Shown: piece after piece, positions 1 to 32,000 of the stretch
Layout of the letters: each line of letters starts with the position of its first letter
How positions within the stretch are numbered: position 1 is the first letter of the stretch
Assembly: GCA_021295955.1 (NCBI GenBank)
Contig: JAGWBJ010000004.1
Coordinates: 1-32,000 of the forward strand
Source of the DNA: Dehalococcoidia bacterium
Lineage (GTDB): Bacteria; Chloroflexota; Dehalococcoidia; Lucifugimonadales; JAGWBF01
DNA length: 32,000 nucleotides
Reading direction: 5' to 3'
Position numbers and translations under genes: made by a program
The notes under the pieces: generated by a model
The model's input: only the letters and a program-made list of their open reading frames with translations
Databases searched by the model: none
What the model was told of the DNA's origin: nothing

Positions 1-74
1 TCCCCGAAACCGAAGACCTTCTCAACGCCTTCCTCCCCTGGTCCCGGCTCTACCCCCCTCCGCGGTTCGCCTAG
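1..74 (+). CDS. 3' end of an upstream gene (partial; product not identifiable from 24 residues)
   Basis: The frame starting at nt 3 reads ...PETEDLLNAFLPWSRLYPPPRFA, then TAG at 72-74. Third positions are GC-rich like neighbouring genes. Truncated by the window edge. Confidence 0.3.
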   Translation, partial: PETEDLLNAFLPWSRLYPPPRFA

Positions 75-106
75 GCGGGCGCTTCCCTCGTGCCCGCCCC
101 CTTTCG

Positions 107-136
107 TTGACAAAGGCGGGCCCAGAAGTCAATAAT
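107..136 (+). promoter_or_regulatory. Candidate sigma70-type promoter for the corrinoid operon
   Basis: TTGACA at 107-112, an 18-nt spacer, then AATAAT at 131-136. It sits about 35 nt upstream of the ATG at 172. A GGCGGGC/GCCCGCC hairpin (74-98) lies just upstream. Confidence 0.35.
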
Positions 137-171
137 TGTAGCCGGACCTTGCCTGGGAGGGGCATCCCTGC

Positions 172-933
172 ATGCCTATAGTAAACGACGGCCTGAAGGC
201 CGAGCTGGAGTACGTCACCCGCCCCCACGAGCTGGAGAGGCTCCAGCGGGCCTTCGCCGCCGCCGACCCCCTGATGCAGGCCATGGCCCACGCCCTCATC
301 GGCGGCGACCAGCACACCGTCGGCCGGATGACCCGGCAGGCGCTGGACGAGGGGTTCTCCGCCAACACCGTCCTCGACGACGGCCTCGTCTCCGGCATGG
401 CGGTGGTGGGCGTCAAGTTCCGCGACAACATCATCTTCGTCCCCGAGGTGCTGGTGGCCGCCCGGGCCATGAAGGCCGGGATGGCCCACCTGGAGCCTAT
501 CCTCTCCGCCTCGGGCATCGAGCCCCTGGGCACCGTCATCATGGGGACGGTCAAGGGCGACCTCCACGACATAGGCAAGAACCTGTGCATCATGATGCTC
601 CGGGGCGCTGGGTTCACCGTCCACGACCTGGGCGTGGACACCAAGCCCCAGGAGTTCATCGACGCCGTCTACGAGCACGACGCCCGCGTCGTGGGGATGT
701 CGGCGCTGCTCACCACCACCATGCCCAACATGGGCCGCACCATCCAGGCCTTCGAGGACGAGGGCCTGCGCGACTCGGTGCGCATGATGGTCGGCGGCGC
801 ACCCGTGACCCAGGAGTTCGCCGACGACATGGGCGCCGACGGCTACGGCAAGGACGCCATCGCCTGCGTGGAGAAGGCCAAGGAGCTCCTGGGCATCGAG
901 GAGCCGGCCCCCGAGCCCGTGGAGTCGAGGTAG
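172..933 (+). CDS. Corrinoid (cobalamin)-binding protein of a methyltransferase system (MtbC/MttC/MtgC-like)
   Basis: B12-binding DxHxxG motif (GDLHDIGKN) followed by GMSALLTTT and VGGAPV elements, with an N-terminal helical cap domain. SD GGGAGGGG lies 9 nt before the ATG. Strong GC3 bias. Confidence 0.85.
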   Translation: MPIVNDGLKAELEYVTRPHELERLQRAFAAADPLMQAMAHALIGGDQHTVGRMTRQALDEGFSANTVLDDGLVSGMAVVGVKFRDNIIFVPEVLVAARAMKAGMAHLEPILSASGIEPLGTVIMGTVKGDLHDIGKNLCIMMLRGAGFTVHDLGVDTKPQEFIDAVYEHDARVVGMSALLTTTMPNMGRTIQAFEDEGLRDSVRMMVGGAPVTQEFADDMGADGYGKDAIACVEKAKELLGIEEPAPEPVESR

Positions 934-937
934 AGGG

Positions 938-1186
938 TTGCCGCCGCAGGAGGGCGTGGACCGGGAAGCGCTGAAGGCCAGCCTCTCCCGTCTGTGGGAT
1001 ATCTACAAGGACATGGGCGACGTCGCCGCCCGGGTGTCCGCCTGGCGTTGCCCCTACAAGGACCGGCTGGACCGCTGTACCGCCGGGTTCGGCTGCCGCA
1101 ACCAGCTCCACACCGGCGTGCCCGGGGAGCTCCCCAAGTGCACCGGCAGCGACGACCTGGACTACCGCGGCGCGTGGGAAGTCTAG
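938..1186 (+). CDS. Small Cys-rich hypothetical protein (82 aa) between the corrinoid protein and its activase
   Basis: TTG start 4 nt after the corrinoid-protein stop. Very high GC3, typical of real genes here. Cys pattern C-x8-C-x5-C-x14-C (WRCPYKDRLDRCTAGFGCRNQ...PKCTG). No family recognised. Confidence 0.5.
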   Translation: MPPQEGVDREALKASLSRLWDIYKDMGDVAARVSAWRCPYKDRLDRCTAGFGCRNQLHTGVPGELPKCTGSDDLDYRGAWEV

Positions 1187-1332
1187 TCCGGCCCAACGGC
1201 CCACGCTGCCGCCGCATCCCTCCCGTGCCGGCCCCGGGGTGAGCCCTGCCGCCCCTCTCCTATAGCGGGCGCGAGCTGCCCCTCCGCCGGGGACGCACCC
1301 TCTTCGACCACGCCGACGCCCTGCGTCTGCGG

Positions 1333-2877
1333 GTGCCCACCTCCTGCGGACGCAACGGCGAGTGCCACGAGTGCGTCGTCGAGGTCCGCCGGGGCATGAG
1401 CTCCCTCACCCCCGCCACCGGCGCCGAGAGCTTCCTCCGCGGCGGCTACCGCCTGGCCTGCCAGGCGACGGTGCTGGACCCCGAGGCGGACGTCGAGTTC
1501 GCCCTGCTCCGTCGCCAGCCCAAGATACTCACCAGCTCCCTGGGCCGCCATGCGGACCCGGAGCCCGAGACGGTGCGCCGGGGAGACCGAGTGTACCGGG
1601 GGGACCGGCCCATCGACGACTACCGCGGGCGGATATGCGGCCTGGCCGTCGACGTGGGCACCACCACGGTGGTGTTCAACCTGGTGGACCTGGAAACGGG
1701 CCGCGTCCTCTACACGGGCTCCTTCGAGAACCCCCAGAGGTTCGGCGGCAGCGACGTTATGCACCGCATCTCCTACGACGGGGGAGACGACCGGGGGGAG
1801 CTGCGGAAGGCCATCATCTCGTCCCTCAATTTCGAGATACGCGACATGGCCCGCCGGGTCAAGGTCCGGAGGCGGCTCATATACGAGGCCGTCGTCGTGG
1901 GCAACTCCACCATGCGCGACCTCTTCTTCGGCATGGACGTCCAGACCATCGGCGAGAAGCCCTACAAGTCCGTCACCGAGCTGGACGTGGACTGCGGCCG
2001 TCGCCGGTCCACGGTCCTGTGCGCCGCGGCGCGGGACCTGGGCCTCCAGCTCTTCCCCGGCGCACGGGTGTACGGGGGCCCGCTGGTGGGCTGCCACGTG
2101 GGAGCCGACGTCGCCGCCGGCATGCTTGCCCTGGGGATGGACCGGGAGGAGGACGTGGTCATGCTGGTGGACGTGGGCACCAACACGGAGGTCGTGGTGG
2201 GCAACCGGCACAGGCTCATGGCCGCGTCGTGTCCCGCGGGCCCCGCCTTCGAGGGGGGGCACGTCACCTACGGCATGCCCGGTTACGACGGGGCGGTGGA
2301 GGCGGTGTGGATCGACGGAGACCGGCCCCACTACAGGACCATCGGCGGGGGGGAGCCCCGGGGCATCTGCGGGTCCGGGCTCATAGACCTGCTGGCGGAG
2401 CTGCGGCGCACCGGGCTCATGACCGAGCTGGGCGTCTACCCCGGCGGCGCCACCCACTTCAGCTTCGCGCCCGAGATGGGCATGTCCCTGTCCAGGGCCG
2501 ACGTCAGCGCCCTCGCCCAGGCCAAGGCCGCCAACTACTGCGGCCAGCTCATCGTCCTCCGCCGGTACGGGATGCCCTTGCAGCGCATCAGGACCCTGTA
2601 CCTGGCCGGGGGATTCGCCAACTACGTGAACGCCCGGAACGCCGCCGCCATCGGGTTCATCGCCGACTTTCCCCCCGAGAAGATCGTCAAAGCCGGCAAC
2701 ACGGCCCTGGAAGGCGCTACCATGATGCTGGTCTCTGGAGGGATGCGCCGCCGGGCCGAAGAGCTGGCCTCCCGGGTCGAGCACGTCGAGCTGGAGGTCA
2801 CCGAGGACTTCTTCGACCTCTTCGTCGAAGGATGCATGTTCAAGCCCATGCCCGCGGCCCTGGACGCCGCCCGCTAG
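1333..2877 (+). CDS. Corrinoid reductive activase (RACo/RamA-like): [2Fe-2S] ferredoxin domain plus ASKHA/DUF4445 ATPase
   Basis: Plant-type ferredoxin Cys cluster SCGRNGECHEC...LACQ, followed by ASKHA motifs (GLAVDVGTTTVV, MLVDVGTNTEVV, GICGSG). The homologous region continues upstream of the GTG at 1333 back to the stop at 1240-1242, so the true start is uncertain (see findings). Confidence 0.8.
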   Translation: MPTSCGRNGECHECVVEVRRGMSSLTPATGAESFLRGGYRLACQATVLDPEADVEFALLRRQPKILTSSLGRHADPEPETVRRGDRVYRGDRPIDDYRGRICGLAVDVGTTTVVFNLVDLETGRVLYTGSFENPQRFGGSDVMHRISYDGGDDRGELRKAIISSLNFEIRDMARRVKVRRRLIYEAVVVGNSTMRDLFFGMDVQTIGEKPYKSVTELDVDCGRRRSTVLCAAARDLGLQLFPGARVYGGPLVGCHVGADVAAGMLALGMDREEDVVMLVDVGTNTEVVVGNRHRLMAASCPAGPAFEGGHVTYGMPGYDGAVEAVWIDGDRPHYRTIGGGEPRGICGSGLIDLLAELRRTGLMTELGVYPGGATHFSFAPEMGMSLSRADVSALAQAKAANYCGQLIVLRRYGMPLQRIRTLYLAGGFANYVNARNAAAIGFIADFPPEKIVKAGNTALEGATMMLVSGGMRRRAEELASRVEHVELEVTEDFFDLFVEGCMFKPMPAALDAAR

Positions 2878-2888
2878 AGGAGGGACCC

Positions 2889-4901
2889 ATGACCCGACCC
2901 ATATCCCCCGACCTGGTGTACCACCTTGTGACCGTCGCGGAGCCCTGCATCTCGCCCGACGGAAGACGCGTCGCCTTCGTACGGTCCTCGGTGGATAGGA
3001 AGTCGATGGAGACCCGCTCCCGGGTCATGATGATGGACATCCCTCAAGGAAGCGCGTCCCCAGAGGATGCCGTGCCCTTCACCCGGGGCCCAAAGGACAC
3101 CGCCCCCCGCTTCTCCCCCGACGGGTGCTCCCTGGCATTCCTCAGGCCCGACGAGGGGGGCAAGGCCCAGGTGTGGCTGATGTCCCTTTCGGGGGGCGAG
3201 CCCCGCCGCCTTACGGAGATGCCCTGCGGGGTCAGGTCGTACGCCTGGTCCCCCGACTCTCTCCGGCTGGCTCTGGTGTCCGACGACGACCCGGACCGGG
3301 TCCCGGAGGGCCGCGACGCGGCGGCGGACCCCCGGGTGACGGTGGTCCGGCGGGTCCGGTACCGGTCCGACACCCTGGGGTGGAGGGGCGATGCCCACAG
3401 CCACATCTTCACCATCGACGCCGCCGGCGGGCAGGCCACCCGGATCACCCAGGGGGACTGGGATGACCATGGTCCGGTCTGGTCCCCCGACGGCTCCACG
3501 ATCGCCTTCATCTCCAACCGCCGGGACGACCGGGACTTCGTGCCTTACACCGAGGCCTACACGGTGCCCTCGGGCGGCGGAGAGGCGGTGCTGCTGTCCG
3601 GGGACCTTCCAAGCGTGGCCGGGATCACCTGGTCGCCGGCGGGCGACCGGGTCGCCTTGGTGGCCTCGGACGACCCGGCGGTGGAGGCGGGCTGGCAGGG
3701 ATGGGTCTTCGTGATCGATCCCGACGGTGCATGTAGGCGCCTGACCGACGACCGGATAAAGCCCGTGGCCGGCTTCGCGCCGGTGACCTCGGCGGCGGAG
3801 CTGGCCTGGAAGGACGACGGGCGCATCCTCTTCATCGCAGACTCCCGGGGCGAGTCCCACGTGTGCCAGGTCGGCCCCTCGGGCGGCTACGTCCGCCGCA
3901 TCTGGGGCGGCGGCCTCCAGCTCGCCTCGGTGGCCTGGGACCTCCGGGGCAGCTCCGCGGTCGTGGCGGCGGCGTCGCCGGCCTCCTCGGGCGACCTGCA
4001 TCTGGTGGACCTCCAAGCGGGCTCGTCCCGGCGCATAACCGGCTACAACGACGGCTACCACCAGGAGCGGCCGACGGCGCGCCTGGAGAAGCTGGTTCAC
4101 TCCCGAGCCGGAGTGGAGATAGAGAGCCGCCTGCTTCTGCCGCCCGACCACGACCGGGCCCGCCGCTATCCCCTGGTGGTGGACATTCACGGAGGCCCTC
4201 ACGGGTCCTTCTACGACGCCTTCAACCCCGTGCAGCAGGTGCTGTCTACGGCGGGATACGCGGTGCTGTGCGTCAACCCCAGGGGCTCCTCCACCTACGG
4301 CGCCGACTTCCTTAAGGCCGTCCTTGGCGATTGGGGAGGCGAGGACTACCTGGACATCATCAGTGCGGTGGAGGAGGCGTGCGCCCGCCCGGACATCGAC
4401 CCGGCGCGGCTGGGCCTCCACGGGTACAGCTACGGAGGGTACATGAGTAGCTGGACCGTGGGCCACGACAACCGCTTCGGCGCCGCGGTGGTGGGCGCCC
4501 CGTGCATCGACCTGACCAGCATGTACGGCACTTCGGACATCGGAGTCAGCTTCGGAGAGCGCCAGTGGGGCGGCAGGATGGTGGATGCGGAGGCGGCCAT
4601 GCGGCAGCGCTCCCCCCTGACCTACGCCGCCCACGTCGAGACGCCGGTGCTGCTGCTCCACGGCGAGGAGGACCGGCGCTGCCCCATCGAGCAGAGCGAG
4701 CAGTATTTCGTGGCCCTGAAGCGCCTGGGCAAGGTGGTCGAGCTCGTCCGGTTCCCCGGCGCATCCCACGGGCTGCTGCGCACGGGACATCCGAGGCTGA
4801 GGGAGGAGTACCTCATCCGGACGCTGGCGTGGTTCGACCGGCACCTGGCGTCCCCGCCCCGTCGGGAGTCTGCGGGAGAGGCCCGGCCGCAAGGGGATTA
4901 G
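2889..4901 (+). CDS. S9 family serine peptidase (acylaminoacyl-peptidase/prolyl oligopeptidase type) with N-terminal beta-propeller
   Basis: Repeated SPDG propeller motifs (ISPDGRRVAF, FSPDGCSLAF, WSPDSLRLAL, WSPDGSTIAF). C-terminal alpha/beta hydrolase with the nucleophile elbow GYSYGG and the ASHGL His region. SD GAGGAGGG precedes the ATG at 2889. The 1362-2888 part of the listed ORF is an out-of-frame shadow of the previous gene. Confidence 0.85.
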   Translation: MTRPISPDLVYHLVTVAEPCISPDGRRVAFVRSSVDRKSMETRSRVMMMDIPQGSASPEDAVPFTRGPKDTAPRFSPDGCSLAFLRPDEGGKAQVWLMSLSGGEPRRLTEMPCGVRSYAWSPDSLRLALVSDDDPDRVPEGRDAAADPRVTVVRRVRYRSDTLGWRGDAHSHIFTIDAAGGQATRITQGDWDDHGPVWSPDGSTIAFISNRRDDRDFVPYTEAYTVPSGGGEAVLLSGDLPSVAGITWSPAGDRVALVASDDPAVEAGWQGWVFVIDPDGACRRLTDDRIKPVAGFAPVTSAAELAWKDDGRILFIADSRGESHVCQVGPSGGYVRRIWGGGLQLASVAWDLRGSSAVVAAASPASSGDLHLVDLQAGSSRRITGYNDGYHQERPTARLEKLVHSRAGVEIESRLLLPPDHDRARRYPLVVDIHGGPHGSFYDAFNPVQQVLSTAGYAVLCVNPRGSSTYGADFLKAVLGDWGGEDYLDIISAVEEACARPDIDPARLGLHGYSYGGYMSSWTVGHDNRFGAAVVGAPCIDLTSMYGTSDIGVSFGERQWGGRMVDAEAAMRQRSPLTYAAHVETPVLLLHGEEDRRCPIEQSEQYFVALKRLGKVVELVRFPGASHGLLRTGHPRLREEYLIRTLAWFDRHLASPPRRESAGEARPQGD

Positions 4902-4916
4902 GCCGCCCGAGGACCC

Positions 4917-5678
4917 CTAACCGTGTACCACCGTTGCTGAGCGGTCCTGGAAGACGACGCATCTCGTCAGCCACTTGGTAAACCAGAGCCATGCCCAGGG
5001 GATCGTAACGATGGGCAGGCTGGCCAGTATCATCGCGATGCCTCGCCACAGGAACCCCAGACCGTTGCCTACGAACACCCCTTGCCTGGGGCCGATGTTC
5101 AGGTTCTGGCATATCCACCCCATGAGGCGCGACAGGACCCATGCCCAACCTATGATGGTGAAGATGGAGAGTACCAGCAGTACGGAGAGCCCGAGGAGAG
5201 GCCAGTACGTGCCCGTGAACTCCGTGCGCTCCCCGCTGCTCAGCCTCGAGTGCTGTGCGAACCAGCGCAGGACGACCAGGTTGACCCACGGATCGATGAA
5301 TATGGAGACCAGGACCAGGACCGGATAGAGCCTTCCCAGGATGCTCACTATGCCCTGAACGACGAAATACCACCAGATCTGACCGCCGGTCCCCTCGAAC
5401 CAGGCTTGGGTGCCGTCGCTGAACCACACGTTCCTTACGTACCACCGGCTCAGCGAGGCGACGCCCCAGCCGGTGGGAACGATCACCAGCGAGAGCAGGA
5501 TCAGCCAGGTGACCCAAACGTACGCTTGGGACGTGGTGCCCATGAACTGGAGGGTGACTCGCCCATCCCCAGGGGTTGCGGTCACGCCGGTCCCGCAGTT
5601 GCCGCAGAAGAAGGCGCCCGGCTCCAGCGTCTCGCCACACCTGGTACAGGGTCCGGGGATGTTCTCGGCGCCGGCCAT
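4917..5678 (-). CDS. Zinc-ribbon plus DUF898 (YjgN-like) multi-pass membrane protein
   Basis: N-terminal CxxC...CxxC (CTRCGETLEPGAFFCGNCG) followed by Trp-rich hydrophobic helices with a DUF898-like layout. It starts 10 nt downstream of the dehydrogenase stop on the same strand. Confidence 0.6.
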   Translation of the reverse strand: MAGAENIPGPCTRCGETLEPGAFFCGNCGTGVTATPGDGRVTLQFMGTTSQAYVWVTWLILLSLVIVPTGWGVASLSRWYVRNVWFSDGTQAWFEGTGGQIWWYFVVQGIVSILGRLYPVLVLVSIFIDPWVNLVVLRWFAQHSRLSSGERTEFTGTYWPLLGLSVLLVLSIFTIIGWAWVLSRLMGWICQNLNIGPRQGVFVGNGLGFLWRGIAMILASLPIVTIPWAWLWFTKWLTRCVVFQDRSATVVHG

Positions 5679-5688
5679 CAGGTCCTCG

Positions 5689-6699
5689 CTATCGCAGGCT
5701 GGTGCGGTTGTTGGCCTGGCTCAGGACTTGCGGGTTGACGGTGTTGTCGGGCATGCGTCCCGTCAGGACCCGGGCCACCTCCTGGGTGGCCCGTACCTGG
5801 AGCTCTCTCACCGAGTCCCGGGAGAAGAACGCCACGTGGGGCGTGACGATCACGTTGTCCAGGCCCAGCAGGGGGTGGTCCGGGGGAGGGGGGACCTCCA
5901 CGAGGAGGTCCAGGCCGGCGCCCGCTATGCGCTTCTCCCTCAGGGCCTGATGGAGGGCCTCCTCGTCGATCAGGGCCCCTCGGGCCACGTTGATGAGGAA
6001 CGCCGACGGCTTCATCCTGTCCAGGGCGTCCTTGTCGATGAGGTTTCGGGTCTCGGGGGTCAGGGGCGTGTGGACCGAGACGAAGTCCGACTCCGCCAGC
6101 AGCGTATTCGTGTCCACCAGGCGTGCGCCGGCGGCTTCCGCGTCCTCCGCCGAGACGAAGGGGTCCGCGCCCATCACCTCCATGCCGAAGGCGCCCGCCT
6201 TTCGCGACAGGGCCTTCCCTATCCTGCCCAGGCCGATGATGCCCATCGTCCTTCCCCTGAGCCGCCGGATGGGCATGGTCAGCTCGACGTGCCAGCGGCC
6301 CGCCTTCACCGACGAGTCGAAGAGGTTGATGCGGCGGTTCCAGGCCAGCAGCAGCGCCAGGGCGTGGTCCGAGACCTCGTCCACACAGTAGTCGGGCACC
6401 CACGTGACCAGTATGCCCAGGCGGGTTGCAGTGTCCACTGCGATGTTGTCTACCCCGACCCCGTAGCGGCCTATGACCACACACCGTTTGGCGGCCTCCA
6501 CGACCTTGGGCGTAACCTGGGCAAAGCAGGTGAGGATGCCGTCGACGTCCTCGGCCAGGGCGGCCAGGGTCTCCTCCCTGCCGTCCGGGGCCACCACCAG
6601 CTCTCCTCCTATGGCGGCCATCACCTCCCGCTCGGGGTCTACGGAGGGCCATACGTAGTCGGTGACGAGGACTCGGAACCCGCTGCCTGCTGGGGCCAT
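5689..6699 (-). CDS. D-isomer-specific 2-hydroxyacid dehydrogenase (NAD-binding, PGDH/CtBP-like)
   Basis: GIIGLGRIGKAL Rossmann motif. Family motifs LLAESDFVSVHTPLTPETRNLI, LINVARGALIDEEAL, GAGLDL and TPHVAF. Confidence 0.85.
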   Translation of the reverse strand: MAPAGSGFRVLVTDYVWPSVDPEREVMAAIGGELVVAPDGREETLAALAEDVDGILTCFAQVTPKVVEAAKRCVVIGRYGVGVDNIAVDTATRLGILVTWVPDYCVDEVSDHALALLLAWNRRINLFDSSVKAGRWHVELTMPIRRLRGRTMGIIGLGRIGKALSRKAGAFGMEVMGADPFVSAEDAEAAGARLVDTNTLLAESDFVSVHTPLTPETRNLIDKDALDRMKPSAFLINVARGALIDEEALHQALREKRIAGAGLDLLVEVPPPPDHPLLGLDNVIVTPHVAFFSRDSVRELQVRATQEVARVLTGRMPDNTVNPQVLSQANNRTSLR

Positions 6700-6781
6700 A
6701 GCCTTCTCCTTTGGGGCCGGCGGGCACCTGCAACGCTCCTCCGGCTGGGAGGTGGCACCATTATAGTCGCGCCCGTGTGGC

Positions 6782-6810
6782 TTGAACAGCCTGACGGCCA
6801 GCGTTATAAT
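6782..6810 (+). promoter_or_regulatory. Candidate promoter for lpdA
   Basis: TTGAAC (6782-6787), a 17-nt spacer, and a perfect TATAAT (6805-6810). Predicts a 5' leader of about 115 nt. Confidence 0.5.
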
Positions 6811-6859
6811 GTGTGCCTCAATGGGAGCCGGTTGGGCGGAGTAGGTGAGACCGCCGGCG

Positions 6860-6923
6860 CAGCGTACCGGCGGCCCAGCGTACTAGCAGCCCAAGGTTCT
6901 AGCGGCTCAGCGTTCTAGCGGAA
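6860..6923 (+). repeat. Four imperfect 16-nt tandem repeats (consensus CAGCGTWCTAGCGGCC) in the lpdA leader
   Basis: The four units are CAGCGTACCGGCGGCC, CAGCGTACTAGCAGCC, CAAGGTTCTAGCGGCT and CAGCGTTCTAGCGGAA. They are head to tail, and the last unit runs into the SD (GGAAGGTGGGG) of lpdA. Confidence 0.8.
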
Positions 6924-6930
6924 GGTGGGG

Positions 6931-8316
6931 ATGGCCGAAGAGTATGACGTAGCCGTCATAGGGGCGGGGCCGGGCGGCTACGTTGCGGCCATCAGGGCGG
7001 CCCAGTTGGGGTTGCGCACCGCCGTCGTCGAGCGGGAGGAGTTGGGCGGCGTCTGCCTGAACTGGGGATGCATCCCCAGCAAAGCCCTCCTCAGGAACGC
7101 CGAGGTCCTCTCCATCATCCACCGGGCCGGCGAGTTCGGCTTCGAGTTCGACAACCTGCGGGTGGACTACTCCAAAGCGGTGGACCGCAGCCGCTCGGTG
7201 GTGGACCGCAACACCAAGGGGATCGCCTACCTGCTCCGCAAGAACAAGATCGACCATATCAGGGGCGAGGCATCCCTGAGAGATGGTCAAACCTTGGAGG
7301 TCTCCCCTGACGGCAGGGTCCTCAAGGCGAAGAACGTTGTCCTCGCCACCGGGGCCCGGCCCCGCAGCATCCCATCCCTTCCCATCGATGGCGAGGTGGT
7401 GATGACCAGCCGCCACGCCCTGGCCCTGCGGCATCTCCCGGAATCGGTGGTGATTGTCGGCGCGGGGGCCACGGGGATGGAGTTCGCGTACCTGTACAAC
7501 GCCTATGGCGTGAAGGTCACCGTGGTGGAGGTGCTGCCTCGAACCGTTCCCAACGAGGACGAGGAGATCAGCAGGGCCCTGGAGCGGGCCCTGTCGCGAG
7601 AGGGAGTCACCTTCAACACTGGGTCCAGGGTCACCCAGCTCACCCACGCCAACGGGGGCGTCCGTCTTTCCGTGGAGTCCGATGGCAGGGCCGCAGAGTT
7701 AGACTGCGACAAGGTGCTGGTGGCCATCGGCGTCCAGCCCAACGTGGAGGACATGGGCCTGGAGCGGTTGGGTGTAGCCATGGACCGGGGCATGGTGCAG
7801 GTCGACGACGGAATGGCCACGAACGTACCGGGTATCTACGCCATAGGGGACGTCACCGGCAAGCTGCCGCTGGCCCACGTCGCCTCCGCCCAGGGGGTCG
7901 CCGCCGTGGAGACCATCGCCGGGGTCGAGACCCAACCACTGGACTACGTGAACATGCCCCGGGCCACCTACTGTGTTCCCCAGGTGGCCAGCTTCGGGCT
8001 CACCGAGCGGCAGGCCCGGGACCAGGGCTACGACGTGAAGGTGGGCAAGTTCCATTTCCAGGCCAGCGGAAAGGCCGCCGCCATCGGGGAGACCGCCGGG
8101 CTGGTCAAGCTGGTGGTAGAGGAGAAGTACGGCGAGGTTCTTGGGGCGCACATGGTCGGGCCCGAGGTGACCGAGATGCTGGCCGGGCTCTCCATCGCCC
8201 GCCTTCTCGAGGGGACCACCCTCGAGCTGGGATGGATGGTCTACTCCCATCCCAGCCTCTCCGAAGCGATCAAGGAGGCGGCGCTGGCCGCCGAGGGAAG
8301 GGCGGTACACAGCTGA
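6931..8316 (+). CDS. lpdA: Dihydrolipoyl dehydrogenase (E3)
   Basis: FAD motif VIGAGPGGY, redox-active disulfide GGVCLNWGCIPSK, NAD motif VVIVGAGATGMEFA, and C-terminal HPSLSE interface motif. ATG at 6931 is preferred over the GTG at 6925. Confidence 0.9.
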   Translation: MAEEYDVAVIGAGPGGYVAAIRAAQLGLRTAVVEREELGGVCLNWGCIPSKALLRNAEVLSIIHRAGEFGFEFDNLRVDYSKAVDRSRSVVDRNTKGIAYLLRKNKIDHIRGEASLRDGQTLEVSPDGRVLKAKNVVLATGARPRSIPSLPIDGEVVMTSRHALALRHLPESVVIVGAGATGMEFAYLYNAYGVKVTVVEVLPRTVPNEDEEISRALERALSREGVTFNTGSRVTQLTHANGGVRLSVESDGRAAELDCDKVLVAIGVQPNVEDMGLERLGVAMDRGMVQVDDGMATNVPGIYAIGDVTGKLPLAHVASAQGVAAVETIAGVETQPLDYVNMPRATYCVPQVASFGLTERQARDQGYDVKVGKFHFQASGKAAAIGETAGLVKLVVEEKYGEVLGAHMVGPEVTEMLAGLSIARLLEGTTLELGWMVYSHPSLSEAIKEAALAAEGRAVHS

Positions 8317-8427
8317 CGGGACGGGCCATCTGTAGTTTCTCGTCACTATCCTGTACAATAACGGGAGCCGACGGCCCCTGGGCCGAGGGCTTGCTGACCT
8401 GATCGACCTCTAAGGAGGGGTGGCCAC

Positions 8428-10206
8428 ATGGGCTCTAGAAACTACGACTTCGCGATGGGCATCGGCGGGGAGGCCGGACAGGGCATCGCCACTCCCGGCG
8501 ACATCCTGGCCCGGATATTCGTCCGCCGCGGCCTTCATCTCAATACCTACAACGCCTACCAGTCCATCATCCGAGGCGGGCACATCTTCCTAGTGGTGCG
8601 CGTCTCCGACGAGGAGCTGTACAGTCACGGGGACTCCATGGACCTGCTGCTGTGCCTGAACCAGGACACGATGGACCGCCACCTGGGCCTCATGGGCAGG
8701 GGAAGCCGTGTCGTGTACAACGGCGACAACATAAAGCCGGGAGACGCCCAGGAGGGCGCTCACCTGTGCCCGCTGCCCGTGGGAGAGCTTACCAACAGCC
8801 GCAACCGCCTGATGCAGAACACCGTGGCCGTGGGGTCCATCATATCCCTGATGGGGCTGGACTTCAGCATCCTGGAGGACAGCCTCAGGCTGCGGTTCGC
8901 GCGCCAGGGCGAGTCGGTGGTGGAGGAGAACGTCAGGGTGGCCCGGGCCGGGTACGACTACGCCGAGTCCAACTTTGAGCCCTTCCCCAAGGCCGCGCCC
9001 ATGGGCTCAACGCCCCAGGCGGTCTGGTCGGGCAACGAGGCCCTGGCCATGGGCGGGGCGGCGGCCGGGGTGAAGTTCTACGCGGCCTACCCGATGAGCC
9101 CCTCCACCGGAGTGCTCCACTGGATGGCCCAGAACGCCCGCAACCTGGGCATCATGGTACGGCAGGTGGAGGACGAGGTCGGCGTCGCCAACATGACCAT
9201 CGGCGCCGCCCACACGGGCGTCCGGGCCATGTGCGCCACCTCCGGAGGCGGGTTCGCCCTGATGACCGAGGCCGTGGGTAGCGCCGCTATGATGGAGATC
9301 CCGGTGGTGTTCATCGACGTCCAGCGGGCCGGCCCCTCCACCGGGGTGCCCACCAAGACGGAGCAGGGGGATCTGTGGCAGGTCCTGGGCGCCAGCCAGG
9401 GAGACTTCGAGCGGTTCATCGTTGCTCCTAAGGACGCCCTGGACGCCTTCAACACCGTCCCCGAGCTTTTCAACCTGGTGGACAAGGCCCAGTGCCCCGG
9501 GATAGTCATATCCGACCTGCTGATCTCCGAGGGCAGGTTCAGTTTTGACCCGGCGGACGTGGACATGCAGCCCCAGATCGACCGGGGAGACATTATCATG
9601 GAGCCCTCGGACACCGACGGCTACAAGCGCTACGCCGACACCGAGAACGGCATCTCCCCCCGGGCCTTGCCGGGGTTGGAGGGGTACGTCCACGTGGTCG
9701 CCACCGACGAGCACGACGAGGACTCGGTGCTCATCAGCGACGAGTTCACCAATCCCCACAAGCGCCGGAAGATGGTGGAGAAGAGGGCCCGCAAGTTCCA
9801 GGGGATTGTCAAGGCGGTCGCGCCGCCCGCCATCGAGGGCCCGGCGGACGCCGACGTGACCCTCATCGGCTGGGGCTCCTCCTACGGCGTGATCAAGGAG
9901 GCCATAGGCCAGCTGGCCGACAAGGGGGTTACAGCCAACCAGCTACCGATAAAGTGGATAGTCCCGTTCAACGGCGAGGCCGTCGTCGACATCGTGTCCA
10001 AGTGCAAACGGACCATCGTTGTGGAGAACAACTACTCCGGCCAGTTCTTCAGGTACATGCGCAGCGAGACCGGCCTGAACGTGGACGGACACATCCGAAA
10101 GTACGACGGCGAGCCCTTCATGCCCCACCACATCGTGGACGGGGTGCTGGAGCTGATGGCGGGCAAGACCACGTGCTACGTGCCCTATCAGGAAGTCATG
10201 GTATAA
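8428..10206 (+). CDS. korA: 2-oxoacid:ferredoxin (acceptor) oxidoreductase, fused gamma-alpha subunit
   Basis: N-terminal POR gamma-type domain (GGEAGQGI...), then the alpha domain (AAYPMSPSTG, EDEVGVANMTIGAAHTGVRAMCATSGGGFALM, QRAGPSTGVPTKTEQGDL). SD AAGGAGGGG upstream. Confidence 0.85.
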   Translation: MGSRNYDFAMGIGGEAGQGIATPGDILARIFVRRGLHLNTYNAYQSIIRGGHIFLVVRVSDEELYSHGDSMDLLLCLNQDTMDRHLGLMGRGSRVVYNGDNIKPGDAQEGAHLCPLPVGELTNSRNRLMQNTVAVGSIISLMGLDFSILEDSLRLRFARQGESVVEENVRVARAGYDYAESNFEPFPKAAPMGSTPQAVWSGNEALAMGGAAAGVKFYAAYPMSPSTGVLHWMAQNARNLGIMVRQVEDEVGVANMTIGAAHTGVRAMCATSGGGFALMTEAVGSAAMMEIPVVFIDVQRAGPSTGVPTKTEQGDLWQVLGASQGDFERFIVAPKDALDAFNTVPELFNLVDKAQCPGIVISDLLISEGRFSFDPADVDMQPQIDRGDIIMEPSDTDGYKRYADTENGISPRALPGLEGYVHVVATDEHDEDSVLISDEFTNPHKRRKMVEKRARKFQGIVKAVAPPAIEGPADADVTLIGWGSSYGVIKEAIGQLADKGVTANQLPIKWIVPFNGEAVVDIVSKCKRTIVVENNYSGQFFRYMRSETGLNVDGHIRKYDGEPFMPHHIVDGVLELMAGKTTCYVPYQEVMV

Positions 10207-10219
10207 GAGAGGTGACAGG

Positions 10220-11125
10220 ATGGCAGCTACCGTCGGCGTGGCCGAAGGCGAACCCGTTGTACAGCTAACCGCCAAGGACTTCAAGGGACCGGTCGATCCC
10301 GACTGGTGCCCCGGGTGCGGAGACTTTGGGGTCCTGAACAGCCTGCAAAGGGCGTGCGCCTCCCTGGGATTGAGGCCCCATGAGATACTCACCGTCAGTG
10401 GCATCGGATGTTCGTCCAACCTGCCTGGATACTTCAACGGCAACGGCATGCACACCCTCCACGGCCGCGCCCTGGCCGTGGCCACCGGCGCCAAGATGGC
10501 CAACCACGAGCTGACGGTCATCGCCACCGGCGGCGACGGGGACGGCTACGGCATCGGCGGCAACCACTTCGTGCACACCGCCCGCCGCAACGTGGACCTG
10601 ACGTACGTCGTCATGAACAACCAGATTTACGGGCTGACCACCGGCCAGCTCTCCCCTACCAGCAGCATAGGCATGCGCACCAAGAGCTCCCCCTTCGGCA
10701 GTGTGGAGATGCCGGTGAACCCCATCACCTCCGCCATAATGAACGGCGCAACCTACGTTGCCAGGGGGTACTCCGGAGACATCCGGCATCTGACCCAGCT
10801 CATCATCGACGGCATACAGCACGAGGGGTTCGCCCTGGTCGACGTGTTCAGTCCCTGCGTCACTTTCAACCTCGACAACGGACACAGCTTCTTCAAGGAG
10901 CGGGTTGTCAAGCTGGAGGACGAGGAGCATGATCCCACCGACTGGAAGCTGGCCTGCGAAAGGGCCATGGCCTGGGGAGACAAGATCTACACAGGCCTGT
11001 TCTTCAAGGAGGAGATCCCTACCCTGGGCAAGAGGGAGCCGGTGCTGGAGGAGGGCCCACTGGCGTTCAAGTCCCTTGGCCTGACCAAAGAGCAGGGGGA
11101 GAAGATCATCCAGCGGATGCTCTAG
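10220..11125 (+). CDS. korB: 2-oxoacid:ferredoxin oxidoreductase beta subunit (TPP-binding)
   Basis: WCPGCGDFGVL motif, TPP-binding GGDGDGYGIGGNH...MNNQIYGLTTGQ, and DVFSPCVTFN. It starts 13 nt after korA. Confidence 0.85.
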   Translation: MAATVGVAEGEPVVQLTAKDFKGPVDPDWCPGCGDFGVLNSLQRACASLGLRPHEILTVSGIGCSSNLPGYFNGNGMHTLHGRALAVATGAKMANHELTVIATGGDGDGYGIGGNHFVHTARRNVDLTYVVMNNQIYGLTTGQLSPTSSIGMRTKSSPFGSVEMPVNPITSAIMNGATYVARGYSGDIRHLTQLIIDGIQHEGFALVDVFSPCVTFNLDNGHSFFKERVVKLEDEEHDPTDWKLACERAMAWGDKIYTGLFFKEEIPTLGKREPVLEEGPLAFKSLGLTKEQGEKIIQRML

Positions 11126-11160
11126 CATCCCTCTTGGACTCCGCAAGACCCGGACTGCCC

Positions 11161-11188
11161 GAGCCGCCGGCAATACGCCCGGCGGCTC
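11161..11188 (+). terminator. Perfect 10-bp GC-rich stem-loop between korB and the E2 gene (terminator/attenuator-like, no U tract)
   Basis: GAGCCGCCGG (11161-11170), an 8-nt loop, then CCGGCGGCTC (11179-11188). A second 6-bp hairpin, CGCCCG-tgaca-CGGGCG, follows. Confidence 0.3.
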
Positions 11189-11260
11189 CGCCCTTGGTGT
11201 AGAATCGCCCGTGACACGGGCGGCCCGCCGTCCACCCCATGCCGGAGTCAGGAGGCAACC

Positions 11261-12475
11261 TTGGCGACCCAGATCGTGATGCCGCGGATGAACTACGACA
11301 TGCGGGAAGGCACCGTCGTCCGTTGGCACAAGGCCGAGGGGGACGTGGTGTCCCGCGGCGACGTCATCGCCGAGATCGAGACCGACAAGGCCACCGTGGA
11401 GATGGAGTCCTTCTGGGACGGCATCCTGGGGAGGATAGTCGTCGAGGAGGGGCGCGCCGTCCCCGTGGGAGAGGTGCTCGCGGTGATAACCGAGCCCGGA
11501 GAGGCCGCCCCGCCGGTGGAGTCGTTGCGGTTCCCACAGCCTTCTCCCTCTTCCCAGGGGAGCGAAGAGTCCACCGGCGCCGCTGGGCTAGGCCCGGGAC
11601 CGGAGTCCGCTGCCGATCCTCCCGCTCCACCTTCGGGTGTCAGGGCCAGCCCCATAGCCCGCCGCCTGGCCCGAGAGAGGGGGATCGACCTGGCGGCGGT
11701 CACGGGCACCGGGCCCGGGGGACGGGTGACCGAGACAGACGTGCTGGCCCACCAAGAAGGCCAGCTGGCCCCCGAGGCCGCCTCGGCGGGAGGCAGAATC
11801 GACCTGTCGCGGATGCGCCAGGCCATCGCCGGAGTCACCTCCCGGAGCAAGCGGGAGGTGCCCCATTTCTACGTCACCTCCGAGATAGACATGGACAGGG
11901 CTGTGGACCTGCGGGCTCAGCTCAACGATGCCGTTGGGGACGGACACGGGTCCCGGGTAAGCGTCAATGACCTGATCGTCAAGGCCGCGGCCAGGAGTCT
12001 GGAGAGGTTCCCCAAGTTCAACGCGTCATTCGAGGGCGACCACCTGGAGCTCCATGGGGACGTCAACATCGCCATAGCCGTCGCCCTGGAGGAGGGCCTG
12101 ATCCTTCCGGCCATCGCCGGGTGTCAGAAGAAGTCGCTGCGGGAGATCGCGGCGGCCAGTACCGACCTGGTCCAGCGCGCCCACGGCGGCACGCTGCGGG
12201 CGGAGGAGTACGCAGGTGGCACTTTCGCCGTCAGCAACCTGGGGATGTTCGACGTGGACAGCTTCGCCGCCATCATCTATCCCCCCAACGCCGCCGTCCT
12301 GGCCGTCGGCAGGGTCGCGGAGCAGCCCGTAGTGCGCAACGGCAGGGTGACCGTGGGGCACGTCATGAAGGCCACCCTCTCCGTGGACCACCGGGTAGCC
12401 GATGGCGCCGAGGGAGCGAGGTTCCTGAAGAACGTGAAGGGCCACCTGGAGAACCCGGTGAGCTTGCTGCTCTAG
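11261..12475 (+). CDS. Dihydrolipoamide acyltransferase (E2) with lipoyl, E1/E3-binding and catalytic domains
   Basis: Lipoyl-lysine motif EIETDKATVEMES, PSBD ASPIARRLARERGIDLAAVTGTGPGGRVTETDV, and catalytic DHRVADGAEGARFL. TTG start 5 nt after SD AGGAGG. Confidence 0.85.
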   Translation: MATQIVMPRMNYDMREGTVVRWHKAEGDVVSRGDVIAEIETDKATVEMESFWDGILGRIVVEEGRAVPVGEVLAVITEPGEAAPPVESLRFPQPSPSSQGSEESTGAAGLGPGPESAADPPAPPSGVRASPIARRLARERGIDLAAVTGTGPGGRVTETDVLAHQEGQLAPEAASAGGRIDLSRMRQAIAGVTSRSKREVPHFYVTSEIDMDRAVDLRAQLNDAVGDGHGSRVSVNDLIVKAAARSLERFPKFNASFEGDHLELHGDVNIAIAVALEEGLILPAIAGCQKKSLREIAAASTDLVQRAHGGTLRAEEYAGGTFAVSNLGMFDVDSFAAIIYPPNAAVLAVGRVAEQPVVRNGRVTVGHVMKATLSVDHRVADGAEGARFLKNVKGHLENPVSLLL

Positions 12476-12501
12476 GCATCTGGAGGTCATCCGCACAGAC
12501 C

Positions 12502-13950
12502 GTGTCCACAGGCGACAAGACAGCCCACCCCCGCCGCGTATACCCCCTTAGCACCAAGGACCTGACCGAGGAGCAGATCGCCGTGGTGTTCGCGATGACC
12601 TCCCGGCGGCCAGAGCCCTTCGATGAGATAGCCGAACAGGTGAGCCGGGAGACGGCGGCCAGCTTCCACGAGCGGTGGGTGCTGGGATATGGCCACGCGT
12701 CGGTCGCCGAGCACGCCGTCATACACATGGCCGTGGAGAACGTCTCCCGCCTGGCCTGCGACACCCTGGAGGACAACCGCCTGGGCTCCTACACGGAGAA
12801 GTCCTCCCGCTACCAGCTCCTGCCCTCGGGCTACTACCACGTCCCCGCCGAGCTGGACCCTCATCCGGAGGCTCGGACGCTTTACATAAACACCTGCGAC
12901 CATCTGTCGGGGGCCTACGCGCGGGCCGTGGAGGGCGCTACCTCCCACTTGAAAAGCCGGGTCCCCCAGCGCGATGGGGAGAGGGACTCGGCATACGCCC
13001 TGAGGATCAGGCGTCAGGTCATCGATAGCTGCCGTTTCCTCCTTCCGGCGTCCACGTTGACCAACGTGGGGGTCACCATGAACGCGCGGCTGATGGAGCA
13101 TGCCATCACCAAGCTGCTGTCGTCGGAGCTGGCGGAGGAGCGCAGCCTGGGCGACGACCTGAAGGACAAGGGGAGGGAGGTCACCCCGACCCTCATTAAG
13201 TACGCCGAGCCCAACCCGTACCTGGCGTCCTCCCGGGAGTGGCAGGTACGGTCGTCACCCGGGGGAGGGGAGACCGATGACTGTCATCCAGAGGCCGCGC
13301 TGGTGCGCTACGACGCCCAGGCCGAGCAGAAGGTGGCTTCGGCGTTCCTGTACAGGTCCGCCGGGCTGCCCTACGACCGGGTGTGGCGCATGGTCGAAGA
13401 CATGGACCGCCAGGACCGGGAGAGGGCCATAGACGGCTGCCTGGAGGGGTTGGGCGACCACGACGCGCCCCTCCGGGAGCTGGAGATGGTGGACTACACC
13501 TTCGAGTTCGTCATGGACTACGGCGCGTACAGGGAGTTCAAGCGTCACCGGATGCAGACCTACGTCCCCCAGCCACTGACCGTCGCCAACGGGTACCTGA
13601 CGCCCGACCTGGTGAGAGAAGCCGGTCTCGGGGACCTGTTCGACGAGGCGATGGGGAGCGTGGGTGAGGCTTTCCACAGGTTGTCTGAGGTCTCGGCCTC
13701 CTTGGCCCAGTACGTCGTCACCCACGCCCATCGACGGCGTTTCCTGGCGAGGATGAACCTGCGGGAGTGCTATCACATCTTCAAGCTGCGCACCCAGCCC
13801 CAGGCCCACTTCTCCATACGCGGGCCCGTGGAGGCCGCCATGCGCCAGGCGGTGGAAACCCACCCAGCCCTGTTCAAGCACCTCCGCCTGCGCAAGTTCC
13901 CCGATTGGTGGGGGGACCTGTACGGCGGCGATGCACGGGGAAGGGCATGA
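12502..13950 (+). CDS. ThyX-like (flavin-dependent thymidylate synthase fold) tandem-domain protein
   Basis: N-half GYGHASVAEHAVIHM...SRLACDTLEDNRLGSYTEKSSRYQ resembles the ThyX core and the S-x-R-Y part of the ThyX motif. The C-half carries YREFKRHRMQT plus a second ThyX-like C-terminus (ECYHIFKLRTQPQAH). The start (GTG 12502) is uncertain. The 12121-12475 part of the listed ORF is a shadow of the E2 gene. Confidence 0.55.
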   Translation: MSTGDKTAHPRRVYPLSTKDLTEEQIAVVFAMTSRRPEPFDEIAEQVSRETAASFHERWVLGYGHASVAEHAVIHMAVENVSRLACDTLEDNRLGSYTEKSSRYQLLPSGYYHVPAELDPHPEARTLYINTCDHLSGAYARAVEGATSHLKSRVPQRDGERDSAYALRIRRQVIDSCRFLLPASTLTNVGVTMNARLMEHAITKLLSSELAEERSLGDDLKDKGREVTPTLIKYAEPNPYLASSREWQVRSSPGGGETDDCHPEAALVRYDAQAEQKVASAFLYRSAGLPYDRVWRMVEDMDRQDRERAIDGCLEGLGDHDAPLRELEMVDYTFEFVMDYGAYREFKRHRMQTYVPQPLTVANGYLTPDLVREAGLGDLFDEAMGSVGEAFHRLSEVSASLAQYVVTHAHRRRFLARMNLRECYHIFKLRTQPQAHFSIRGPVEAAMRQAVETHPALFKHLRLRKFPDWWGDLYGGDARGRA

Positions 13951-14048
13951 CTCGTCACCCTGGCGTCGGAGGCTCGGGAGGCCTGGGGCCGGCCCGGTGA
14001 ACCGGCCTCACATGTCATCCCGAGCCGCAGCGGGGAATCTTAGGGCCG

Positions 14049-15134
14049 CTAGGTCAGGTCCCGGACCCTGGGGCCCACCTCCTCGACGAGCAGTCGCATG
14101 GACCTCTGCATCAGGGTGTGGTCGTCGGGGTCTTGGGTAATGGCCAGAAGGCAGCCGAAGCCGCCCACGCTCTCGTAAAGCCGGCGCAGCTTGCCCGCGC
14201 ACTCTTCCGGGTCGCCGACTATCCAGACGTTGTCCATCATGTACTCCACGTCGACCTCTTCGTCGGACATGGACAAGTCCACCTTCAAGGCATCCATCTG
14301 GCCGCTCTCCTTGCGGTTGATCCACTGGTGTTCGTCGAAGGGCCGTCCGAGAACGACCCTGGCCTCCTGGCGGGCGGCCTCGGGGGTCTCGCCAACATAT
14401 ACGTCACGGGCGATGCGCCACCGGCTGCGGTTGGCGGTCCTATCCGCGGCGGCGGCGCCCTCCTCGACCATGCTCCATTGGGCCCTCAGGTCGGGCTCCA
14501 GCAGGTTGGAGCTGCTCATGGGTATCCAACCCCGCTCCCCCGCCAGGCGTATCGTGTCGGAGCGGGGAGTGGATGCCGCGACGCCGATGGGTGGGTGGGG
14601 CCTCTGGTAGGGGCGGTAGTGCAGCCGCCTCTCCAGGGCCGGCTGGGCCTCGGGAGCGTTGACCCTGTAGTAGGCCCCGTCGTACCGGAAGCGGCCGTCC
14701 TCCGAGGCCCATAGCCCCAACACCACCTCCAGGGCCTCCTTTCCCTTGTCCCGCACCGCCGCCATGTCGCTCCGGTCCAACCCGTACAGGTCCAGGTCGG
14801 TGCCGATGGACCGCAGCCCGATGCCCCAGTAGAAACGGCCCCGGGCCATGTGGTCCAGCATGGCTATGCGGTGGGCGGTGTCGACGGGGTGGTGAAGCGG
14901 CAGGAGGGTCACTCCTGTGGCCAGCACTATGCGCTCGGTCAGGGCCAGCGCCTTGGCAATCAGCAGCTCGGGGGCTGGAGCGTTCTCCCACATCTCGGTA
15001 ACGTGCTCGCCGACCCATGCCTCGTGGTAGCCCAGGCGGTCGGCCTGTACGAGGAGCTCCATGTCGCGGTCGTAGGAGTCCGCGAAGGACCTCCTGGGAG
15101 GGTGCAGCGGCATCATGAACAGCCCGAAGTCCAT
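14049..15134 (-). CDS. LLM-class (luciferase-like) flavin/F420-dependent oxidoreductase
   Basis: MDFGLFMMP...LGYHEAWVGEHV N-terminus and overall TIM-barrel LLM pattern, with no other domains. Confidence 0.8.
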   Translation of the reverse strand: MDFGLFMMPLHPPRRSFADSYDRDMELLVQADRLGYHEAWVGEHVTEMWENAPAPELLIAKALALTERIVLATGVTLLPLHHPVDTAHRIAMLDHMARGRFYWGIGLRSIGTDLDLYGLDRSDMAAVRDKGKEALEVVLGLWASEDGRFRYDGAYYRVNAPEAQPALERRLHYRPYQRPHPPIGVAASTPRSDTIRLAGERGWIPMSSSNLLEPDLRAQWSMVEEGAAAADRTANRSRWRIARDVYVGETPEAARQEARVVLGRPFDEHQWINRKESGQMDALKVDLSMSDEEVDVEYMMDNVWIVGDPEECAGKLRRLYESVGGFGCLLAITQDPDDHTLMQRSMRLLVEEVGPRVRDLT

Positions 15135-15176
15135 GGCTCCTCCTTCCCGTATGCCAACCCCGCCTGAAACGTCTGA

Positions 15177-15197
15177 GGCCCCGATTCTTTCGGGGCC
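15177..15197 (-). terminator. Hairpin downstream of the IscA-like gene
   Basis: GGCCCCG (15177-15183), a 7-nt loop, CGGGGCC (15191-15197). It lies 34 nt after the stop on the minus strand. The U tract is weak. Confidence 0.4.
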
Positions 15198-15230
15198 CCA
15201 TCCACTGGTCTTTGCGCTTCTACGAGGTCT

Positions 15231-15599
15231 CTAGTGGCCCCCGCAACCGCCCCCGCCGCAGCCTCCGCCTCCGGCTCCACAGCCGCAACCGCTTCCGCAG
15301 CCTCCCGCTGAGGCGAACATGGGGTTGTTGATGACGAACCCCACCCTGGTGAGGTCCTCTATGTAATCAATGGTCGCGCCTTCCAGGAACGGCTCACTGT
15401 CGGAGTCCATGAGGAACCTAACCCCATCCATGTCCACCGTCGTGTCGTCCTTCTGGACCTCCGACTCCATGGTCATCATGTACTGAACGCCCCCGTGTCC
15501 TGCCGGAACGGCGATCACCCGCAGAGCCGACCCGTCCTCACCCTGTTCGGCAAGCACCTCTTTGATCTTCTCCAACGCTGGAGAAGTCACCTGAAGCAT
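15231..15599 (-). CDS. HesB/IscA-family Fe-S carrier-like protein with an atypical Gly-Cys-rich C-terminal tail
   Basis: A-type carrier fold pattern (TSPALEKIKEVL..., LRVIAVPAGHGGVQYMMT, GVRFLMDSDSEPFLEGATIDYIED, GFVINNP). The tail is ASAGGCGSGCGCGAGGGGCGGGGCGGH. SD AAAGGAG upstream. Confidence 0.7.
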   Translation of the reverse strand: MLQVTSPALEKIKEVLAEQGEDGSALRVIAVPAGHGGVQYMMTMESEVQKDDTTVDMDGVRFLMDSDSEPFLEGATIDYIEDLTRVGFVINNPMFASAGGCGSGCGCGAGGGGCGGGGCGGH

Positions 15600-15658
15600 C
15601 GTGGACTCCTTTCACAGGCGCGCTTGGGGCGTCCTGTTCCCCTGACCTTGGCTGGTGG

Positions 15659-15688
15659 AGGGTAACACAGGCGTTCACGGCGAGTCAA
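15659..15688 (-). promoter_or_regulatory. Candidate promoter for the IscA-like gene
   Basis: On the minus strand: TTGACT (plus-strand 15683-15688), an 18-nt spacer, TACCCT (a TAnnnT -10). It shares the 11-mer ATTGACTCGCC with the glyA promoter candidate. Confidence 0.35.
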
Positions 15689-15893
15689 TACTGCCCCGCC
15701 GCGAGGGGTTGTCAGACCCGGGGCTCGGATCGGACAGTCCCGGAGAAATTGCCCCGTTTTCGTGGTTTTGCCGAATACGTGACCCCCTCACTTTAGGCCC
15801 CTGCCAGCATCCCATTTTCCGCGATGGAGGCACACACGGGAATCGACTTAGCCAGTCGGGGACCGGTGACAGTTTCCCTACACCGGGGTCTCC

Positions 15894-15922
15894 TTGACTC
15901 GGTTTTTAGGGGGTGCTACAGT
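15894..15922 (+). promoter_or_regulatory. Candidate promoter for meaB
   Basis: TTGACT (15894-15899), a 17-nt spacer, TACAGT (15917-15922). The ATG at 15927 lies only 5 nt after the -10, so the transcript is either leaderless or the real start is ATG 15960. Confidence 0.45.
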
Positions 15923-15926
15923 TTTC

Positions 15927-16926
15927 ATGCGCACCCCCAAACCCACCGGGCTCTTCTCTATGGACGATACCGTCAGCCGGCTACTGGAGGGTGATCAGCG
16001 CGCCCTATCGCGGCTCATCTCCCTGGTAGAATCGGGCGACCCACGGGACGCTCGGATCATGGAGGAGGTGCATCCCTACACCGGGACGGCGTACTGTATC
16101 GGTGTGACCGGCCCGCCGGGTGTGGGCAAAAGCACCATCGTCGACCGGCTGACCGAGGCGATGCGAGCCCGTGGCCTGACGGTGGGGATTATCGCCGTCG
16201 ACCCGACCAGCCCCTACAGCGGCGGCGCCTTTCTCGGGGACCGGGTCCGGATGCAGCGGCACTACCTGGACCCGGGCGTCTTTATCCGGAGCATGGCCAC
16301 CAGGGACGCGGCCGGGGGGCTTCCAAGGGTGGTGCTGCGGGCCGTCCGCCTGCTGGGCGCATCGGGGAAGGAATTGGTGGTGGTGGAGGCAGGGGGGGTG
16401 GGCCAGCATGGGGGTGGCGGATACGGTGGCGGTGGTGCTCATGCCCGAGGCCGGGGACGTAATCCAGACCCTGAAGGCCGGCCTGATGGAGATCGCCGAC
16501 GTCTTCGTCGTGAACAAGGCCGACAGGGAGGGGGCGGACAGAATGGTGGCCGCCGTGAGGTCGATGCTGGAGATGGCCGCCGAGCATGGGAGCTGGGTGC
16601 CCCCAGTGGTCTCCACCCAGGCACACAGGAACGAGGGCATCGACCATCTGCTAGGCCGCCTCATGGACCACAAGGAGTCCCTGGCCAGTACATCCAGGCT
16701 GGAAGACAAGAGACGGAAACGGAGGGGGGAGGAGTTTCTGGGAACAATCGAGGAGGAGCTTGGACGCAGGCTAAAGCAACGCATCACCAACGACCCGGCC
16801 ATGAGCCGTGTTCTGCAGAGGGTGGAAGAGGGGCTGACGGAACCTTACTCGGCGGCGGCGAGCCTTCTGGATGGCGCGCTGGACATCTTCAACGAGCCGC
16901 CGCCCGACGTCCGTGGCCCGGACTAG
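15927..16926 (+). pseudogene. meaB: Methylmalonyl-CoA mutase-associated G3E GTPase (MeaB/ArgK), interrupted by a frameshift near 16407
   Basis: The N-part in frame 0 has the P-loop GVTGPPGVGKST, AVDPTSPYSGGA, and VVVEAGGVGQ. The family sequence continues only in frame +1 from 16408 (MGVADTVAVVLMPEAGDVIQTLKAGLMEIADVFVVNKAD...). The frame-0 continuation is Gly/Arg-rich nonsense. Possible starts are ATG 15927 or ATG 15960. Confidence 0.75.
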
Positions 16927-17062
16927 GGAGAGATCGCCGGGACCACCCTCCCATCGCGCCAGGACTCTCGCAGGCATTCTACATTCAACAAAAGACCGGC
17001 AAGAAAGGACCGGCGTCTTCCCGGTACCAGACGCCGGGTTCGGACCCAGCAGGGGAGGAATC

Positions 17063-17710
17063 ATGTCTTTCATGGGCATTGACCTGAGTTCGTCATCCAA
17101 GCGGGGCAGCTACTTCGCTCTGCTAGACACCGAGGGAAGCCTCATCTACCTTGACAGCTTCAAGGCCGTCGACGAGCTCATGGACGTCCTCAGGGCCCAC
17201 AGCCCCGATTTAATCGCCATCGATGCTCCCCTCTCTTTGCCCCTGGGCCTGGACTGTCTCGAAGAGGAGTGCCCCTGCGCCCCGATGCTGGAGCAGAAGG
17301 GCCGCATGTCCGAGCAGGAGCTGGCCAGCATGCACATCGGCTGCTTCTTCACGACCAAGCGCTCCATCATCAAGGGCCTGATCTACCGGGGCTTGGACCT
17401 GAGGCGGGACCTGGAGGCCAAGGGCTACCGGGTGATCGAGGTATACCCCTACGCGACCAAGGTGCTCCTCTTCGGGGGCAAGATGCCCCCCAAGAATACG
17501 GCCCGGGGCCTGGCGTTCCTGAAGGACAAGCTGTCCGGGGTGGTGACCGGGCTGGCCCCCTATCAGTCGGGCCTGAACCACCACGGCTGCGACGCCGTGC
17601 TCTCCGCCTACACCGCGTGGCTTCACCAGGGCGACCGCACCGACTCCCTGGGCGCCCGGGAGGAGGGGCACATCGTGGTGCCTCAGCTCCTTGCCCCCGT
17701 CCTCAGCTAG
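17063..17710 (+). CDS. DUF429 domain protein (predicted RNase H-fold nuclease)
   Basis: FMGIDLSSS, DLIAIDAPLSLP, and C-terminal HHGCDAVLSAYTAW match the DUF429 layout. ATG 17063 is preceded by SD GGGGAGG. The upstream part of the listed ORF overlaps the meaB 3' end and is not supported. Confidence 0.6.
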   Translation: MSFMGIDLSSSSKRGSYFALLDTEGSLIYLDSFKAVDELMDVLRAHSPDLIAIDAPLSLPLGLDCLEEECPCAPMLEQKGRMSEQELASMHIGCFFTTKRSIIKGLIYRGLDLRRDLEAKGYRVIEVYPYATKVLLFGGKMPPKNTARGLAFLKDKLSGVVTGLAPYQSGLNHHGCDAVLSAYTAWLHQGDRTDSLGAREEGHIVVPQLLAPVLS

Positions 17711-17725
17711 GCGGGCGGGGCGCTC

Positions 17726-17754
17726 TTGTCCTGTCCTTCGGGCCGTCCTACAAT
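17726..17754 (+). promoter_or_regulatory. Candidate promoter for hpf
   Basis: TTGTCC (17726-17731), a 17-nt spacer, TACAAT (17749-17754), 36 nt upstream of the ATG. Confidence 0.5.
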
Positions 17755-17790
17755 TAGAGTTGGGGGCTTCCCATCGGGAGTGAACGATCC

Positions 17791-18375
17791 ATGGAGCTTG
17801 AAATACGAGGAAAGAACCTGGACCTCACGGACGTCGCCCGAGACCAGATTTCACGCAAGCTGAGCAGGCTTGGCCGGCGCCTGCCCGAGATATCCACCGC
17901 CGTGGTGGAGCTGGCGAGGGAGAGGTCCCGGTCCCAGAGAGCGCCGGTCGTGGCCCAGGTTACCCTGAACATAGATGGCACCGTCCTCAGGGGCGAGGAG
18001 CGGGGGTCCAACGCGGTGGCGGCCGTCGACGCCGTCATCGACGTCATGGACCGGCGGGTGGAACGCTACAAAGGGAAGGCGTACCGGAGCCAGGTGGTGA
18101 AGAAGTCGGGCCGGAACGCATCCATCAGGACCGAGGGCGCCCCGGCGCCGTCGGAGGCGGAGATCGAGGAAGACGCGGTGTCCGAGGCCGACGGCAGGGT
18201 CGTGCGGACCAAGAGGTTTGCCATCAAGCCCATGACCCTGGAGGAGGCGGCCTTTCAGATGGACCTCCTGGGCCACGACTTCTTCCTGTTCAGAGACGGG
18301 GAGACCGAGGAGTACAACCTGCTGTACAGGCGGCGAGACGGCGACTACGGCCTCATCCAGCCCGAACCCCTGTAA
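17791..18375 (+). CDS. hpf: Ribosome hibernation promoting factor, long form
   Basis: N-terminal RaiA/HPF domain (MELEIRGKNLDLTD...ISRKL..L) and C-terminal dimerisation domain (KRFAIKPMTLEEAAFQMDLLGHDFFLFRDGETEEYNLLYRRRDGDYGLIQP). Confidence 0.9.
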   Translation: MELEIRGKNLDLTDVARDQISRKLSRLGRRLPEISTAVVELARERSRSQRAPVVAQVTLNIDGTVLRGEERGSNAVAAVDAVIDVMDRRVERYKGKAYRSQVVKKSGRNASIRTEGAPAPSEAEIEEDAVSEADGRVVRTKRFAIKPMTLEEAAFQMDLLGHDFFLFRDGETEEYNLLYRRRDGDYGLIQPEPL

Positions 18376-18650
18376 GCCGTCCCCCCGGCAGGGCCGTGCC
18401 GTCGCCGTGAAGGGCTTGCAGCGCCCCCTCCGTCACTCTCGCGGACGGACCTTCGGGTAACTCCAAACGCGTAACTCTAGGCGCGGGCCGAATTACGAGG
18501 GGCGACCGGATGCGCTCGTGCCTAAAGCCCCCGCATTTGGACACCCGCTTCCGCAGGCGTGACGGTTATGCAAGGGTCTCCGGACGCGGGTATCTAGGCC
18601 CACCCCCCCCCTGGATTCCGGCCGGCCCGGAATGACGGTGAAAAGGCGCC

Positions 18651-19523
18651 CTAGGAGTCCTTGTTGCCGTCGCCGCGGCTGCCGCCGTTGCCAAGTCCCA
18701 GGAACGGCTGTAGCATCGACGTGAACTCCATGGGGAAGATGAACTTGGTGGCCGGGCTGTTGCCCAGGGACTTGAGCGTGTCGAAGTACTGGAGACTCAT
18801 GGTCTTCATGTCCACCGTATTGGCCACCTGGTGGATCTTGTCCAGCGCGGTGCTGAAACCCTCGGCCCTGAGGACGGCCGCCTGTTGGTCGCCCTCGGCC
18901 TGTAGTATCTCCGACTGGCGGTCGCCCTCGGCTTTGAGGATGAGGGATTGCTTCTCGCCCTCGGCCCGATTGATCTGGGACTGCCGCTGCCCCTCGGACT
19001 CGGTGATCTCGGCGGTCTTGATCGCCGCCGCCGACTTCTCCCGCTCCATGGCCGCCTTGACGCCTGGAGGCGGGTCCACCTCGTTGATCTCCACCTGGCT
19101 CACCTTGACCCCCCAGCGCCCGGTGACCTCGTCCAACCGGATCTGAAGGGTGTCCCGGATGCGCTCCCTCTCGGACAGGGCCGAGGCTAGGCTCGCGGCC
19201 CCGATGACGGCCCTCAGGGATGCGACCGCTAGGTTAATTACCGCCTGCTCCACGTTTTCCACGTTCAGGACGGCCCTCTGCGCCTCCTCCGGGAGAATCC
19301 GGAAGTAGATGACGAAGTCCATGTCCACGACGACGTTGTCGTTGGTGATATACTTCTGGGTCGGGACCCGCCGGACTCGCTCCCGCAGGTCCACTATTCG
19401 CCCGCTCTCGACTACGGGGATGACCACCCTGAGGCCAGCGTCGGAAACCCTGTCCAGGGCGCCCCACTTGAGCACGACCATCCTCTCGTATTGCTTCACG
19501 ACGACGATGCCTACCGCCATCAC
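18651..19523 (-). CDS. SPFH/band-7 (stomatin-like) protein
   Basis: VKQYERMVVLKWG, YITNDNVVVDMDFVIYFRI, RWGVKVSQVEINEVDPP, and a coiled-coil AEGE/AEGD repeat region. It starts 18 nt after the NfeD stop, with SD GGAGG. Confidence 0.85.
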   Translation of the reverse strand: MMAVGIVVVKQYERMVVLKWGALDRVSDAGLRVVIPVVESGRIVDLRERVRRVPTQKYITNDNVVVDMDFVIYFRILPEEAQRAVLNVENVEQAVINLAVASLRAVIGAASLASALSERERIRDTLQIRLDEVTGRWGVKVSQVEINEVDPPPGVKAAMEREKSAAAIKTAEITESEGQRQSQINRAEGEKQSLILKAEGDRQSEILQAEGDQQAAVLRAEGFSTALDKIHQVANTVDMKTMSLQYFDTLKSLGNSPATKFIFPMEFTSMLQPFLGLGNGGSRGDGNKDS

Positions 19524-19541
19524 AACCTCCTCAGCTTGGAG

Positions 19542-20906
19542 CTACCGTGTCCCTTCGTCGACGGGGGCCACTGTCAGGAGGGTACCGTCGACTCCGAGCA
19601 CCCTGACCGCCTGGCCATTCTCAATAAAGGTATCACCTTCGCTGGTAGCTGTCCACTCCTCGGCGTGCACGTGCACCGTGCCCTGCGGGTCGAGGTCGCT
19701 GGTGGCCACCCCCGTGGCGCCCACGACCTCCAGGATCGTGGGACCGGCGCTCTTGGCCGCACGCCGGGACTGCACCACGGTGCTGTAGAACCATAGGCCC
19801 GCTAGGGTGAAACCGACGGTCAGGCCCACGATGAGCCACAGGTTCACTTTGACGTCGGGCAGTGTAGGAGAGGGAGTACCGAAGCTGGAAAAAAGCAGCA
19901 GGCCTCCTATGACGAACGCTACAATGGAGCCAATGCCCAGGATGCCGAACCCGGCCACGAACACCTCCGCTATAAGCAGCGCCAGCGCCAGCCCTATGAA
20001 GCCGACCGCAGCCCAGTTTACTGGCAGGTTTCCGAAGCTCAGAAAGGCCAGCAGTACTAGGATCACCCCCACCACTCCCGGTATGATGACACCCGGGTTG
20101 AACAGCTCTATCGCCAGTCCCAGCCCTCCCAGGGACAGGAGCAGAAAGGCGATGTCTGGGTGGGCCAGGAAGGAGAGAAACCGTTCGATGATGTTCATGT
20201 TGGTCTCCCGGAGCACGACGCCCCGGGTGTCCAGCATGACGGTCCCGGCCCCCGTCTCTGCCGTGCGGCCGTGTACCTGTTGCAGCAGGTCCGTGAGGTC
20301 GTCAGCGATGAAGTCCACGACCTCCAGCTCCACGGCCTCCGTCGCGTCGTAGGCTATGGCGCTGCGTACGGTGTCCTCCAGCTTCTCCGAGTTCCGGTCC
20401 CGCTGTTGTGCGATGGTCCTCATCAGGGCCGCCGTGTCCTCGACCACCTTCGCCTGCAGGGTCTCGGGGATGTCCTCGCCTCCCGAGGCCACCGGCGCGG
20501 CGGCGCCGATGTTCGTGCCGGGGGCCATCACGGCGAAATTGGCGGCAGCCGTGACGAAGGTGCCCGCCGAGGCCGCGTGGGCGCCACTGGGTTCAACGTA
20601 TACGGCGGTGGGCACCTGGGCGTTGAGCAGGTCTTCGACGATCTTCCGGGTGGAGTCCAGCAGGCCCCCCGGCGTGTTGAGCTTGATGACGACCAGGCGG
20701 GCCCCGTCCTTCTCGCCCCTTTCGATGGTCCGGGATATGTACCGCTGGGTCACGGGGTTGATCATCCCGTCCACACTTGCCACCAGTACGTGGCTCTCCT
20801 GGGCGCCGGCGGGCGCGGCGATGCCCACGGCGCCCAGGACGATCAGGACCGTCGAGAGGGCAAGGAGCGGCCGGCGTAGGAGAGGAACTCTACGTTGGAT
20901 GGCCAT
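19542..20906 (-). CDS. NfeD-family membrane-bound ClpP-class serine protease with C-terminal OB (NfeD) domain
   Basis: Signal/anchor (LLALSTVLIVLGAVGIAAPAGA), ClpP-like domain (INPVTQRYISR..., LNTPGGLLDST, PSGAHAASAGTF), 4-5 TM helices, and a C-terminal OB domain (GVATSDLDPQGTVHVHAEEWTATSEGD). ATG 20906 (MAIQRR) is preferred over the GTG at 20960. Confidence 0.8.
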   Translation of the reverse strand: MAIQRRVPLLRRPLLALSTVLIVLGAVGIAAPAGAQESHVLVASVDGMINPVTQRYISRTIERGEKDGARLVVIKLNTPGGLLDSTRKIVEDLLNAQVPTAVYVEPSGAHAASAGTFVTAAANFAVMAPGTNIGAAAPVASGGEDIPETLQAKVVEDTAALMRTIAQQRDRNSEKLEDTVRSAIAYDATEAVELEVVDFIADDLTDLLQQVHGRTAETGAGTVMLDTRGVVLRETNMNIIERFLSFLAHPDIAFLLLSLGGLGLAIELFNPGVIIPGVVGVILVLLAFLSFGNLPVNWAAVGFIGLALALLIAEVFVAGFGILGIGSIVAFVIGGLLLFSSFGTPSPTLPDVKVNLWLIVGLTVGFTLAGLWFYSTVVQSRRAAKSAGPTILEVVGATGVATSDLDPQGTVHVHAEEWTATSEGDTFIENGQAVRVLGVDGTLLTVAPVDEGTR

Positions 20907-20952
20907 GTACTCCCGTCTTTTTGCTGTCTTCCCGTGTTCGGGTCCTGGTTCA

Positions 20953-20981
20953 ATCATCACGCCGGGTCATGGCGTTGTCAA
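20953..20981 (-). promoter_or_regulatory. Candidate promoter for the NfeD-SPFH operon
   Basis: On the minus strand: TTGACA (plus-strand 20976-20981), a 17-nt spacer, GATGAT (20953-20958). Divergent from the glyA promoter candidate. Confidence 0.3.
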
Positions 20982-21008
20982 CATCACATACGGCCGCCGC
21001 CGCCCGCA

Positions 21009-21038
21009 TTGACTCGCCAATGCACGGGAAGATAAACT
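21009..21038 (+). promoter_or_regulatory. Candidate promoter for glyA
   Basis: TTGACT (21009-21014), an 18-nt spacer, TAAACT (21033-21038). Confidence 0.45.
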
Positions 21039-21104
21039 AGACTTCCGACACCCGCCTCTGCGGTCTTTTTTAGGTCGAAATCGAGAGGCCCGACGAAGGA
21101 ACAC

Positions 21105-22341
<1,237 letters not shown>

Positions 22342-22349
<8 letters not shown>

Positions 22350-22370
22350 TTCGAGGCCGGGTGATATAAT
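22342..22370 (+). promoter_or_regulatory. Candidate extended -10 promoter for rpsF-ssb-rpsR
   Basis: ATGACT (22342-22347), a 17-nt spacer, and TGaTATAAT (TG at 22362-22363, TATAAT at 22365-22370). It overlaps the glyA stop. Confidence 0.5.
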
Positions 22371-22399
22371 CTCTCCATAAGCGTCCATCGGGGTGAAGT

Positions 22400-23023
22400 T
22401 TGCGTCATTATGAGCTGGTAGTTGTGCTGAGTCCCATCCTGTCCCAGGAGGAGGCCGCCGGGGAGTGGGACCGCATCAAGTCCCTGGTGCATCGGAACGG
22501 CGGCGGAGACCCCTACGAAGAGCGTTGGGGCATGAGGAGGCTAGCCTACCCGATAAAGAAGGCTGGGCAGACCTTCCTGGAGGGCAACTATCTCCTCACC
22601 CGTTTCAGCTCGGACACCGTGGTGCCTCCCGAGCTGGAGGGCCACCTGAGGCTTTCGGAGAGCGTCCTCCGGTACCTCCTCACCAAGTCAGGCCCCCCCG
22701 AGTCGACGCCCCCGTCGCCGCAGATGGTCCAGATGGCCCGGGCCGCCGAAATCCGTCAGCAGCAGGCCGCCGCGGCACAGGCCGCCGCCGCTGCTACGGC
22801 CCAGGAGGCCGAGCAGTCCTCCGCTGCCGCTACGGCCCAGGAGGCCGAGCAGTCCTTCGCTGCCGCTACGGTCCAGGAGGCAGAGCAGCCCTCCGCCTCC
22901 GCCGACGTGCTCGAGGAGCAGGCCCCTGCGGATGGCGCGCCCGCCGGCGAAGGCGCGGTCGAGGAGCCGGCGGAAGAGGCCCCGGCGGAAGAGGCCCCGG
23001 CTGCCGCCCAGGAGCCGGAGTAG
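22400..23023 (+). CDS. rpsF: 30S ribosomal protein S6 with a long Ala/Glu/Gln-rich repeat extension
   Basis: MRHYELVVVLSP...WGMRRLAYPIKK...GNYLL...VLRYLL is the canonical S6 core (about 97 aa), followed by a low-complexity tail of about 110 aa. TTG start. Confidence 0.85.
   Translation: MRHYELVVVLSPILSQEEAAGEWDRIKSLVHRNGGGDPYEERWGMRRLAYPIKKAGQTFLEGNYLLTRFSSDTVVPPELEGHLRLSESVLRYLLTKSGPPESTPPSPQMVQMARAAEIRQQQAAAAQAAAAATAQEAEQSSAAATAQEAEQSFAAATVQEAEQPSASADVLEEQAPADGAPAGEGAVEEPAEEAPAEEAPAAAQEPE
22793..22900 (+). repeat. Three 36-nt in-frame tandem repeats inside the rpsF tail (ATAQEAEQSSAA units)
   Basis: The three units are 22793-22828, 22829-22864 and 22865-22900. Units 1 and 2 differ at 1 nt. 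Unit 3 differs at a few positions. A further 15-nt duplication (CCGGCGGAAGAGGCC x2) lies near 22969-22998. Confidence 0.85.
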
Positions 23024-23086
23024 GCCGGCCGGTAGACCCGGTTCCGACCCGGTGACGTACATCATGGAGAGAAGCGGGGCCGCCCT

Positions 23087-23491
23087 ATGACCATGAACAA
23101 GATGATGATCATCGGCAACCTCGGCCGGGACCCGGAAATGAGGTACACGCCAAACGGTCAGGCGGTTACCAGCTTCAGCGTCGCCACCAACTACCGGTAC
23201 ACGACGGCCGACGGCGAGACCCGGGAGGAGACCGAGTGGTTCAACGTCTCGGTCTTTGGACGGCAGGCCGAAACGTGCAACCAGTACCTGGCCAGGGGCC
23301 GCAAGGTGTTCGTGGAGGGGCGGCTGAAGAGCCGCACCTTCGAGGGGCGGGATGGCCAGACCCGTGTTGCCTTGGACATTACGGCCAACGACGTCCGCTT
23401 CATAGACACGGCCTCCAGCAGGTCGGAGGACTTCCCAGGCGAACCCGGCAGGGGCGGCGATGAGATGGGGCCCGACGACCTCCCCTTCTAG
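23087..23491 (+). CDS. ssb: Single-stranded DNA-binding protein
   Basis: OB-fold N-terminus NKMMIIGNLGRDPEMRYTPNG...TEWFNVSVFGRQAE...KVFVEGRL, Gly-rich linker, and acidic tip DDLPF. Confidence 0.9.
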   Translation: MTMNKMMIIGNLGRDPEMRYTPNGQAVTSFSVATNYRYTTADGETREETEWFNVSVFGRQAETCNQYLARGRKVFVEGRLKSRTFEGRDGQTRVALDITANDVRFIDTASSRSEDFPGEPGRGGDEMGPDDLPF

Positions 23492-23521
23492 ACAGCGCTT
23501 ATTGGAGGTATCAACCCGGTC

Positions 23522-23803
23522 ATGTCAACACAGAGAAGGTCCGGTCCAGGGGGCAGGCCTCGCAGGGGACGCTACGGCCAACGGCGAAAGATATGCCACT
23601 TCTGCGTGGACAAGGTCAGCTCCATAGACTACAAGGACACGGCCAAGTTCCGCCGGTTCATATCCGAAAGGTCCAAGATCGAGTCCCGCAGGAAGACCGG
23701 CGTGTGCGCCAGGCACCAAAGGGGCCTCTCGGTGGCCATCAAGCGGGCGAGGCACATCGCGCTCCTGGCCTACACTCCGGCCCATGTCAGGCAGCTAACG
23801 TAA
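23522..23803 (+). CDS. rpsR: 30S ribosomal protein S18
   Basis: CHFC...IDYKD...[32 protein letters not shown] pattern is present. Confidence 0.9.
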
Positions 23804-24004
23804 CCCGCGCCTGCATCCAACCCCGAGGCGACGCAGCACCGGGCCCCGGGGACCGCGGAGACCGGACCTACGCCAACGACACCCCCACCCGAGGATAGCT
23901 TGGACTCGACCCGCGATAGTCACCCCCCATCTCAGGACCAGGGCGCACCAGCGCGCGAGGACCGGCGCCGGCGGGTCCAGCGGTCTCGAAGCCGGGATCC
24001 CCGT

Positions 24005-25063
24005 ATGGAACGCGCCGCAGGCAAGCCCCGGCGGCGGCTGGCCATAGGGATCGGAGTATTCTTCATCCTGGCCATCGCAGCGGTGGTGGGCTACGGCTAC
24101 TACGACAGGTTCGTAGCCCCCACCAAGGTGCTGGCCGCCAGGGTCGGCAACACCCGATACACCCAGGGCGACCTGGTGGACCGGATGCGCGTGCTTCAGG
24201 CGGACGCCCGCGCCGAAGGGCAGCCCTTTGACCTGGGTAGGACGCCCTTCGAGGTGCTGGACAAGATGTCCGAGGCGGAGGTAATCCGCAGGTTCGCGTC
24301 GGAATACGGGGTCCAGGTGACCGATGAAGACATCGAGTTCGGGCTTCTCCTGCGCTTCTACCCCAGGGTGCCCGAGGGCCAGGAATCGGTGTCCGGCCAG
24401 ATCGAGCAGGAGTACAAGGACACCTACCAGCGGTTCCTGAACGAAAGCCACATCGACGACGAGGCGTACAGGGGCATAGTCGAGGAGACCATATACCGAT
24501 CACGGCTCAGGGCTGCCCTGGGCGAGCTTGTCCCTGCTACGTCGGAGCAGATGGAGGTCCACTGGATCCGCGTCCAACCCCAGGGAGGGTTGCCCATACT
24601 GGGGCAACCCCGGAACGTCTCGCCCGAGGAGGTGCTCCGAAAGCTGGAGACGGCCGACTTCGACGAGGTCGCCATGGAGGTGTCCATTCCCGGACCCTAT
24701 GCCGACCGGGAGGGGTACGTGGGCTGGGTGCCCAGAGGGGCGTTTCCTCGCCTGGACGCCGTGCTGTTCGGGGACGAGTCGACAGACCCTATACCTCTCA
24801 ACCGGCCCAGCGGCCCGGTCCTCCTCGATGATGGCGCCTATATACTAAAGGTGACCGGCGGGCCCGAGGTACGGGAGGTCTCCCAGGTCATGATCGATCG
24901 CCTGAAGGAGCAGGCGCTGGACCAGTGGCTGGGCCAGAAGAAGATCGAGGGGTCCGAGGAGGGGTGGCTGGAGGTGAAGTTCGACAGCAAGATATATGAC
25001 TGGGTGATAGGACAGATGAGGCAGTCGGCCGGACCACCGACTCCCGAGCCCGCCGCCCAGTGA
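24005..25063 (+). CDS. Membrane-anchored peptidyl-prolyl isomerase-like protein (SurA-N/PpiD-like plus parvulin-type domain)
   Basis: Basic N-terminus and one TM helix (LAIGIGVFFILAIAAVVGYGYY), then a SurA_N-like helical region. A parvulin-like segment follows (MEVHWIRV...ADFDEVAMEVS...EGYVGWVPRGAFPRLDAVLFG...GPVLLDDGAYILKV). ATG 24005 is preferred over the TTG at 23900. Confidence 0.65.
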   Translation: MERAAGKPRRRLAIGIGVFFILAIAAVVGYGYYDRFVAPTKVLAARVGNTRYTQGDLVDRMRVLQADARAEGQPFDLGRTPFEVLDKMSEAEVIRRFASEYGVQVTDEDIEFGLLLRFYPRVPEGQESVSGQIEQEYKDTYQRFLNESHIDDEAYRGIVEETIYRSRLRAALGELVPATSEQMEVHWIRVQPQGGLPILGQPRNVSPEEVLRKLETADFDEVAMEVSIPGPYADREGYVGWVPRGAFPRLDAVLFGDESTDPIPLNRPSGPVLLDDGAYILKVTGGPEVREVSQVMIDRLKEQALDQWLGQKKIEGSEEGWLEVKFDSKIYDWVIGQMRQSAGPPTPEPAAQ

Positions 25064-26385
25064 CACGGGACACCTTGCATGGCGCCGACGAGATAGGGGT
25101 CGGTCTCATGGGCCTGGGGGTGGTGGGGGGCGGCGTGGCCGCGACCCTGTTGGACCCCGCACAGCACGTCGCCCGCACCGTGGGTCGGCCCGTCTCCCTC
25201 AAGCGAGTCCTGGTCCGGCAACCGGACAAGGAGCGCCAGATGGGCGTCCCTCCCGGGATCCTCACCGCCGACCCCACTCTCCTGCTGAACGATCCGAGCA
25301 TCCAAGTCGTGGTAGAGGTCATAGGTGGCGAGGAGCCCGCCAGCAGCTACATCCGGCAGAGCCTCTCCCGTGGCAAGAGCGTAGTCACCGCGAACAAGGA
25401 GGTGATGGCCAAGGAGGGGCAGGAGCTTCTGACCCTCGCCGCCGCCAGGGGCGTCGACCTGCTGTTTGAGGCCAGCGTAGGAGGCGGTATACCCATAGTT
25501 GGCCCGCTCATGAAGGACCTGCTGGCCAACGACATTCGGTCCATACAGGCCATCATCAACGGCACGACCAACTACATGCTGACTCGGATGGCCCGGGACG
25601 GCATGGACTTCGACGAGGCCCTGAAGGAGGCCCAGGGCCTGGGTTTCGCAGAGGCGGACCCGGCCAACGACGTCGAGGGCATCGACGCGGGCTACAAGCT
25701 GGCAGTGCTGGCCTCCCTGGCCTTTCACACCCAGGTCCGGGCCGAGGACGTGCACAGGGAGGGCATATCGGGCCTGCGGGCCAGGGACTTCCGGTACGCC
25801 CACGAGCTTGGCTACGCCATCAAGCTGCTGGCTATCGCCAGGCGCGAGGGAGGGCAGGTCCAGGCGCGGGTCCACCCTTGCTTCGTCCCCCAGGAGCATA
25901 TGCTGGCCAAGGTGGACGGCGTCTTCAACGCCGTGGAGGTGGAGGGAGACCTGACGGGCAAGATCCTGTTCCACGGCCGCGGCGCGGGGCGTGAGCCCAC
26001 CACCAGTGCCATCATAGGGGACCTCGTGGAGGTTGCCAAGAAATTAGGGGCGGGCGGGGGACCTGCGCCCTTCTTTCCGCCCGGCAACAGCCTGACCGTG
26101 GCCCCCATGTCCGAGCTGGTGACCAGGTACTACATTCGTCTGGGCGCCGCCGACAGACCGGGGGTCTTGGCCCAGATCGCCAGGGTGCTGGGAGACCAGG
26201 ACGTGAGCATCGCGTCGGTCATTCAGAAGGACTCCAACCCGGGTTCTCAGACGGCGGAGCTGGTGGTTACCACCCACCCCGCCAGGGAGAAAGCGGTCCA
26301 GGAGTCGTTGCAGCGCATGCGTGGTCTCCAGGTCGTGCGTCAGGTGGACAACCTGGTCAGGGTCGAGGACTGGCCCTCGGACTGA
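25060..26385 (+). CDS. hom: Homoserine dehydrogenase with C-terminal ACT domain
   Basis: Rossmann GLMGLGVVGGGV, catalytic-domain motifs (IINGTTNYMLT, GFAEADPANDVEGIDAGYKLAVLA), and ACT domain (YYIRLGAADRPGVLAQIARVLGDQDVSIASV). The GTG start overlaps the preceding stop (GTGA). TTG 25075 is an alternative. Confidence 0.85.
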   Translation: MTRDTLHGADEIGVGLMGLGVVGGGVAATLLDPAQHVARTVGRPVSLKRVLVRQPDKERQMGVPPGILTADPTLLLNDPSIQVVVEVIGGEEPASSYIRQSLSRGKSVVTANKEVMAKEGQELLTLAAARGVDLLFEASVGGGIPIVGPLMKDLLANDIRSIQAIINGTTNYMLTRMARDGMDFDEALKEAQGLGFAEADPANDVEGIDAGYKLAVLASLAFHTQVRAEDVHREGISGLRARDFRYAHELGYAIKLLAIARREGGQVQARVHPCFVPQEHMLAKVDGVFNAVEVEGDLTGKILFHGRGAGREPTTSAIIGDLVEVAKKLGAGGGPAPFFPPGNSLTVAPMSELVTRYYIRLGAADRPGVLAQIARVLGDQDVSIASVIQKDSNPGSQTAELVVTTHPAREKAVQESLQRMRGLQVVRQVDNLVRVEDWPSD

Positions 26386-26489
26386 TCGCCGGCCGGCCGT
26401 TGGGAAGGGCCCTTTCCGCCCCGGACTCTGCTGCCCGACGGGAATCGGCGCCGGCGGCGGATGGGTCTAGCCAAGCCCCCTGTAGTGTG

Positions 26490-26495
26490 TATAAT
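26490..26495 (+). promoter_or_regulatory. Candidate -10 box upstream of the folE leader
   Basis: A perfect TATAAT at 26490-26495 in the hom-folE intergenic region, with no convincing -35. Confidence 0.3.
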
Positions 26496-26556
26496 AACTG
26501 AGGTTGGGAGCAGGGGCTCCGGCGGCCACAAACCCCAGGAGGTGAACACCGCGCTT

Positions 26557-26655
26557 ATGGATCCGGCTCCCAGAAAGATGCCCGGAAGGATGCCCGGAAG
26601 GATGCCCGGAAGGATGCCCGGAAGGATGCCCGGAAGGATGAAGGAGGATGGTTGA
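26557..26655 (+). CDS. Putative upstream/leader ORF MDPAPRK(MPGR)5MKEDG, overlapping the folE start
   Basis: ATG at 26557. The frame is maintained through the 12-nt repeats. TGA at 26653-26655 lies 5 nt after the folE ATG (ATGGTTGA). The longer listed ORF from 26461 is less likely. Translation is unproven. Confidence 0.35.
   Translation: MDPAPRKMPGRMPGRMPGRMPGRMPGRMKEDG
26578..26637 (+). repeat. Five perfect 12-nt tandem repeats (ATGCCCGGAAGG) immediately upstream of folE
   Basis: Exact head-to-tail copies at 26578, 26590, 26602, 26614 and 26626. Degenerate copies flank the array (CCCAGAAAG before, ATGAAGGAGG after). Confidence 0.95.
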
Positions 26656-27220
26656 GGGGCAAGCCGTCGAGACGGCGGTCGCCTCCATCCTGAAGGCCTT
26701 AGGCGAAGACGCGGGCAGGGAGGGGCTTAGAGACACACCTCGGCGGGTCGCCCGCATGTACTCCGAGCTGTTCTCAGGCGTCGGCGTAGACCCCCGCTCG
26801 GCCATCGATGCCATCTTCGAAGAAGAGCGTCACGAAGAGGCTGTGGTGGTCCTACGGGGTGTTCCCTTCTACTCCATGTGTGAACACCATCTGATGCCGT
26901 TCTACGGGCAGGCCCACATGGGGTACGTTCCCAAGAGCAAGATAGCCGGCGCCAGCAAGCTGGTTCGTGCCCTCGAGGTCGCCGCCCGCAGGCCGCAGAT
27001 ACAGGAGAGGCTCACGGCGCAAGTGGCGGACGCGGTCCATGACGTCTTGGACACGGCGGGGACCGGCGTCGTCATCGAGGCCGAGCACCTGTGCATGTCC
27101 ATGAGAGGGGTGCAGAAGCGCGGCAGCGTCGTCGTCACGTCGGCGACCCGTGGCGATTTCGACGAGGCCGGAGTCCGCCGCTCCCAGCTAATGTCTATGG
27201 TCCAAGGGCGGGCCGCGTGA
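26648..27220 (+). CDS. folE: GTP cyclohydrolase I (FolE type 1)
   Basis: GLRDTPRRVARMY, FYSMCEHHLMPFYGQAHMGYVP, RPQIQERLT and IEAEHLCMSMRGV are the canonical FolE motifs, including the Zn ligands. Confidence 0.9.
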   Translation: MVEGQAVETAVASILKALGEDAGREGLRDTPRRVARMYSELFSGVGVDPRSAIDAIFEEERHEEAVVVLRGVPFYSMCEHHLMPFYGQAHMGYVPKSKIAGASKLVRALEVAARRPQIQERLTAQVADAVHDVLDTAGTGVVIEAEHLCMSMRGVQKRGSVVVTSATRGDFDEAGVRRSQLMSMVQGRAA

Positions 27221-28200
27221 CCCCCTTTACGCGTCTCGATTCCTACCAGGGTGCTCGGGCCCACTGGGAGGCCCTTCTCCCGTGTTGCATTGCCAACACC
27301 TTCTTCATGACGCCCCAATGGCAGCAGGCCTGGTGGGACCAGTTCGGCGACGGGACCGAGATGATGCTGCTGGAACTGATGGAGCACGGCGGGGTGACGT
27401 GCATCGCCCCGCTGGCGAGAAGGGATCGCACCATCTCCTTCATCGGCGGCCAGGACCTGTTCGACTACAACGACTTCCTCGTGTCTCCCGGCTCCGAGGA
27501 CAGCTTCTACACGTCCCTGATGGACCTGCTGGACGATGAGGACTGGGATACCGTCGACCTGCCGTCTCTTCAGGACGGGTCTCCCACCCTGACCTACGTG
27601 CCGGACTTGGCCCAACGCCTGGGATACTCGGTCCAGATCGAAGAGGAGGACGTGGCGCCGTCGGTGATGCTGCCGGCGGACTGGGACTCGTACCTCCAGC
27701 TCCTGAGCAAGAAGGACCGTCACGAGCTGCGTCGAAAGCTGCGGCGCCTGGGGTCCTCCGGCCAGGAGGTCCACCACTACAAGCTCTCGGATCCGGCGGA
27801 GGTGGAGGCGGGACTGGACGACTTCTTCTCCCTGATGAGATTCAGCAAGGAGACCAAGGACACCTTCTTGACCCCAGGCCGGGAGAGCTTCTTCCGCAGC
27901 GCCGCCCTGGCGATGGCCAGGATCGGGGTATTCAGGCTGTTCTTCCTGGAGTTCAACCAGGAGCGGGTGGCCGCGGCCATGTGCTTCGACTACGGCGATA
28001 CCAGACACCTGTACAACAGCGGCTTCAACCCCGAGTATCGCTACTATAGCGTCGGCCTCGTTCTGAAGGCCCTTTGCGTGAAGGACGCCATAGAGGAGGG
28101 CAAGGCCCGCTTTGATTTCCTGAGAGGGGCCGAACCGTACAAGTACGACCTGGGTGGCAAGGACCGGACGATCTATCACATGGTGGTCAGACGCAGTTGA
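27217..28200 (+). CDS. GNAT-fold protein of the CelD/BioF2-like (Acetyltransf_6, FemAB-related) family
   Basis: N-terminal W..L......FF.TP.W...WW..FG and the C-terminal family signature YNSGFNPEY...SVG...FDFLRGAEPYKYDLGG. The GTG start overlaps the folE stop (GTGA). Only this start keeps the conserved N-terminus. Confidence 0.75.
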   Translation: MTPFTRLDSYQGARAHWEALLPCCIANTFFMTPQWQQAWWDQFGDGTEMMLLELMEHGGVTCIAPLARRDRTISFIGGQDLFDYNDFLVSPGSEDSFYTSLMDLLDDEDWDTVDLPSLQDGSPTLTYVPDLAQRLGYSVQIEEEDVAPSVMLPADWDSYLQLLSKKDRHELRRKLRRLGSSGQEVHHYKLSDPAEVEAGLDDFFSLMRFSKETKDTFLTPGRESFFRSAALAMARIGVFRLFFLEFNQERVAAAMCFDYGDTRHLYNSGFNPEYRYYSVGLVLKALCVKDAIEEGKARFDFLRGAEPYKYDLGGKDRTIYHMVVRRS

Positions 28201-29393
28201 GCGCGGCCCGAGTCGCCCTGTTAAGCTTCCACACCTGCCCCCTGGCTCCCACCGGCGAGGGGAAGGCCGGCGGCATGAACGTCTACGTGCGTGAGGTGTC
28301 CCGGAATCTCGGCAGGGCCGGCGTCCCCGTCGACCTCTTCACACGCAGCCACGCCGGGCACTGCCAGGGCGTCACGAACCTGGAGGACAACGTCAGGCTG
28401 GTGCACCTGGAGGGTGGGCCGGAGACCGCGGCCCCCAACGAGTTGTATCCGTACCTGGAGTCCTTCCTGGAAGGGCTGGTCGCCCATGCCCGGCAGGAGG
28501 CCGTCCGGTACCGGCTGGTGCACTCCCACTACTGGCTGTCGGGCTGGATCGGCCAGCGCCTGTCCAGCCGGTGGCGGGTGCCCCACGTCGTCACCTTCCA
28601 CACCCTGGGAGACGTGAAGATGCAGGCCAAGGCCGGCGAGAGGGAGTCCGACCAGCGGGGCTCGGTGGAGAGGGAGCTTGCCTCCGGGGCGCATCTGATA
28701 ATCGCCTCCAGTCCCCACGAGGAGGACGCGCTGGTCCATCTCTACGACGCGGACCGGGGCCGCATCGAGGTAGTGCCCTGTGGCGTGGACCTGTCCATCT
28801 TCAAGCCCCTGGACATCGGCGAGGCCCGAAAGCGCCTGGGCCTGAACGGAGAGCGCGTCGTGCTCTATGTCGGGCGGATCGAGGCTATCAAGGGTGTGGA
28901 CCTTCTGTTGAAGAGTGCTGCTATAATGGATGGCAAGGACTCCCTGAAAGTTCTGGTCGTGGGAGGCGATGCGACCCGGGGCGGGGAGGTGAGGCGGCTC
29001 AAGGGCCTGGCCGAGGAGTTGGGCATCGGGCAGGTGATGGAGTTCGTCGGCATGGTGGACCAGAGCCTGCTGCCCCTCTACTACAACGCCGCGGACGTGT
29101 GTGTCGTCCCATCCTACTACGAGAGCTTTGGACTCGTAGCCTTGGAGGCCCTGGCCTGCGGCACTCCGGTGGTGGCCTCCAGGGTGGGAGGTCTGCCGAC
29201 GGTGGTCCAGCATGCCAGGACGGGTTACCTCCAGTCCTGGCGGTGCCCCGAGCCCTTCGCCGACTCCCTGGAGGTAATCCTGGGCAGCAAGGTGCTCAGG
29301 AACAGCATGAGCAGGGAAGCCCGCAAGAGGGCCGAGGGCATGGGGTGGGAGATGGTCGCGGAAGAGACCAGCCGCCTTTACGATTCCCTGTAG
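28197..29393 (+). CDS. mshA: GT4 glycosyltransferase of the MshA family (D-inositol-3-phosphate N-acetylglucosaminyltransferase-like)
   Basis: MshA-specific blocks LLSFHTCPLAPTGEGKAGGMNVYV, HSHYWLSG, FHTLGDVK and HLYDADRGRIEVVPCGVD, plus the GT4 core ESFGLVALEALACGTPVVASRVGGLP. The TTG start overlaps the preceding stop (TTGA). Confidence 0.75.
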   Translation: MSAARVALLSFHTCPLAPTGEGKAGGMNVYVREVSRNLGRAGVPVDLFTRSHAGHCQGVTNLEDNVRLVHLEGGPETAAPNELYPYLESFLEGLVAHARQEAVRYRLVHSHYWLSGWIGQRLSSRWRVPHVVTFHTLGDVKMQAKAGERESDQRGSVERELASGAHLIIASSPHEEDALVHLYDADRGRIEVVPCGVDLSIFKPLDIGEARKRLGLNGERVVLYVGRIEAIKGVDLLLKSAAIMDGKDSLKVLVVGGDATRGGEVRRLKGLAEELGIGQVMEFVGMVDQSLLPLYYNAADVCVVPSYYESFGLVALEALACGTPVVASRVGGLPTVVQHARTGYLQSWRCPEPFADSLEVILGSKVLRNSMSREARKRAEGMGWEMVAEETSRLYDSL

Positions 29394-29414
29394 GCCCGTC
29401 AGGAGACCCCGACA

Positions 29415-30146
29415 GTGCCCTCACAGCCTCCCAAGATAGCCAAGTGGTTGGCGCTCATCGGCCGTCATTTCCGCACGAGACTGCTGGGCGGCCTGCTGCT
29501 CATCGTCCCGGTAGGCATCACCTTCCTGATCCTGAAGGCCATCTTCGACTTCTTGGACCCATTGTTGAAGGACTTCATGGACCAGTTCATCACCGTCTAT
29601 CCCGGCATGGGCATAGTCGCGCTGGTCATCGTCGTCTACCTGGCCGGGATCCTGGCGACGCAGGTCGTGGGAAAGCGGATCATCGACTTGGGCATCAACG
29701 TGGTGGACCGGATACCCGTGGTCAGCGGCGTCTACCGGGCCGCCCGCCAGGCCACCGACGTGTTCTCCAACGTGGCCGGGAACGGCAGATACAGCAGCGT
29801 GGTCCTGGTGGAGTTTCCGGGCTACGGCCTCACGTCGGTGGGTCTGGTCACGGGGAAGATAAAGGACCAGAAGGGCAACGACCTACTGGCCGTATACATG
29901 CCCACGTCGCCCTTCCCCACCTCTGGGTTTCTGATAATCCTGCCCGAGGACCAGGTCACCCCCACCGACCTGGCGGTGGACGACGCCATAAAGATGATAG
30001 TCACCGCCGGGGTGGTAGTCCCCGATTCCATCGACGCCGACTACTACCCCTTCCAGCACGCGCCGTCGGTGGCGCGTAGGGCCAGTCCTGTCGGCGTGAC
30101 TATGGAGGAGACTCAGTCCGCGGACAATGTCTCCTCGAACCAGTGA
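29415..30146 (+). CDS. DUF502 family membrane protein
   Basis: Two N-terminal TM helices (LLGGLLLIVPVGITFLILKAIF, GMGIVALVIVVYLAGILA). DUF502 core motifs RIPVVSGVYRAARQ, VVLVEFP, YMPTSPFPTSGFLIILP and AIKMIVTAG. GTG start 9 nt after AGGAG. Confidence 0.7.
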   Translation: MPSQPPKIAKWLALIGRHFRTRLLGGLLLIVPVGITFLILKAIFDFLDPLLKDFMDQFITVYPGMGIVALVIVVYLAGILATQVVGKRIIDLGINVVDRIPVVSGVYRAARQATDVFSNVAGNGRYSSVVLVEFPGYGLTSVGLVTGKIKDQKGNDLLAVYMPTSPFPTSGFLIILPEDQVTPTDLAVDDAIKMIVTAGVVVPDSIDADYYPFQHAPSVARRASPVGVTMEETQSADNVSSNQ

Positions 30147-31018
30147 AGCCTGGCCTCTTCCCGGAAGCCCACCGACGTGTAGAGCCCTATGGCCGGCGCG
30201 TTCTCGCTGTCCACTTCTAGCTGGATAGACCCCACGCCCCTGGCCCTCATGTGCTCCATCCCGCGCAGCAGCAACGGCTTGCTCAGCCCCTGGCCCCGGT
30301 ATTCCGGCACCACTCCGATCATGGAGATGAACCCCACCGAGCGGCCGGGGGCTCCCATAATGCGCGTCCAGCAGTACCCGGCAACGGCGTCGTCCCGCCG
30401 CAGGAGGAGCACCCCTTCGGGTCCCGTGCCGGTCATGGCGACCCTGTAGGCCACCTCCTCCGTTGTGTTGGGGCTGAATCCCCAGCTTCCCGTGAAGGCC
30501 TCGTTCTGCGCCATGGTGAGGAGGTGTTCCTCCCCGGGCCTCAGGCTTCGTAGCTCGAAGCCATCGGGGAGCTCCGGCCTGACGAGCTCCGGTCGCCGCC
30601 ACCTCAACACCAGGTACTCCCGGACTTTCGAGAACCCGTTGCTCTCCAGCAGGCCGGCCCAACGCTCCGGGTCGTATACACAGACGTGGACGTAGTCGGC
30701 GCCCAACTCCCCGGCCCTGTCCAGGCTGGACCGCATAAGTAGCGACTCCACACCCGTCCACGCGTGGTGGGGGTGGACGTTCAACTCCAGCACGGCCCGG
30801 CCGATACGGAGCTCGGGGTGCACTATCGCGAAGCCCACGGGGCCTTCCTCGCCTACGGCCACCGTGCAGTTGGCCTCGGGGCATAGCCCAGGCTGGCCCA
30901 GCTCCTCTTCGAGCAGCTTGTTGGGAAGGGCGTCCTCCTCGCCGCCGGCCCGTCGGAGCAGGTTCTTTAGGTCGGCCAGCGCTGGCAGGTCGGACCACGT
31001 GAAATTTCGCGTTCTCAA
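30113..31018 (-). CDS. mshD: Tandem-GNAT acetyltransferase of the mycothiol synthase (MshD) family
   Basis: Two GNAT halves with MshD-like blocks: LELNVHPHH, VREYLVLRWRRPELVRPELPDGFELRSL, NEAFTGSWGFSP, GYCWTRI, MIGVVPEYRGQGLSKPLL and QLEVDSENAPAIGLYTSVGF. The TTG start at 31018 is preceded by AGGGAG. The longer listed ORF (to 31270) has no homology-like N-terminus. Confidence 0.65.
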   Translation of the reverse strand: MRTRNFTWSDLPALADLKNLLRRAGGEEDALPNKLLEEELGQPGLCPEANCTVAVGEEGPVGFAIVHPELRIGRAVLELNVHPHHAWTGVESLLMRSSLDRAGELGADYVHVCVYDPERWAGLLESNGFSKVREYLVLRWRRPELVRPELPDGFELRSLRPGEEHLLTMAQNEAFTGSWGFSPNTTEEVAYRVAMTGTGPEGVLLLRRDDAVAGYCWTRIMGAPGRSVGFISMIGVVPEYRGQGLSKPLLLRGMEHMRARGVGSIQLEVDSENAPAIGLYTSVGFREEARLHWFEETLSAD

Positions 31019-31185
31019 AGCAGGGCTCCCTAAGGGCGGGCTGGAAACGGGGTCCGTAGCGGACACGGACCCTATGGAGAACCCCCATCGGGCATGTCCC
31101 GGCGGTCCGGGAGGGGGGTTGACACTCGCGCTTGATTGTAGCAGAGTGGTTTTCCCCGTACAAGCCCAAAGTGGGAGGCTGCCCC

Positions 31186-31890
31186 ATGGACGAGACGCCC
31201 GGCCGCGTGCTGGTTGTGATACCCCATCCCGATGATGCCGAGGGGTGGTGCGGTGGTACCGTCGCAGCATGGGTGAAGGGCGGCGCCCGGGTGGTCTACG
31301 TTCTCTGTACGGACGGGAGCAAGGGCACCGACGACCCCGAGATGTCCCCCCAGCGCCTGGCCCAGATCAGGGAGAAGGAGCAGCTCGAAGCGGCCTCCGT
31401 CCTGGGCGTGGAGGACGTGGTGCTCCTGCGCCATGCCGACGGAGAGCTGGAGGACACTTACGAATTTCGCAGGGAGCTCGTCCGTGCCATTCGCCTCCAC
31501 CGGCCGGACGTGATACTGTGCCCCGACCCGTACCGGCGCAAGTCCCACTGGCACAGGGACCACCGCATCGCCGGTCAGGTCGCGGCCGACGCCGCCTTTC
31601 CCTACGCCCGGGACCACCTGCACTTCCAGGAGCTGTACCGTGACGAGGGACTGGAGACGCACAAGGCGGGCACTATCCTTTTTTGGGCCCCCGACACCCC
31701 CGACACCCACATCGACATCGGCGGGCACATCGACACCAAGGCCCGGGCGCTGGTGTGCCACCAGAGCCAGAACCCGGGTAGGACCGTGGAACAGGCGGCG
31801 GAGGGAATAAGCCAGCGCGCCCGCCTGTCGGCTGCAGGCTCCCAGGTGGAGTATGCCGAGGCGTTTCGAAAGGTGGAGTTCCGCCGCTAG
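31186..31890 (+). CDS. PIG-L/LmbE family deacetylase (MshB/BshB-like)
   Basis: VLVVIPHPDDAEGWCGGTVA, the DG..ED region and HRDHR metal/catalytic motifs typical of PIG-L. ATG 31186 lies 7 nt after GGGAGG. Confidence 0.8.
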   Translation: MDETPGRVLVVIPHPDDAEGWCGGTVAAWVKGGARVVYVLCTDGSKGTDDPEMSPQRLAQIREKEQLEAASVLGVEDVVLLRHADGELEDTYEFRRELVRAIRLHRPDVILCPDPYRRKSHWHRDHRIAGQVAADAAFPYARDHLHFQELYRDEGLETHKAGTILFWAPDTPDTHIDIGGHIDTKARALVCHQSQNPGRTVEQAAEGISQRARLSAAGSQVEYAEAFRKVEFRR

Positions 31891-31904
31891 CCGAGGCCGC
31901 CGTT

Positions 31905-32000
31905 TTAGGCGGTTGCTCCGCCCAGCTCCATTACGAAGACACGGTCCAGACTGGCCAGGTCCTGCTCGATGCTTATGGCGGCGCCGGGGAAGAGGGCCAG
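31905..32000 (-). CDS. 3' end of a minus-strand gene (partial; possibly an ABC-type ATPase C-terminus)
   Basis: The reverse strand reads ...LALFPGAAISIEQDLASLDRVFVMELGGATA, then TAA (plus-strand 31905-31907). The IEQ...DRVFVME.G pattern resembles LivF/LivG-type ATPase ends. Only 31 residues are visible. Confidence 0.3.
   Translation of the reverse strand: MALFPGAAISIEQDLASLDRVFVMELGGATA

Follow-up and report, generated by a model that had tools for sequence, protein, structure and literature searches.

The window, by which we mean the whole 32,000-nucleotide stretch of DNA analysed, contains a gene cluster in which a two-subunit 2-oxoacid:ferredoxin oxidoreductase (OFOR), encoded by korA and korB, lies between genes for the E3 (lpdA) and E2 components of a pyruvate dehydrogenase (PDH) complex. 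Among Dehalococcoidia relatives pdhAB is absent from this locus in 56 of the 57 genomes with a KorA orthologue, while pdhA directly follows lpdA in all 27 sampled genomes that do not have one, a distribution which places korAB in the slot that E1 held in an ancestral PDH operon. From gene content and comparison with relatives we consider it probable that this is a remodelled PDH operon, in which the OFOR displaced E1 and the remaining E2 and E3 now serve an orphan E1 encoded elsewhere in the genome. Full-text searches of the literature returned no description of such an arrangement.

Gene content and order of the locus

Pfam and NCBIfam profile matches place the four genes on the same (+) strand in the order lpdA-korA-korB-E2, as the initial annotation had read them from sequence alone. 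The features of the locus are as follows:

6782..6810, + strand: candidate sigma-70-like promoter ahead of lpdA, TTGAAC-17-TATAAT (agrees with the consensus at 10 of 12 positions; consensus match only)
6925..8316, + strand: lpdA, dihydrolipoyl dehydrogenase (E3); TIGR01350, 563.7 bits against a cut-off of 408.8
8428..10206, + strand: korA-like gene, alpha subunit of a two-subunit 2-oxoacid:ferredoxin oxidoreductase; TIGR03710, 590.9 bits against 482.75
10220..11125, + strand: korB-like gene, beta subunit (TPP and [4Fe-4S]); TIGR02177, about 335 bits against about 262
11161..11188, + strand: G+C-rich hairpin with a perfect 10-bp stem between korB and E2, possible terminator or RNA-stability element
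11200..11205, + strand: -10-like TAGAAT conserved upstream of E2, possible E2 promoter judged from its sequence
11261..12475, + strand: E2 dihydrolipoyl acyltransferase, PDH type, with lipoyl, peripheral-subunit-binding (PSBD) and catalytic domains; TTG start behind AGGAGG

The source genome (G000) is a Dehalococcoidia MAG with a completeness of 87.7% and a contamination of 7%, a status that counts against the favoured explanation. Four promoter-like sites were found in the region, by consensus match only, compared with 0.7 expected from shuffles.

LpdA scores above its equivalog cut-off and carries the redox-active CxxxxC of a dihydrolipoyl dehydrogenase (CLNWGC at residue 44), with a dN/dS of 0.09-0.12 against congeners. 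The E2 had been described as complete, and all three of its domains were recovered together with their motifs: a lipoyl domain (PF00364, 62.7 bits, residues 4-76) with ETDKA at residues 40-44, a PSBD (PF02817, 60.9 bits, residues 127-162) that a custom PSBD HMM finds in single copy, and a catalytic domain (PF00198, 260.2 bits) with the motif DHRVADG. It matches TIGR01349 best, at 365.3 bits, which is below the equivalog cut-off of 445 for an acetyl-transferring PDH E2. The stated lack of an E1 gene in the window also stands, since tblastn with both E1a/E1b pairs of the genome as queries gave no match there and a whole-genome search with PF00676 gave none on the window's contig.

Probable replacement of E1 genes among relatives

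In the 27 relatives without a KorA orthologue E2 lies about 2 kb beyond pdhA, with the sole exception of G032, in which the locus is split over two contigs. The pdhA of one of these relatives (G010) is a bona fide PDH E1-alpha, scoring 445.7 bits with TIGR03182 against a cut-off of 393.85. The suggestion that the OFOR sits in the E1 position is thus true in evolutionary terms, as relatives carry pdhA-pdhB in exactly that slot. The 56 genomes that have a KorA orthologue and no pdhAB at the locus comprise 31 with the order lpdA-korAB-E2, 21 in which lpdA and E2 are neighbours and korAB lies elsewhere, and four that have lost E2. The gene order could have proved unique to this genome; instead it recurs in 31 of the 57 KorAB-bearing Dehalococcoidia genomes examined, and on this basis it is not a product of chance.

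One genome, G076, has both sets of genes, arranged lpdA-korA-korB-pdhA...pdhB-E2-thyX, and because of it we rejected as an absolute the rule that KorAB never co-occurs with PdhAB. A regain of pdhAB by transfer in G076 is unsupported: its E3, KorA, E2 and PdhB each branch as vertical descent predicts, and its PdhB is at most 73% identical to that of any sampled lineage. In the ancestor of this order of Dehalococcoidia the genes would then have run lpdA(E3)-pdhA-pdhB(E1 alpha/beta)-pdhC(E2), with a two-subunit alpha-beta OFOR arriving between lpdA and pdhA and pdhAB being lost subsequently in most of the lineages that kept KorAB, a course that would amount to in situ non-orthologous displacement.

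An orphan E1 and the fate of E2

The initial annotation had offered, as one possibility, that the OFOR is an alternative enzyme sharing the locus while E1 is encoded in another part of the genome, and the rest of the genome supports this. It encodes two E1a/E1b pairs outside the window, the first in a complete E1a-E1b-E2-LipB operon and the second an orphan PDH-like pair (G000:C22:306.7-308.8 kb) with no E2 or E3 nearby. No E1o (sucA) was found in the genome, the sole TIGR00239 match, at 30 bits, being the orphan E1a itself. This orphan E1a scores 361.9, under the PDH equivalog cut-off of 393.85; the pair is 97% identical among congeners and is unattached in every genome examined. As the genome has only two E2 genes, one of them within the E1a-E1b-E2-LipB operon, the window E2 is the only free partner of the orphan E1. 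We infer from gene content and co-loss that the window E2, LpdA and this diverged PdhAB-like E1 form a PDH-like complex, which would explain why E2 has been kept. For lpdA the reason is broader, because no other lipoamide dehydrogenase of the genome passes the cut-off and LpdA would also be needed by the E1ab-E2-LipB complex, which is separate from this one, and by the glycine-cleavage H protein (gcvH is present).

The fate of E2 among relatives is consistent with such a partnership. Orphan E1a, scored as present at 64% identity or more, was detected in 48 of the 56 KorAB genomes, every one of which (48/48) has a full-length E2, whereas E2 is lost, broken or PSBD-less in seven of the eight genomes without an intact orphan E1: it is absent from G004, G016 and G077, a 141-aa remnant in G015, PSBD-less in G054 and G067, and frameshifted in G072. 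The eighth, G049, is a fragmented MAG with an intact E2 and no detected orphan E1, and it carries another unattached E1a type. The orphan E1a of G015 is interrupted, and the E1b beside it has a frameshift as well as a stop; a gap between orphan E1a and E1b was retained as a sign of disruption only for this genome, and was rejected as such for G032 and G047, where E1a and E1b both have their full length. Across the genomes an intact E2 goes with the orphan E1 rather than with KorAB, with three to four of four independent contrasts on the tree in the same direction and none opposite, although the co-loss is not significant (p 0.125-0.25) as there are too few independent contrasts.

Two of these genomes bear on the rather unlikely alternative that E2 and LpdA owe their retention to a role independent of E1, such as a lipoyl-based thiol relay of the kind represented by the Lpd-DlaT-AhpD-AhpC peroxidase system of Mycobacterium tuberculosis, and that korAB is their neighbour only through history. 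G054 and G067 lack any free E1, unattached E1ab included, yet keep lpdA and a PSBD-less E2. This E2 is in frame, still has ETDKA and DHRVVDG, and is under purifying selection (dN/dS 0.22 over a dS of 0.71), which shows that E2 can have a use without E1 docking; lpdA and E2 also remain adjacent in 21 genomes after the loss of pdhAB. Against such a role, the genus of the window has a normal E2 PSBD together with orphan E1ab genes conserved among congeners, and E2 has been lost outright in at least three lineages that have no orphan E1.

A probably self-contained oxidoreductase beside E2

The initial annotation had favoured a functional link between the OFOR and its neighbours, with the E2 PSBD docking KorAB or with E3 and the lipoyl arm acting as redox partner. 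In such a machine KorAB would replace E1 functionally and work with lipoyl-E2 and LpdA, either by docking to the PSBD and reductively acylating the lipoyl arm or by passing electrons to the lipoyl group or LpdA and hence to NAD+, instead of or besides ferredoxin. Several observations would fit. The near-perfect KorAB/PdhAB complementarity, with korAB exactly in the E1 slot, would be equally expected if KorAB had taken over the role of E1 within the complex, and E2 and E3 are retained beside korAB, under purifying selection, in 31 genomes. The adjacency of lpdA and korAB outlives E2 loss in G004, G015 and G077, and in other phyla, too, members of the KorAB clade recur next to genes for PDH E2. 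The PSBD is doubled in the E2 of a large clade of KorAB genomes, and both such duplications and conserved PSBD-less variants could be accommodated; but the double PSBD is weakened as a signature of KorAB genomes, as it has a few separate origins and is present in the PdhAB genome G014 as well.

The evidence from KorAB itself points the other way. KorAB persists in four lineages that have no E2 at the locus and away from lpdA-E2 in 21 genomes, which speaks against its dependence on them. Several lineages have lost or crippled E2 but keep KorAB, and the integrity of E2 tracks the orphan E1. KorB retains every ligand of its own Fe-S exit route, with the four Cys of the [4Fe-4S] site (CPGCG, GIGCSS and SPC) and the TPP motif GGDGDG conserved in alignment to 6N2N_B and 5B48_B. 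With dN/dS values of 0.02-0.06 (0.05-0.06 for korA), KorAB experiences stronger purifying selection than the other genes of the locus, and it looks self-sufficient; we would expect it to work on its own, as an ordinary 2-oxoacid oxidoreductase that depends on CoA and ferredoxin. The coexistence of korAB and pdhAB in G076 also counts against a joint machine, and no lipoamide-using OFOR turned up in full-text searches of the literature.

The spacer between korB and E2 separates the two further. The hairpin noted there is real and its G+C stem perfect, and it is conserved in three congeners, each with a GGTTTGTGT tail after it; in this genome it has no T-run and is not called by a consensus terminator scan, and the GGTTTGTGT tail of the congeners falls within a 49-nt stretch that is absent from the window. 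The folding z-score of the spacer is an unremarkable -1.59, and it is from conservation among congeners that the hairpin possibly has a role. Upstream of E2, CTTGGTGTAGAAT is invariant in four genomes, and the congeners carry TTCAAC 17 nt upstream of the -10-like TAGAAT. The hairpin may thus end an lpdA-korAB unit, with E2 probably having its own promoter behind it. With all of these observations combined, the intervening hairpin and promoter-like element among them, a functional link between KorAB and E2/E3 is unsupported and appears unlikely, and we accord little probability to a machine in which KorAB stands in for E1. Were it real, a ferredoxin-type 2-oxoacid oxidoreductase would be linked to NAD+ through lipoamide, and the locus offers a concrete and cheap test bed for the old question of whether an OFOR can talk to lipoyl proteins.

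That E2 is a decaying, functionless relic in a neutral leftover of synteny is hardly credible: it is the fastest-evolving of the four genes and is lost or truncated in several related lineages, but the window copy is an unbroken reading frame of 404 aa in which all three domains and the catalytic motifs are present, its orthologues align across residues 1-404 and are full length in 48 of 56 KorAB genomes, its dN/dS against three congeners is 0.16-0.21, and it is preceded by a strong ribosome-binding site (AGGAGG).

Comparison with known systems

The remodelled operon that we favour can be set against PDH operons with a heterotetrameric E1 (pdhA-pdhB-pdhC-lpd), such as pdhABCD of Bacillus subtilis and those of alphaproteobacteria, which are represented by the families TIGR03182, TIGR01349 and TIGR01350. 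The locus shares with them a lipoyl-PSBD-catalytic E2 whose best family is of PDH type, a bona fide lipoamide dehydrogenase as E3 and, in relatives, the full lpdA-pdhA-pdhB-E2 set at the same place. It differs in having an OFOR in place of E1 genes, in beginning with E3, in the sub-threshold score of its E2 (365 against 445), and in that the E1 presumed to work with this E2, a diverged paralogue, is encoded some 300 kb into a different contig.

In Corynebacterium glutamicum AceE and OdhA share AceF, so that one E2/E3 serves several E1 enzymes. The likeness lies in an E1 without its own E2 having to borrow one, as the always unattached orphan E1ab presumably does; here, in contrast, one of the E1 enzymes that would have drawn on this E2 has given way to an enzyme that can do without it.

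Non-orthologous gene displacement in situ is reportedly a concept of Koonin, Mushegian and Galperin, and the locus resembles it in having an unrelated enzyme for the same kind of reaction at the same place in the operon, with a complementary distribution among relatives. The difference is that only the E1 of a three-component complex would have been displaced, while E2 and E3 have remained and have presumably been put to new use. If so, the locus would be a clean and datable case in which one component of a multi-enzyme complex was displaced in place by an unrelated enzyme, with extant stages represented by one intermediate genome and by end states in which E2 is kept, is lost or has shed its docking domain.

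Substrate range of KorAB

KorA and KorB both pass the cut-offs of TIGR03710 and TIGR02177, which assign them at the level of subfamily, and match two-subunit OFORs such as the Magnetococcus marinus OGOR (6N2N) and the Sulfolobus tokodaii enzyme (5B46/5B48) over their full length. As in these enzymes, the alpha subunit has a gamma-type POR domain N-terminal to its TPP-binding domains and the beta subunit a TPP motif and a single [4Fe-4S] site; the window KorAB differs from them in being embedded in a PDH operon. Other two-subunit alpha-beta OFORs include the KOR of Mycobacterium tuberculosis (PMC2773412) and haloarchaeal PorAB/KorAB, whose porAB is of the same two-subunit type (PMC8305020).

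The scores point away from strict 2-oxoglutarate specificity, with KorA at 160.6 for the 2-oxoglutarate equivalog NF007206 (cut-off 579) and the match to NF007207 at 199.9 (cut-off 364), both far below threshold. KorAB is likely to use pyruvate or a broad range of 2-oxoacids, a reading suggested by three kinds of evidence. Genes of the KorAB clade lie behind aceE-aceF in Acidobacteriota (aceE 1370.6 bits) and adjoin pdh genes in one alphaproteobacterial MAG, and two-subunit OFORs are frequently promiscuous for pyruvate and 2-oxoglutarate (PMC13768988). The "KorAB" annotation in this widespread Dehalococcoidia/SAR202-like group may therefore hide a pyruvate or broad-range oxidoreductase, which would alter reconstructions of NADH-ferredoxin balance in abundant uncultured bacteria. 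The third indication is another alpha-beta OFOR, which this genome encodes outside the locus and which 38 of 41 sampled genomes have; it is nearer than KorA to the 2-oxoglutarate-specific Magnetococcus OGOR, the closest solved relative of KorA (371 against 299.5 bits).

Gene content of the locus and of the genome

Family profile scores and motifs bear out the four genes of the initial annotation, which are separated by spacers of 111, 13 and 135 nt and accompanied by two candidate transcription signals:

6782-6810, promoter-like site upstream of lpdA (sequence match)
6925-8316, lpdA (E3), TIGR01350 563.7 bits against a cut-off of 408.8, CLNWGC present
8428-10206, korA-like, TIGR03710 590.9 bits
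10220-11125, korB-like, TIGR02177 335 bits
11161-11188, hairpin between korB and E2, perfect 10-bp stem
11261-12475, E2, with lipoyl domain (ETDKA), PSBD and catalytic domain (DHRVADG)

E2 scores best with the PDH-type family TIGR01349; its 365 bits fall short of the cut-off of 445. A long ThyX frame (12121-13950) shares 354 nt with E2 at that gene's 3′ end, in another reading frame; its homology begins only near residue 130, so translation of thyX probably starts beyond the E2 stop codon. Across the window's family, thyX is found 3′ of E2, usually as the next gene after the locus.

The MAG to which the window belongs, as contig 21, is 2.56 Mb in size (87.7% complete, 7% contamination). The initial annotation reported no E1 in sight, and E1 searches showed this to be true of the window but not of the genome, which carries two full E1a/E1b pairs and only two E2 genes. 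One pair belongs to a complete E1a-E1b-E2-LipB operon (contig C22, 82.5-86.6 kb); the other, the orphan E1 (C22, 306.7-308.8 kb), has no adjoining E2 or E3 and is flanked by genes for a SAM hydroxide adenosyltransferase and an FAD/BBE oxidase. By its TIGR03182 score (361.9 bits against a cut-off of 393.85), the orphan E1a is PDH-like but diverged. E1o (sucA) was not found in this genome, gcvH is present, and the window's lpdA is its sole lipoamide dehydrogenase above cut-off. There are four OFOR alpha genes, the three besides the window's lying at C22:168595, C29:154174 and C12:3410.

KorAB and PdhAB in relatives

E2, KorA, E3 and the orphan E1a served as queries against 40 relatives from the same genus, family and order; genes at the loci retrieved were mapped with tblastn, and KorA orthologues were accepted at ≥74% identity. 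A second sample comprised the best 80 KorA loci from 185,579 species genomes, likewise mapped, and the two samples combined gave 57 distinct KorAB-bearing Dehalococcoidia genomes. The gene order of the window, which the initial annotation had proposed checking in relatives, recurs in 31 of them.

Locus arrangements among the 57 KorAB-bearing genomes
lpdA-korA-korB-E2: 31/57
lpdA-E2 directly adjacent, korAB elsewhere: 21/57
lpdA-korA-korB, E2 lost: 3/57 (G004, G015, G077)
lpdA-thyX, E2 gone too: 1/57 (G016)
lpdA-korA-korB-pdhA...pdhB-E2-thyX: 1/57 (G076)

All 27 relatives without a KorA orthologue have pdhA directly after lpdA, with pdhB and E2 also present (in one, G032, the locus is divided between two contigs). 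KorAB and operon PdhAB are therefore almost perfectly complementary, 56 of 57 KorAB genomes lacking pdhAB and 27 of 27 others having it. In one relative, G010, the operon E1a qualifies as a genuine PDH E1-alpha (TIGR03182, 445.7 bits against 393.85) and is accompanied by an E2 orthologous to the window's. G076 is the sole genome seen with korAB and pdhAB both at the locus, which is spread across two short contigs (L107/L134 plus L133). One further MAG, G053, has two slightly different copies of lpdA-E2-thyX (L147, L148) and of korAB (L066, L072), in each case on different contigs, which could reflect duplication or two strains binned together.

With an orphan E1 found and korAB occupying the pdhAB slot, the cautious option of the initial annotation, a co-located alternative enzyme with E1 elsewhere, is supported and can be sharpened: gene order supports displacement of pdhAB by korAB within an ancestral PDH operon. 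A full-text literature search found no description of this lpdA-korAB-E2 arrangement; for SAR202, co-existence of PDH and PFOR has been noted, with nothing further on point (PMC5864207).

The sub-clades agree between trees built from E3, KorA and the catalytic domain of E2, which indicates that korAB has been passed on mainly by vertical descent here. One 15-genome clade has G076 at its base in each of these trees, and the PdhB of G076 shares ≤73% identity with any sampled lineage. On the simplest reading, in trees whose roots and backbones are poorly resolved, korAB would first have entered the operon, landing between lpdA and pdhA; lineages would then have lost one of korAB or pdhAB, and some would later have parted korAB from lpdA-E2. 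Non-Chloroflexota KorA sequences nest within the Dehalococcoidia KorA tree.

Substrate of KorAB

Neither equivalog scores nor comparison with structural relatives gave any indication of 2-oxoglutarate specificity: the 2-oxoglutarate equivalogs fall far below their cut-offs, and the 2-oxoglutarate-specific solved enzyme is nearer to a second alpha-beta OFOR, found in 38 of 41 sampled genomes, than to the window's KorAB (371 versus 299.5 bits). Members of the window's KorAB clade immediately follow aceE-aceF in an acidobacterial clade (L087:1754-8768, also L099 and L126; aceE 1370.6 bits) and, in an alphaproteobacterial MAG (L103:265-8698), are divergent neighbours of pdhA-pdhB-E2-E3. According to a recent review, two-subunit OFORs commonly accept pyruvate and 2-oxoglutarate alike (PMC13768988), and haloarchaeal PorAB is of the same type (PMC8305020). 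From these features and the complementarity with PdhAB we infer a pyruvate or broad-range enzyme.

Possible partners of E2

The korB-E2 hairpin is conserved in three congeners (L008, L009, L010), in which GGTTTGTGT and a TTCAAC-17-TAGAAT element come after it. Relative to these, the window has a 49-nt deletion in the spacer (junction 11189): the T-rich tail and the -35-like TTCAAC are gone, and TAGAAT is retained. The hairpin, tail and element of the congeners suggest that lpdA-korAB and E2 are separable transcription units.

In every genome examined the orphan E1a-E1b is unattached and in its own conserved neighbourhood, and E1a is 97% identical among congeners of the window's genus. Counted at ≥64% identity, it occurs in 48 of the 56 KorAB genomes without pdhAB, all 48 of which have a full-length E2. 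Where no intact orphan E1 is present, E2 is absent (G004, G016, G077), in-frame without a PSBD (G054, G067), frameshifted (G072, where thyX is split too, so that sequencing error may be responsible) or, in the fragmented MAG G049, intact alongside another unattached E1a type. In G015 the orphan E1a (L135:2178-5702) has a ~1.3-kb interruption near its 3′ end, E1b carries a frameshift and an in-frame stop, and E2 is a 141-aa remnant (L023:10435-10740) in which half a lipoyl domain is joined to the final 100 residues. Of 4 independent contrasts on the E3 tree, 3-4 point in one direction and none in the opposite one (p 0.125-0.25, too few for significance).

E2 and LpdA may also have been put to E1-independent use. 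The PSBD-less E2s of G054 (L128:6111-7073) and G067 (L129:6081-7052), ~325 aa of lipoyl and catalytic domain adjoining lpdA, keep ETDKA and DHRVVDG under purifying selection (dN/dS 0.22 over dS 0.71) in genomes whose only E1ab is in a separate LipB operon, with none unattached. Two tandem PSBDs occur in E2 of a large KorAB clade (lpdA-korAB-E2 and lpdA-E2 types), of G011 and G061, and of one PdhAB genome, G014 (examples L056:8890-10269, L019:9988-11370, L144, L149-L155); the window's E2 has one. These variants keep such a use in play, and with it, at a low level, the more exciting option of the initial annotation, a partnership of KorAB with E2/E3. That partnership is not supported by KorAB itself. 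KorB can be aligned from end to end with the Magnetococcus OGOR and Sulfolobus OFOR beta subunits and keeps the four Cys (CPGCG, GIGCSS, SPC) and GGDGDG common to them; constraint at the locus is strongest on KorA and KorB (dN/dS 0.02-0.06); and KorAB is kept where E2 is lost and also apart from lpdA, so there is no sign that it needs a lipoyl-E2. The dN/dS of the window's E2, 0.16-0.21, indicates that it is not a relic.

Follow-up and report, generated by a model that had tools for sequence, protein, structure and literature searches.

The 32,000-nt stretch of Dehalococcoidia DNA analysed here (hereafter the window) encodes a homoserine dehydrogenase (Hom) and, downstream on the same strand, a GTP cyclohydrolase I (FolE). 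The spacer between these two genes carries a 12-nt tandem array, a promoter-like site and a short upstream open reading frame (uORF) that runs into folE (Table 1). The FolE protein of the window matches the FolE models above their cut-offs and is identical to MCE2404089.1, a protein from a Dehalococcoidia MAG. Three further genes follow on the same strand, coding for a PF13480 acetyltransferase-like protein, an MshA-like GT4 glycosyltransferase and a DUF502 protein; the first two of them begin with 4-nt start/stop overlaps.

Table 1. Genes and sequence features in and around the hom-folE spacer of the window.
Feature	Position	Strand	Description	Basis
hom	25060..26385	+	homoserine dehydrogenase	NCBIfam NF004976, 521 bits; synteny
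Probable thrC 3'-end relic	26461..26655	+	64-aa open frame MGLAKPPVVCIITEVG...ALMDPAPRK(MPGR)5MKEDG*	DNA alignment, translations, tblastn
Promoter-like site	26468..26495	+	TAGCCA-16 nt-TATAAT; predicted TSS near 26502	consensus scan, 10/12
Strong SD-like element	26537..26545	+	AGGAGGTGA, from thrC codons E-E-V; 11-14 nt upstream of ATG 26557	
uORF	26557..26655	+	MDPAPRK(MPGR)5MKEDG* on the predicted promoter transcript; TGA 26653-26655 overlaps folE codons 2-3	
12-nt tandem array	26569-26640	+	one degenerate unit and five perfect units	TRF
folE ribosome-binding region	26632..26647	+	GGAAGG of the last unit 10 nt, AAGGAGG (26641-26647) 0 nt before ATG	
Predicted start-codon hairpin	26645..26691	+	AGGATGG (26645-26651) with CCATCCT (26685-26691)	
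folE	26648..27220	+	GTP cyclohydrolase I, 190 aa	NCBIfam NF006826, 238 bits; TIGR00063, 213.6 bits
PF13480 acetyltransferase-like gene	27217-28200	+		
MshA-like GT4 glycosyltransferase gene	28197-29393	+		
DUF502 gene	29415-30146	+		

The original prediction, made from the sequence of this region, described five perfect repeat copies at 26578-26637. Indeed, ATGCCCGGAAGG is read there five times without a mismatch, and TRF and a pattern search agree with this reading. TRF called the array with a period of 12, 6.0 copies, 96% matches and a score of 130, in the register CCCGGAAGGATG; in this register, a degenerate unit CCCAGAAAGATG (26569-26580) is followed by five perfect CCCGGAAGGATG units (26581-26640). 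Each unit contains a GGAAGG and an in-frame ATG and is read as the codons CCC GGA AGG ATG (PGRM). Exact matches to the unit number five in the whole window, all of them inside the array; with up to two mismatches allowed, 13 matches were found in the window versus 4.8 +/- 2.0 in shuffled sequences, and 13 was reached by none of the 100 shuffles. The near-identical units thus stand head to tail, as in a VNTR, and the perfect identity of five copies points to a recent expansion. Since the 12-nt unit equals four codons, the reading frame cannot be switched on or off by copy number.

The number of units differs among close relatives, as had been suspected from the sequence and as a comparison of orthologous leaders made clear: counts of 1, 2, 3 or 6 were found across 20 related contigs (register CCCGGAAGGATG). 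In brief, these include: (i) one unit in L082-L091 (FolE 95%), in L093, L101 and L094 (FolE 84%) and in L105 and L106; (ii) two units in L103 and L104; (iii) three units in L107, where they are perfect, and in L092, L108 and L109, where the middle unit is CCCGGAAAGGTG; and (iv) six units in the window. Most relatives therefore have a single unit. L104 (two units) and L105/L106 (one unit) encode an identical FolE, which differs from the FolE of the window by 2 residues, the folE nucleotides being 98% identical. One and two units at identical FolE imply that array length changes much faster than point substitutions accumulate, and this polymorphism among close relatives is again that of a VNTR. 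According to TRF, run on all 109 loci retrieved, the array is limited to the clade of the window. A FolE search of genome contigs returned only loci 48-64% identical, none of them from a close relative or with a comparable array. A metagenome scan gave no match to the array-junction pattern and one match to the promoter pattern (L101, with one unit), in a collection that evidently holds no samples with the JGI relatives.

The origin of the spacer was traced through its gene order. Contigs with a FolE 84-99% identical to that of the window have the same hom-folE order and a recognisably homologous spacer. The order is hom-thrC-folE in L095-L100 and L102, whose FolE proteins are 67-74% identical to that of the window, and the thrC product of L096 matches TIGR00260 with 306.7 bits (cut-off 167). 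In these thrC-intact relatives, the thrC stop lies 8 nt inside folE (ATGGCTGA / ATGGTTGA; ATGGnTGA), which is the same geometry as that of the ORF in the window. DNA alignment showed that positions 26461-26655 of the window correspond to the last ~65 codons of thrC, minus an internal stretch of 33 nt and plus the repeat. The thrC of L096 ends in ...GLAKGRVVCIITGTGLKD...ALKLPSLEGVKDG, and the tails match codon for codon between L102 (ALIDCVPKEGKGDG), L093 (TVIDSASRKMKGDD) and the window (ALMDPAPRK(MPGR)5MKEDG). In addition, tblastn pairs RRRMGLAKPPVVCIITEVG with RELGLAKGRVVCIITGTG; when the thrC products of L096 and L099 were searched against the whole window, 26452-26508 was the sole match and no further thrC similarity was detected. 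From the hom stop (26385) to folE, only ~65 thrC codons are left, and the 64-aa ORF has no NCBIfam match; homology to the C-terminus is thus retained at the syntenic position while the catalytic PALP domain is lost. The repeat unit itself is homologous to the thrC tail codons P-K-E-G (CCC AAA GAG GGG in L102), and in the thrC-intact relatives the folE SD (GGAGGGAG or GAGGGG) is located in the homologous stretch, at a distance of 7-9 nt from the ATG.

The alignment of the thrC tail, the synteny and the tblastn matches together identify the leader as a thrC remnant. Based on these sequence comparisons, the description of the leader as a gene relic and of the array as a VNTR within it is very probably correct. 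The proposal that the uORF is a dedicated leader peptide was not upheld: the uORF represents the 3' end that remained when thrC was deleted, with a stop overlap that is alike in the relatives. Conservation of the long frame of the relic was considered as evidence of selection and dropped, given that this frame is broken in L090/L091 and in L094 and that such frames are common at 66% GC, a composition at which open frames of 33-44 codons come as no surprise.

The promoter-like site is located inside the former thrC codons V-V-C-I-I-T (GTA GTG TGT ATA ATA ACT), and the remnant starts ~30 nt upstream of the TAGCCA-16-TATAAT site. The array is part of the folE leader, as had been proposed, and a strongly conserved promoter-like block precedes it. 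Indeed, no thrC-less lineage departs from GGGTCTAGCCAAG-N7-TAGTGTGTATAATA, whereas the preceding 80 nt cannot be aligned (0.52-0.59 identity); in the comparison with L093, identity is 0.97 for the block versus 0.59 for the 80 nt upstream. TGTATAAT is also retained inside the intact thrC of L095-L102. In the genome of the window, the usage of the codons of the block is.074 for GTA,.43 for GTG,.20 for TGT,.255 for ATA and.048 for ACT. The thrC genes of other Dehalococcoidia have TGC ATC ATC at the corresponding position, and the rare-codon spelling is found in this clade only. The block is thus kept at the DNA level against codon preference, as expected of an internal folE promoter, and such a promoter would explain why the deletion spared exactly this fragment.

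Internal promoters are known in upstream genes, for example in the ftsA-ftsZ pair of Campylobacter, where their conservation tracks the presence of the downstream gene (PMC3847290). Similarly, the -10/-35-like block of the present locus lies in thrC coding sequence, where its nucleotides have been kept although the codons they spell are not the preferred ones. Unlike in the ftsA-ftsZ case, the promoter-bearing fragment of thrC outlived the rest of its host gene, and it is from conservation that we infer promoter activity for the TATAAT/-35-like block.

The uORF MDPAPRK(MPGR)5MKEDG with its TGA over the folE ATG, which the original prediction had proposed, was recovered, and its geometry is conserved in relatives. 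In position, it corresponds to the 3' part of the longer 64-aa frame (26461-26655). Its ATG (26557) is kept in most relatives and is replaced by ATA in the thrC-less L093 and L101. At the clear gene starts of the window, SD spacing is 4-10 nt; the spacing of 11-14 nt between AGGAGGTGA and the uORF ATG is longer, and the GGAAGG motifs in the array, whose distance to the closest AUGs is 0 or 12 nt, are outside this range. The folE ATG (26648) is the first possible start after an in-frame stop, and the AAGGAGG directly abuts it, as the earlier reading of the sequence had it. The stop/start overlap ATGGTTGA (26648-26655) is kept in all 10 aligned relatives, as in translationally coupled genes. Moreover, the TGA overlapping folE closes one or more ATG-initiated frames in every thrC-less lineage. 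Codon 2 of folE is GTT, GCT or ATT in the thrC-less lineages, always ending in T, while 2 of the 17 T-ending codons of the window's folE retain T in all these lineages; the T at codon 2 could reflect a second-codon effect on initiation.

Folding predicted that the folE AUG is paired in all copy-number variants (probability of being unpaired 0.01-0.05), with the partner CCAUCCU located 35 nt downstream. This start-codon stem is kept in 10 sequences, with both of its arms under coding constraint, and compensatory changes in the hairpin were absent from the 10 aligned sequences. The predicted accessibility of the folE translation initiation region (TIR) was flat for 0-8 units in silico. Taken together, the T at codon 2, the paired AUG, the 4-nt overlaps downstream and the retained ATG frames are suggestive of a continued use of the uORF/folE overlap, and translation of the uORF could accordingly be coupled to that of folE. 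Coupling may not be essential, since folE has a properly spaced SD in the thrC-intact relatives. The arrangement resembles translational coupling by termination-reinitiation at overlapping stop and start codons, and its engineered counterpart, the bicistronic design (PMC2268962, PMC6302717), in that the 3' part of the uORF holds the downstream SD and its stop overlaps the downstream AUG; as in coupled genes, the downstream start (folE) is predicted to be structured. Unlike in a bicistronic design, the uORF is what a deletion left of the end of a gene and not a dedicated leader; its start codon has a poorly placed SD and is absent in one lineage.

We consider it likely that slippage produced the array as an in-frame VNTR, that the leader/uORF around it is an exapted remnant of thrC, and that the array tunes folE modestly at most. 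According to this scenario, the ancestral gene order would have been hom-thrC-folE; the thrC stop and the folE start would have overlapped (ATGGnTGA), and the thrC codons would have harboured a sigma-70-type promoter ~155 nt upstream of folE. In the lineage of the window, thrC would then have been deleted except for its last ~190 nt, which held the promoter and the folE translation-initiation region. The remnant would now serve as the 5' leader of folE and the leftover frame as a short uORF, and ribosomes translating this uORF would end atop the folE AUG, where they could open the start-codon hairpin or reinitiate. Expansion would have affected CCC GGA AGG ATG, the ancestral folE SD stretch with an in-frame AUG, and replication slippage would have generated the array. 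Since a unit of four codons preserves both the frame and the stop, expansions and contractions would be tolerated.

The original prediction had further suggested a copy-number-variable switch for folE. The variability, the position in the leader and the stop overlap stand; the predicted accessibility of the folE start, unchanged at 0-8 units, speaks against the switch. Copy number may have a measurable effect on folE, although we lean slightly against it, and any effect on folE output would probably be modest tuning at most. The interest of the locus lies mainly in its exaptation and in the possible tuning of translation by a VNTR made of SD and AUG elements. It would offer a natural example of how the needs of a neighbour shape a gene deletion, in which the promoter and the RBS/coupling part of thrC survived as a leader that then became a substrate for repeat expansion.

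The array could instead be an adaptive translational rheostat, in which additional SD+AUG units would alter the loading of the uORF, reinitiation at ATGGTTGA would change the amounts of FolE and the coupled downstream proteins in either direction, and slippage would provide heritable, reversible variants. This explanation is unlikely, although it survives better than the other alternatives. It would account for the rapid copy-number variation among near-identical strains, for a unit that is exactly the SD+AUG segment, for the conserved stop/start overlap and for the recent expansion indicated by five identical copies. However, the GGAAGG motifs of the array are badly spaced from the AUGs (0 or 12 nt, outside 4-10 nt), TIR accessibility is predicted to be flat at 0-8 units, most relatives have a single unit and the array is found in one small clade only. 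A housekeeping gene of a free-living organism would also be an unusual contingency target, and the origin of the whole device as a recycled gene tail lowers the prior for a repeat designed as a regulator.

Simple sequence repeats located upstream of a gene do grade its expression elsewhere, as shown for the AGAT(n) repeat of Moraxella catarrhalis uspA2, the copy number of which grades expression (PMC7302503). As in uspA2, identical short units stand between promoter and start in the folE leader, and their number differs between strains (PMC7302503). Unlike in uspA2, the unit of the folE array is 12 nt long, is translated in frame in the uORF and contains an SD-like element and an AUG; furthermore, the host is an uncultured free-living member of the Dehalococcoidia, the gene is a housekeeping one and copy numbers are low (1-6). 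If copy number does change FolE output, repeat-mediated variation would be extended from the surface antigens of pathogens to environmental core metabolism, and from transcription and frame-shifting to uORF-mediated translation. On the unlikely reading of the slippage-prone array as a heritable, reversible dial for the translation of GTP cyclohydrolase I and the genes coupled to it, a recycled gene tail would have given rise to a contingency locus that acts at the level of translation in free-living, uncultured Dehalococcoidia.

A new metabolite-sensing riboswitch of folE, the expression platform of which would be disturbed or extended by the repeat, is improbable. The length of the leader with the array collapsed is constant (95-96 nt), and the consensus fold contains a long-range GGGAGC/GCUCCC helix with two compensatory pairs; these pairs come from only three divergent lineages, and the covariation of the helix was set aside as too weak. 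Similarly, leader identity exceeds that at synonymous sites at shallow depth (0.90-0.92 vs 0.79-0.83), but at greater depth it is 0.69-0.74 and equals the third-position identity of folE (0.70). The leader is moreover recently ex-coding thrC DNA, and no terminator-like site was found on the + strand between 26500 and 26648. The two pairings on which mutually exclusive structures had been proposed do exist, namely a local one (GGAGC 26507-11/GCTCC 26516-20) and a distal one (GGGAGC 26506-11/GCTCCC 26566-71), each of them in the MFE structure predicted for some copy-number variant.

The leader shares with the THF, THF-II/folE-motif and preQ1 riboswitches its position immediately upstream of folE. 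Unlike them, it is ex-coding and has no covariance-model match, even at E<=10. Indeed, cmscan of the whole window against Rfam at gathering thresholds gave 0 matches, and a scan of 26300-26800 at E<=10 gave two chance-level matches to unrelated families only, in agreement with the earlier view that none of these riboswitches is present. Rare-codon stalling was rejected as well: AGG, GGA and CCC are all commonly used, AGG accounting for 21% of the Arg codons in the genes of the window, where the codons of the repeat have usages of.54 (CCC),.14 (GGA) and.21 (AGG). The earlier statement that attenuation by rare codons is unsupported is thus in line with codon usage in these genes. Finally, an attenuation of the trp/his leader-peptide type was discarded, the + strand having no terminator, the uORF no regulatory codons and its peptide being rich in P, G, R and M.

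The units could also be bound in tandem by CsrA/RsmA or a similar RNA-binding protein, and the array would then be a putative landing pad for a repressor over the folE RBS. Repeats rich in GGA are a typical feature of Csr targets and sponge RNAs. In the folding models, each unit can form a CCGG/CCGG hairpin with AAGGAUGC in the loop, which resembles the consensus A(R)GGAUG, and the MFE structure of the five-copy leader has 4-bp CCGG stems and 8-nt loops with AAGGAUG. However, a single unit is the rule among the relatives, the motif is no more than the SD and AUG that the thrC tail codons passed on, and no RNA of the Csr type was matched in Rfam, so that this explanation appears very improbable.

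An assembly or sequencing artefact with a true count of one or two units, which might be suspected in a window taken from a MAG, is equally improbable, since the 72-nt array is shorter than ordinary reads, arrays of two and three units are present in several independent assemblies, long contigs included, and an independent Logan contig (SRR35761419), whose FolE is identical, runs exactly 30 nt into the pure array before it stops, as expected of an assembly graph with k=31. This break is compatible with the behaviour of such a graph on a long or heterogeneous array. As an in-frame VNTR in a thrC relic, the array could be of use as a strain marker and is a break point of short-read assemblies; likewise, uORFs and leaders annotated beside overlapping gene pairs may be gene relics.

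The spacer between hom and the thrC relic (the retained 3' tail of thrC upstream of folE) is itself unstable in thrC-less related loci. It carries a tandem duplication of 37 nt in L084, and in L094 it reaches 597 nt, with an inserted repeat-like element (…CTCACCCTGAGCGTGTCGAAGGGC…). The leaders of L090 and L091 have a 1-nt insertion (CCCATAAACCC vs CCCAAAACCC) about 55 nt 5' of the start codon of the short uORF; as this insertion yields a TAA, the long relic frame is broken in these two members of the group with 95% identical FolE, and the short uORF is unbroken. In thrC-intact relatives, the codons directly following the promoter-like TATAAT block are complementary over 6-7 nt to codons of the thrC tail (GACGGGA/TCCCGTC in L096; GGGAAC/GTTCCC in L102). 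These complementarities, at slightly shifted positions, recall the GGGAGC/GCTCCC pairing in the folE leader of the window. They could have arisen by chance, the sequence being rich in GC, or could mark an mRNA helix conserved at the thrC-folE junction.

On the 3' side, folE is followed by a gene for an acetyltransferase (PF13480, FemAB/GNAT-like), then by one for a GT4 glycosyltransferase resembling MshA (TIGR03449, 373.6 bits, below the cut-off of 462.5), the junctions of the three genes being 4-nt overlaps, and then by a DUF502 gene. This linkage is kept in all relatives, and it includes no folate or queuosine genes.

Besides the folE leader array, another in-frame VNTR is present within the window, in an ORF whose N-terminal start (YELVVVLSP...) resembles ribosomal protein S6. 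Two repeats make up its long Ala/Glu/Gln-rich C-terminal extension: a tandem repeat of 36 nt (12 aa, AAATAQEAEQSS), present in 3.3 copies, and one of 15 nt (PAEEA). Another tandem repeat, of 16 nt (CGGCCCAGCGTACTAG-like, about 4 copies, 78% matches), lies just 5' of the ATG (6931) of a plus-strand gene, at the end of a minus-strand ORF, and may likewise belong to a leader, or else to a divergent promoter region.

Coordinates of the features in the window and in related loci
Feature	Sequence	Position	Strand
16-nt tandem repeat	window	6850-6921	
S6-like ORF	window	22397-23023	+
Repeats in S6-like ORF	window	22778-22896 and 22961-23001	+
GGGAGC/GCTCCC pairing	window	26506-26511 with 26566-26571	
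Acetyltransferase and glycosyltransferase genes	window	27217-29393	
hom-to-relic spacer	L084	899-977	
hom-to-relic spacer	L094	1904-2500	
GACGGGA/TCCCGTC complementarity	L096	~2372-2378 with ~2468-2474

Follow-up and report, generated by a model that had tools for sequence, protein, structure and literature searches.

A conserved gene set overlapped by folE in Dehalococcoidia most likely makes a glucosamine compound carrying an amino acid, in mycothiol-like steps

The locus described here comes from an uncultured Dehalococcoidia bacterium of the SAR202 type and lies in a window of 32,000 nucleotides, the whole stretch of DNA that was analysed. It was compared with 80 Dehalococcoidia species loci and with further gene-called loci (L081–L089), with up to about 21 kb of readable flank around each locus. 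The gene order of the block is rpsF-ssb-rpsR-surA-hom-thrC-folE-GNAT6-GT4-DUF502-(MshD-like)-PIG-L, of which the part from rpsF to folE is an old Dehalococcoidia housekeeping gene array. A SurA-like gene (23900..25063, + strand; an open reading frame with a Pfam SurA_N_3 match), kept upstream in 55 of the 80 loci, is followed by the homoserine dehydrogenase gene hom (25060..26385, +; Pfam and NCBIfam matches). The thrC gene stands between hom and folE in 72/80 loci and is absent from the window, where hom precedes the folE leader. The initial annotation had placed folE and the two genes after it behind one leader. Only the window and its closest relative show this; in other loci folE comes after thrC, at a median gap of 42 bp. 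Ahead of the leader is a putative promoter-like site, TAGCCA-16 nt-TATAAT (26468..26495, +), which agrees with the consensus at 10 of 12 positions in a scan and has the same sequence in the relative L001. The leader also contains six copies of a 12-bp tandem repeat, CCCGGAAGGATG (26569..26640, +; TRF score 130), with about four copies in L001 and none in the other loci. The repeat matches nothing in Rfam and shows no stable fold, and it may be part of a uORF (ATG 26558 to TGA 26655) running over the folE start.

The folE gene (26648..27220, +; PF01227, TIGR00063) encodes a GTP cyclohydrolase I of type IA with 190 aa, from an ATG to the TGA at 27218-27220, and the end of its Shine-Dalgarno sequence, AAGGAGG, lies 3 nt 5' of the ATG. 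An identical 190-aa call exists in the relative L081. The protein passes the family models PF01227 (223.3 bits, cut-off 27), TIGR00063 (213.6, cut-off 181.6) and NF006826 (238.1, cut-off 162), and the translation shows C-E-H-H and H-x-C, the motifs for zinc and catalysis, as YSMCEHHLMPF and EAEHLCMSMRG, with residue roles which we take to be those of E. coli FolE. FolE looks like a housekeeping protein because it passes the equivalog cut-off, is a single-domain protein with 55–58% identity to FolE from other phyla without fusions, and has a homologue within folE-folP-folK in an Anaerolineae MAG. In addition, folE and the genes that follow it (here called the module) are separable: L087 has hom-thrC-folE and lacks the module, and six loci have thrC-GNAT6 with no folE in between. 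The best reading is that folE encodes an ordinary GTP cyclohydrolase I feeding folate synthesis and is co-expressed with the module as a housekeeping gene; ThyX and SHMT, two users of folate, are likewise encoded in the window.

The next two genes overlap folE and each other, at the positions that the initial annotation had given. The folE/GNAT6 overlap is GTGA at 27217-27220, where GNAT6 starts with GTG 27217, and the GNAT6/GT4 overlap is TTGA at 28197-28200, formed by the GNAT6 stop TGA (28198-28200) and the GT4 start TTG (28197). The GTG start of GNAT6 is backed by homologues of 324–330 aa that cover 100% of the query, and an independent public gene call in a 94%-identical relative has the same 4-nt overlap between folE and GNAT6. 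The GT4 protein aligns with CgMshA and TeSPS from residue 4–5, a stretch holding the invariant residues H9, G17 and G23, so that TTG 28197 is its right start and the public call, which begins at Met27, is too short. Both starts are non-ATG and are preceded by weak SD-like sequences only; the stop/start overlaps, these weak ribosome-binding sites and the conservation across species together agree with a translationally coupled operon. Overlaps of 4 nt are common practice in this genome, as the SurA-like gene and hom also share a GTGA (25060-25063), and thrC and folE overlap by 4 nt in L085. Judged from the sequence, folE is probably co-transcribed with the module and translationally coupled to it.

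Comparison of the loci placed folE directly upstream of GNAT6 in 71/80 species, with a median gap of 2 bp and a gap of ≤20 bp in 65 of the 71, and likewise in L082–L085, L088 and L089. No other junction in the array is as tight or as well conserved. GNAT6 and GT4 are adjacent in 77/80 species and share a 4-nt overlap in 47 of these. In the divergent clade L082–L084 the folE/GNAT6 overlap is kept, GT4 lies 33–200 bp away and DUF502 is lost. Absence of a conserved folE adjacency had been set beforehand as a refutation by the initial annotation, and the counts bear out its view of the three genes as one tightly packed, conserved unit. The strength of the folE-GNAT6 junction is something that purely historical adjacency, with folE as a bystander of a conjugate pathway, does not obviously predict.

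That junction also speaks for the product which the initial annotation had proposed, a glycosylated or acylated (solfapterin-like) pterin. GT4 would receive its acceptor, dihydroneopterin triphosphate or neopterin, from FolE, the PIG-L deacetylase would turn the product into a solfapterin-like neopterin-glucosamine, and GNAT6 and the MshD-like protein would acylate it further. Solfapterin is given as the neopterin-glucosamine of Sulfolobus where Lin & White 1988 are cited in PMC3546692, and its synthesis would need exactly a GlcNAc transferase and a deacetylase. The proposal nevertheless has no direct support and we strongly doubt it, since FolE is canonical and housekeeping-like, folE and the module each occur without the other at the locus, and the synteny block is a housekeeping one with ribosomal protein genes, in which unrelated neighbours are packed equally tightly. 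A search for PTPS, sepiapterin reductase, phosphatase and other pterin genes found none in the scanned window ORFs or in the conserved ORF clusters of the 80 loci, and the Pfam families of PTPS and sepiapterin reductase were likewise missing from the gene-called loci L081–L089.

The family assignments made earlier (FolE, a GNAT protein and an MshA-like GT4) agree with the Pfam and NCBIfam matches. GNAT6 (27217..28200, +) is a double-GNAT protein of 327 aa, delimited by Pfam, its homologues and an AF2 model, which matches Pfam Acetyltransf_6 at 103 bits and FemAB_like PF04339 at 16.2 bits, below the cut-off of 27. No match to Pfam FemAB (PF02388) was obtained, and a profile search of the PDB by sequence recovered none of the solved Fem proteins, which counts against a Fem-like reading. 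The AF2 model (pLDDT 94, pTM 0.91) has a two-GNAT Fem-like fold, with 6snr, 7z5y, 1ne9 and 4ii9 as top Foldseek matches (E ~1e-12, TM 0.65–0.68); the best structural matches are FemX (TM 0.65–0.68), Sbb17/Sba18 and the C-terminal synthase domain of MprF, and acetyl-CoA-using tandem GNATs match less well (TM 0.37–0.53). The protein has an invariant Lys/Arg-rich helix, LSKKDRHELRRKLRRL (K166-R177, in helix 165–179), with K166, R168, H169, R172, R173, K174, R176 and R177 invariant, and an invariant Y308-K309 within a YK309YDLGG motif. Fem enzymes bind tRNA through a positively charged helix and have a catalytic Lys, Lys305 in FemX, and Sbb17/Sba18 use aa-tRNA to aminoacylate the streptothrisamine amino sugar (PMC12945691). 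The basic helix and YK309YDLGG of GNAT6 resemble, at the level of sequence, the Fem tRNA-binding helix and catalytic Lys. When the sequences are read, the acetyl-CoA motif (Q/R)xxGxG/A is missing from GNAT6 and present in its MshD-like neighbour. GNAT6 is predicted to be an aminoacyl-tRNA-dependent aminoacyltransferase; to our knowledge, no Acetyltransf_6 protein is known to use aa-tRNA.

The GT4 gene (28197..29393, +) encodes a glycosyltransferase of 398 aa that is MshA/sucrose-phosphate-synthase-like by TIGR03449, PDB matches and residues. Its best NCBIfam model is MshA (TIGR03449, 373.6 bits, below the equivalog cut-off of 462.5), with glgA_Coryne next best at 144 bits and BshA at 100 bits, and the match to the GlcNAc-phosphatidylglycerol synthase model is weak (74.5 bits). 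Against CgMshA (3c48) and TeSPS (6kih) it reaches the same score, 267 bits. Vetting and colleagues reportedly identified, in 2008, K78, Y110, T134 and R154 as the acceptor-phosphate ligands of MshA. In 72 family members the equivalents of MshA Y110, T134 and R154 and of the catalytic H133, R231, K236, E316 and E324 are invariant; the fourth phosphate ligand, K78 (= TeSPS R105), is not conserved, being L/K/V/M among the family members and P in the window protein. CgMshA and TeSPS both act on phosphorylated acceptors, and the TeSPS equivalents of the MshA acceptor-phosphate ligands have been confirmed (PMC7264703). GT4 is predicted from its residues to act on a phosphorylated acceptor. The sugar that it transfers would be GlcNAc, which the linked deacetylase favours over glucose. 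The retained phosphate ligands would also suit a pterin, dihydroneopterin triphosphate being a phosphorylated polyol, and the statement in the initial annotation about pteridine glycosyltransferases was about right, as these are GT-B enzymes modelled on GT4 templates, one of them with UDP-GlcNAc (PMC4133829, PMC5683033). Against a pterin acceptor, the closest characterised relatives of GT4 use inositol phosphate and fructose 6-phosphate, and among its PDB matches with E <= 1e-10, the best of which are MshA and SPS, there is no pteridine glycosyltransferase.

Three further genes lie downstream; these, and the FemX-like fold of the "GNAT", had been overlooked by the initial annotation. A DUF502 membrane protein (29415..30146, +; PF04367, 84 bits) begins 21 nt 3' of GT4. 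It is present in 68/80 loci, after GT4 in 67, and is probably the last gene of the operon; a role in export would be a guess. On the opposite strand lies a tandem-GNAT, MshD-like acetyltransferase (30113..31018, −; TIGR03448, Acetyltransf_1) of 301 aa from TTG 31018, a start placed through the L081 gene call within an ORF that reaches 31270. It scores 95.5 bits to TIGR03448, below the cut-off of 163, has PDB matches to MAB_4324 (55.6 bits) and MshD (43.7 bits), and occurs in 34–39 of the 80 loci. A PIG-L/LmbE-family GlcNAc de-N-acetylase of 234 aa follows (31186..31890, +; PF02585, 106.6 bits) and is found downstream, within 3 kb, in 60/80 loci. It scores 93.6 bits to the BshB1 model, below the cut-off of 182.5, and its PDB matches are archaeal diacetylchitobiose deacetylase (119 bits), BshB1 (51 bits) and MshB (22 bits).

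These genes bear on two other explanations, both with folE unrelated to a common product. The first holds that there is no pathway and that independent housekeeping and accessory genes were packed by genome compaction, with GNAT6 as a CelD/BcsL-like acyltransferase that uses acyl-CoA and GT4 as an unrelated sugar-phosphate synthase, for example for a compatible solute. The array does mix ribosomal proteins, hom, thrC and folE at short gaps, GT4 is equally close to sucrose-phosphate synthase and MshA, and GNAT6 homologues carry the JGI name "CelD/BcsL family acetyltransferase". The explanation is unlikely, given the GNAT6-GT4 adjacency in 77/80 species with overlap in 47, the nearby GlcNAc deacetylase in most loci, and a GNAT6 that lacks the acetyl-CoA motif and has its nearest folds among tRNA-dependent enzymes. 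The second holds that the target of the module is a lipid of the membrane or a glycoconjugate of the envelope and not a soluble metabolite: GT4 would add GlcNAc to a phospholipid head group (cf. PIG-A and GlcNAc-PG synthase), PIG-L would yield a cationic GlcN lipid, GNAT6 would aminoacylate it in the manner of MprF, and DUF502 would flip it across the membrane. The MprF synthase domain among the best GNAT6 matches, the frequent placement of DUF502 after GT4, the GPI-pathway deacetylase family of PIG-L and the weak GlcNAc-phosphatidylglycerol synthase match would fit this scheme. It is decidedly improbable all the same, as GT4 scores about five times higher to MshA, with its soluble acceptor, than to lipid glycosyltransferase models and retains the MshA/SPS acceptor residues, neither GNAT6 nor GT4 has a membrane domain, and L082–L084 lost DUF502 while GNAT6 and GT4 stayed.

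Because the DUF502, MshD-like and PIG-L genes are found together with the FemX-like fold of GNAT6, a logic of the mycothiol/bacillithiol type is favoured: the product of the conserved, uncharacterised gene set overlapped by folE is most likely a glucosamine compound decorated with an amino acid and assembled in mycothiol-like steps. The full form of this reading, an ordinary folate gene joined to a clade-specific module that makes an N-aminoacylated glucosamine conjugate, is put forward tentatively. The MshA/SPS-like GT4 would move GlcNAc from UDP-GlcNAc onto a small phosphorylated polyol or sugar, and the PIG-L deacetylase would expose the 2-amino group. The FemX-like GNAT6 would then acylate the freed amine with an amino acid from aminoacyl-tRNA, in place of the tRNA-independent ligases MshC or BshC used elsewhere. 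In about half of the species the MshD-like acetyltransferase would cap the new alpha-amine, with a possible role for DUF502 in handling the product at the membrane. The data establish which genes these are, their overlaps and conservation, and the similarity of fold and conservation of residues in their proteins; we infer the donor sugar, the acceptor, the tRNA dependence, the order of steps, the nature of the product (a thiol or other) and the coupling of translation.

Known systems resemble the module to different degrees. The pteridine glycosyltransferases (BGluT, PgtA, CtPGT) share with it a GT-B fold related to GT4, and CtPGT uses UDP-GlcNAc; the glycosylated pterins (biopterin glucoside, tepidopterin, limipterin, solfapterin) have a precursor from FolE, and solfapterin carries glucosamine. 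Unlike these enzymes, which were compared by description, the window GT4 falls in the MshA/SPS clade, and the window has no tetrahydrobiopterin genes. We know of no linkage of PGT genes to folE. The sucrose-phosphate synthase Tll1590 of Thermosynechococcus elongatus (6kih) matches GT4 as well as MshA does, and the equivalents of its His158, Arg178, Arg249, Glu331 and Glu339 are conserved, whereas GT4 has Met for Gln51, like MshA, no basic residue at the Arg105 position, and Leu or Ile for Arg253. Bacillithiol synthesis (BshA, BshB, BshC) follows the same chemical logic with a GT4 and a PIG-L deacetylase, and BshB1 is the best NCBIfam model of PIG-L. In contrast, GT4 scores far lower to BshA than to MshA (100 vs 373.6 bits), PIG-L lower to the BshB1 structure than to the archaeal enzyme (51 vs 119 bits), and the locus has no BshC. 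The mycothiol pathway of Actinobacteria (MshA, MshB, MshC, MshD) is matched by a GT4 with MshA as its best model and the MshA-type residues M24, N25, Y110, H133, T134 and R154, by an LmbE/PIG-L deacetylase and by a two-domain GNAT resembling MshD, which imply the same order of adding GlcNAc, deacetylating, acylating the amine and capping. Against a mycothiol-like reading, GT4, MshD-like and PIG-L all fall below the mycothiol/bacillithiol equivalog cut-offs, PIG-L stands closer to the chitobiose deacetylases of archaea than to either BshB or MshB, and K78 is not conserved. The msh genes are dispersed in mycothiol producers, whereas the genes of the window are clustered, joined to folE and hosted by Dehalococcoidia, and they do not imply inositol phosphate or cysteine; ino1 and mshC are found neither in the window nor in the conserved neighbourhood (up to about 21 kb per locus), and instead of MshC, a CysRS paralogue, a FemX-like double GNAT overlaps GT4. 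Compared with FemABX, MprF and Orf11 (Sbb17), GNAT6 differs in its lack of detectable sequence similarity to the solved members, its Pfam family (Acetyltransf_6, not FemAB), a context that is neither peptidoglycan nor an antibiotic cluster, and a tRNA use that is predicted. It shares with them the double-GNAT fold in about 330 aa (TM 0.59–0.68), a conserved basic helix and an aromatic-Lys motif near the C-terminus, and Orf11/Sbb17 provides a precedent for Fem-type enzymes that aminoacylate an amino sugar.

The GTP cyclohydrolase I gene folE lies at 26648-27220 on the forward strand, with an ATG start, a TGA stop and an AAGGAGG ribosome-binding site that ends 3 nt ahead of the ATG. Upstream of it in the window are rpsF, ssb, rpsR, a surA-like gene and hom. 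It is followed on the same strand by a 327-aa Acetyltransf_6 gene (GNAT6; 27217-28200, GTG start, TGA stop), an MshA/SPS-like glycosyltransferase gene (GT4; 28197-29393, 398 aa, TTG start), a DUF502 membrane protein gene that begins 21 nt past GT4 (29415-30146) and a PIG-L/LmbE GlcNAc deacetylase gene (31186-31890). A tandem GNAT that resembles the mycothiol synthase MshD is encoded convergently on the reverse strand (30113-31018), and its 3' end overlaps that of the DUF502 gene by 34 nt (30113-30146). Reading of 26300-30300 confirmed the overlaps GTGA at 27217-27220 (folE/GNAT6) and TTGA at 28197-28200 (GNAT6/GT4) described in the initial annotation. Its gene set of folE, GNAT and GT4 also held, and the run goes on past GT4 through the DUF502, MshD-like and PIG-L genes, which it had missed.

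The GTG start of GNAT6 is supported by the lengths of its homologues, since nearly all of the best 240 have 324-352 aa and their alignments run end to end, and by the identical folE/GNAT6 overlap in the independent gene call of a 94%-identical relative. A longer start at GTG 27091 was rejected, as this would create a 130-nt overlap with folE and the homologues are 324-330 aa long. The alignment of GT4 with Corynebacterium glutamicum MshA and the sucrose-phosphate synthase of T. elongatus (TeSPS) begins at GT4 residue 4-5 and covers the invariant N-terminal residues, so a public call of this gene that starts at Met27 (L081, 11059-12177, corresponding to window 28197-29393) is too short and would drop the conserved H9, G17 and G23. 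The Met27 call also masks the 4-nt overlap between this gene and the one upstream. Farther upstream, the ribosomal protein S6 ORF (22400-23023) encodes 207 aa with the S6 domain limited to residues 3-96, and its C-terminal half carries two repeats, one of 36 bp (3.3 copies, 22778-22896) and one of 15 bp (2.7 copies, 22961-23001).

A scan with one genome per species gave 577 confirmed loci; the best 80 were retained, and their neighbours were counted by tblastn and ORF clustering. All 80 were from Dehalococcoidia, SAR202 or Chloroflexota, with GNAT6 identities of 44-94%; the window itself is from a Dehalococcoidia (SAR202-type) MAG, and its closest record among them is OZ219931.1. Complete chromosomes with the cluster include OZ240206.1, OZ244780.1, OZ253586.1, OZ253548.1 and OY282565.1. 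Among these best 80 of 577 loci, GNAT6 was directly preceded by folE in 71, with a median gap of 2 bp, a gap of 20 bp or less in 65 and an overlap in 11. The same gene order was seen in seven further loci with independent gene calls and Pfam labels (L081-L085, L088 and L089), so the folE-GNAT adjacency noticed in the window is kept in relatives. GT4 directly followed GNAT6 in 77 of the 80, with a median gap of -4 and an overlap in 47, and this linkage makes it unlikely that the genes share no pathway at all. Farther downstream, the same 80 loci contain DUF502 in 67-68 cases, PIG-L in 60 and an MshD-like gene in 34-39. In two loci (L065 and L069, 6001-8500), DUF502 and PIG-L come straight after GNAT6 with no GT4 between, which implies that the glycosyltransferase has been lost or is located elsewhere in the genome. 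When the divergent member L061 was used as query, the 120 best matches all belonged to the same Chloroflexota family, with lengths of 324-351 aa and one 283-aa fragment, and none of these 120 gave an out-of-clade context for GNAT6. The clade L082-L084, a divergent one from groundwater, has retained the folE/GNAT6 overlap even though its GT4 lies at a distance of 33-200 bp and DUF502 has been lost; this retention is the strongest point in favor of a genuine link of folE to the module.

Despite the conserved overlap, we do not regard folE as dedicated to a pathway with these genes. The conserved block is functionally mixed (rpsF-ssb-rpsR-surA-hom-thrC-folE-GNAT6-GT4-DUF502-(MshD-like)-PIG-L), and 4-nt overlaps also join unrelated genes, such as surA-like/hom in the window (GTGA, 25060-25063) and both surA/hom and thrC/folE in L085. 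A Chloroflexota locus (L087; GCA_034189695.1, JAXHUA010000141.1, 1-6360) keeps rpsR-surA (rotamase)-hom-thrC-folE and has an ABC transporter on the opposite strand in place of the GNAT6-GT4 module, and in six of the best 80 of 577 loci thrC is followed by GNAT6 without folE; folE and the module are therefore separable in both directions. The L087 array also contains extra small genes, for a glyoxalase and a flavin reductase. FolE scores above all curated family cut-offs and is a plain protein of 190 aa without fusions, with 55-58% identity to its counterparts in Anaerolineae, Acidimicrobiia and Hyphomicrobiales; the gene order around the homologue in one Anaerolineae MAG is folE-folP-folK. The organism uses folate, as ThyX and SHMT genes are encoded elsewhere in the window. 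A long ORF at 12121-13950 has two ThyX (Thy1) stretches, which suggests a flavin-dependent thymidylate synthase that has been duplicated or fused; the start listed for this ORF, perhaps not the true one, lies within an E2 acyltransferase gene (11261-12475). Comparison of the FolE and GNAT6 match lists, which is weak evidence, found no second FolE on GNAT6-bearing contigs. An overlap probably tends to become fixed after the downstream gene loses its own ribosome-binding site, so the persistence of folE/GNAT6 need not reflect shared chemistry. When genomes are read, an overlap with a housekeeping gene (folE, or here thrC and hom), even a conserved one, does not alone indicate a common pathway.

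The region ahead of folE differs between the window and most relatives. In 72 of the best 80 of 577 loci, hom and folE are separated by a thrC gene of ~353 aa (~4300-5430 in L002-L080). In the window and in the 94%-identical L001 thrC is missing from this position, and the window has a 262-bp spacer (26386-26647) instead, with a promoter-like site at 26468-26495 that is conserved in L001. The folE leader contains six copies of a 12-bp tandem repeat, CCCGGAAGGATG, at 26569-26640; about four copies occur in L001, and the repeat is absent from all other loci. It reads (MPGR)n in a possible uORF at 26558-26655, MDPAPRK(MPGR)5MKEDG*, whose stop (26653-26655) overlaps the folE start (ATG 26648) and which is in frame in L001 too. 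A riboswitch or attenuator in the leader was rejected, as Rfam yielded no match at E <= 1 and the leader folds worse than shuffled sequence (z = +2.5).

The initial annotation proposed that the operon could build a glycosylated or acylated pterin, and this headline claim is the least supported part of it. The FolE product, dihydroneopterin triphosphate, is a phosphorylated polyol that could serve as GT4 acceptor, and the survival of the overlap in L082-L084 favors a pterin link. Solfapterin of Sulfolobus, given as neopterin-glucosamine in work cited in PMC3546692, would require a transferase and a deacetylase of exactly this kind for its synthesis. Nevertheless, with a plain FolE separable from the module, and with PTPS, sepiapterin reductase and other pterin genes absent from the window and not conserved across the loci, a pterin conjugate is improbable. 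FolE also begins queuosine synthesis, and the vertebrate mannosyl-queuosine enzyme is a GT4 protein. Glycosylation of tRNA queuosine, for which GNAT6 may bind tRNA, was set aside because no locus has que or tgt genes and GT4 is strongly MshA-like. A deazapurine or huimycin-type natural product cluster was likewise rejected, QueC, QueD and QueE being absent.

The best curated model for GT4 is MshA (TIGR03449) at 373.6 bits, against an equivalog cut-off of 462.5 and a next model of 144 bits, and GT4 is equally near MshA and TeSPS (267 bits each). A target in lipids or the envelope, with MprF-like chemistry and DUF502 as membrane partner, is quite doubtful, as GT4 matches MshA five-fold better than lipid glycosyltransferase models. 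The phosphate of the acceptor is reportedly bound in MshA by K78, Y110, T134 and R154. In an alignment of 72 family members with MshA and TeSPS, the catalytic His and Glu residues and the UDP-binding Arg and Lys are invariant in all 72, as are three of the four acceptor-phosphate ligands (MshA Y110, T134 and R154, the last equivalent to TeSPS R178), whereas the fourth position (K78/R105) is variable; M24 and T134 are MshA-like rather than SPS-like (TeSPS residue roles from PMC7264703). MshA acts on inositol phosphate and TeSPS on fructose 6-phosphate, and we infer from the conserved residues that the GT4 acceptor is probably a small phosphorylated molecule. The linked GlcNAc deacetylase suggests UDP-GlcNAc as donor. 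The PIG-L protein scores 93.6 bits with the BshB1 model and, among PDB entries, 119 bits with archaeal diacetylchitobiose deacetylase, 51 with BshB1 and 22 with MshB. The MshD-like protein scores 95.5 bits against a cut-off of 163, and 43.7 bits with MshD in the PDB.

GNAT6 matches Acetyltransf_6 at 103 bits and FemAB_like weakly, and at the sequence level it matched none of the solved Fem proteins. Its AlphaFold model (pLDDT 94) has as best PDB matches (TM 0.59-0.68) FemX, the MprF synthase domain and Sbb17/Sba18, aminoacyl-tRNA-dependent peptide synthases solved in complex with the amino sugar streptothrisamine; tandem GNATs that use acetyl-CoA are poorer matches. Two of its invariant elements, a Lys/Arg-rich helix (residues 163-178) and a Tyr-Lys pair close to the C-terminus, resemble in kind the two features of Fem-type enzymes named in a review (PMC12945691).

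The most economical reading, drawn by analogy, is that the module follows mycothiol/bacillithiol logic, with every step, including the amino acid and the acceptor, predicted. GT4 would transfer GlcNAc, PIG-L would de-N-acetylate it, GNAT6 would aminoacylate the freed amine in a tRNA-dependent manner, and the MshD-like enzyme would N-acetylate the product in those loci that have its gene. A more specific version, a Dehalococcoidia/SAR202 cofactor or low-molecular-weight (LMW) thiol made by FemX-like aminoacyl-tRNA-dependent aminoacylation (possibly with cysteine) of the glucosamine on a FolE-derived, solfapterin-like neopterin-glucosamine core, is improbable, though a FolE product as aglycone would account for folE being welded to the ligase gene class-wide.

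The conserved, near-universal module, with its high-confidence Fem-like fold, MshA-like transferase and GlcNAc deacetylase, is a concrete candidate for a new mycothiol/bacillithiol-type compound and, for an uncultured group of importance, a solid lead that can be tested. The deep ocean and groundwater both hold abundant SAR202 and related Dehalococcoidia, and to our knowledge almost none of these have been cultured. In the literature we found no account of this cluster, of a Dehalococcoidia LMW thiol, redox buffer or GlcN-based metabolite, or of a Fem-like enzyme in a mycothiol/bacillithiol-type pathway. The parts are all of known families and their chemistry is foreseeable by analogy; the combination would be new, as would the tRNA-dependent step if real. 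Mycothiol and bacillithiol synthesis use MshC or BshC at the ligase step, MshC being a tRNA-independent CysRS paralogue (PMC2922099), whereas the module has a putative Fem-like ligase instead, which, if true, would be the first tRNA-dependent ligase to stand in for MshC or BshC in a pathway of this type.

Follow-up and report, generated by a model that had tools for sequence, protein, structure and literature searches.

Mycothiol synthesis proceeds through MshA, a phosphatase (MshA2), MshB of the PIG-L family, the CysRS-like ligase MshC and MshD, and in model actinobacteria the corresponding genes are dispersed, not clustered. To our knowledge this thiol is regarded as restricted to the Actinobacteria, and our literature search found no paper linking mycothiol with the Dehalococcoidia. 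The locus considered here, within a 32 kb stretch of DNA from that class (the window, meaning the whole of the DNA analysed), carries genes resembling those for MshA, MshD and the PIG-L deacetylases close together, and so raises the question of what such a cluster might make and which of its enzymes might form the amide bond. Our preferred reading, to which we give a probability of about one half, is that the locus encodes a class-conserved pathway which follows the chemical logic of mycothiol and bacillithiol synthesis but forms the amide with another enzyme.

Layout of the locus

All of the genes described in an earlier sequence-only reading are present in the window, and their identities are clear at the level of the protein family. 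The features are as follows:

26468..26495, plus strand: sigma-70-like promoter match upstream of folE, a possible operon promoter (10/12 hexamer matches)
26648..27220, plus strand: folE, GTP cyclohydrolase I (PF01227, 223 bits; TIGR00063, 213.6 bits, above the cutoff of 181.6)
27217..28200, plus strand: CelD/BcsL-like PF13480 protein, 327 aa (PF13480, 103.3 bits, cutoff 22)
28197..29393, plus strand: GT4 retaining glycosyltransferase, 398 aa (TIGR03449, the MshA model)
29415..30146, plus strand: DUF502 membrane protein (PF04367, 84.2 bits)
30113..31018, minus strand: tandem-GNAT acetyltransferase, 301 aa (TIGR03448, the MshD model)
31019..31185, no strand: 167-bp intergenic region separating the divergent tandem GNAT and PIG-L genes (from gene coordinates)
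31186..31890, plus strand: PIG-L/LmbE-family zinc de-N-acetylase, 234 aa (PF02585, 106.6 bits)

The apparent operon begins with folE, whose membership in the pathway is uncertain. Its stop codon is overlapped by 4 nt by the GTG-initiated CelD-like gene, which in turn shares 4 nt with the GT4 gene, initiated at TTG. No terminator-like site was found between the genes from folE to DUF502; the sole plus-strand match of this kind (27282-27299) falls inside the CelD-like gene. The upstream promoter match is weak evidence, because one site was found where 0.7 would be expected. The DUF502 gene, which did not figure in the sequence-only reading, is convergent with that for the tandem GNAT, their 3' ends overlapping by 34 nt. 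The actual tandem GNAT gene encodes 301 aa and is shorter than the 385-aa open reading frame; its start codon, the TTG at 31018, is preceded by a GGGAG motif and agrees with a 301-aa gene call in a 95%-identical relative. As had been described, the PIG-L gene is transcribed divergently from it, and a search of the 167 bp between them found no consensus promoter match. The earlier statement that the stretch holds no CysRS-like gene also stands, in that a Pfam search of the sizeable open reading frames of the window returned no such domain.

Conservation across the Dehalococcoidia

Comparison of 81 non-redundant Dehalococcoidia loci, selected at 42-62% identity to the CelD-like protein, identifies these genes as a real, selected cluster and not a chance neighbourhood. 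The GT4 gene lies directly downstream of the CelD-like gene in 80 of the 81, with a gap of 0 nt or less in 27 loci and of 1-60 nt in 34, and the CelD-like gene is thus the most tightly coupled partner of the GT4, often translationally so. Among the 70 loci with at least 6 kb of flank, 64 have a PIG-L, tandem GNAT or PHP phosphatase gene downstream. PIG-L occurs in 55/81 loci (missing nearby in 19/70), the tandem GNAT in 34/81 (missing nearby in 38/70), and DUF502 follows the GT4 in 53/81. Gene order varies, with PIG-L directly after the GT4 in nine loci and the PHP gene in three, and in one locus (L068) the members have been reshuffled yet remain together. Where present, the PHP phosphatase belongs to the CpsB/CapC family (PF19567, 182 bits). 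Directly upstream of the CelD-like gene, folE is found in 64/81 loci, 11 of them among the 16 that lack the rest of the upstream synteny; it is absent in 17, in most of which thrC abuts the CelD-like gene instead.

The CelD-like and GT4 genes remain paired in each of the 16 loci from which the upstream ssb and hom are missing, and the pair recurs in four unrelated contexts (L088, L089, L090 and L093; 35-43% identity, 42-60% GC). One of these distant relatives, L089, carries genes for inositol-1-phosphate synthase (TIGR03450, 432.9 bits, full-length alignment), the CelD-like protein, the GT4 and PIG-L on one strand as one operon, although such adjacency of ino1 is seen in only 1 of 93 loci. The compact cassette that had been suggested from the window is therefore borne out as a cluster, with the central pair surviving the loss of flanking synteny. 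A low-GC clade (L087) has the CelD-like, DUF502 and tandem GNAT genes and lacks the GT4.

The glycosyltransferase

By far the best curated model for the GT4 is that of MshA (TIGR03449; 373.6 bits, E 1.1e-111, full length), at a score below the equivalog cutoff of 462.5. The protein contains the 'SFHTCPLAPTGEGKAGGMNVYV' and 'VHSHYWLSGW' blocks that had been quoted as diagnostic of MshA. These blocks are indeed present, but they are only partly diagnostic: on the same model the GT4 (374 bits) lies between a proven sucrose-phosphate synthase (287) and a true MshA (715). A search of the PDB likewise gave a tie between CgMshA (3c48) and TeSPS, a unidomain cyanobacterial sucrose-phosphate synthase (6kih), at 266.9 bits each. 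The GT4 belongs to the MshA/sucrose-phosphate-synthase clade.

The residues conserved in the GT4 family comprise GGMN, Y110, H133, T134, R154, K139, E316 and E324. TeSPS shares with the GT4 the Arg that binds phosphate and the catalytic His and Glu, as well as the YWLSG block. Every one of the 81 family members has the Met of GGMN, in agreement with MshA, whereas sucrose-phosphate synthase has GGQN, with a Gln at this position that binds fructose; the model of the sucrose-phosphate synthase N-domain gives the GT4 only 96.9 bits. Y110, T134 and R154, which we take to be three of the four ligands of the phosphate of inositol phosphate, are invariant, but the position of a further phosphate ligand, MshA Lys78, is Pro in the window GT4 and Lys in only 38/81 family members. 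The adjacent PIG-L gene argues for an N-acetylated sugar donor, unlike that of sucrose-phosphate synthase, and the GT4 probably transfers GlcNAc from UDP-GlcNAc onto inositol phosphate.

The deacetylase and the tandem GNAT

The metal motifs of the PIG-L protein, HPDD and HRDH, are intact and are conserved in 56 sequences. Its best curated model is BshB1, at 94 bits (cutoff 182.5), compared with 27.7 bits for MshB (cutoff 224.35), and its best PDB match is a diacetylchitobiose deacetylase (8bgn, 119.7 bits). Judged by sequence it is nearer to the BshB/diacetylchitobiose deacetylase type than to MshB, and its earlier treatment as an msh-type gene holds for the PIG-L/LmbE family and not for the MshB subtype. 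We regard it as a candidate deacetylase of a GlcNAc glycoside. The likening of the tandem GNAT to MshD fares similarly: the architecture agrees, with positions 38-287 of the 294 in TIGR03448 aligned and PDB matches to 7q3a, 3tt2 and MshD itself (1ozp/2c27), but the score of 96.6 bits is below the equivalog cutoff of 163.1. This protein is a candidate for the N-acetyltransferase of a last step. The resemblances to MshA, MshD and MshB are far beyond chance, yet all three lie below the curated NCBIfam equivalog cutoffs.

The CelD-like protein

An AlphaFold (AF2) model of the CelD-like protein (pLDDT 93.3) has a Fem-like double-GNAT fold. Its top Foldseek matches, FemX (TM 0.69, E 5.6e-13), Sbb17/Sba18 with streptothrisamine bound (TMq 0.56-0.59, TMt 0.63-0.66) and MprF, are all aminoacyl-tRNA-dependent, compared with TM values of 0.40-0.47 for acetyl-CoA-dependent tandem GNATs. 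The predicted fold is common to FemX, PacB, VlmA, DhpH-C, Orf11/Sbb17 and the synthase domains of MprF. Two hallmarks of Fem-type enzymes (PMC12945691) have candidate counterparts here. One is a basic helix at the N-terminal edge of the second GNAT domain, matched by residues 165-179 with 'KKDRHELRRKLRRL' at 165-178; the other is a Y/F-K motif that contains a C-terminal Lys, matched by K309 in 'YK..LG'. Both, like 'LYNSG', are at least 95% conserved in 82 sequences. K309 may correspond to FemX K305. Orf11, a Fem-like enzyme, aminoacylates the amine of an amino sugar from Gly-tRNA (PMC12945691), which offers a precedent for the reaction proposed here.

Unlike the Fem proteins, the CelD-like protein belongs to PF13480, and its sequence shows no detectable relationship to the FemAB Pfam family or to any solved Fem protein: a search of the PDB with either the single sequence or a family profile gave no Fem match, and the FemAB_like model reached only 15.8 bits (cutoff 27). 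PF13480 also includes BspF, a crotonyl transferase by its NCBIfam name and hence presumably dependent on an acyl-CoA donor, so the donor cannot be read from the fold, and we found no PF13480 (CelD/BcsL) protein reported to depend on aminoacyl-tRNA. The suggestion that this protein is a relative of FemAB suited to the ligation step gains support from the model matches to FemX and Sbb17 and from its adjacency to the GT4, and we consider it a candidate for transferring an aminoacyl or acyl group to the amine of the deacetylated sugar.

A proposed pathway

Under our preferred reading the product is probably a glucosamine-inositol compound that carries an amino acid and resembles mycothiol, the usual cysteine ligase being replaced by a transferase of Fem type that probably depends on tRNA. 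The GT4 would use UDP-GlcNAc to attach GlcNAc to a phosphorylated polyol, the likeliest being 1L-myo-inositol-1-phosphate, and a phosphatase, which in some relatives may be the CpsB-type PHP protein encoded in the cluster, would remove the phosphate. PIG-L would then take off the N-acetyl group to expose the glucosamine amine, onto which the CelD-like enzyme would load an aminoacyl group, most likely from aminoacyl-tRNA and less likely an acyl group from acyl-CoA; where a tandem GNAT is present, it would acetylate the new alpha-amine. We infer from these assignments the step order, the substrates, the use of aminoacyl-tRNA as donor and the nature of the amino acid. The two most tightly coupled genes, those for the CelD-like protein and the GT4, fall at non-consecutive steps of this order.

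The same sequence of chemical steps as in mycothiol synthesis is plausible here, given a GT4 with the GGMN, HSHYW and HT motifs, a PIG-L-family deacetylase and a tandem GNAT of MshD architecture in both systems, and the inositol-phosphate synthase within the cluster of one relative. The locus differs in that the cluster lacks a CysRS-like MshC and has the Fem-type protein as its constant partner, and in that its genes are clustered, often translationally coupled, in a host from the Chloroflexota. With bacillithiol (BshA, BshB, BshC) it would share the common logic of a GT4, a PIG-L deacetylase and the addition of an amino acid to glucosamine. Since more than half of the loci have no acetyltransferase nearby, the product there might retain its amine unacetylated, as in bacillithiol. 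The GT4 is, however, far from BshA (100 bits, cutoff 273.7), no BshC-like gene was seen at the locus, and the acceptor is probably inositol phosphate, not malate.

Alternative explanations

An alternative that we consider unlikely is that the cluster makes a glycoconjugate or glycolipid of the cell envelope, with the GT4 acting on a phosphatidylinositol-type head group or polymer primer, followed by PIG-L and by N-acylation or aminoacylation by the CelD-like protein. The frequent DUF502 membrane protein and the capsule-family phosphatase could indicate such a product, CelD/BcsL proteins are annotated with cellulose synthesis, and FemX and MprF act on envelope or membrane-bound substrates. A neighbouring ino1 would likewise suit a lipid built on phosphatidylinositol, and the synthesis of GPI anchors also combines a GT4 with PIG-L (PMC12182360). 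However, the GT4 is far closer to MshA and TeSPS, which use soluble acceptors (267 bits each), than to PimB' (48 bits), reaches only 74.5 bits with the GlcNAc-PG synthase model and has no match to the PIGA domain in Pfam. Tyrosine kinase, Wzx/Wzy and polyprenyl-phosphate transferase are not among the 45 most frequent ORF clusters of the 81 neighbourhoods, and a tandem GNAT of MshD architecture better suits the capping of a small molecule. We think it less probable still that the organism makes ordinary mycothiol, with divergent MshA, MshB and MshD here, a canonical MshC elsewhere and the CelD-like protein unrelated or accessory. Among curated models the GT4 scores best with MshA and the tandem GNAT with MshD, automatic naming in IMG calls homologues of the tandem GNAT 'mycothiol synthase', and an mshC elsewhere in the genome would not be unusual since msh genes are dispersed in actinobacteria. 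Set against this are scores well under the cutoffs, a deacetylase of BshB/Dac type, the taxonomic restriction of mycothiol noted above and the constancy of the CelD-like gene beside the GT4, in 80/81 loci and four unrelated contexts, which would be hard to explain if its role were unrelated.

Glycosylated pterins are a further class of product to consider; examples are solfapterin, a glucosaminide of neopterin, and the biopterin N-acetylglucosaminides limipterin and tepidopterin. Here folE would supply the precursor, the GT4 would add GlcNAc to the side chain of neopterin or biopterin, PIG-L would deacetylate it and the GNATs would decorate it. Translational coupling of folE to the CelD-like gene and its persistence upstream of it agree with this, but folE is a housekeeping gene in a conserved hom-thrC-folE block, 17 loci do without it, as do the clusters in all four unrelated contexts (L089 having ino1 at that position), and the ORF clusters of the 81 neighbourhoods include no other pterin-pathway gene; we therefore hold a pterin glycoside to be very improbable. 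Hardly any weight attaches to the view that the genes share no pathway and are neighbours only through conserved gene order. Synteny of glyA, rpsF, ssb, rpsR, hom, thrC and folE, and downstream to rplJ and rplA, extends across many loci and inflates the adjacency counts. Nonetheless, the pair, and often the triad, survives rearrangement and recurs in unrelated contexts, start and stop codons overlap, members remain together when reshuffled, and their family-level functions form a chemically coherent series.

Gene organisation of the cluster

All the genes that a sequence-only reading had described are present at 26.6-31.9 kb of the window, and its statement that no CysRS-like gene accompanies them holds, in that Pfam detected no CysRS-like domain in any sizeable ORF of the 32 kb. 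The host is a member of the Dehalococcoidia with a high GC content (~66%), and the cluster itself, listed here, lies downstream of a housekeeping block (glyA, rpsF, ssb, rpsR, a SurA_N-like gene and hom).

Genes of the cluster in the window
26648-27220, +, folE
27217-28200, +, CelD/BcsL-like PF13480 gene (CelD-like gene)
28197-29393, +, GT4 glycosyltransferase
29415-30146, +, DUF502 membrane protein
30113-31018, -, tandem-GNAT acetyltransferase
31186-31890, +, PIG-L deacetylase

The CelD-like gene shares a 4-nt start/stop overlap with folE before it (GTGA at 27217) and another with the GT4 after it. Between folE and DUF502 a scan of the window found no intergenic terminator-like site, and folE is preceded by a promoter-like site at 26468-26495; with this layout, the plus-strand genes of the cluster resemble a single operon. 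We place the start of the tandem GNAT at a TTG at 31018, which gives a protein of 301 aa, the same as was called in a 95%-identical relative. This gene and that for DUF502 are convergent and their 3' ends overlap by 34 nt (30113-30146), with a similar overlap in many related loci, such as L004, L005, L007 and L020.

Conservation in related genomes

Relatives of the CelD-like family were found in at least 591 species, SAR202 genomes included, when the family alignment was scanned against one genome per GTDB species, and the best 80 of these species are all Dehalococcoidia or Chloroflexota. Close homologues likewise all come from Dehalococcoidia, SAR202 or Chloroflexota MAGs. We clustered all ORFs of 81 non-redundant loci, with tblastn as a cross-check, and found that the CelD-like gene leads directly into the GT4 in 80 of them, the exception being a 2.7 kb contig; by extrapolation, the two abut or overlap (gap <=0 nt) in 27 loci and stand 1-60 nt apart in 34. 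Within 10 kb downstream, PIG-L is found in 55 of the 81 loci, DUF502 in 53, the tandem GNAT in 34, in every case on the opposite strand, and a PHP phosphatase in 18, and at least one of PIG-L, tandem GNAT and PHP phosphatase occurs in 64 of the 70 loci that have at least 6 kb of downstream sequence, although such adjacency counts are inflated by a synteny that extends over much of the neighbouring DNA in the class.

That synteny alone explains the neighbourhood is nevertheless scarcely credible. Gene order inside the set varies while its members stay together, and where the upstream ssb and hom are missing (16 loci) the CelD-like/GT4 pair is kept in 16/16, together with the tandem GNAT in 11, the PHP phosphatase in nine and PIG-L in six. 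In distant relatives, whose CelD-like proteins are 35-43% identical to that of the window and whose GC contents are 42-60%, the pair stands in unrelated contexts, as listed here. The shuffled order, the complete retention of the pair and these unrelated contexts together argue for selection rather than inertia.

Unrelated-context loci carrying the pair
L088, Dehalococcoidales chromosome: CelD-like gene, GT4, tandem GNAT (-), PIG-L, glutaredoxin-PDZ gene
L089, GCA_040960625.1, 5799-10007, all on one strand: inositol-3-phosphate synthase, CelD-like gene, GT4, PIG-L
L090, labelled Deltaproteobacteria: CelD-like gene, GT4
L093: CelD-like gene, GT4, with a DinB_2/MST-family gene nearby

The N-terminus of the L089 GT4 was clipped by the gene caller. 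A low-GC (31%) clade, represented by L087, has hom, thrC, the CelD-like gene, DUF502 and the tandem GNAT (-) at 7001-9566 with no GT4 between, and the CelD-like gene is thus separable from the GT4. Two more distant PF13480 proteins (in L091 and L092) have no GT4 neighbour, so the GT4 association is specific to the CelD-like subfamily and does not extend to PF13480 as a whole.

The PHP phosphatase belongs to the CpsB/CapC family (PF19567, 182 bits) and mostly lies immediately after PIG-L or the GT4, where 4-nt overlaps are frequent; the 18 loci that have it include L033, L035, L043, L057, L064, L066, L067, L070-L072, L075, L082 and L083. It is a candidate for the sugar-phosphate phosphatase step. 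For the locus under study we rejected this candidate, as prmC and prfA come next after PIG-L in the 95%-identical relative and no such phosphatase is adjacent in the lineage.

Predicted fold of the CelD-like protein

The CelD-like protein scores 103.3 bits on PF13480 (Acetyltransf_6; CelD/BcsL, COG5653) against a cutoff of 22, and JGI names its homologues 'CelD/BcsL family acetyltransferase'. Sequence searches of the PDB with the single protein and with the family profile gave chance matches only, Pfam FemAB (PF02388) gave no match, and FemAB_like (PF04339) reached 15.8 bits against a cutoff of 27. An AlphaFold2 model built from 25 family members (pLDDT 93.3, pTM 0.90) was more informative when submitted to Foldseek: the best match is Weissella FemX (1xf8; E 5.6e-13, TM 0.69), and further top matches include S. 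aureus FemX and FemA, Sbb17/Sba18 with bound streptothrisamine, and the MprF aminoacyl-phosphatidylglycerol synthase domains, so that the best structural matches are aminoacyl-tRNA-dependent transferases throughout. Acetyl-CoA-dependent tandem GNATs, among them MAB_4324 and glucosamine N-acetyltransferase, match more poorly (TM 0.40-0.47), and MshD is not in the top 50. The protein is therefore modelled as a double-GNAT fold of the FemABX type with a cleft between the domains, a kinship seen by structure alone.

Enzymes of the Fem class are marked by a substrate site that lies between two GNAT domains, by a tRNA-binding helix with positive charge and by a catalytic lysine, which is K305 in FemX and K329 in DhpH-C (PMC12945691, a 2026 review); one member, Orf11, transfers glycine from Gly-tRNA to the amino sugar of streptothrisamine (PMC12945691). 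In our model the two GNAT halves are separated by the helix KKDRHELRRKLRRL (residues 165-179), which is at least 95% conserved across 82 sequences; the same holds for 'LYNSG', for a C-terminal motif, 'Y308-K309..LG', and for a number of Trp and Asp residues in the N-terminal half. By position, K309 may correspond to FemX K305 and the helix to the tRNA-binding helix. The family is very large: the subfamily profile alone matches 2,702 clusters at 50% identity with E <=1e-30. NCBIfam calls the PF13480-type protein BspF a crotonyl transferase, which means that the donor cannot be read from PF13480 membership.

The glycosyltransferase, deacetylase and tandem GNAT

The window GT4 matches the MshA model TIGR03449 (D-inositol-3-phosphate glycosyltransferase) from end to end and scores 373.6 bits, below the equivalog cutoff of 462.5; as controls, Corynebacterium glutamicum MshA (CgMshA) scores 714.8 bits and TeSPS, a Thermosynechococcus sucrose-phosphate synthase of biochemically proven activity, 287.1. 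Homologues from relatives score 299-400 bits overall (340-400 for four from Dehalococcoidia), and those of the distant, unrelated-context loci fall in the same MshA-like family (299-380 bits). The BshA model TIGR03999 gives 100 bits against a cutoff of 273.7, and a PDB search ties CgMshA and TeSPS exactly, at 266.9 bits each. This sub-cutoff MshA score and the tie place the enzyme in the MshA/SPS clade of phospho-acceptor GT4s, and sequence is insufficient to name it MshA. The full alignment to the MshA model depends on a TTG start at 28197; the automated call in the 95%-identical relative (11059-12177 of that locus) begins 26 codons late, giving 372 aa and losing the catalytic HTxPL...GGMN loop.

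We aligned 81 family members with both references in order to compare individual residues. The HTxPL...GGMN loop feature is present, and the Met of GGMN, which is MshA-like, is found in 81/81; SPS carries Gln at this position, and in TeSPS that Gln hydrogen-bonds fructose (PMC7264703). Tyr110, His133, Thr134, Lys139, Arg154, Glu316 and Glu324 (CgMshA numbering) are invariant, and the retaining-GT4 catalytic residues His133, Lys139, Glu316 and Glu324 are thus all present. The ligands of the inositol-phosphate phosphate in MshA are reportedly Lys78, Tyr110, Thr134 and Arg154, according to the 2008 work of Vetting et al.; Lys occupies position 78 in 38/81 family members, and the window GT4 has Pro there. 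Since Tyr110 and Arg154 are also found in SPS, where position 134 is Ser, these residues point to a phospho-acceptor and not to inositol specifically.

The PIG-L protein scores 106.6 bits on PF02585 (cutoff 28.2), and its metal-binding motifs 'PHPDD' and 'HRDH' are intact and conserved across 56 sequences. On the MshB model TIGR03445 it reaches 27.7 bits, over the N-terminus only (cutoff 224.35), and on the BshB1 model TIGR04001 94 bits (cutoff 182.5). In the PDB search MshB structures score 22 bits, and the closest solved relative is diacetylchitobiose deacetylase with 119.7 bits. The tandem GNAT matches the MshD model TIGR03448 at model positions 38-287 of 294 with 96.6 bits against a cutoff of 163.1 (94.6 bits for the L088 homologue), aligns with the MshD structures 1ozp and 2c27 over ~230 residues, and has an Acetyltransf_1 match with an acetyl-CoA motif, 'RGQG', in its C-terminal half, as in the MshD architecture. 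The uncharacterised tandem GNATs 7q3a and 3tt2 are nearer to it than MshD is.

The sequence-only reading had likened the GT4 to MshA and the tandem GNAT to MshD, and had placed the deacetylase in the PIG-L family, to which MshB belongs. For the GT4 the likeness stands in the GGMN and catalytic features but falls short in the overall score; for the tandem GNAT the architecture fits whereas the score stays below the MshD cutoff; and the deacetylase is not MshB-like. IMG automatically names tandem-GNAT homologues 'mycothiol synthase', and caution is needed as such naming of parts of the cluster is unjustified by the scores.

A proposed pathway and its alternatives

How might these proteins work together? 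The GT4 would form GlcNAc-inositol phosphate, a phosphatase would take off the phosphate and PIG-L the acetyl group, the Fem-like CelD protein would place an aminoacyl group on the freed amine, and the tandem GNAT would cap the new amine. Given that re-acetylating the same amine would be futile, a deacetylase accompanied by two different acyltransferases is best fitted by such a series. Where no tandem GNAT lies nearby, the product might stay uncapped, like bacillithiol. That a Fem-like transferase acts in a mycothiol-type pathway, with the CelD-like protein in place of MshC, was the idea of the earlier reading; it has since gained support from more than one locus, through the pair in 80/81 loci, its four unrelated contexts and the Fem-like fold, and we give it about an even chance (roughly 0.5). 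The cluster would share its pathway logic with mycothiol and bacillithiol but differ at the ligation step by using a Fem-type transferase, and is best described as a variant of that logic that belongs to neither pathway.

For inositol phosphate as the acceptor, the best single piece of evidence is the predicted inositol-3-phosphate synthase of L089, which lies directly upstream of the CelD-like gene and aligns over the full length of TIGR03450 with 432.9 bits; it is one locus of 93, no ino1 being present in the window or in the other 92 loci. Hints of thiol chemistry are weak. A glutaredoxin-PDZ fusion gene follows PIG-L in L088 (11164-11640), and a DinB_2/MST-family gene (PF12867 and PF04978), from a family that we take to include thiol S-transferases, lies ~1.5 kb upstream of the pair in L093 (5022-5537). 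Both would fit, though they are single cases and could be coincidence. A flavoprotein disulfide reductase at 6925-8316 was considered as a mycothione reductase and rejected, its score of 563.7 bits on TIGR01350 (cutoff 408.8) identifying it as an ordinary dihydrolipoyl dehydrogenase.

Several other products have to be weighed. The cluster could make an envelope glycoconjugate or GlcN-lipid, a reading supported by DUF502, by the phosphatase of the CpsB family and by the fact that FemX and MprF act on membrane substrates, but the GT4 is far nearer to soluble-acceptor enzymes than to PimB' or the GlcNAc-PG synthase model and polysaccharide-assembly genes do not recur among the 45 commonest ORF clusters around the 81 loci, which leaves this unlikely. 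Ordinary mycothiol, with an MshC encoded elsewhere in the genome, is a poorer prospect still given the sub-cutoff scores, the non-MshB deacetylase and the constant CelD-like partner. None of those 45 ORF clusters is CysRS-like; tblastn with E. coli CysS also found no match in the 93 loci, which counts only weakly as there was no positive control.

A pterin glycoside would account for folE, which is tightly coupled to the CelD-like gene here, by their overlap, and immediately precedes it in 64/81 relatives, 11 of the 16 rearranged loci among them. The coupling might reflect a pterin link or merely conserved housekeeping synteny; thrC takes the place of folE in most other loci and folE is absent from all four unrelated-context clusters, and we regard a pterin product as highly improbable.

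Significance

On the Fem-type, GlcNAc-inositol reading, the identity of the transferred residue would decide whether the product is a thiol. It is conceivable, if rather doubtful at present, that Dehalococcoidia, including the abundant marine SAR202, make an undescribed thiol, (N-acetyl-)cysteinyl-glucosaminyl-inositol or a close analogue, in which Cys would come from Cys-tRNA through a Fem-type PF13480 transferase with no CysRS-like ligase. We know of no major low-molecular-weight thiol, or like small glycoside conjugate, for Chloroflexota, and our literature search found none; it likewise returned nothing on this cluster and no defined aminoacyl-transfer chemistry for the CelD/BcsL family. 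The cluster is a concrete candidate pathway for such a compound. Were a tRNA-dependent reaction on an amino sugar to be shown, Fem-type chemistry would be extended from cell walls and antibiotics to core small-molecule metabolism, and if cysteine were the added residue, the step that MshC and BshC carry out would have been solved independently; the mechanism of BshC is, to our knowledge, still unclear. The Cys-tRNA thiol, if true, would mean that a redox buffer like mycothiol arose convergently outside Actinobacteria by a tRNA-dependent route, and would give the CelD/BcsL family its first biochemical role to be defined.

Other features of the window

The 262-bp gap between hom and folE (26386-26647) contains a 12-nt tandem repeat, CCCGGAAGGATG, at 26569-26640, with six copies in perfect register (96% matches) directly 5' of the folE start; each unit has GGAAGGA and then TG. 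The same place holds thrC in 72/81 relatives, thrC thus lying between hom and folE in most of them, and is without it in the window and in the 95%-identical relative, where a PALP-domain gene ~7 kb downstream could be thrC. Further upstream, the gene for ribosomal protein S6 (22400-23023, 207 aa) encodes a long Ala/Glu/Gln-rich C-terminal extension made up of 36-nt and 15-nt tandem repeats ('AATAQEAEQS' units) at 22778-22896 and 22961-23001.
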